The position numbers and the translations under genes are program-made. This document shows, piece after piece, positions 1 through 32,000 of a DNA stretch of 32,000 bases. The notes under the pieces are model-generated. The model was not told where the DNA came from. It saw only the letters and a program-made list of their open reading frames with translations, and made no database searches. Source of the stretch: Nostoc sp. PCC 7120 = FACHB-418 (lineage in GTDB: Bacteria; Cyanobacteriota; Cyanobacteriia; Cyanobacteriales; Nostocaceae); the NCBI RefSeq assembly GCF_000009705.1, contig NC_003272.1:2280001-2312000 (forward strand). The letters run 5' to 3'. How positions within the stretch are numbered: the stretch's first letter is position 1; each line of letters begins with the position of its first letter.

Positions 1-83
1 GTTTCTGGCAAGTTTTGCTCTTGGTTTTGCGTACCTAAGATCAAATCGCCAGTCTCCCCAAAATTACGCTGTTGCAATGACAT
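1..83 (-). CDS. 5' end of an unidentified ORF that leaves the window to the left
   Basis: ATG at 83..81 on the minus strand opens a frame (MSLQQRNFGETGDLILGTQNQEQNLPE...) with no stop before position 1. It is too short to identify. Confidence 0.2.
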   Translation of the reverse strand, partial: MSLQQRNFGETGDLILGTQNQEQNLPE

Positions 84-574
84 AGGTAATTTTTGATATA
101 ACAGGATTAAGACTTTTAAGAATTTATTTAAGTGTTGCTAAAAGCAACGAGCGATAGACATTACACACAGTGTAATCTGTAGTTCAGCCATCGTCATCCG
201 GCTCTATTCCTGGTTTAGCCTAATTTATAGTCCTCATCCACAAACTACTGTACTTCCAGTAAAAATGTATAGACAATAACCCGGAGGCGATTATTAAGTT
301 AATAGTTATACCAAAATATTAAGCTATTACTTGCTTGACCGACTCTACTCATAGGGGTAGTGTATAAATCATAGTTCCCAATTTTGTAGGTCAGGCAACA
401 CTTTTCAGTAAAAAATATTAACCTCTCATCCCTCGGTCTATTCCCTTTTTCATATTTGGTGGTGTAAGAAGCTTATAGAAACGGCCGGCTGCTAAAAAAT
501 TGTGAAATTACTGCATAAAAATGGAAACCGTTACTGATAAGTACACAGATGGATTAGTTTTTTTCGGAACATCC

Positions 575-659
575 AGATAAAAAATATCCCTAATATAGGG
601 TGCGTCAGTCAGATAAAATCCGGAAATACCACGAAATTATTCATATTTACGCACTCTAC
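575..659. repeat. Copy A (decayed) of an ~85-bp palindromic dispersed element
   Basis: Shares the blocks AGATAAAAAATATCC, TAGGGTGCGTCAGT, GAAATTATTCATA and ACGCAC-CTAC with 11576..11660 in identical spacing. The right inverted-repeat arm is degenerate here. Confidence 0.6.
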
Positions 660-809
660 TAAAAGCTATTTTGGGATAATGTATTTTTTGTGTTCCCTTA
701 CTTAACAGTTGTATTTTCCATTACTTGTGATGAAGTTTTTGTGACTTGGTTGCAATGCTTCTGCCTTGTCAGATTCAATTCCTATGTTTTGCAAGGGGGG
801 TACATCAAT

Positions 810-1046
810 ATGACAGCTTACACATTAAGACAAGCTAATTCTTGGTTCAACATTGGCGCAATATCAAAGTTGGGAACTATATTTGCCGTTCATGATGGTG
901 ATGATCGACCAATCAGCCCCGACCCAAGGGACATTGCAGATGAATTTGACGAAATATTTAACCCATCAGCAAAGCCGAAAAAAAAGGTTGTTAATCCGGA
1001 TGCTGATCCGTCAACATCTCCCGCAATCGACCCTGATTCTGAATAA
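810..1046 (+). CDS. Small acidic Pro/Asp-rich hypothetical protein (78 aa)
   Basis: Internal ATG at 810 of the 690..1046 track ORF, preceded by an AAGGGGGG SD-like run 9 nt upstream. The upstream GTG-started extension is Cys/Phe-rich and unconvincing. No recognisable domain. Confidence 0.35.
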   Translation: MTAYTLRQANSWFNIGAISKLGTIFAVHDGDDRPISPDPRDIADEFDEIFNPSAKPKKKVVNPDADPSTSPAIDPDSE

Positions 1047-1077
1047 TAAACCTATGTAGTTTGCATAAATATCTTTG

Positions 1078-1173
1078 TGAGGAGGTAGGGGGAATAGGGG
1101 GAATCTTTCTGTAATTTTTTTCCTTGCTCCCCCCTCCCCACTTTTGTGCCTCATCTCCCTGTCCCATTCCCTA
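1078..1173. repeat. Paired G-run / C-run low-complexity module upstream of the TPS gene
   Basis: GAGGAGGTAGGGGGAATAGGGGGAAT (1078..1104) is followed by CCTTGCTCCCCCCTCCCCAC...CTCCCTGTCCCATTCCCTA (1122..1173). The arms are partly complementary. Confidence 0.6.
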
Positions 1174-1206
1174 TTTTTCAGCTAGTAAAGACGCTAAATA
1201 ACTGAA

Positions 1207-3624
1207 ATGACTCAAAACGGCAAAGGTAGTTCATGGCAATTGAACTTAGCAATTTCCCTAACATCTGCTGGTGTTATAGGCATAAGTATCGCTTCTTCTG
1301 TTGCTCAATGCGCCTTTGCTCAAAGTGTCATTATTCCTGATCAAACCTTAGGTAATGAAAGGTCTCAGGTGAGTGAAAACTACAATAATAATCCCACCGA
1401 AGCAGTTACAGGAGGATCGGTTCGGGGTAATAACCTATTTCATAGTTTCCAAGAATTTAACGTTAATGAAGGACGTTCAGCACTTTTCGTAGCTCCTAAC
1501 AGTAGCATCCAGAACATTTTTGTCAGAGTTACAGGTAATAATCGCTCTGATATTTTCGGGAAGTTAGAGACTTCTGGTGTCAATGCCAATTTGTTTGTGA
1601 TTAATCCCAATGGGATTTTTTTTGGGCCGAATGCCACACTGAATATAGGTGGTTCTTTCGTGGCGAGTACAGCTAGTGGAATTCAGTTTGGCGATCGCAC
1701 CATTTTTAGCGCCACTTCTCCCCAACCTTTATTAACCATGAGTGTACCTATTGGACTGCAATTTGGCAGAACAGGGGGAGAGATAAATGTGCAAGGGGAA
1801 TTAGCAGTTCCCACAGGCAAAACCCTGGCATTAGTAGGTGGAAATGTAACTCTAGATGGTGGTAATGTTAGCTTTCTCCGGCGTAGGACAATCAAGGCAG
1901 AAAGTGGCCAAATCGCTATGGGGGGAATACTAGGAGTAGGTACAGTAGGAATAAATTTGAATGCTAATAACGACATCAACAACCAAATTTTAAGTTTTTC
2001 TGATGACGCAGTATTAGCTGATGTATTCCTCAACAATCAATCTAGAGTAGATGTCAGTGGTCAAGGTGCTGGCTATATCGAGATTCAAGGTAAGCAAATT
2101 GGACTCTCTCGTGCATCGCAAGTGGTAGCAGACACAGAGGGTAGCCAAAGTAGTCGCGGAATTTTCATCCAGGCAGAAAACTTAACCCTGGCAGACGGCT
2201 CACAGGTAACAGCATCCGTAACTGGTGCTGAGTCTACCGCTTCCGGGGGCAATGTCACAGTCAAGGCAACTGATTCGGTACGAGTGGCCGGAATAGTACC
2301 CAATGGCCTAGAAAATGCAGGTTTTAATACTGGGCTGTTTACTCTAACTCTCGGTAAAGGCCCTGGAGGAAATTTGACGATTGAAGCGGGTAGGTTAATT
2401 GTTGAGGATGGAGGCAACATATCAGCTAGTACCAGAGGAAATGATATTCGGAGTGTTGGCGGCACAATCAAAATAACCGCATCAGAGTTCGTCAAAATAA
2501 GTGGGAATACGAAGGATTCTAGAGAACGTCCCAGTGGTGTGTTTGCTCAGACTTCCGGCGCTGGGAATGCAGGCTCCTTAATAATTAATACTCCAGTTTT
2601 GTTTGTCCAAAATGGTGCAGTCATATCAGCTACAACTCTGGCAAATAGTCAAGGTAATGGGGGAAATATTACAATAAAAGCCTCTGATTTTATAGAAATA
2701 AGCGGAAGTTCGCCAATTGGTCAATTCCCTAGTGGCTTGTTTGCTCGCAGTCGAGGTAGTGGCAATGCAGGTTCTATATTAATTACTACAGGTCAACTTA
2801 ATGTGCGCGATCGCGCTACAGTTACAGTGGACGCATTGGGTACAGGGAATGCTGGCAGAATAGAAATTAATGCCCGCGAAATTCGCCTTGATGGTAAAGC
2901 AAATTTGAATGCTACAACTCGATCAGGTAATGGTGGTGATATCAATTTGCAAATAGATGACCAACTACTTTTACGCCGTGCTAGTTTCATCTCTACTAGA
3001 GCAGGTACTACAAGCGGCAGTGGTAATGGCGGTAATATTCTTATTAATATTCCCAATGGCTTTATCGTTGCCGTTCCTGGTGAAAATAGTGACATTACAG
3101 CTAATGCTTTTAAAGGCCAAGGTGGTAAAGTTAGCATCAATGCCTTTAGCGTTTTTGGCATAGAGTTTCGAGAAAAAGAGAATCCACTCACCAACGACAT
3201 CACCGCTAGTTCTGAATTTGGGCTAAACGGTACAGTCGAAATCGATACCCCAGAAGTTCAACCCGACCAAGGACTAATTAATTTACCAACACAACCTGTT
3301 GAATCCCGGCTAGCCCAAGTCTGTCAAGCGGTTGCAGGACAAAATCAAGACAGTTTTATCATCACCGGGCGTGGTGGTTTGCCAAACAACCCTAATGAAC
3401 TCCTTTATTCTGATGCTGTTCTTACAGATTGGGTATCTGTAAGTAATGTAGAAACAATCCCCAATTCTCCTATCAGCAAAAGCATCTCTACTCCAACCCA
3501 AACTAATATTGTAGAAGCTACGGGATGGGTAATCAGCCCTCAAGGTGAAGTTGTCCTCACTGTGAATACACCCAACACAAAATCACCTAACTCTTGGCAA
3601 AAAACTAGTACTTGTAATTCTTAA
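1207..3624 (+). CDS. Two-partner-secretion (TPS) domain exoprotein, filamentous-haemagglutinin-like (805 aa)
   Basis: Signal-like N-terminus ending AQCAFAQ, then TPS-domain motifs NLFHSFQEFNV and VINPNGIFFG. Long G/N/S/T-rich beta-helix-type repeats follow (GNGGNIT, GNAGS). C-terminal FIITGRGGLPNNP motif. Confidence 0.85.
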   Translation: MTQNGKGSSWQLNLAISLTSAGVIGISIASSVAQCAFAQSVIIPDQTLGNERSQVSENYNNNPTEAVTGGSVRGNNLFHSFQEFNVNEGRSALFVAPNSSIQNIFVRVTGNNRSDIFGKLETSGVNANLFVINPNGIFFGPNATLNIGGSFVASTASGIQFGDRTIFSATSPQPLLTMSVPIGLQFGRTGGEINVQGELAVPTGKTLALVGGNVTLDGGNVSFLRRRTIKAESGQIAMGGILGVGTVGINLNANNDINNQILSFSDDAVLADVFLNNQSRVDVSGQGAGYIEIQGKQIGLSRASQVVADTEGSQSSRGIFIQAENLTLADGSQVTASVTGAESTASGGNVTVKATDSVRVAGIVPNGLENAGFNTGLFTLTLGKGPGGNLTIEAGRLIVEDGGNISASTRGNDIRSVGGTIKITASEFVKISGNTKDSRERPSGVFAQTSGAGNAGSLIINTPVLFVQNGAVISATTLANSQGNGGNITIKASDFIEISGSSPIGQFPSGLFARSRGSGNAGSILITTGQLNVRDRATVTVDALGTGNAGRIEINAREIRLDGKANLNATTRSGNGGDINLQIDDQLLLRRASFISTRAGTTSGSGNGGNILINIPNGFIVAVPGENSDITANAFKGQGGKVSINAFSVFGIEFREKENPLTNDITASSEFGLNGTVEIDTPEVQPDQGLINLPTQPVESRLAQVCQAVAGQNQDSFIITGRGGLPNNPNELLYSDAVLTDWVSVSNVETIPNSPISKSISTPTQTNIVEATGWVISPQGEVVLTVNTPNTKSPNSWQKTSTCNS

Positions 3625-3710
3625 TCTGTATGAGTCTACGGTTAGGCTTACGCCTACGTAATTAAGAAAATCGGATTCCAACTTGGTGAGTTGAGAGAAT
3701 TGATATCAAC

Positions 3711-3731
3711 TGACAAATGACAACTGACACA
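3711..3731. repeat. Heptamer tandem repeat (TGACAAN)x3
   Basis: TGACAAA TGACAAC TGACACA read directly in the spacer after the TPS gene. Confidence 0.6.
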
Positions 3732-3854
3732 TCATTGCAAAATATACTAATAGGTTAAAAAATATGACCCAAAGCTATGTCTATGGGATATTTGCCGTTT
3801 TGAAATTGTTGATATAAACTGAATTCTCGGTTTATATCAAGGATTTATCCAAAA

Positions 3855-4022
3855 ATGACAACTATACAGACTATTTGTCCAAAAGCAGCTAAAAAATCGG
3901 ACAAAAAAAGACAACAATCTTTTATGAGTATGGATATCGGCACTCCTAGAGTACCTTTACGTAAAGCTAAAAAAATTAAACAGGAATATGAGTTGTTAAG
4001 CGACTGGAACCACGCTAGTTAA
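3855..4022 (+). CDS. Possible 55-aa Lys-rich small protein
   Basis: ATG 3855 to TAA 4020..4022 (MTTIQTICPKAAKKSDKKRQQSFMSMDIGTPRVPLRKAKKIKQEYELLSDWNHAS). Below the ORF-track length cutoff, no clear SD, no homology recognised. Confidence 0.2.
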   Translation: MTTIQTICPKAAKKSDKKRQQSFMSMDIGTPRVPLRKAKKIKQEYELLSDWNHAS

Positions 4023-4031
4023 TTGGTGATT

Positions 4032-4604
4032 TCACCTCCACTGACATAGTTGAGATACAGGTGTCATCCGAGGGCGGTTGTATTGATAGAATCCCTCAAG
4101 ATTTAGTAAAGCTTGGCGATAAATAATCCACTGCACAGCATCCTCATGATTGGCAGTACTAATGAAATTACCTTGGCTGAGTGTCAATCGCTCCTCTGAA
4201 TCCCATTTAAATCCAGATGTAGATATATTATTTTGCTCCTCATCAGCCCATAATATAGATAACGCTTCACCTGCAATCAAATTACCTTTGATATTTCCTC
4301 GAATACAGACAAAGTTATCCGAGTGGGGATAGCCATAATAGCCATCAAAGCGATGTCCATTTTTGTGAAAATTGGCACAAACACCTGCACCATCTCGCCA
4401 ATCTTGAGGATCAGGTTGGCTACAAAACTGGTAGTTGCCATCTGCTAAATTTGCAATATTAACTTTTTTCTCTGATACCCAAAAGTGGGAATTTAACTGA
4501 AATAGTCTTTGCGGTTCTTTAACTTGCTGATGAAAAACTAGCCCACTGCTTAACAAAGCGGTAAAGATTACCAGCTTTTGTGTGAGATTGCTTCTGTTTA
4601 GCAT
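4032..4604 (-). CDS. Secreted hypothetical protein (190 aa, signal peptide, 4 Cys)
   Basis: Hydrophobic N-terminal segment LVIFTALLSSGLVF. Clean ORF with cyanobacterial-type codon usage. No domain recognised. Confidence 0.65.
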   Translation of the reverse strand: MLNRSNLTQKLVIFTALLSSGLVFHQQVKEPQRLFQLNSHFWVSEKKVNIANLADGNYQFCSQPDPQDWRDGAGVCANFHKNGHRFDGYYGYPHSDNFVCIRGNIKGNLIAGEALSILWADEEQNNISTSGFKWDSEERLTLSQGNFISTANHEDAVQWIIYRQALLNLEGFYQYNRPRMTPVSQLCQWR

Positions 4605-4668
4605 AATCTCATCCCAACTTCACAGAAATTGGGGCAATAGGGATAATTGAGATGGAGTTGAGTTATTT

Positions 4669-4782
4669 CTAAATGGCGGGAGCTGCGGAAATTATCAATA
4701 GTACAAGCAGCATTAAAACTAGCATACTGATTTTGAAAATCAGGTAAGTATTGGGGTCATATATAGGAAAATCGTGAGTCAT
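4669..4782 (-). CDS. 37-aa single-pass membrane peptide
   Basis: Internal ATG at 4782 of the 63-aa track ORF, preceded by GGAGG 6 nt upstream (plus-strand 4789..4793). MTHDFPIYDPNTYLIFKISMLVLMLLVLLIISAAPAI has one hydrophobic helix. Lies 64 nt upstream of and co-oriented with the 190-aa gene. Confidence 0.4.
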   Translation of the reverse strand: MTHDFPIYDPNTYLIFKISMLVLMLLVLLIISAAPAI

Positions 4783-5207
4783 TGTACACCTCCGTTTGTA
4801 GCTTCTATCAAGTCTGATGAGGTATGGAACAAATTCATAGAAGCAGAATTTAATTGTCAATCTAGCCTCACTGCTTCTATATTTTTATTGTCTCTCAAAG
4901 ATAGATACACGTCTGGGAAGTTAAAGTTTAGGTAACATTTTTTAGTAAGAGTTTAAACTTAGCCTTGAGTAACTTACTGGGGGCTTATCAGTATAGTTAA
5001 ATATTTTTGTGTTATAGAATACTGAATATTAGTAGAGATTCGCTGATTATCACTGATATTATGGGTGAAACGTCTGGAAATTTGAGTGCGCCCATCACAC
5101 CAACAAGAAAGACTGACACAGCCAATTGAATTTGCTTTGTAACTCTGCCTTAATCTATTCTGATCAGAATATGAACAAACATTAAGACAAGTAACACGCG
5201 CAAAGAC

Positions 5208-6455
5208 ATGATACCAATATTAGCCGAAAGCTTAACTGAAATTTTGACTAGAGTAAAGATTGATTCAGTCCTAGTAAATACCTGCTGGCAGTTTGCAATT
5301 TGGGGATTTGTCTCCCTACTACTAGCAGAGATATTGAGAGACAGCTACCATGCCTTGTGTCACCAAGTCAATTGGCTTAGTAAATGGCACAACAAGCATC
5401 ATGCAGCATATCGCCGGGATTTGTCGATAGTTTCGCTCAAAGCTTACCAAGAGTCCCAACTTTATCACGATATTTTAGAATCAAGCCTATTAGTAGTCCT
5501 ATTAACGATAATTGCCTTATTTGTCCAACAAATCGGCTTGTGGCTGGGAGTAGCCTATGCTTGCACATTCTTGTTTGGCGCATCCCTGAGATATTTCCAA
5601 GGAACAATCGACACAGATTATAATCACCTACCAGGCCCATTAGAGGCAATTCCTTCTGTTTGGTGGGTAAATCGGTCTTACCATTGGCGGCACCATTTTG
5701 ATGATGTTGACGCTTATTATAGCGGTGTATTTTCCTTAGTAGATAAGATTTTGGGAACAGGACTATCTCTCAAGGGTAAAACTGTTGCGCTGACTGGTGC
5801 GTCTGGTGCTTTAGGCCAAGCATTGACGGCGCAATTGCTTCAGCAGAATGCAAAAGTTGTGGCCTTAACCACTAATCCAGATAAATTACCAACCGATGGT
5901 AGTTTTAAAGTCATCGCTTGGGAGTTAGGTAATGAAGCCGAACTCAAAGCCAGTTTAGAAAAAGTAGATATTTTGATTATCAACCACGGAATTAATGTTT
6001 ACACCAGTCGCACACCAGAAGCAATTAACTCTTCTTATGAAGTAAATGCTTTTTCTGCATTGCGGCTGATGGATATATTCTTAACCACAGTGAAGGGGCC
6101 ACAAGCAAAAGCAACCAAAGAAATTTGGGTAAATACTTCCGAGGCGGAAGCCTCTCCTGCACTGAGTCCGCTTTATGAACTCAGCAAACGTACATTAGGA
6201 AATCTTGTGACTCTCAAGCGCTTGGATGGGGACTGTATAATTCGCAAATTAATTCTTGGCCCCTTTAAAAGTCAACTCAATCCCTATGGAGTGATGTCAC
6301 CACAGCAAGTAGCTCGTGCAATTTTGTTTTTGGCGCGCCGAGATTTCCGCAATATTATCGTGACGATTAATCCTCTGACTTATGTGTTGTTTCCGTTAAA
6401 AGAAATCAGTACGTGGTTGTACTACAAACTTTTTAGCAAGACGGCTAAAAATTAA
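5208..6455 (+). CDS. Fusion protein: His-box fatty-acid hydroxylase/sterol-desaturase-like membrane domain plus short-chain dehydrogenase/reductase
   Basis: Three His boxes (HALCH, HNKHH, HWRHH) lie in a hydrophobic N-terminal half. The C-terminal half has the Rossmann motif TGASGALGQAL and YELSK (YxxxK). Confidence 0.85.
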   Translation: MIPILAESLTEILTRVKIDSVLVNTCWQFAIWGFVSLLLAEILRDSYHALCHQVNWLSKWHNKHHAAYRRDLSIVSLKAYQESQLYHDILESSLLVVLLTIIALFVQQIGLWLGVAYACTFLFGASLRYFQGTIDTDYNHLPGPLEAIPSVWWVNRSYHWRHHFDDVDAYYSGVFSLVDKILGTGLSLKGKTVALTGASGALGQALTAQLLQQNAKVVALTTNPDKLPTDGSFKVIAWELGNEAELKASLEKVDILIINHGINVYTSRTPEAINSSYEVNAFSALRLMDIFLTTVKGPQAKATKEIWVNTSEAEASPALSPLYELSKRTLGNLVTLKRLDGDCIIRKLILGPFKSQLNPYGVMSPQQVARAILFLARRDFRNIIVTINPLTYVLFPLKEISTWLYYKLFSKTAKN

Positions 6456-6492
6456 AATTTGGCATCTTAATTTTTAACTCATGAGAAACAGG

Positions 6493-6520
6493 AACCCCGA
6501 AATCTTCAAATCGGGGTTTT
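6493..6520 (+). terminator. Rho-independent terminator after the hydroxylase-SDR gene
   Basis: AACCCCGA (6493..6500), 10-nt loop, TCGGGGTT (6511..6518), followed by TT. Confidence 0.7.
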
Positions 6521-6782
6521 GAATGATTCTTAATCAAAAAATAAATTGAATTTAAACAATTCATTCAATTTGGTTATCCGACTCAAATTAATATTGATTA
6601 CAACAGTCAAATAGCTGATGAAGAATTATTTCTCACAATTGAGAATTTTGAAGTAATTCCATAAGTGTGAGGATTGTTTCGTCTTAATTCGTCTTTATGG
6701 TATTTGATAGCAATTTGTTGTAAAGTAATGCAAGCATTAATAGCCATGAGTCAATTGGTAGAATAATTCACCTGAAAATTTT

Positions 6783-7673
6783 ATGGCAGAACCAATTCGC
6801 ATTCTTTTACAAACAACGATCGCCTCAACTGAAGATGACTGGAGTATCTTTCGTTTTTCTCTATTGCAGGATTATTTAAAATCTATTCAAGATAAATCAG
6901 GAAAACCGTTATTTACAGTTTTATCACGTGATCGCTCCTCTGATGCCGACGGGAATGACCCTATTTTAGGGACACTAGACCAGTCAGACTTTGATGAACT
7001 CTGGCTATTTGCTCTAGATACTGGTGATGGTTTAACAGACAAAGATATTGCTGGAATTAACGCTTTCAGAAAACGGGGTGGTGGAATCCTCACAACACGA
7101 GACCATCAAGATATGGGCTGCTCTATGTGCGGTTTAATTGATATTGGTGATGTTCATTATTTTAATACCAAAAACCCAGATCCTGACGATTCACGTTGGA
7201 GCCGTGATGATCCACATACAACGTATATTTCCTGGCCTAACTACCATTCTGGAGCTAATGGAGATTATCAAAAAATCACTCCTGTAGAACCAGTTCATGA
7301 ACTCTTATATAACCCTCATTCACCTTCTGGCTTGATTGAATTTTTCCCATCTCATCCCCATGAAGGTGGTATTGGAGTCAACCCAAATAATTTAAATTCT
7401 CAAGTTATTGCATTAGGAAAGAGTCTAATTACTCACCGCAACTTCAACCTGATTGTCGCAACTGAACACTATACAGACAAAGAGCAAAATCGACTGGGTA
7501 GGGCAATCGCTACTTCCAGTTTTCATCATTTTGTTGATTACAATTGGGACACAGAAAAAGGTTGCCCTTCTTTTGTCGATGAACCGCCAGGAAATGGCAT
7601 GAAGTTAGAACCTCGTGCTTTAGAAGATATTCAAGCTTTTGTACGTAATGCTGCTTTATGGCTAGCCAGATAA
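6783..7673 (+). CDS. Conserved hypothetical protein (296 aa), possibly ThuA/class-I glutamine-amidotransferase-like fold
   Basis: Long clean ORF. The segment FDELWLFALDTGDGL...RKRGGGILTTRDH weakly resembles ThuA-like proteins by eye. The functional call is tentative. Confidence 0.65.
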   Translation: MAEPIRILLQTTIASTEDDWSIFRFSLLQDYLKSIQDKSGKPLFTVLSRDRSSDADGNDPILGTLDQSDFDELWLFALDTGDGLTDKDIAGINAFRKRGGGILTTRDHQDMGCSMCGLIDIGDVHYFNTKNPDPDDSRWSRDDPHTTYISWPNYHSGANGDYQKITPVEPVHELLYNPHSPSGLIEFFPSHPHEGGIGVNPNNLNSQVIALGKSLITHRNFNLIVATEHYTDKEQNRLGRAIATSSFHHFVDYNWDTEKGCPSFVDEPPGNGMKLEPRALEDIQAFVRNAALWLAR

Positions 7674-7740
7674 ATTTTTATTCTTAGCTTTGTAGTAAGC
7701 ACTTTAGTGCTGAAAAAAACTTGAATTTGATGTAACCTCA

Positions 7741-7869
7741 CCCCTAGCGGGTGGCTGAATTAATTGCGGATTGCGTTGGCGTTAGCCTACTCTGCGAGTT
7801 CTCCGCAGGAGTAGCCGGCGGTAGCGTCTCGTAGAGAAGCGGGGCGTTAGTTAGCCCATTGCGAATTGG
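7741..7869. repeat. GC-rich small-dispersed-repeat-like block upstream of nifJ
   Basis: Contains GTAGCGTCTCGTAGAGAAGC (7821..7840), nearly repeated at 12879..12899. Also has an imperfect hairpin CTACTCTGCGAG/CTCCGCAGGAGTAG (7787..7814) and repeated GGCGTTAG and ATTGCG words. Confidence 0.45.
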
Positions 7870-8029
7870 TTTTATGGTGTGTACTGGACAAAGCTATGGG
7901 AATGTCCCTGGCATTTCTTCACAAGTTCCTCAACTTTTGGGCTTAATTTCAAGATAGAAGCTAAGGGCTAAATCTCAGTCAAACTAATAGTTTGATGATT
8001 TAGTGCAGCAACTCTCACAGGCCAGGAAG

Positions 8030-11000
8030 ATGAAAAACAGAACTTTTGCAACGATAGATGGCAATGAGGCTGTTGCCCAAGTCGTCTATCAAATCAATGA
8101 AGTTATTGCTATTTATCCGATTACACCCTCTTCACCGATGGCAGAGTGGGCCGATGCTTGGGCTAGTGAAGGTAAACCCAATATTTGGGGTACTGTACCG
8201 ACGGTGGTACAAATGCAGAGTGAAGGGGGAGTAGCGGGTGCCGTACATGGGGCGTTGCAAACAGGGTCATTAACAACAACATTTACCGCATCTCAGGGAT
8301 TATTGCTGATGATCCCTAATATGTATAAGATTGCAGGAGAACTGACACCTACAGTATTTCATATTGCGGCGCGATCGCTCGCTGCCCAAGCCCTATCAAT
8401 TTTCGGCGACCACAGCGATGTTATGGCTACCCGTGGGACTGGGTTTGCGATGCTGTGCGCGGCTTCAGTCCAAGAAGCCCATGATTTTGCGCTCATTTCT
8501 ACAAGAACAACTTTAGAATCACGCATACCTTTTTTACATTTTTTTGATGGTTTTCGTACCTCCCACGAAATTAATAAAATCGAATTATTAACAACAGAAA
8601 ATTTACAGACATTTATTCCTAATGAATTAGTAATTGCCCATCGGTCACGGGCTTTAACACCAGATAAACCAGTTTTACGCGGTACAGCCCAAAATCCTGA
8701 TGTTTATTTCCAAGCGAGAGAAACCGTTAATCCTTATTACCTAGCTTGTCCAGACATCACTCAAAAAGTTATGGATGAGTTTGCCCAAATGACTGGGCGA
8801 CAATATCAACTATTTGAATATCATGGCGATTCAACAGCAGAACGAGTCATCGTTCTTATGGGTTCTGGTTGTGAAACTGTGCATGAAACTGTCGATTATC
8901 TCAACACCCTTGGGGAAAAAGTTGGTGTCATCAAAGTGCGGCTATATCACCCATTTGATAGCCAGAGATTTATAGCCGCTTTACCACCAACTACTCGTAG
9001 CATTGCTGTTTTAGACCGTACCAAAGAACCAGGCGCATCGGGTGAGCCGTTGTATTTGGATGTGGTGGCGGCTTTGTATGAGGCAGGGGAGCAGTTACCT
9101 AAAGTTGTTGGTGGTCGTTATGGGTTGTCTTCCAAAGAATTTACGCCGGGGATGGTTAAGGCGGTGTTTGATAATTTGGCAGCTACTATACCCAAAAATC
9201 ATTTCACAATTGGGATTAATGATGATGTTAGCCACACCAGTTTAGATTATGACCCTGACTTTAATATTGAGCCAGACAATATAGTTAGAGCTATTTTCTA
9301 CGGTTTGGGTGCTGATGGAACCGTAGGAGCGAATAAAAATTCCATCAAGATTATTGGTGAAGAGACAAATAATTACGCTCAAGGTTACTTTGTTTACGAC
9401 TCGAAAAAATCGGGTTCGGTGACGGTTTCTCACCTGCGTTTCGGTTCTCAACCCATCCGTTCTACATATCTGATTATCCAAGCCAGCTTTGTTGCTTGTC
9501 ATCAATGGGACTTTTTAGAAAAATTCCCCATCCTCAAAGATATTGTCCAGGGGGGTACTCTTTTATTAAATTCTCCCTATGATCAAGATGAAGTGTGGGA
9601 ACGCCTACCGGGTAAAATTCAGGCACAAATTCAACAGAAGCAACTCAAGGTTTATGTAATCAACGCTTATAAAGTCGCCCGTGAAGCGGGGATGGCTGGA
9701 AGAATTAATACGGTGATGCAGGTTTGTTTCTTTGCTCTATCTAATGTACTACCAAGGGAAGAAGCTATAGCCGAAATTAAAAAATCTATCCGCAAGACTT
9801 ACGGCAAAAAAGGTGACCAAATCGTCCAAATGAATATCAAAGCCGTTGATACCACCTTAGATAATTTGTATGAGTTAGTTACTAGAGAAGATTCTTCCCC
9901 ATCCCCAATACCCAATTACCAATACCCAATCCCCTATTTCCTGGCTAAAATCATTGCCCGTGAAGGGGATGAATTACCTGTGAGTGCATTACCCAACGAT
10001 GGCACATATCCCACGGGAACAGCGAAATGGGAAAAACGCAACATCGCGCAAGAAATCCCGGTTTGGGATACAGATGTTTGCATTCAGTGCGGTAAGTGTG
10101 TGATGGTGTGTCCTCATAGTGTGATTCGCAGTAAGGTTTATGAACCAGAACAATTAGAGAATGCACCGTCAACCTTTAAGAGTGCCAATGCGAAGGATCA
10201 TGATTGGCATGGGTTAAAATTTACCATTCAGGTTGCAGCAGAAGATTGTACAGGCTGCGGTATTTGCGTTGATGTTTGTCCGGCAAAGAATAAGGCGCAA
10301 CCACGCAATAAAGCGATTAATATGCAGCCGCAGTTACCGTTACGCCAAGCCGAACGGGAAAACTGGGATTTCTTCTTGAGTATTCCCAACCCCGATAGGC
10401 GGGAACTGAAGCTGACCCACATTAATCAACAACAGATGCAGGAACCATTATTTGAATTTTCTGGGGCTTGCGCTGGTTGTGGAGAAACACCCTATATTAA
10501 ATTAGCAACACAGTTGTTCGGCGATCGCATGATTGTTGCTAACGCTACCGGTTGTTCTTCTATCTATGGCGGTAATTTACCTACCACACCTTGGACACAA
10601 AACGCCCAAGGACGAGGCCCGGCCTGGTCTAATAGTTTATTTGAAGATAATGCCGAATTTGGTTTGGGTTTCCGGGTATCTATAGATAAACAAGCAGAAA
10701 TCGCCGCCCAATTACTCCAAGAACTGGCGACGGTGGTAGGTAGGGAATTGGTCGATGATATCTTGAATCATCAGCAAAACAATGAAGCTGAGATTTGGGA
10801 ACAACGCGATCGCATTTCTATACTCAAGCAAAAGTTACAAGCCATTGTCAACCCAGAATTGACAAGCAAAGCCCAACTGCTTCTGAGTCTGGCTGATTAC
10901 TTAGTGAAAAAGAGCGTCTGGATTATTGGTGGTGACGGTTGGGCTTATGATATCGGCTATGGGGGATTAGATCACGTTTTAGCCAGTGGACGCAACGTAA

Positions 11001-11566
11001 ATATTCTCGTCCTCGACACAGAAGTCTATTCCAATACCGGCGGACAAATGTCGAAAGCCACACCCAAAGGTGCTGTAGCTAAGTTTGCCTCTGGCGGTAA
11101 ACCTGCTGCGAAAAAAGACTTAGGCTTGATGGCAATGACTTACGGTAATGTTTATGTTGCCAGTGTGGCGATGGGTGCAAAGGATGAACACACCCTAAAA
11201 GCATTTTTAGAAGCAGAGGCTTATCCTGGGCCTTCGTTAATTATTGCTTACAGCCATTGTATTGCTCACGGTATTAACTTGAGTACCGCAATGCAAAATC
11301 AAAAAGCTGCCGTTGATTCTGGCAGATGGTTACTGTATCGGTATCACCCGGATTTAGTTAAGCAAGGCAAAAATCCCCTGCAACTTGACTCCCGCACACC
11401 AACGCTACCTCTGGAAGAGTCTATGTATTTAGAAAACCGCTTCAAGATGTTGACCAAAATTAACCCTGAAGTGGCAAAAGAGTTACTCAAAGAAGCGCAA
11501 ACGGATGTAAATATACGGTGGCAGATGTATCAATATTTGGCTGCGAGAGAGGTTAAACAGGGATAA
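8030..11566 (+). CDS. nifJ: Pyruvate:ferredoxin (flavodoxin) oxidoreductase
   Basis: 1178 aa from ATG 8030 (AGGAAG SD upstream). N-terminal TIDGNEAVA, two 4Fe-4S motifs CIQCGKCVMVCP and CTGCGICVDVCP, TPP-binding GGDGWAYDIGYGG. The track start at 8003 is a GTG extension. Confidence 0.95.
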   Translation: MKNRTFATIDGNEAVAQVVYQINEVIAIYPITPSSPMAEWADAWASEGKPNIWGTVPTVVQMQSEGGVAGAVHGALQTGSLTTTFTASQGLLLMIPNMYKIAGELTPTVFHIAARSLAAQALSIFGDHSDVMATRGTGFAMLCAASVQEAHDFALISTRTTLESRIPFLHFFDGFRTSHEINKIELLTTENLQTFIPNELVIAHRSRALTPDKPVLRGTAQNPDVYFQARETVNPYYLACPDITQKVMDEFAQMTGRQYQLFEYHGDSTAERVIVLMGSGCETVHETVDYLNTLGEKVGVIKVRLYHPFDSQRFIAALPPTTRSIAVLDRTKEPGASGEPLYLDVVAALYEAGEQLPKVVGGRYGLSSKEFTPGMVKAVFDNLAATIPKNHFTIGINDDVSHTSLDYDPDFNIEPDNIVRAIFYGLGADGTVGANKNSIKIIGEETNNYAQGYFVYDSKKSGSVTVSHLRFGSQPIRSTYLIIQASFVACHQWDFLEKFPILKDIVQGGTLLLNSPYDQDEVWERLPGKIQAQIQQKQLKVYVINAYKVAREAGMAGRINTVMQVCFFALSNVLPREEAIAEIKKSIRKTYGKKGDQIVQMNIKAVDTTLDNLYELVTREDSSPSPIPNYQYPIPYFLAKIIAREGDELPVSALPNDGTYPTGTAKWEKRNIAQEIPVWDTDVCIQCGKCVMVCPHSVIRSKVYEPEQLENAPSTFKSANAKDHDWHGLKFTIQVAAEDCTGCGICVDVCPAKNKAQPRNKAINMQPQLPLRQAERENWDFFLSIPNPDRRELKLTHINQQQMQEPLFEFSGACAGCGETPYIKLATQLFGDRMIVANATGCSSIYGGNLPTTPWTQNAQGRGPAWSNSLFEDNAEFGLGFRVSIDKQAEIAAQLLQELATVVGRELVDDILNHQQNNEAEIWEQRDRISILKQKLQAIVNPELTSKAQLLLSLADYLVKKSVWIIGGDGWAYDIGYGGLDHVLASGRNVNILVLDTEVYSNTGGQMSKATPKGAVAKFASGGKPAAKKDLGLMAMTYGNVYVASVAMGAKDEHTLKAFLEAEAYPGPSLIIAYSHCIAHGINLSTAMQNQKAAVDSGRWLLYRYHPDLVKQGKNPLQLDSRTPTLPLEESMYLENRFKMLTKINPEVAKELLKEAQTDVNIRWQMYQYLAAREVKQG

Positions 11567-11575
11567 GGAACTTCT

Positions 11576-11660
11576 AGATAAAAAATATCCAAAATGTAGG
11601 GTGCGTCAGTGCAATAGAGCCTAAATATACTCAGAAATTATTCATACTGACGCACCCTAC
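11576..11660. repeat. Copy B (intact) of the ~85-bp palindromic element, forming a stem-loop just after the nifJ stop
   Basis: Perfect 15-bp inverted repeats GTAGGGTGCGTCAGT (11596..11610) and ACTGACGCACCCTAC (11646..11660) separated by 35 nt. Confidence 0.7.
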
Positions 11661-11666
11661 CAAACC

Positions 11667-11680
11667 TGTTGACTGTTGAC
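11667..11680. repeat. STRR3-type heptamer (TGTTGAC)x2
   Basis: TGTTGAC TGTTGAC. This is a rotation of the reverse complement of the CAACAGT heptamer family known from heterocystous cyanobacteria. Confidence 0.5.
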
Positions 11681-11710
11681 TATATTTAAAAGTTTTTCAG
11701 GAAAATACTC

Positions 11711-12742
11711 ATGGATTTAACTACTAATTATCTAGGATTACGATTGCGATCGCCACTTGTCCCGTCAGCGTCTCCCATGTCTGGAGAAATAGACAATATT
11801 CTCTGGATGGAAGATGCAGGCGCAGCAGCAGTGGTTCTACCCTCGTTGTTTGAAGAACAGTTGAGTTTAGAAAGTTATGAGTTACATCATCACTTAACTT
11901 ATGGAACCGAGAGTTTCCCTGAGTCCTTAACATATTTCCCTGAACACCAAGATTTTCGCCTGGGGTCAGAAGAATACTTAAACCTGATTCAAAAAACTAA
12001 GGAAAAGGTAAAAATCCCCATCATTGCCAGTTTGAATGGTTCTTCACTAGATGGCTGGACTGAATACGCCAGAATGATTGAGCAAGCAGGTGCAGCAGCC
12101 TTGGAGTTAAATACTTATTCTGTTCATACCGATCCTGAATTAACTAGCGAACAAATAGAGCAGAGTTATATCAATATGCTCAAAGTTGTCAAAGCATCTG
12201 TACAGATTCCCGTAGCAATTAAACTGAGTCCATATTTTACCAATATGGCAAACATGGCCAAGCGTTTAGATGATGCTGGGGCTGATGCTTTGGTGCTATT
12301 TAACCGTTTTTACCAACCAGATATTAATTTAGAAACCTTAGAAGTACAGCCTCATGTACTGTTAAGCACCCCTCAAGCAATGCGCTTACCTCTGCGTTGG
12401 ATTGCCATTCTTTATGGTCACATCAATGCTCACCTCGCTGCTACCAGTGGCATTCACAACGGGCATGATGTCTTAAAAATGCTCATGGCGGGAGCCAATA
12501 TTACGATGTTGTGTTCTGTCTTATTGCGACATGGCATAGACCATATCAGGTGTATCGAACAGGAAATGAGCCAATGGATGGAAAAACATGAATACGAATC
12601 TGTGCAGCAACTCCAAGGAAGCATGAGCCAAAAACACTGCCCCAACCCCAGCGCCTTTGAACGCGCTCAATATATGCGGGCGCTGCAAACCTATCAACCA
12701 GACTGGGGGCGGGTTTACGAGCCTTCCCATTATCACGGGTAA
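11711..12742 (+). CDS. Dihydroorotate-dehydrogenase-like FMN (TIM-barrel) flavoprotein
   Basis: 343 aa. ELN motif in ALELNTYSVH, and a C-terminal FMN-phosphate-type segment ATSGIHNGHDVLKMLMAGANITMLCS, typical of the class-1 DHOD/DPD-B family. Co-oriented 144 nt after nifJ. Confidence 0.8.
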   Translation: MDLTTNYLGLRLRSPLVPSASPMSGEIDNILWMEDAGAAAVVLPSLFEEQLSLESYELHHHLTYGTESFPESLTYFPEHQDFRLGSEEYLNLIQKTKEKVKIPIIASLNGSSLDGWTEYARMIEQAGAAALELNTYSVHTDPELTSEQIEQSYINMLKVVKASVQIPVAIKLSPYFTNMANMAKRLDDAGADALVLFNRFYQPDINLETLEVQPHVLLSTPQAMRLPLRWIAILYGHINAHLAATSGIHNGHDVLKMLMAGANITMLCSVLLRHGIDHIRCIEQEMSQWMEKHEYESVQQLQGSMSQKHCPNPSAFERAQYMRALQTYQPDWGRVYEPSHYHG

Positions 12743-12744
12743 TA

Positions 12745-13082
12745 CAAATTCAAAATTCAAAATTCAAAATTCGTCTTGAAAAGTTTCCTACGGCGGGAAA
12801 CCCGCCTACAGAACTTTTCGCAAAATTCAAAATTCAAAATACCCTACGGGTACTCTTCGAGAGGCTAAAGCCAACACAGTAGCGTCTCGGAAGAGAAGCA
12901 AGCTACAAAATTCACTCATAGCCTACGGCTTCTTTATCGTCAATTCAAGGGTTTAAGACCCCTATGTCTACACGTAGTATCAGTAGAGTTGGGGTTTAAA
13001 TCCCCAACTCTAACTGTCTTTAATTTTGAATTTTGAATTTTGAATTTTGAATTTTGAATTTTGAATTTTGAATTTTGAATTG
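12745..13082. repeat. Inverted heptamer arrays, (AAAATTC)n at left and (GAATTTT)n at right, flanking a hairpin-rich core
   Basis: AAAATTC about 4 copies at 12745..12772 and 2.7 copies at 12822..12840. AATTTTG 8 copies at 13022..13077 plus a partial copy. Internal hairpins at 12778..12819 and 12985..13011. Confidence 0.85.
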
Positions 13083-13109
13083 TTAAGAGAGGCTAACGCC
13101 AAAACTAAT

Positions 13110-14183
13110 ATGCGTAAACGAATTGGTATCCTCACCAGTGGCGGCGACTGTCCAGGGCTTAACTGCGTAATTCGCGCAGTTGTTAGCCATGCAACGCTTA
13201 CTTATGATTGGGAGGTATTGGGTATACCTTATGCCACTCAGGGTTTACGGGAGCGTCAAGCGATCGCTCTCAATATGCACGGTTGGGATTTGCGCGGTAT
13301 CGATCCTCTGCTGAATATGGGTGGTACGATTTTAGGCACAATTAATAAGGGTGATACCTTAGCCCATGTGGATGAAATGCTTGCCAGTTATCAGGCTTTG
13401 GCTTTGGATGCTTTGATTGTCATTGGCGGTGATGGTAGTCTGGGTATCCTCCATGAACTGGCTAGCCGAGGTAATTGGAATTTAGTGGCGATTCCCAAAA
13501 CTATAGATAATGATGTGGCTTTGACAGAACGCGCCGTGGGTTTTGATACGGCGGTGAATACAATTGTTGATGCCCTCAATCGCTTGACTTTTACGGCTGC
13601 AAGTCACGATCGCGTGATGATTGTCGAAGTTATGGGGCGCAGCGCCGGACATCTAGCCCTACACGCGGGTATTGCTGGCGGTGCAGATGTAATTTTAATC
13701 CCCGAAATTTCATACACAATTAGCGGTTTATGTCAACATATAGCTGAATTGCGCGATCGCTGGCAACGCAAATTTGCGATCGTTGTTGTTGCCGAAGGTG
13801 CGAAACTATGTCTGGAAGATGTGCAAGAAAATATTGCCTCTTCTTGTGCGCCTTCTAAATGCGGTCGCGGTCAATATATTGCGGATCAAATTGCTCAATG
13901 TAGTAAAAATCTCATCGATACCAGAGTTTCTGTATTGGGACACATTCAGCGTGGCGGTATCCCATCAGCTTTAGACCGTTTAACAGCAACAGTTTTTGGG
14001 AAAACAGCCGTTGATTTAATAGCTCAAGGTAAATTTGGGCAGATGGTAGCTTGGCAAAATGGCGAAGCTATCCCAGTACCCATTCAGGACGTTGTCGCTC
14101 AAAGTCCTTTACACGTAAATCCCCAAGGTTCTTTGGTACAGAGCGCTCGTTGTTTGGGTATTTATGTAGGAGAAAAAACATAA
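13110..14183 (+). CDS. pfkA: ATP-dependent 6-phosphofructokinase
   Basis: 357 aa from ATG 13110 (MRKRIGILTSGGDCPGLN). Motifs VIGGDGS, PKTIDND and MGRSAGHLA. The track start at 13068 is a TTG inside the heptamer array. Confidence 0.9.
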   Translation: MRKRIGILTSGGDCPGLNCVIRAVVSHATLTYDWEVLGIPYATQGLRERQAIALNMHGWDLRGIDPLLNMGGTILGTINKGDTLAHVDEMLASYQALALDALIVIGGDGSLGILHELASRGNWNLVAIPKTIDNDVALTERAVGFDTAVNTIVDALNRLTFTAASHDRVMIVEVMGRSAGHLALHAGIAGGADVILIPEISYTISGLCQHIAELRDRWQRKFAIVVVAEGAKLCLEDVQENIASSCAPSKCGRGQYIADQIAQCSKNLIDTRVSVLGHIQRGGIPSALDRLTATVFGKTAVDLIAQGKFGQMVAWQNGEAIPVPIQDVVAQSPLHVNPQGSLVQSARCLGIYVGEKT

Positions 14184-14201
14184 TTCTTCCCCCCATTTAC
14201 T

Positions 14202-17200
14202 CTAACCGCAACTTCTAAGTACGTGATGTAGGCTATTTAATAATTCCTTGGCTGTAAAAGGTTTAGGTAAAACTTGCTGCACACCGATCATGGCTGCTTG
14301 TGCCACTGTTTCCGTAGAATTGATCCCACTACTAGCAATAACTTGTACCTTTGAGTTCATTTTTTTCAAGGTGCGAATGGCTGTGATACCGTCCATTTCT
14401 GGCATCATCATATCCATGAGAACAGCACTAATACGATGTTTGTGTTGGGCATAAAGTGCGATCGCCTCAATACCATTACAGGCAGTCAGAATTTTATAGT
14501 TAAACTTTTCGAGAATCACCTTGGCAATTTCGCAAATTGGCGCTTCATCATCGACAACTAAAATTAATTCTCCATCGCCCGATGGTGTTTCTATCTCTTC
14601 TATCGTTAAATCTGGCGTTGCTGGAATTGCTGGCAAGAACACTTTAAATTGGCTACCTTGACCAACTTTGCTGGAAACCTTGACAAAACCCCCATGACTT
14701 TTGATAATTCCCAGCACGGTTGACAGTCCCAAACCTGTACCTACTCCCACCTCTTTTGTCGTAAAAAATGGCTCAAAAATTCTATTTAAGATTTCTGGAG
14801 ATATTCCTGCACCGGTATCAGTCACTGTCAGCTGAATGTAATTGCCAACTTGCGCCTCTAAAATCATGCTGGCATAGGTTTCATCAATAAAAATGTTGTC
14901 TGCTGTAACGTTGATTTTCCCACCATTGGGCATGGCATCACGGGCATTGACGACAAGATTCATCAACACTTGGTGTAATTGAGTAACATCCCCACAGACT
15001 GCCCACAGTACTTCGGGAAAGCTACTAGTAAATTCAATTGACTTGGGAAATGTCTGTTTACCAATCAGAATAATATCGGTAATTAAGTGTTTGAGTTGGA
15101 CTATTGTCCGTTCTCCTTTAAAACCGCGTGCAAACGATAGCACCTGCTTGACTAAACCTGCTCCGCGTCTGGCGTTGTTTTCCACAATCTCTAACAGGTG
15201 TTGGGAAGATGTACCGCCCGCCGTAGGTGTTCCTCCTTTATCTTCGGGAAATTTGACTTTCAGCAGTTGGGACGCTGCCAAAATGGGTGTCAAGATATTA
15301 TTCAAGTCGTGAGCAATACCACCTGCAAGGGTACCCAGACTCTCTAATCTTTGGGTGCGGAAAAACTGTTCTTCTAGTTGTTTTTTTTGGGTGATATCGG
15401 TATCAACAATTAAAATTGATTTGGGTAGCCCAGCTGCATCACGCATCAGTGTCCAACGGCTTTCCACAATAATTTCTTTGCCAGATTTAGTCAGTTTTTG
15501 CAACTCCCCCTGCCACAATCCCAACTCCATAACAACGTTGAGAGCTGCTTCATGCAGGTGCAATGAAGTTTCAGAATATAGTAGCTTTTGGGCATTACGG
15601 CCGATAGCTTCCTGTTGTGACCAACCATACAAGCGTTCTGCACCTTGATTCCAAAATAAGATATTGGTGTGTAAGTCTTTGACAAAAATGGCATCGGTGG
15701 CTATATCTAGTAAAGCTGCTTGCTCGCGGATTTTCTGCTCTGCTTGTTGGCGTAAGCGTAGTGCAGCTTGCTGTTCACTAATATCGGCAAAGGATGTAAC
15801 TACAGCATAAGGAACCGTTTCATTTTCCCGACACAAAGGCTGAGAATTAATCGAAATCCAGCTTATTTGTCCGTCCGGCTTGTAAACTCCCATGACCACA
15901 TTAGAGCAGGGTTTGCCTGTACGTAGCGTCTCCATTGCTGGATGCTGTTCACCAGGAAACGGGGAGCCATCTTCATGAATCGTCAGCCAACGCTCATCAA
16001 CACAGGTACGTTGTAATATTTGCTCTTTGCTTAACCCTAAAATTCTCTCGGCACTTGCATTACAAGCAATAATTTTGACCTTATCCTGCAAGATAATACC
16101 CTCTCTCATGGCTGTTACCACTGAGCGATAGAGTTCTTCACTTTCCCGTAGGGATGCCTCTGCTTGTTTGCGTTCGCTAATATCTCTAGTAGTGCCAATC
16201 ATCCTGATTGGTTTACCAGGTTTGTCATAGTAGACTTGACCTCTACTATTGAGCCAGTGAATACTACCATCCTTCCAGACAGTCCGATATTCGACGGTAA
16301 ATGGCATTCCTTGCTCAATACTGTTTTTGACAGACTGAGAGAAATTCTCTCGGTCTTGAGGATGGATTAATTGCAGGAAGTCTTCAGGACTAGGACATAA
16401 AGTTGTACTTGGCAGACCATACAGTAATCCCATATTGGCAGACCAGATGGTTTCATTGGTCAAAAGGTACCAATCCCAGATACCCATATTGGCAGCTTCC
16501 AAGGCTAAATTTAATCTTGCCTCACTCTGTCGTAGTGATTCTTCCGCCTGTCTGCATTCGGTAATATCTCTGCCTACTCCTTGAAACTCAACAACCTCGC
16601 CAATTGTATTTTTAATGCCGATAACATTCCATTGAAACCAACGTATACCACTGGGTGTTAATACAGGCTGCTCACTAATACTGATTTTATGGGGTGGGGA
16701 TTTGAGGGCTTGGAAATATTCTTTTGCTTGAGGGATTTCATCCTCAGGAAACATCCACTCAAATATTAGCTGACCAACTAACTCATCCATTGGCTTGCCA
16801 AAAATTCTGCAAGCTACTGGATTAACAAATGTCAGTCTCCCTAAATTATCAACACGCAAAATTACCTCAGTTTGTAGCTCAACTAACTGGCGATACAGTT
16901 GCTCACTTTGCTGTAATGCTTGTTTTGGCTGTTGAACCTCAACAATGTCTCGTTGCCAAACCTTCCTAAATCCCAGAAATTCGTCGTGATGCTCCAGCTC
17001 TTGGAAAGGATTACGAGATGGGTAGCGTAAAAATTCTATCTGTTGTGGTTTTTGTAAGGATTGCAGACAGCAAAAAGTTTCTAACTGATTCAATCCTTGC
17101 AACAGGCTAGCTGCACTCACAATCCCTATCAATTGCTCTCTATCGTTCAAAATTGGCAGATGACGAATTTGATGCTGATGTAATAAGGACAAAGCTGTAA

Positions 17201-17573
17201 AAATATCTAGGAAGTTTGACATTTTCATCGTGATCACTGGTTGTGTCATCACCTCAGATATTTTTAAATCTGATAAATCAAATTTTGATGCAGTCAACCT
17301 GACTAAATCCCGTTCTGTGAATATTCCTAAAAGATTTCCTGCCTTAACTACTAAAACATAGCTAGTTTGTGTTGAATTCTTATTGCTATAAGTTCCCGGC
17401 GAGTTTATGCTGGTTGATTGTGAACTATTACCTTGTTGATTCATCAATCTAATAGCATCAATGACATAACTATCAGGATCAATCGTTAAAGGATGACGAT
17501 CAATCAAATGATATAAATTATGTAAATCAATCGGCATCTCGTTGAATGGCATAGTTAATTCGTCAATCTTCAT
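14202..17573 (-). CDS. Soluble hybrid sensor histidine kinase (CBS pair, four PAS/PAC, HisKA, HATPase, receiver)
   Basis: H-box GGIAHDLNNILTPI, N-box NLVVNARDAM, G-boxes DTGAGI and GTGLGLS. C-terminal receiver LILVVDDE...VLMDMMMPEMDG. PAS-type repeats end in RDITE/RDISERK. No hydrophobic transmembrane segment seen. Confidence 0.9.
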   Translation of the reverse strand: MKIDELTMPFNEMPIDLHNLYHLIDRHPLTIDPDSYVIDAIRLMNQQGNSSQSTSINSPGTYSNKNSTQTSYVLVVKAGNLLGIFTERDLVRLTASKFDLSDLKISEVMTQPVITMKMSNFLDIFTALSLLHQHQIRHLPILNDREQLIGIVSAASLLQGLNQLETFCCLQSLQKPQQIEFLRYPSRNPFQELEHHDEFLGFRKVWQRDIVEVQQPKQALQQSEQLYRQLVELQTEVILRVDNLGRLTFVNPVACRIFGKPMDELVGQLIFEWMFPEDEIPQAKEYFQALKSPPHKISISEQPVLTPSGIRWFQWNVIGIKNTIGEVVEFQGVGRDITECRQAEESLRQSEARLNLALEAANMGIWDWYLLTNETIWSANMGLLYGLPSTTLCPSPEDFLQLIHPQDRENFSQSVKNSIEQGMPFTVEYRTVWKDGSIHWLNSRGQVYYDKPGKPIRMIGTTRDISERKQAEASLRESEELYRSVVTAMREGIILQDKVKIIACNASAERILGLSKEQILQRTCVDERWLTIHEDGSPFPGEQHPAMETLRTGKPCSNVVMGVYKPDGQISWISINSQPLCRENETVPYAVVTSFADISEQQAALRLRQQAEQKIREQAALLDIATDAIFVKDLHTNILFWNQGAERLYGWSQQEAIGRNAQKLLYSETSLHLHEAALNVVMELGLWQGELQKLTKSGKEIIVESRWTLMRDAAGLPKSILIVDTDITQKKQLEEQFFRTQRLESLGTLAGGIAHDLNNILTPILAASQLLKVKFPEDKGGTPTAGGTSSQHLLEIVENNARRGAGLVKQVLSFARGFKGERTIVQLKHLITDIILIGKQTFPKSIEFTSSFPEVLWAVCGDVTQLHQVLMNLVVNARDAMPNGGKINVTADNIFIDETYASMILEAQVGNYIQLTVTDTGAGISPEILNRIFEPFFTTKEVGVGTGLGLSTVLGIIKSHGGFVKVSSKVGQGSQFKVFLPAIPATPDLTIEEIETPSGDGELILVVDDEAPICEIAKVILEKFNYKILTACNGIEAIALYAQHKHRISAVLMDMMMPEMDGITAIRTLKKMNSKVQVIASSGINSTETVAQAAMIGVQQVLPKPFTAKELLNSLHHVLRSCG

Positions 17574-18094
17574 TATCTTATTGACCGCAGAACGAGTTAG
17601 CTAAACTGATAGTGAGTAAAATTTCAATATTAGGTTTTAATTGTGATTTGCTTGGGTTAAATAGCAATATCTAAAAAGAAATTGCAATATAGTAAGACTA
17701 GACAAAAAAGATATTTTATGCGTTTGATGATTGGGTCGGATGGGATGTTGATGTGATATCGTGGGTCTTCAAAATTATTCTATTGGCAAATCAGTAGTAG
17801 ATGATCTCTGACTTTAAAAAGATTATCGTAATTGATAGCTGTGCTATGCCAATCAGGCTGAAAAAATAGAAATTCGTTTTTCTAATGGTAATGGTAGTAT
17901 TTATATATGTGTTGATTGATTCTCTGGATTTAAATAAAGTCAAGACTGTTAAATACCCCAACACCAAGATTTATCAAGTTTTAATTACTAACATGACAGG
18001 ATTTTATTTGGTGGCGATCGCTACCAAGTATTTAATAGAGACGTTGCTGTGCAACTTTTGTACATAGCAATTTAGTTCTTCCCCCTGGCTAGCT

Positions 18095-19351
18095 TCACTC
18101 CATTGCTCTAATTTGCTTATTTGCTTGATTCTGCGCCCTTAGCATCGCCTGTTTTAAGGGTTGTTGTCCCAGTAAGGCACTGACAAATTGATTATCAAAA
18201 TTATTCACAATTGGCGCTGGGTATTTACCAACCTGCCAGGGTGTAGCATCATCAACACCGGCAACTAAAGGCGATCGCAATGGGTCTTGCTCATATCCAA
18301 ATTTTTGAGATACTGATTTGCGTGTAGGTAAAGCAAAGCCTGTACTTGTCCATTTCTGCATTCCGGCTTTACCTGTGAGATAGGAAATTAATTCCCACGC
18401 TTCGGCTTTATGCTGTGATTGCTTACTCATCACATAAGCAACAGTAAATACCATTGTGCCTTTCTTGTTATTAATCGTTGGTAATTGTGCAGTTGCAAAC
18501 TCCAATTGCGGAAAGGTTTCTTGTAAATATGGAATCGCCCAATTACCTTCAATTACCATTGCCACTTTCTCCTGACCGAACATCTCACTACCTGAGTTTG
18601 TCCCTACGTCAGATTTTTGAGCAGATGATTTATCTTTTTGATACTGGTCTATCACTAATTGAAATCCCCTTAAACCAGCTTCACTGGCAAAGGTAGCATA
18701 ACCATTCTGATTGATAACTTCTCCACCAAAAGCTTTAATTTTGTAAACTTGACGGGCTAATTCCGGTGCTTCCCCAAAGCCATACTTGTTGAGTTTACCT
18801 GTTAATTGCTGGGAGTAGGTGCGTAATTCTGTCCACGTCGCTGGGGGACTGCTCAAACCAGCAGCAGCAAAGGCTTTTTTGTTATAAAACAGCGCCAAGG
18901 TAGAATAATCCTTAGGAAAACCGTAGATATGGTTCTGATATTTAAAGTTATCTAGGAGATTAGCTTCAAAGTCACTTAAGTCAAATTCAGGAGTGATGTA
19001 ATTATCCAGTGGTTCCAGCACATTCTGGCTCATCAAAAAAGGAGCCTCCAGGGCATCCAAGTAGAAGACATCAGGCGCAGCTTCTCCAATCAAGCGGGTT
19101 TTGATCACATCCATATATTGGTCAGAAATCACCTCATATTTGACCTTGATGTGTGGATGCTGTGCTTCAAAGTCTTGCAAAACCTGTTTCAATAGTTTTT
19201 GCTCCACTGGAGAACCACCCCAGCCACTGAGTTTAACAGTGACTGGGGCAGATGCTGAAGACGAACTTTGCACTTGCCAACTATGGTAAGCAACAATGGC
19301 GATCGCGATCGCCATCACTAATCCCAAAAATTGCCACCAACTTTTTTTCAT
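18095..19351 (-). CDS. ABC transporter extracellular solute-binding protein (family 1, sugar type)
   Basis: 418 aa with N-terminal signal/anchor WWQFLGLVMAIAIAIVA. Typical family-1 binding-protein segments (KLSGWGGSPVEQ, DVFYLD). No permease or ATPase gene is adjacent. Confidence 0.8.
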   Translation of the reverse strand: MKKSWWQFLGLVMAIAIAIVAYHSWQVQSSSSASAPVTVKLSGWGGSPVEQKLLKQVLQDFEAQHPHIKVKYEVISDQYMDVIKTRLIGEAAPDVFYLDALEAPFLMSQNVLEPLDNYITPEFDLSDFEANLLDNFKYQNHIYGFPKDYSTLALFYNKKAFAAAGLSSPPATWTELRTYSQQLTGKLNKYGFGEAPELARQVYKIKAFGGEVINQNGYATFASEAGLRGFQLVIDQYQKDKSSAQKSDVGTNSGSEMFGQEKVAMVIEGNWAIPYLQETFPQLEFATAQLPTINNKKGTMVFTVAYVMSKQSQHKAEAWELISYLTGKAGMQKWTSTGFALPTRKSVSQKFGYEQDPLRSPLVAGVDDATPWQVGKYPAPIVNNFDNQFVSALLGQQPLKQAMLRAQNQANKQIRAME

Positions 19352-19402
19352 CGCCAGAGATAGAGGATAGGGAAGAAGCAGGGATCTGGGAAAGATAACT
19401 AC

Positions 19403-19423
19403 TGACTAATGACTATTGACTAA
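19403..19423. repeat. Heptamer tandem repeat (TGACTAW)x3
   Basis: TGACTAA TGACTAT TGACTAA. The same word CTGACTAATGACTATT recurs at 27539..27554. Confidence 0.6.
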
Positions 19424-19475
19424 AAAATTACAGGTATCTACCGCTATACTATCGCTGAAGTCTATTACAAGTGAC

Positions 19476-19883
19476 ATGGTGCGGTTTTTTTTCACAGCAG
19501 TATTACTACTATTATTAGTGGGCTGTAATAATATTGGTTTATTGCCGACTAGCGAATTAGTGCAGAGAGCGATCGCACTCCAGCTAGAACAAACCCAAGA
19601 AAAACTTAATCAACAGCTAGATTTAAATTTCCAAGGCTTTGAAATTAAACACCTCAAGATTCGCCAAGAACAACCCCTGACAATTCAAAATCTGCCAGCC
19701 TTCCGCGTTTTGGGAACTTATGACTTAACTTTCCAGTTACCCAAGAGACAGTTAACCAAACTGCAACAACCCTTTGATGTTTACCTACAAATCCAGCAAG
19801 AAGGTAAAACTTGGCGATTGCTACTTCCAGATAAGACTAGTAAAGATACGGAACCAGTTTGGCATAGCTATCTCATCCCATAA
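19476..19883 (+). CDS. Putative lipoprotein (135 aa)
   Basis: ATG 19476 gives MVRFFFTAVLLLLLVGC with a lipobox-like LVGC. The track start at 19416 is a TTG extension. Confidence 0.55.
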   Translation: MVRFFFTAVLLLLLVGCNNIGLLPTSELVQRAIALQLEQTQEKLNQQLDLNFQGFEIKHLKIRQEQPLTIQNLPAFRVLGTYDLTFQLPKRQLTKLQQPFDVYLQIQQEGKTWRLLLPDKTSKDTEPVWHSYLIP

Positions 19884-20019
19884 ATCATATATGCAACTGG
19901 AAAAAGCATCACAGACTTTTCTGTATAAATCCTCCAGCATAGCCATGATGAAACTAATTCGTAATTTGTAATAGCCTGGCAAGACTATTACAAATTAGTC
20001 TTATTGGAGAAATGGCTAT

Positions 20020-20793
20020 ATGTATGTAAATTTTTTTATTAGTTCTATTGCCGGAATTGTCATTACAGTATTGCTAGCTTTTAGCGTATTGCAATGGTTT
20101 CATGTACCTGCGGGTAGCTTTCTGGATTGGGTAATTGGGGGGGCAAGTTTTTGGTGGTTGTTAGTCATTGTGACTGTACCTTGGAATATTCATTTTCAAG
20201 CTAAACAAGTTTTAGCTGAAGCAGCACAGTCCAGGGAAAAAGAAATTCCTGTGGATGAGCGACAAGTGCGATATGTCCAAAGTTTAGCCAAGCGATCGCT
20301 GTGGGTGGCTTTGGCTTTACACTTGTTTTCAGCTATTGGTCTTTATCTCCTCGCCGCCACAGGTATTAGTGCCGTAGGTTATATCAGTTCTGGCGCAGCT
20401 TTATTATTAACAATCCTCAGACCGGCAATTCGTGCTTATGAGTATATCTATGCGCGGCTAACAATGATTAGCCAAGAATGGAAATATCCCCGCGAAGATA
20501 TAGTAGAACTCCGTCATCGCTTTGTTGAATTAGAACAGAAAGTCCAAGTTTTGGATGATCAATTTAACTTAGAACAGCCCTATTCTTTAGTAGCCACACA
20601 ACAACGTTTTGGTGAGGAAACCCGCCGAGACTTAGCGAAAATCGCTGCCAATTTAGAAGAATTACGAGCTACAAATCAAACTGAACATGAGCGATTATCC
20701 AGAGAAGCCAGAAATGCGATCGCCCAGCTTTCTACTGACGGACAATTCCTCGATCATGTGCGAGAAATCATTCGCTTTTTTAAGACAGCTTGA
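20020..20793 (+). CDS. Membrane protein with C-terminal coiled-coil region (257 aa), function unknown
   Basis: Four hydrophobic segments in the N-terminal 150 aa, followed by a charged heptad-like C-terminus (ELRHRFVELEQKVQVLDDQ...). Confidence 0.7.
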   Translation: MYVNFFISSIAGIVITVLLAFSVLQWFHVPAGSFLDWVIGGASFWWLLVIVTVPWNIHFQAKQVLAEAAQSREKEIPVDERQVRYVQSLAKRSLWVALALHLFSAIGLYLLAATGISAVGYISSGAALLLTILRPAIRAYEYIYARLTMISQEWKYPREDIVELRHRFVELEQKVQVLDDQFNLEQPYSLVATQQRFGEETRRDLAKIAANLEELRATNQTEHERLSREARNAIAQLSTDGQFLDHVREIIRFFKTA

Positions 20794-20819
20794 GGCGAAA
20801 GAGGCGATCGCTCATACCA

Positions 20820-20911
20820 CAATACGGTTCAGAGAAATGTAGGTTGGGTGGAGCTATCGCTCCACCCAACCTACACTAGTTTTTATTTTTAGCCTTAACT
20901 GAACGATATTG
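20820..20911. mobile_element. 92-bp MITE-like insertion with target-site duplication
   Basis: 10-bp direct repeat GCTCATACCA at 20810..20819 and 20912..20921 abuts imperfect terminal inverted repeats CAATACGGTTCAG (20820..20832) and CTGAACGATATTG (20899..20911). Internal perfect 16-bp hairpin GTAGGTTGGGTGGAGC/GCTCCACCCAACCTAC (20839..20874). Confidence 0.6.
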
Positions 20912-20998
20912 GCTCATACCATTTCCCGAAAAATATGATATAAGTATAAACCCTGAAAGCTTTGCTGCATCATTGCTACCCATTCCCGATTACAATGC

Positions 20999-22639
20999 TT
21001 AATTGTTAATTTGTGTATTCTCAGGAAATTTTTCGTTTTTCTGTGACGGTGCTGGAATTTGACTATCAGTAGAGGAATTTTGCTTTACTTCCACTGTGGG
21101 AACTACCACAGAAGAATCTGAATTTTTTGGCTCTGCGGGTTGTACCGGCACAACTATAGAATTTGCTGGCGGCTCAACTGGTGTGGTGGAATTTTGAGTT
21201 GAGGACGGTGGACTAGTATCTGTAGTGTTGGCTGGTTTGGCTGTGCGAGATGAACGGATTTCTCGCAATTTTTCTACGAGGGATGGTGTGGAGGATGTAT
21301 TAGGTGACAGCCCTGGTTGTTCATAATTGCGGCGCTGTGATTCTCCTGTATTTGGTTGTGGTGATTGTTCTGAAGAATTGCTGTTGGGATTGGAAGATTC
21401 GCTTGGTTGGTTAGTTAGATTACGCCTGCGTCTTCTAGAAGGGGATACAGGTGTAGTTTCGCTTGCGGAATAATTTTGAGAGTTTTGTCTCGTATTATCT
21501 CGCTCTTGACTAGAATCAACTTGAGGTTTCCCTCCTACTGGTACCATTGGGCGTTCTTCAAACAGGGGTTTTGCCGACGGCTGTGTCCAAGAGCGGGAAA
21601 ACAGGCTGGTGGCACTAAATCCGGCGGCGGCAGCAACCACAGCTATGATGACACCCAGGAAGACTTGAGAAGTGCCAGACTTTTGAGCTATTAAGGCAAG
21701 ATTTTTCAGGGGTGATGGTTTTTTACCACTACCGGATGTTTTGGCACCAGAAAACTTTTCTTGCAGATGCACAGACAAATCAATGGTTGGCACTACATGA
21801 GTAGGTAATGCGTGAATTGGCAAATTTACGCCACTACCTGGTAGTAGTTGTAGCCATTCCGCAACCGTTGGTGGACGGAAGCGAGATTCTACGGCCATAC
21901 CCCGCATGACAGCTTGATTTACGGCTGCACTGAGGTGGGGTTGTAGTTCACGGGGGGCTGGCATTTGTTCGCGATCGCGCAATAATGCTGGTAAGGGGAC
22001 TTGTCCTGTTAACAGTGCATACAAAGTTGCCGCTAAACCATAAACATCGGTGGCGGGTGTGCGCGGTGCTTGAGTTAAATATTGTTCGATGGGGGCGTAG
22101 CCCTCAGATACTAGCCCTGTGTGAGTTTGACGCACACCGCTATTAAATTCACGGGCAATGCCAAAATCAATCAGCACTACCTCCTGTGTACCTTGACGGA
22201 GGATGATATTATCTGGTTTAACATCCCGGTGCAGCAAACCATTGTTGTGTACTACCTGCAATGCTGCCCCAATTTGGCGGATGTAATGAATTGCAGTTTC
22301 TTCTGGTAAAGGTATGGCCGGTAAAACAAAAGCATCTCCTAAGGTTTCTCCAGGGATATACTCCATTACCATGTAAGGTAATCCATCCTCAACAAAAAAA
22401 TCACTTACCCTGACAATATTAGGATGGATACAAGTGGCGAGTCTTCTGGCTTCATCTTGGAACTGACGCTCGAACTTTGCAAAATCAGGGTGTTGGCGTA
22501 GTCGTTCGTTGATGGTTTTCATCACTACCTCATGTCCTAAGTAATGATGAGTAGCCTTAAACGTAATGCCAAAGCCACCACGTCCTACTTCTTGGATGAG
22601 GGTGTATTTTCCACCCTGTAAAATTTTGCCTGCTAACAT
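20999..22639 (-). CDS. Ser/Thr protein kinase with one transmembrane segment and a long S/P/T/N-rich C-terminal tail
   Basis: GRGGFG P-loop, VVMK lysine, HRDVKPDNI catalytic loop, DFG, YAPIEQ. TM segment [16 protein letters not shown]. Low-complexity tail. Confidence 0.9.
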
Positions 22640-22928
22640 AGAGAGTCTTGAGTCCTGAGTCTTAATTCCTGACGAAGCAAATAACTACTAATTCCTAATT
22701 GTGAGGGACTGCCAAACAAAAAAGTCTGCCCATATATTGTATTCAGTAGTCAGATTTTTCTCACTTTTACCATCCAAAAGGCTCTTCGGTTAGCTCAAAC
22801 AAGAATTTTTGCAGAAAAATCTTACACCCTTCACATAAACACTTTCTTTGAGAAAACTCACCTTGATTAAATAGGTTGTCTAATTTTACTTTGTAATCAC
22901 AATAAATTTCAGGAGTCATGTAGCCCTA

Positions 22929-23669
22929 ATGTCTCAAAAGTCGTCTCAAAGCCATCTGTCTACTTCACAAAATCCTTACACAGACAACATCAATCGTTCA
23001 GATAAATGGCAACAAAGGGTAGCACAGGTAGCATATCGCTTTAACCAACAGTATCAAAATCAATCCTTAGAACTACCAGCAGAAGTACAGGAAATGCCGA
23101 TTTATCGAGAATGGATTTCTGGCATATTGGCAGGAAAGATTGCTTCTCCTTTCTGGGAAATGGCCCAACCCCAAAAAAATCAGCACTGTTTAGATATTGG
23201 TTGTGGAGTTAGTTTTTTGATTTATCCTTGGCGAGATTGGCAAGCATTTTTTTATGGGCAAGATGTAAGCAATGTAGCGCGAGATACCCTCAATTCTCGT
23301 GGTTCCCAGTTGAACTCCAAGTTATTCAAAGGCGTGGAATTAGGGGCAGCCCATCAGTTAAAATACACATTGTCTTATTTTGATCTAGCGATCGCTACAG
23401 GATTCAGTTGCTATTTTCCCCTGGAATATTGGACATCTGTGTTACAAGCCGTGAAGCGTGTACTCAAACCAGATGGACATTTTGTTTTTGATATCCTCAA
23501 CGCTGCACACCCTCAAGCTGAAGATTGGGCGGTGTTGGAAACTTACTTGGGCGCGGAAGTGTTTCTAGAACCTGTCACCGAGTGGGAAAAAATAATTAAC
23601 GCGGCTGGTGCTAAAGTAGTTGGACGACAACCAGGGGAGTTCTTTGATTTGTACAAGCTACGGTTTTAA
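22929..23669 (+). CDS. Class I SAM-dependent methyltransferase
   Basis: Motif I CLDIGCGVSF and post-I/II pattern LKPDGHFVFD. 246 aa. Confidence 0.75.
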   Translation: MSQKSSQSHLSTSQNPYTDNINRSDKWQQRVAQVAYRFNQQYQNQSLELPAEVQEMPIYREWISGILAGKIASPFWEMAQPQKNQHCLDIGCGVSFLIYPWRDWQAFFYGQDVSNVARDTLNSRGSQLNSKLFKGVELGAAHQLKYTLSYFDLAIATGFSCYFPLEYWTSVLQAVKRVLKPDGHFVFDILNAAHPQAEDWAVLETYLGAEVFLEPVTEWEKIINAAGAKVVGRQPGEFFDLYKLRF

Positions 23670-23740
23670 GATTGGTTGGCGGGAAGAGATGAGGGGATGA
23701 GGGAAATGAGAAAGAAACATCTCAAAACTCTTGCTGTCTC

Positions 23741-23778
23741 CCCCAATCCCCAGTCCCCAGTCCCCAATCCCCAGTCCC
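23741..23778. repeat. STRR1-type heptamer array (CCCCAGT/CCCCAAT, 5.4 copies)
   Basis: CCCCAAT CCCCAGT CCCCAGT CCCCAAT CCCCAGT CCC. Preceded at 23677..23710 by a G-rich GATGAGG-type segment. Confidence 0.85.
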
Positions 23779-23805
23779 TAATACTGAAATAAGGATACTA
23801 TACTG

Positions 23806-24813
23806 ATGTCGGTGGGAAGAATACGCTACGATTGGCACAAAGCAGAGATTCGCGCAGTATATGATACGCCATTGCTAGAGTTGATTTATCAAGCTGCTAG
23901 TGTACATCGGCAGTTTCATAATCCTAAACAAATACAAGTATGTAAGCTGATATCGATTAAAACAGGTGCGTGTCCTGAAGATTGTAGTTACTGCGCCCAG
24001 TCTTCTCGTTATCAAACTGAAGTCAAACCCCAAGCACTCCTTGATAAGCAAACGGTTGTGGAAATTGCCCAAAACGCTAAACAAAAGGGTGTCAGCCGTG
24101 TCTGTATGGGTGCGGCTTGGCGGGAGGTGCGAGATAATTCTCAATTTGACCGAGTTCTAGAAATGGTCAAAGATGTTACAGACATGGGTTTAGAAGTGTG
24201 CTGTACTCTGGGAATGCTGACATCTGAGCAAGCCAAGAAGTTGGAGACAGCAGGATTGTATGCTTATAACCATAACTTGGATACTTCCTCTGACTACTAC
24301 AGCACTATTATTACCACGAGAACTTATGGCGATCGCCTAAACACTATCGAAAACGTCCGACAGACTAATGTTACCGTATGTTCTGGCGGCATTCTCGGTT
24401 TAGGTGAAAGCATAGATGACCGTGTGGCAATGTTACAAACCTTAGCCACCCTCAATCCTCATCCAGAATCCGTACCAATTAATATTCTCTCCCAAGTAGA
24501 AGGCACACCTCTAGAAGATCAACCAGATGTACCTGTTTGGGATGTAGTCAGAATGATTGCAACTGCACGTATAGTTATGCCCACATCGGATGTGCGTTTA
24601 AGTGCTGGTAGGGCGAGACTTTCTCAAGTGGAACAAGCCTTTTGTTTTATGGCAGGAGCAAATTCCATCTTTTCCAGCGACGATAATAAAATGCTGACGG
24701 TGACAACACCTTGTCCAGATTACGATGCTGATCAGGAAATGCTCAACCTACTCGGCTTAGAAATGCGTCCTCCGTCCCAAAGACCACAACCTGTAGTCAT
24801 GGGTAATTCATAA
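23806..24813 (+). CDS. bioB: Biotin synthase
   Basis: Radical-SAM motif [11 protein letters not shown], plus YNHNLDTS and [10 protein letters not shown]. 335 aa. Confidence 0.95.
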
Positions 24814-24820
24814 TCGCTTC

Positions 24821-24860
24821 AGATTCCCGACTTCTTGAAGAAGTTGGGAATCTAGTTTTT
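24821..24860 (+). terminator. Rho-independent terminator after bioB
   Basis: AGATTCCCGACTTCTT / AAGAAGTTGGGAATCT long stem (one G-T pair) at 24821..24853, followed by AGTTTTT. Confidence 0.65.
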
Positions 24861-24864
24861 CACA

Positions 24865-24960
24865 CTACAGTATCTTCGCAGAGCGTAAACCAAACAGCAG
24901 ACCAGCAGCTATGCCAGTGAACAAAGCCAAAAAGCCGATATAAGCTACTATTGCCAACAT
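24865..24960 (-). CDS. petL: Cytochrome b6-f complex subunit 6 (PetL), 31 aa
   Basis: Minus-strand ATG 24960 to TAG 24867..24865 gives [31 protein letters not shown], with GGAGAA SD upstream. The single TM helix, length and the Y-I-x-F-x-A-L-F-x-G-I-A ... S-x-K pattern match cyanobacterial PetL. Too short for the ORF track. Confidence 0.75.
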
Positions 24961-25007
24961 TTATTTTTCTCCACAATATTCTACTAACTCTATTGAATCA
25001 TTAAATT

Positions 25008-25108
25008 TTGGTCACTGGTCAAAAGAGGCAGGGGGGCAGGGCAGGGCAGGGGAGCAGGGGAGGCAGGGGGAGAACTTACTCCAAGATTTTCGCCCAATCC
25101 CCAGTCCC
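25008..25108. repeat. Composite repeat spacer: TTGGTCA-type heptamers, a GGCAGGG-type G-rich array, then STRR1 remnant
   Basis: TTGGTCA CTGGTCA (25008..25021). GAGGCAGGGGGGCAGGGCAGGGCAGGGGAGCAGGGGAGGCAGGGGGAG (25025..25072). CCCAATCCCCAGTCCC (25093..25108). Confidence 0.7.
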
Positions 25109-25185
25109 TAAGAAAATCTGGCGTAAATGCTAATCTGGAACTAACTAGAAGACTAATATTTTGGTTCCAGTTTCAGGACGGAACA

Positions 25186-25788
25186 ATGACAAAAACTGAC
25201 TTATCCCCGACTCTTGCTGTCAATATTCCACCTACACTAACGCTGACAGTCTCCCACGAACAATTTGTACAGTTAGCACTGGCTAACAGAGATTTACAAT
25301 TAGAACGAACTGCTACGGGTGAGTTAATTGTTATGCCTCCAACTGGGAGCGATACAGGGTGTAGAAATTCGGATATTAACGCCCAACTATGGTTATGGAA
25401 CCGCCAAGCTAAGTTAGGAGTGGTTTTTGACTCTTCAAGCGGTTTTCATCTTCCCAACGGTAGCGCGCTCTCTCCTGATGCGTCCTGGATACGTCAAGAC
25501 CGATGGAATGCCCTAAATATAGAACAACAAGAGACTTTTGCCCCGATATGTCCTGATTTTGTGCTGGAACTACGTTCTAAGAATGACTCTATAGAAAAGT
25601 TACGCGCCAAGATAAGAGAATACATCGACAATGGCGCTCGTTTAGGTTGGTTAATTGACCGCAAAAATCGACAAGTAGAAGTTTATCGCCCAGGTCAAGA
25701 TGTGGAAATCCTTAATCATCCTGTCAACTTGTCAGGGGAAAATGTCTTACCGGGGTTTGTGTTGGACTTAACTGAAGTTTGGAAATAA
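25186..25788 (+). CDS. Uma2-family (DUF820) putative restriction-endonuclease-like protein
   Basis: 200 aa with ELIVMPPTG, SPDASW, PDFVLELRS and REYIDNGARLGWLID segments, characteristic of the family that is greatly expanded in cyanobacteria. Confidence 0.8.
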   Translation: MTKTDLSPTLAVNIPPTLTLTVSHEQFVQLALANRDLQLERTATGELIVMPPTGSDTGCRNSDINAQLWLWNRQAKLGVVFDSSSGFHLPNGSALSPDASWIRQDRWNALNIEQQETFAPICPDFVLELRSKNDSIEKLRAKIREYIDNGARLGWLIDRKNRQVEVYRPGQDVEILNHPVNLSGENVLPGFVLDLTEVWK

Positions 25789-25859
25789 AGATATGTCATC
25801 CCATCTCCTCCCCAGAATAGGGTAAAATACAGCCCACGGCGCTTGTTGGGGTTTGGGTA

Positions 25860-26951
25860 ATGACTTCTGTAATTAATGTGAATCTACCAACGCAGTCTTA
25901 TGAGATTGCGATCGCACCTGCAAGTTTAGATCAGATTGGTCAAAGCTTGGCTGGGTTAAAACTGGGCAAGAAAGTATTACTGGTTTCTAATCCCACGATT
26001 TTTAAGCATTTCGGCAAAGTTGCTGTTGATTCCTTAGAAGCTGCTGGATTTCAAGTAGCAAGTTATTCTTTGCCAGCCGGGGAACGCTATAAAACCCTTA
26101 ACTCTATTCAAAAACTATACGATATAGCCCTAGAAAATCGCCTAGAACGCTCCTCCACAATGGTGGCTTTGGGGGGAGGGGTAATTGGTGATATGACTGG
26201 CTTTGCCGCCGCTACTTGGCTACGGGGGATTAATGTGGTGCAAGTACCTACCACACTCTTAGCAATGGTAGATTCGGCTATTGGTGGTAAGACAGGTGTG
26301 AATCATCCCCACGGGAAAAACTTGATTGGTGCGTTCCATCAGCCGCGATTCGTGTTAATTGATCCCCAAGTATTAAAAACCTTGCCTGTACGTGAATTTC
26401 GCGCAGGAATGGCGGAGGTAATTAAATATGGCGTGATTTGGGATGCAGAATTATTCAACCAGTTGGAACAGAGTAAGCGTCTCGACCAACTGCGCTACAT
26501 CAAACCAGAACTGGTGGATGCTATCTTAACTCGTTCTTGCCAAGCTAAAGCTGATGTTGTCGGCAAAGATGAGAAAGAAGGTGGACTGAGGGCGATTTTG
26601 AATTACGGACACACTGTTGGTCATGCGGTGGAAAGCTTAACTAACTATCGGCTACTCAAACATGGTGAAGCAGTAGGTATCGGTATGGTAGCGGCTGGGC
26701 AAATCGCTGTAAATTTAGAACTGTGGCAACAAGCAGATGCAGACCGTCAAAATGCCTTAATTGAAAAAGCGGGTTTACCGACAAAGTTACCAGTGGGATT
26801 AGATATTGAAGGGATTATTGAGGCATTGCAATTAGATAAAAAAGTCAAAGATGGTAAAGTACGGTTTGTTTTACCAACTCAAATTGGTGTAGTGACAGTT
26901 ACTGATGAGGTGACATCAGATCACATTCGGCAAGTTTTACAGCAGATGTAA
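25860..26951 (+). CDS. aroB: 3-dehydroquinate synthase
   Basis: [46 protein letters not shown] and [12 protein letters not shown] motifs. 363 aa. Confidence 0.95.
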
Positions 26952-27469
26952 ATTAATTACTAAATTCTGCCAAAATGGCAAATTTTCAGTAGTGGAATCC
27001 TATACATTAAATATAGCTACTCAAATAGAGGTTGTTGATACAATCAACAATTATCTAATTATGAAACCTACAAAACTGAGTGCTATTGCTGAAGCACTTA
27101 GTGTTTGGGGAATTGAATAAATCCTACAGCAAGACGGACAAGCTAACTATTACTAACGGTTCTTTTTTCGAGAAAGTTGAGCAAGGATTAAGATTGGTTT
27201 GCTGGCACCTACTAATCTTAACTTTCATGCTCTATATCGAGTTCTCATGTGGTGGTGAGGACTTCGGGAAACTTTCTATACTGGGAATGGTATTGCTTGA
27301 ACCATACCAAAAGTAGCAAGACAAAAGAATAAAAGTGGTGGTTTGACTGTTGTCGTAGCTGGTAGAACTTATAGTTCTTGTCCTTTTTAAAATTTAGGAA
27401 TCCTCGTCCTACCAGATAGGATTACCTCTGCTAGATAAATTTGTAATTTATACAGCAAATCTTAATACT

Positions 27470-27508
27470 GCTGGAAGCTAACCCGATTAATTAGCCTCCA
27501 GCTTTTTT
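27470..27508 (+). terminator. Strong orphan rho-independent terminator in the aroB-parvulin spacer
   Basis: GCTGGAAGCTAA (27470..27481), 9-nt loop, TTAGCCTCCAGC (27491..27502, one mismatch), then TTTTTT (27503..27508). Confidence 0.65.
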
Positions 27509-27769
27509 ATGTGTTAAGAAGGGGGGGAGAAGATAAATTCTGACTAATGACTATTAACTTATAGCAGTTTTCATTTGCATGAGGTACAAATTCACTTGCT
27601 TTGAGGCAGGAGGCAGAAGAATAATTTTTATATTTAGTTCTCCAGTTGTGTACCTCATTTAGTCACAACCTGCTGTATATCTTGCACCACTTGCTTATTG
27701 CTAAAATCATCAAGCCAAAAAGCCTTTCATAAGTCCAGTATTCAATATAGTCACTTTCTAATTACATCA

Positions 27770-28498
27770 ATGAGTGATTTAACCAAAGTATTTATTGCAC
27801 CTGAGGAAATTGTCAATTTTCTCAAAAAAAATATGCAGTTGAAAGAGGTATATCAAAAAATCTTATTTCAACGGTTGATTTTGCAGGTGGCTGAGGCTAG
27901 GGGAATCACCGTGACAACGGAAGAAATTGAGGCTGAGGCTAACCGCCAGCGTCGGGAAAAGCGTTTAGAGAAAGCCGCAGATACTATGGCGTGGTTAGCA
28001 GATCAGTTGGCTTCCCCAGAGGATTGGGAAATGGGTATACGCGATCGCTTATTATCTCAAAAGTTAGCTAATTTTTTATTCGCTGATAAAGTAGAAGCTT
28101 TTTTTATTCAAAATCAACTGGAGTTTGAGCAAGTTAGTCTCTATCAAATTATTGTCGATTCGGAAAAACTCGCTCAAGAAATTTACTACCAAATTGAAGA
28201 TGAGGAAATTAGTTTCTATGAGGCTGCATATTTATATGATGTTGATGCTGTTCGTAGGCAAAGATGCGGTTACGAAGGTAAGGTTTATCGATTTTCTCTC
28301 CCTGTAAATGTAGCCACAGTTATCTTTAGAACATCTCCTAAACAGTTAATAAGTCCCCTACAAACTGAGCAAGGTTATCACCTATTTATGGTAGAGGAAT
28401 TTATACCTGCTGAATTAACGGGGGAAAGATATCAAGAAATTCTCAATAATATGTTTAACCAATGGTTGATTACTGAACTAAATAAGATTCTAAATTAA
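27770..28498 (+). CDS. PpiC/parvulin-type peptidyl-prolyl isomerase-like protein (242 aa)
   Basis: ATG 27770 (MSDLTKVF...). SurA-N-like helical N-terminal half. C-terminal parvulin pattern GYEGKVYRFSLPVNVATVIF...ISPLQTEQGYHLFMVEE. The track start at 27698 is a TTG extension. Confidence 0.7.
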   Translation: MSDLTKVFIAPEEIVNFLKKNMQLKEVYQKILFQRLILQVAEARGITVTTEEIEAEANRQRREKRLEKAADTMAWLADQLASPEDWEMGIRDRLLSQKLANFLFADKVEAFFIQNQLEFEQVSLYQIIVDSEKLAQEIYYQIEDEEISFYEAAYLYDVDAVRRQRCGYEGKVYRFSLPVNVATVIFRTSPKQLISPLQTEQGYHLFMVEEFIPAELTGERYQEILNNMFNQWLITELNKILN

Positions 28499-28667
28499 TC
28501 TGTAGAAAATCAATTACAAGAATATTGAAAACTATTCTTGGAAGCCAAATATATTTCATTAGAATATAAATAATCAAGTTTTACATTTTCTGTTGAGAGA
28601 GTACCTAATTTCAAATGTTATTCTGTGACATAATTATAACTGATATAATTTATTTGCTTGGCTTTCT

Positions 28668-28683
28668 TGTAAAGATATATACA
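28668..28683. promoter_or_regulatory. NtcA-type box TGTA-N8-TACA
   Basis: TGTAAAGATATATACA fits the GTA-N8-TAC consensus exactly. Candidate -10 elements lie 16 or 28 nt downstream rather than the usual ~22, and one chance hit is plausible in 1.3 kb of AT-rich DNA. Confidence 0.2.
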
Positions 28684-29835
28684 CCTAAAAAAGGAAATTA
28701 TTTTTGTTGGTATAAAAATATTTTTATCAGTAGTTATGTTATTGTAAATTTAATCAAATTTATTGTATCTTTACTACTTAATAAGTGTAGTTATTGTCCA
28801 ATACAAGGACTTTTCGGAAATCAAATATGAATCCGATATATTTCCTGCTCAAGGTAGATGTATGTCTACTTATTATCTTTATAATTATTATCTTGAACTA
28901 GAAGAAATCCACTAAAAAATGCAGTTATTCAGTTTGATTTTTTGTCCGCAAACTAAAAGCAAAACTAATCTAATATTCAAACTTTTATCGTGTTCAATAA
29001 GTAATAGTTATTCTTTGCATGGTTAATATAAAGATTTGATGAAGTTTTAAGTTTTCCAACGAAAACTATTGACTATATGATGAAAAATTCTTAAAAGAAT
29101 AACAGTGGTGTAAAACACTAAATTAAATCACTGTCACTGTTAAGAGAATTTAGTCTTTTAATTAACTCCAGGCACATCAGATTCTACTGCTGAAAACAAT
29201 TATTGTTAGGTGGATGTAAATAGCATTGTTTACACCTATACCTAGCTCTAGCTGCATATGTTTTTACTCCTATGTATAACAGGCTTTAACCTCTTATTAG
29301 TCTCTAAAAAAACTAAGTTTAAAGATTAAGAGGCTTACCTCTGAACTAAAAGTGCAAAGTTCAGTAACATCCTAAAAATCAGACTTGAGTATTAGACCTT
29401 AGAAAAGTATCGGCAAAAAAATACCAGTATTACACCAAGCTTCAGAACAAATGCCGATTTATTCCAGTTAACCAGTGCAAAACTAATTCGTTCTAGGTGT
29501 TTTACCAGATAATGCTGTTTATCAGGAGAGACGACATATATGCTATCAGCATATTTTGTTAGGTTTGCTGACTACTACTGGATAAGGAATTTTACTACGC
29601 TACGCGTGTCAGTTGTTAGTTGTGGATCGTTAGCAGCGAGGTGGGAGTCTCGATAGTACAACTGCTATGGCTACTAGATTCTGAGTACTAAATGTTGATA
29701 AATAGCCGCCTTAATCTTCTCAGATAAGGGGGTAGACACTCATCATCGGATATTGATGAGAGATTAATTTTGCAACTAATTTTTTAGTTGTAATACACAA
29801 GTTTACCGCAGTTTCACATTAGACAGCAACTGGTA

Positions 29836-30426
29836 ATGATTATGTCACACAGTTTTAATCAAGAAACAGTTTTTGCTACTTATGAAAACCAAGAGAGCAA
29901 GTTTTTAACACCTTTCCAACGGAAGGCTTTACTCAAACATTTACAAAACAATTTACAGCCAGAATATCGCCGCCGCATTGAAATAATGTTAATGGCTGAT
30001 ATTGGTAAATCTCAAACTCAAATTTGTGAAATATTAGGTTGTTCCCAAGAAATGGCTCGTTATTGGATTGGTTTAGCCGAGGCTGGTTTAGCACATAAAT
30101 GGAATGAACGTCCCATAGGTAGACCGAAGATTGTTAATACTCAATATCTGGAAAGATTAAGAGAGTTAGTCAGCAATAGTCCTCGTGATTATGGGTATGC
30201 TTTTACTCACTGGACGGCTCAATGGTTAAGCAAACATTTAGCCTCGGAATTAGGCATTGAAATTAGCGATCGCCACATTAATCGCCTGCTTAAACAAATG
30301 GGACTTTCCACTAAACGCAAAGGTTCCCAACCAAAAGAAACTAATTCTCTAGAGGATGCTGCGATTACAATTGGCGACTTAAAAACCACATCTGAACCTA
30401 GTCTTAATTGGTCTTTTAATTCTTAA
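29836..30426 (+). CDS. Stand-alone helix-turn-helix protein resembling the N-terminal DNA-binding half of IS630/Tc1-type transposases (196 aa)
   Basis: Pattern RRRIEIMLMADIGKSQTQICEILGCSQEMARYW...RPIGRPK...FTHWTAQWLSKHLASELGIEISDRHINRLLKQMGLSTKR (HTH plus winged HTH). No DDE domain follows. Contains a HIP1 site at 30266..30273. Confidence 0.75.
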   Translation: MIMSHSFNQETVFATYENQESKFLTPFQRKALLKHLQNNLQPEYRRRIEIMLMADIGKSQTQICEILGCSQEMARYWIGLAEAGLAHKWNERPIGRPKIVNTQYLERLRELVSNSPRDYGYAFTHWTAQWLSKHLASELGIEISDRHINRLLKQMGLSTKRKGSQPKETNSLEDAAITIGDLKTTSEPSLNWSFNS

Positions 30427-30429
30427 TTA

Positions 30430-30547
30430 GGGGTACAGGGGTATAGGGGTATAGGGGTACAGGGGTACAGGGATACAGGGGTATAGGGGTATAGAGGTAC
30501 AAATATTTGAAACCCTTACACCCTTACACCCTTACACCCTCACACCC
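30430..30547. repeat. Octamer tandem arrays: (GGGGTAYA)x9 then (CCCTTACA)x4
   Basis: Nine 8-nt units occupy 30430..30501 (two are degenerate: GGGATACA, GAGGTACA). After an 11-nt AT spacer come CCCTTACA x3 plus CCCTCACA plus CCC at 30513..30547. The whole block lies between the HTH stop and the exporter ATG. Confidence 0.9.
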
Positions 30548-30608
30548 AGCCTCAAAAGAGTAAGTCCTATTAAATTTTGAATTCCCCCTTGGGGTTGGAG
30601 GTGGGAAA

Positions 30609-32000
30609 ATGCCATCAGGGTTTTCCCGGCAATATTTAGCGGAACAACTCACTCATATATTGGGTGAGTCTTTGTCAGAACGGGAGTTAGAAAAGTGCAT
30701 CCAAGGTTTAGAAATTATTGAACCACCAATCGCCAAACAATTTTGGCAAGCGGCGACAGCATCGGCGGGGATTTATATTGTTCTTGGGGGTAAAGTCAGG
30801 CTATTAGATGACGCTCACAACTTAATTACGACCGTTTCAACTGGTGCATCCTTTGGGGAATTGACTCTGTTTCCTGATGCAGACTTTATTCCTTATGTCG
30901 CTAGAGCTTCGGTGAACTTGAAATTGGGTTATCTTCCCCAGACGATTTTACAAGATTTGATGGGCGAAAATTCCAGTGTTGGCGATCGCCTGAAAAAACA
31001 CGCCGAAACTTGGGATTTGTTGGTGTTGTGTTGTCAAAACTCTTTGTTGCCGCAAAATTCCTCAGTTGAGGAGATAATCAAAGCCTTAGCTTTATTTGAG
31101 CGACATAGTTTAGATATTGGTTCCCTACCATCACAGATATTTCCAGATACCAAGCTGTGGATATTGCGTCGCGGAGAATTGGAAAATAATAACGGACGCA
31201 CATTCCAACCCGGAACCATCTCCCAATATTCAAAGCAAATCAATTGGCAAGTCACACAATCAGCTATTGTGTATATTCTCAAGCAGGAGAATTGGCAAGT
31301 AGCACAGGAGTATTGGCCGGAGTTGGGGACTGGAGATTGGGGACTGGGGACTGGGGAAAACGCTTCTCAGTCGCCTTTACCTAGTCTTCGTTCTCCGGTT
31401 GTGAGGGAGCCGGAACCGCAGCCACAGCCAAAACAACGCCGAGCTTATTTCCCTAGTCCTCGTCTTCAGGTTGGTCATTGGTGGGGACGACTGATTAAGC
31501 GCTATCCCATATTTGAGCAACAAAGTGCGGCTGATTGTGGTGCGGCTTGTTTGGTGATGATTAGTCGCTATTGGGGTAAGCGTTTGAGTGTGAACCGACT
31601 GCGGGATTTAACTAACGTCAATCGCAGTGGTGCATCGTTGAAGGGTTTAACCGCCGCCGCCGAAACCATTGGTTTTACTACTCGTCCGGTAAAAGCTAGC
31701 TTTGATAAATTAGCACAACAACCCTTACCAGCGATCGCCCATTGGGAGGGTAAACACTATATTGTAGTTTATGAGATTAACAAAAAACAGGTAATTGTCG
31801 GTGATCCGGCGATCGGTCAACGTAACTTGAGTATTGCTGAATTTAAAGCGGGTTGGACTGGTTACGCCTTGTTGTTGCAACCGACAACCGAGCTGAAAGA
31901 AAACGAAGAAGCAAATACATCATTTTGGCAATTATTTGAGTTAGTCAAACCCCACACACGGGTATTAGTAGAGGTATTCAGCGCTTCGGTATTGATTCAG
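30609..32000 (+). CDS. N-terminal 464 codons of a HetC-type ABC exporter: cNMP-binding-like domain(s) plus C39 (double-glycine) peptidase domain; ORF continues beyond the window
   Basis: ATG 30609 is the first start after an in-frame TAA at 30561, with GGAGGTGGG SD upstream, and the frame has no stop to 32000. cNMP-like cassette GASFGELTLF...VARAS. C39 motifs QQSAADCGAACLVMISRYWG (Cys codon 31536..31538), AIAHWEGKHYIVVYE and GDPAIG. Not in the ORF track because it has no stop inside the window. Confidence 0.85.
   Translation, partial: MPSGFSRQYLAEQLTHILGESLSERELEKCIQGLEIIEPPIAKQFWQAATASAGIYIVLGGKVRLLDDAHNLITTVSTGASFGELTLFPDADFIPYVARASVNLKLGYLPQTILQDLMGENSSVGDRLKKHAETWDLLVLCCQNSLLPQNSSVEEIIKALALFERHSLDIGSLPSQIFPDTKLWILRRGELENNNGRTFQPGTISQYSKQINWQVTQSAIVYILKQENWQVAQEYWPELGTGDWGLGTGENASQSPLPSLRSPVVREPEPQPQPKQRRAYFPSPRLQVGHWWGRLIKRYPIFEQQSAADCGAACLVMISRYWGKRLSVNRLRDLTNVNRSGASLKGLTAAAETIGFTTRPVKASFDKLAQQPLPAIAHWEGKHYIVVYEINKKQVIVGDPAIGQRNLSIAEFKAGWTGYALLLQPTTELKENEEANTSFWQLFELVKPHTRVLVEVFSASVLIQ
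31325..31356. repeat. STRR1 heptamer array (GGGGACT, reverse complement of CCCCAGT) inside the exporter coding sequence
   Basis: GGGGACT GGAGATT GGGGACT GGGGACT GGGG, translated in frame as LGTGDWGLGTGE. Same family as the intergenic arrays at 23741..23778 and 25093..25108. Confidence 0.85.

Follow-up and report, generated by a model that had tools for sequence, protein, structure and literature searches.

We propose that the exporter gene running off the end of the analysed stretch of Nostoc sp. PCC 7120 DNA (32,000 nt, hereafter the window) probably encodes a pump dedicated to processing and exporting the peptides of a conserved RiPP/bacteriocin-type cluster, one that belongs to group II of Wang et al. 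2011. As an earlier note on this DNA had claimed, the open reading frame from 30609 is real and continues for 464 stop-free codons to the window end. They encode the first 464 residues of the Nostoc/Anabaena sp. PCC 7120 protein Alr1927. Two contigs (L001 and L002) with 99.99% and 100% identity to the window carry the full exporter gene, ABC_membrane and ABC_tran included, and the proteins encoded 3' of it are exact PCC 7120 entries (BAB73627-73634), among them Alr1929 and the 'HetP-like commitment protein Asl1930', which establishes the identity of the gene. Coordinates in Table S3 of Wang et al. 2011 also locate the window at 2,280,001-2,312,000 of BA000019. The full-length protein has 1011 aa, with 547 further codons lying beyond the window end, and matches HlyB (E 1.1e-150) and PCAT1 (E 1.4e-136). 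The protein belongs to the 'long-type' peptidase-containing ABC transporters (PCATs): tandem cNMP-binding-like (CNB/CAP_ED) domains are followed by a C39 peptidase, a membrane domain of six helices and an ATPase. On the evidence of the full gene, transmembrane helix 1 of the ABC body starts within the window (31923-32000, + strand).

A transmembrane/ABC body, an HlyD-type gene and a hetP-like gene had been predicted downstream, and all three are present there. After the ABC body come the HlyD gene alr1928 (TIGR01843, 212.6 bits, above the cut-off of 208.65), a second parvulin gene (alr1929), the HetP-like asl1930 (HetP_family, 102 bits), genes for a HopA1-like lyase (All1931; Pfam HopA1, E 2.6e-62) and an APH-like kinase (All1932), and an array of GG-leader precursors (CDS10 and asl1933-38). 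The precursors form one conserved family with the leader consensus MA.I.L.EL...GSELFQDSESFLNEL.D.D..SI.GG, and consist of a leader of ~36 aa ending in GG and a Cys-free, partly hydrophobic core of ~40 aa. In 80 Nostocales loci (the 80 best, all of Nostocales type) the gene order is HTH-PCAT-HlyD-parvulin2, with hetP-like, HopA1, kinase and precursor genes on the opposite strand; precursors are found in 34 of the 36 loci having the HopA1+kinase pair, 125 genes in total. Since the array lies on the opposite strand and begins 5.8 kb after the exporter stop codon, the precursors are assigned to Alr1927 by this conserved synteny and not by a common operon.

It had been suggested that the locus has no visible substrate gene. 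This holds within the window, where a leader HMM built for the precursor family and run over the whole sequence found no GG-leader ORF (best E 3.5), while three precursors beyond the window end, taken as positive controls, were recovered at E 6.5e-21, 1.3e-12 and 2.3e-5. It does not hold for the conserved cluster as a whole: the substrate gene is apparently lacking because the window ends before the precursor array, which in substance is the conventional downstream GG-leader precursor that the note had named as evidence against its interpretation. Its wording 'rather than a bacteriocin cluster' is likewise wrong as to organisation, because conventional GG-leader precursors and a kinase/lyase tailoring pair are part of the cluster, and the locus is listed as a group II bacteriocin cluster.

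The cluster itself is already catalogued in the genome-mining literature. Table S3 of Wang et al. 2011 (PMC3140520) places asl1930, CDS10 and asl1933-38 under group II, whose components (a CAP_ED + C39 + ABC long-type transporter, HlyD, a SurA-like rotamase, modification genes, a precursor array and an adjacent HetP-like gene) are all present here, with no substantive difference. In that paper the HopA1/kinase pair is not recognised as a dehydratase, the HTH gene is unmentioned and hetC-hetP adjacency in other genomes is unreported. The cluster also fits 'Family 1A' of Eyles et al. 2021 (PMC8153245), a HopA1/phosphotransferase family comprising 183 cyanobacterial clusters with a total of 570 GG-leader peptides; as here, an APH-like kinase and a HopA1-like lyase stand beside several non-identical GG-leader precursors, in cyanobacteria only. 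Dehydration by the related LanK/LanY pair of class V lanthipeptides has been reconstituted in vitro (PMC9486802). The kinase All1932 retains HNDLKLNN and IDWE, and its best NCBIfam match is LxmK (E 1.1e-20), at 74 bits far below the cut-off of 315; the chemistry here is putative. As judged from the Cys-free cores, and from a locus in which neither a LanC-type cyclase nor a cysteine decarboxylase is seen, the product would not be a lanthipeptide. What the kinase/lyase pair does is uncertain, because the cores are Cys-free and Eyles et al. report no conserved Ser/Thr across Family 1A.

The C39 domain covers residues 299-427 (31503-31889, +; Pfam Peptidase_C39, E 1.8e-42), and its catalytic residues are intact, as had been claimed: in an alignment to PCAT1 (4ry2), C310 (31536-31538), H383 (31755-31757) and D399 (31803-31805) correspond to C21, H99 and D115, Q304 (31518-31520) is retained, and all four are invariant across 18 aligned homologues. 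The catalytic His does lie in the string AIAHWEGKHY originally pointed to, and is specifically its second His. We also aligned the domain to ComA and LahT150. The C39 fold and the Gln/Cys/His/Asp set are common to PCAT1, ComA, LahT150 and Alr1927 at 32-34% identity and a TM of about 0.86 (Foldseek against ComA/LahT150: target-normalised TM 0.85-0.87, rmsd 1.3-2.0 A), and PCAT1 aligns over the full-length ABC body as well. In contrast to these proteins, Alr1927 has ~300 additional N-terminal residues (tandem CNB and disordered linker) and, as a Gram-negative-type system, works with an HlyD adaptor.

The first of the two CNB-like domains spans residues 1-145 (30609-31043, +; pLDDT about 90). The cNMP-like domain with an FGE...RAS motif that had been read from the sequence is borne out by a Pfam cNMP_binding match at residues 52-120, at 27.8 bits barely above the gathering score of 27.5, and by a phosphate-binding-cassette-like motif at residues 82-84 (FGE, 30852-30860, +) and 99-101 (RAS, 30903-30911, +). 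F82, A100 and S101 are invariant in the 18 homologues, and G83 and R99 nearly so. The second, degenerate copy had also been proposed; it has no Pfam match even at E<=1, but an AlphaFold2 model places a beta-rich domain at residues 153-240 (31065-31328, +; block pLDDT 80-93), and Foldseek matches residues ~1-240 to tandem CNB-A/B proteins (PKG, PKA-R) over 245-270 columns (E ~1e-12). The modelled structure thus supports a degenerate second CNB copy. Residues 245-297 (31341-31499, +; pLDDT below 50), with many Gly, Trp, Pro and Gln, are predicted to form a disordered linker, which is weakly conserved and variable in length among the aligned homologues.

The domain order of Alr1927 is that of HetC (Alr2817), with a cNMP-type N-terminus, C39 peptidase, 6-TM region and ABC ATPase, and confirms the HetC-type architecture recognised earlier. 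The catalytic Cys and His have an identical spacing of 73 residues in the two proteins, and a hetP-family gene lies near both genes. Such likenesses would be expected if the exporter gene were hetC itself or an orthologue, in which case the locus would bear directly on the HetC substrate, but this has practically no chance of being correct. Alr1927 and HetC are 38.7% identical over 968 aligned residues, and HetC and its orthologues (62-72% mutual identity) form a clade apart from the Alr1927 clade in an NJ tree; published hetC primers are missing from L001 and present at the true hetC-hetP locus (L091); the neighbouring genes are alr1928, alr1929 and asl1930, not alr2818; and the two exporter genes stand side by side in many Nostocales genomes. 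The identification of alr1927 as hetC was rejected, as gene neighbours, primers and tree place hetC elsewhere: Alr1927 is a HetC paralogue. The cassette FGE...RAS of Alr1927 has FGA as its counterpart in HetC, and whereas HlyD, parvulin, tailoring-enzyme and GG-precursor genes adjoin alr1927, none of these occurs within 10 kb of hetC. The architecture of HetC has since been characterised experimentally (PMC10986499), and its N-terminal domain binds ppGpp/GTP, not cAMP.

Is the paralogue nonetheless functionally HetC-like? The locus had been read as a regulated signalling-peptide export module, which when tied to heterocyst development would make the exported peptide a developmental signal. The cluster does encode the HetP-like Asl1930, in the literature a delayer of commitment, the asl1933 family of peptides belongs to the set of genes found specifically in cyanobacteria that form heterocysts, and the 80 best loci are all Nostocales-type. 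The N-terminal sensor domain is like that of HetC, a protein required for differentiation, and hetC-hetP lies directly 5' of the exporter module in 13 genomes, an arrangement that may be new, with a long hetP there in 8 others. We consider this reading unlikely. Its premise of an absent substrate gene is false, and the locus is organised like a typical RiPP cluster with several precursors, including tailoring enzymes and an HlyD adaptor that serves export from the cell, whereas hetC is without an adjacent adaptor gene. The PCC 7120 module does not adjoin hetC; HetC is required for heterocyst maturation, whereas no phenotype of alr1927, developmental or other, is reported in the literature examined. 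The precursor gene asl1933 is reported to be unexpressed after nitrogen step-down, which may mean that standard conditions leave the cluster silent.

A matrix or biofilm function appears still less probable. PteB of Synechococcus elongatus PCC 7942, a C39 ABC exporter whose gene neighbours an HlyD gene, exports the small GG-motif EbfG peptides required for biofilm formation, and Alr1927 is listed as one of its four PCC 7120 homologues; with cores of about 40 aa that are Cys-free and partly hydrophobic, the peptides exported here could similarly be matrix or biofilm components that may form amyloid, and not toxins or signals. Against this, Alr1927 stands furthest from PteB among the four (31.9% identity), the authors who listed them prefer the asr5139-alr5148, alr7014 and alr1201 clusters, the EbfG precursors are unrelated, neither a kinase/lyase pair nor a HetP-like gene is described for the EbfG system, and the biofilm role is demonstrated only there. 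The peptides exported here may be signals, toxins or matrix components; no detection of a product is reported in the literature examined.

For the dedicated RiPP export pump that we favour, the following route can be outlined. The tandem precursor genes would be translated into leader-core peptides; by homology to LanK/LanY, All1932 may phosphorylate core Ser/Thr and All1931 eliminate the phosphate, leaving dehydro-amino acids. The two cytoplasmic parvulin-like proteins, with their degenerate active sites, may bind or chaperone the peptides. The C39 domain would cut after GG and the ABC body export the core, which would reach the outside through the HlyD-type Alr1928 and an outer-membrane channel. 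By analogy with HetC, the CNB domains may gate activity on a nucleotide-type ligand, and the IS630-derived HTH protein is a likely regulator of the cluster, possibly acting at a promoter-like element in the gap upstream of its gene. Other PCC 7120 PCATs (Alr7014, Alr1201, Alr5147 and HetC) could cross-process the peptides.

The genes upstream of the exporter are those described before, and their linkage to it holds across Nostocales. The parvulin-type neighbour is a 242-aa protein (27770-28498, +; Pfam Rotamase, E 9.8e-9, with weak SurA_N matches) starting at the ATG at 27770, as annotated on public contigs; the mechanical ORF begins at a TTG at 27698. It scores 37.7 bits against TIGR04500 ('PpiC-related peptide maturation'), under the cut-off of 180, and its sequence has Gln for the first catalytic His (QIIV) and CGYEG for GGDLG. 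Signal peptide is absent, so it is probably cytoplasmic. Orthologues with 60-88% identity lie 5' of the HTH gene in 16 of the 80 loci.

The stand-alone, transposase-derived HTH neighbour is a 196-aa protein (29836-30426, +; HTH_32/HTH_28/HTH_33), probably Alr1926. It matches positions 1-124 of 299 of the IS630 transposase model NF033545 (77 bits, under the cut-off of 100), and the DDE part is absent here and in all relatives compared; the protein derives from the N-terminal, DNA-binding part of an IS630-type transposase. The gene lies directly 5' of the exporter in 59 of the 80 loci, encodes 191-212 aa throughout and has a dN/dS of 0.09-0.19 (14 comparisons); its conservation under purifying selection may be new.

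The AT-rich gap between these two genes (28499-29835; GC 0.215-0.40 in 200-nt windows) contains two DNA blocks kept across genera (about 29025-29144 and 29420-29580), found by blastn 5' of the HTH gene in >20 genera and matching no Rfam family. Within the first is a promoter-like core (29069-29097, +), composed of TTGACT (29069-29074), a 17-nt spacer and TAAAAG (29092-29097), ~740 nt 5' of the HTH start codon. Across 20 loci neither TTGACT nor positions 1 (T), 2 (A) and 4 (A) of the -10-like hexamer vary, suggesting a promoter, and this conserved element may be new. Just 3' of it is a conserved inverted repeat, ACAGTG...CACTGT (29102-29134, +), a possible operator or 5' hairpin. An RNA structure is not established, because the 5-bp stem is retained in the 20 loci solely via one-sided changes of G-U type and the consensus energy is just -2.4 kcal/mol.

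The spacer between the HTH gene and the exporter shows no better folding than its shuffled versions (z -0.48). TRF detects two octamer tandem arrays in it, AGGGGTAC x9 (30429-30501) and ACCCTTAC x4.5 (30512-30547), which resemble cyanobacterial short tandem repeats.

The reading frame that opens at 30609, which the earlier note had taken for a C39 peptidase with intact catalytic residues, translates as 464 stop-free codons up to the end of the window at 32000. Two public contigs continue beyond that point, L001 (one mismatch against window positions 19836−32000) and L002 (exact match), and on both of them the full gene encodes 1011 aa including ABC_membrane and ABC_tran domains. The protein aligns over its full length with HlyB and PCAT1, and its Walker B motif, LLLDE, ends in E934. 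Since the locus numbering is consecutive, this frame is alr1927, whose product appears in a 2025 paper as an ABC transporter of the C39 type that shares 31.9% identity with PteB. The Peptidase C39 domain was found at residues 299−427 (Pfam, E 1.8e-42). When this domain is aligned with the peptidase-domain structures of PCAT1 and ComA, Alr1927 residues C310, H383 and D399 occupy the places of PCAT1 C21, H99 and D115, and Q304 is also kept; all four residues are invariant in an alignment of 18 homologues. H383 is the catalytic one of the two histidines in the string quoted by the earlier note. The C39 part was superposed by Foldseek on ComA and LahT150 at 1.3−2.0 Å.

Upstream of the peptidase, Pfam recognises a cNMP-binding domain at residues 52−120, barely reaching the threshold (27.8 bits; gathering score 27.5), with a largely conserved cassette made of FGE (82−84) and RAS (99−101). 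A second, degenerate copy had been proposed from the sequence alone; it gave no match in the Pfam search. The AlphaFold2 model of the N-terminal part (mean pLDDT 78.7) comprises a well-predicted domain (1−145), a second, beta-rich domain (153−240) and a disordered linker (245−297), followed by the C39 domain. For the first ~240 residues the best Foldseek matches were tandem CNB-A/B proteins, namely PKG and the regulatory subunits of PKA (245−270 aligned columns, E ~1e-12). A CNB fold is supported for the first copy by Pfam, AlphaFold2 and Foldseek, and for the second by predicted structure only, which agrees with the earlier proposal for both.

The genes past the window end encode proteins that exactly match PCC 7120 BAB73627 to BAB73634, including Alr1929 (window-equivalent positions are L001 coordinates plus 19,835). 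On the plus strand, alr1927 is followed by an HlyD-type adaptor gene, alr1928 (L001 13900−15438; TIGR01843, 212.6 bits, above cut-off), and by a second parvulin-like gene, alr1929 (L001 15770−16546), with TIGR04500 'PpiC-related peptide maturation' as its best match (70 bits, below cut-off). The minus strand carries asl1930 (L001 16701−16982; HetP family, 102 bits; 93 aa), represented among the exact matches by the UniProt entry 'HetP-like commitment protein Asl1930', then all1931 (L001 17132−18214; HopA1 family, Pfam E 2.6e-62) and all1932 (L001 18341−19513), an APH-like kinase gene (APH E 6e-9) with intact HxDxxxxN and IDWE motifs; its best NCBIfam match is LxmK, whose cut-off of 315 bits it misses with a score of 74. 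The transporter body, HlyD-type gene and hetP-like gene anticipated downstream were therefore all present.

From L001 19656 onward, the minus strand carries small ORFs whose leaders end in GG, and at least three precursors are encoded at L001 19656−20591. These true precursors escape a strict GG-leader regular expression, whereas a family HMM with positive controls recovered the three in L001 (E 6.5e-21, 1.3e-12 and 2.3e-5). Over the whole 32-kb window the same HMM found no GG-leader ORF (best E 3.5), in line with the earlier failure to see one between 28.5 and 30.6 kb. The window is negative because it stops 7.5 kb before the precursor array, and the view that the locus has no substrate gene and is not a bacteriocin cluster is contradicted both by this array and by the published listing described below. 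The precursors share the leader consensus MA.I.L.EL...GSELFQDSESFLNEL.D.D..SI.GG and a core of ~40 aa that ends in ...AIGHI.YLAKS[FY]S.. and contains no Cys, as is the case in all 93 aligned precursors. With the catalytic set, the fused membrane domain and ATPase, and predicted GG-leader substrates encoded nearby, Alr1927 has the sequence features of a PCAT.

Clusters of this type were described in 2011 and again in 2021. Wang 2011 (PMC3140520) assigned to cluster groups I, II and VI a 'long-type' transporter, which carries an additional CAP_ED domain, together with HlyD and a SurA-like rotamase; group II further has modification genes, precursor arrays and, often, adjacent HetP-like genes. 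All of these are found here: a long-type transporter, HlyD, a SurA-like rotamase, the HopA1 and kinase genes, at least three arrayed precursors and the HetP-like asl1930. Under group II, Table S3 of that study enters PCC 7120 asl1930, asl1933-38 and a 73-aa 'CDS10' called there for the first time, with asl1933 at 2,319,911−2,320,144 (PMC3140520); these coordinates place the window at 2,280,001−2,312,000 of the chromosome. Eyles 2021 found HopA1/phosphotransferase pairs in 183 cyanobacterial clusters together with 570 'Family 1A' peptides, which have a conserved double-glycine leader and variable cores (PMC8153245). As alr1927 is an annotated gene of a model organism, and the architecture, cluster type and precursors are all in the literature, the cluster is already known; no product or phenotype of it is reported in the accessible literature.

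The APH-like kinase and HopA1-like lyase beside the precursors resemble the LanK/LanY pair of class V lanthipeptides, which dehydrates Ser/Thr in vitro (PMC9486802). Unlike that system, however, the cores here are free of Cys and no cyclase or decarboxylase partner was seen. Because of the Cys-free cores, and because no LanC-like or decarboxylase gene was seen in L001, this is not a lanthipeptide cluster, and its product would be at most a dehydrated linear peptide. The cluster also lends itself well to the study of a Cys-free RiPP that is presumably tailored by a kinase/lyase pair.

The neighbours of the exporter inside the window were as the earlier note had described them, judging by profile matches and GC content: a parvulin-like gene, an AT-rich gap (GC as low as 0.215) and a transposase-derived HTH gene. 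The first of these (parvulin-1, 27770−28498) has a Rotamase-type domain recognised by Pfam. In its product the first catalytic His is replaced by Gln and GGDLG reads CGYEG; in Alr1929 (parvulin-2) the first His is aligned to Glu and GGDLG reads GGYQG. Only the second His of the parvulin catalytic set is kept in both, which makes isomerase activity doubtful, and neither protein has a signal peptide. Given this absence and the loss of two usual catalytic positions, a binding or chaperone role is likelier, and these proteins may be peptide binders rather than prolyl isomerases.

The HTH gene (29836−30426) matches an IS630 transposase model only at positions 1−124 of 299 (77 bits against a cut-off of 100) and has no DDE part. 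It could be debris of an insertion sequence or a transposase; this was rejected on the short N-terminal match, the constant length of the ORF (191−212 aa in 60 loci) and a dN/dS of 0.09−0.19. These sequence measures mark it as a domesticated gene for a DNA-binding protein.

When species-representative genomes were scanned, 80 loci were obtained, practically all of them from heterocyst-forming cyanobacteria, with matches that cover the full exporter N-terminal region at 54−89% identity. When the L001 proteins were mapped onto these loci, a conserved order emerged: parvulin-1 (in some), HTH, PCAT, HlyD and parvulin-2 on the plus strand, and hetP-like (in some), HopA1, kinase and 1−6 precursor genes on the opposite strand. 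The HTH gene lies directly 5' of the exporter in 59 of the 80. The suggested linkage of the HTH and parvulin genes with the exporter across Nostocales holds. Precursors, 125 genes in total, were present in 34 of the 36 loci that have the HopA1 and kinase pair; in the remaining two, the DNA examined stops right beside the pair. One exporter sub-clade, 64−68% identical, retains HlyD and parvulin-2 but has no HTH gene, no HopA1/kinase pair and no precursors within 10 kb (L058, L059, L065-L069, L072-L076, L079, L085 and L086; exporter at ~10001). Its hosts are mostly Nostoc lichen cyanobionts and Fischerella-type strains, some genomes have both exporter types, and it is probably the 'group I' of Wang.

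A standard PCAT pathway, with two additions, has the most support. The kinase/lyase pair would tailor the precursors in the cytoplasm, where the parvulin-like proteins may hold them; the C39 domain would then cut off the leader behind GG, leaving the core for export by the ABC body, and the HlyD-type Alr1928 and an outer-membrane channel would take it out of the cell. The tandem CNB region probably gates activity on a nucleotide-type ligand, by analogy with the heterocyst protein HetC (Alr2817), and the HTH protein probably regulates the cluster. In HetC itself, the cNMP-type domain showed no response to cAMP, and its ligands were ppGpp, GTP and GDP (PMC10986499). Proteolytic and transport activity are reported solely for HetC, a paralogue of Alr1927, whose Cys, His and Walker-B Glu are essential (PMC10986499).

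The earlier note had likened the exporter to HetC. The domain architecture bears this out; the identification with HetC's situation does not stand. The matches to the N-terminal 464 aa of Alr1927 in a protein search were for the most part incomplete proteins, with nothing named HetC among them, and the true hetC-hetP locus (L091, from T. variabilis) was reached via HetP homologues. The published PCC 7120 hetC and hetP primers are found in L091 exactly or with 1−2 mismatches and are missing from L001. HetC of this sister strain has 1042 aa, with C345 and E968. Alr1927 is 38.7% identical to HetC, against 62−72% for HetC orthologues, and in a neighbour-joining tree the two clades are cleanly apart. 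The genomic settings also differ: hetC is directly followed by a co-oriented long hetP (about 150−160 aa) with no adjoining membrane-fusion gene (L091), whereas alr1927 is followed by the HlyD gene alr1928, and its hetP-family neighbour encodes the 93-aa Asl1930 on the opposite strand. The low identity, separate clade and different following gene rule out that alr1927 is a hetC orthologue. No HlyD, parvulin, HTH or precursor genes lie within 10 kb of the true hetC locus, in agreement with the 2024 HetC paper, which reported no GG-leader gene near hetC (PMC10986499). A PatA-like gene (PatA_N and response regulator; L091 13551−14924) is found some 3 kb past hetP, downstream and on the other strand, beside a baeRF-family gene.

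In 13 related loci, a HetC orthologue and a long hetP lie directly upstream of parvulin-1, the HTH gene and the Alr1927-type exporter (L010, L012, L019, L020, L024, L029, L032, L037, L039, L042, L043, L070 and L081; hetC-hetP upstream of position ~10000). These orthologues are 55−71% identical to HetC (tblastn), and a long hetP occupies the same upstream position in 8 further loci; together the loci span Anabaena, Nodularia, Cylindrospermum, Halotia, Fortiea, Umezakia, Nostoc and Heteroscytonema. In each joined locus, one ~20-kb block thus holds both exporters, HetC and the paralogue, with a hetP-family gene apiece, and GG-leader arrays. The two modules are separated in PCC 7120 and in strains close to it. 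There, immediately before the cluster, PCC 7120 has ordinary housekeeping genes (petL, a Uma2-family endonuclease gene and 3-dehydroquinate synthase; window 25030−25125, L001 5030−5125, minus strand, and window 25186−26951), and they mark its left border, the place taken by hetC-hetP in other genomes. We found no description of the adjacency of hetC-hetP to this module in the accessible literature.

It is conceivable, though we consider it improbable, that hetC-hetP and alr1927-asl1930 are halves of one ancestral module, with Asl1933-type peptides handled by both HetC and Alr1927 in developmental signalling rather than as bacteriocins. If so, these kinase/lyase-tailored, heterocyst-lineage-specific GG peptides would be the long-sought HetC substrates or signals. 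The lead on the HetC substrate, a question standing since 1997, is the main remaining value of the locus, which otherwise adds little: in at least 13 other Nostocales genomes, hetC-hetP lies a few kilobases upstream of a paralogous exporter and of GG-leader arrays that are limited to heterocyst-forming cyanobacteria, and this provides a short, concrete list of candidates for HetC's peptidase domain, a protein already available in purified form (PMC10986499). Taken as a whole, the earlier interpretation is partly supported, and the sequence observations beneath it were correct in every particular.

Conserved blocks of the gap between parvulin-1 and the HTH gene were aligned one by one. A promoter-like core (TTGACT, 17 nt, TAAAAG) lies ~740 nt 5' of the HTH start codon and is directly followed by an inverted repeat, ACAGT(G)...(C)ACTGT, the whole spanning 29069−29134; across 20 loci, drawn from many genera, TTGACT does not vary. 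The gap elements might instead form an RNA motif, for which they gave no Rfam match and, by RNAalifold, only a 5-bp stem with one-sided changes at about -2 kcal/mol. As this support is weak, the element at 29069−29134 is more likely a promoter plus operator, judging from its sequence.

A second conserved non-coding block, TAGGTGTTTTACCAGAAACTGCTGTTTA...ACAACAGCTATGCT.GC.GCATATTTTGTCAGGTTTGCT, lies at 29495−29585, ~300 nt 5' of the HTH gene, and no consensus RNA structure was found in it. It overlaps a 38-codon ORF (29540−29656), which was rejected as a coding leader peptide, with third codon positions equally conserved and the ATG lost in some loci. Between the HTH gene and alr1927, the 182-nt spacer folds no better than shuffled sequences (z -0.48), against its being a hairpin. 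It contains two arrays of octamer tandem repeats, AGGGGTAC x9 and ACCCTTAC x4.5 (30429−30547), which in sequence resemble cyanobacterial short tandem repeats.
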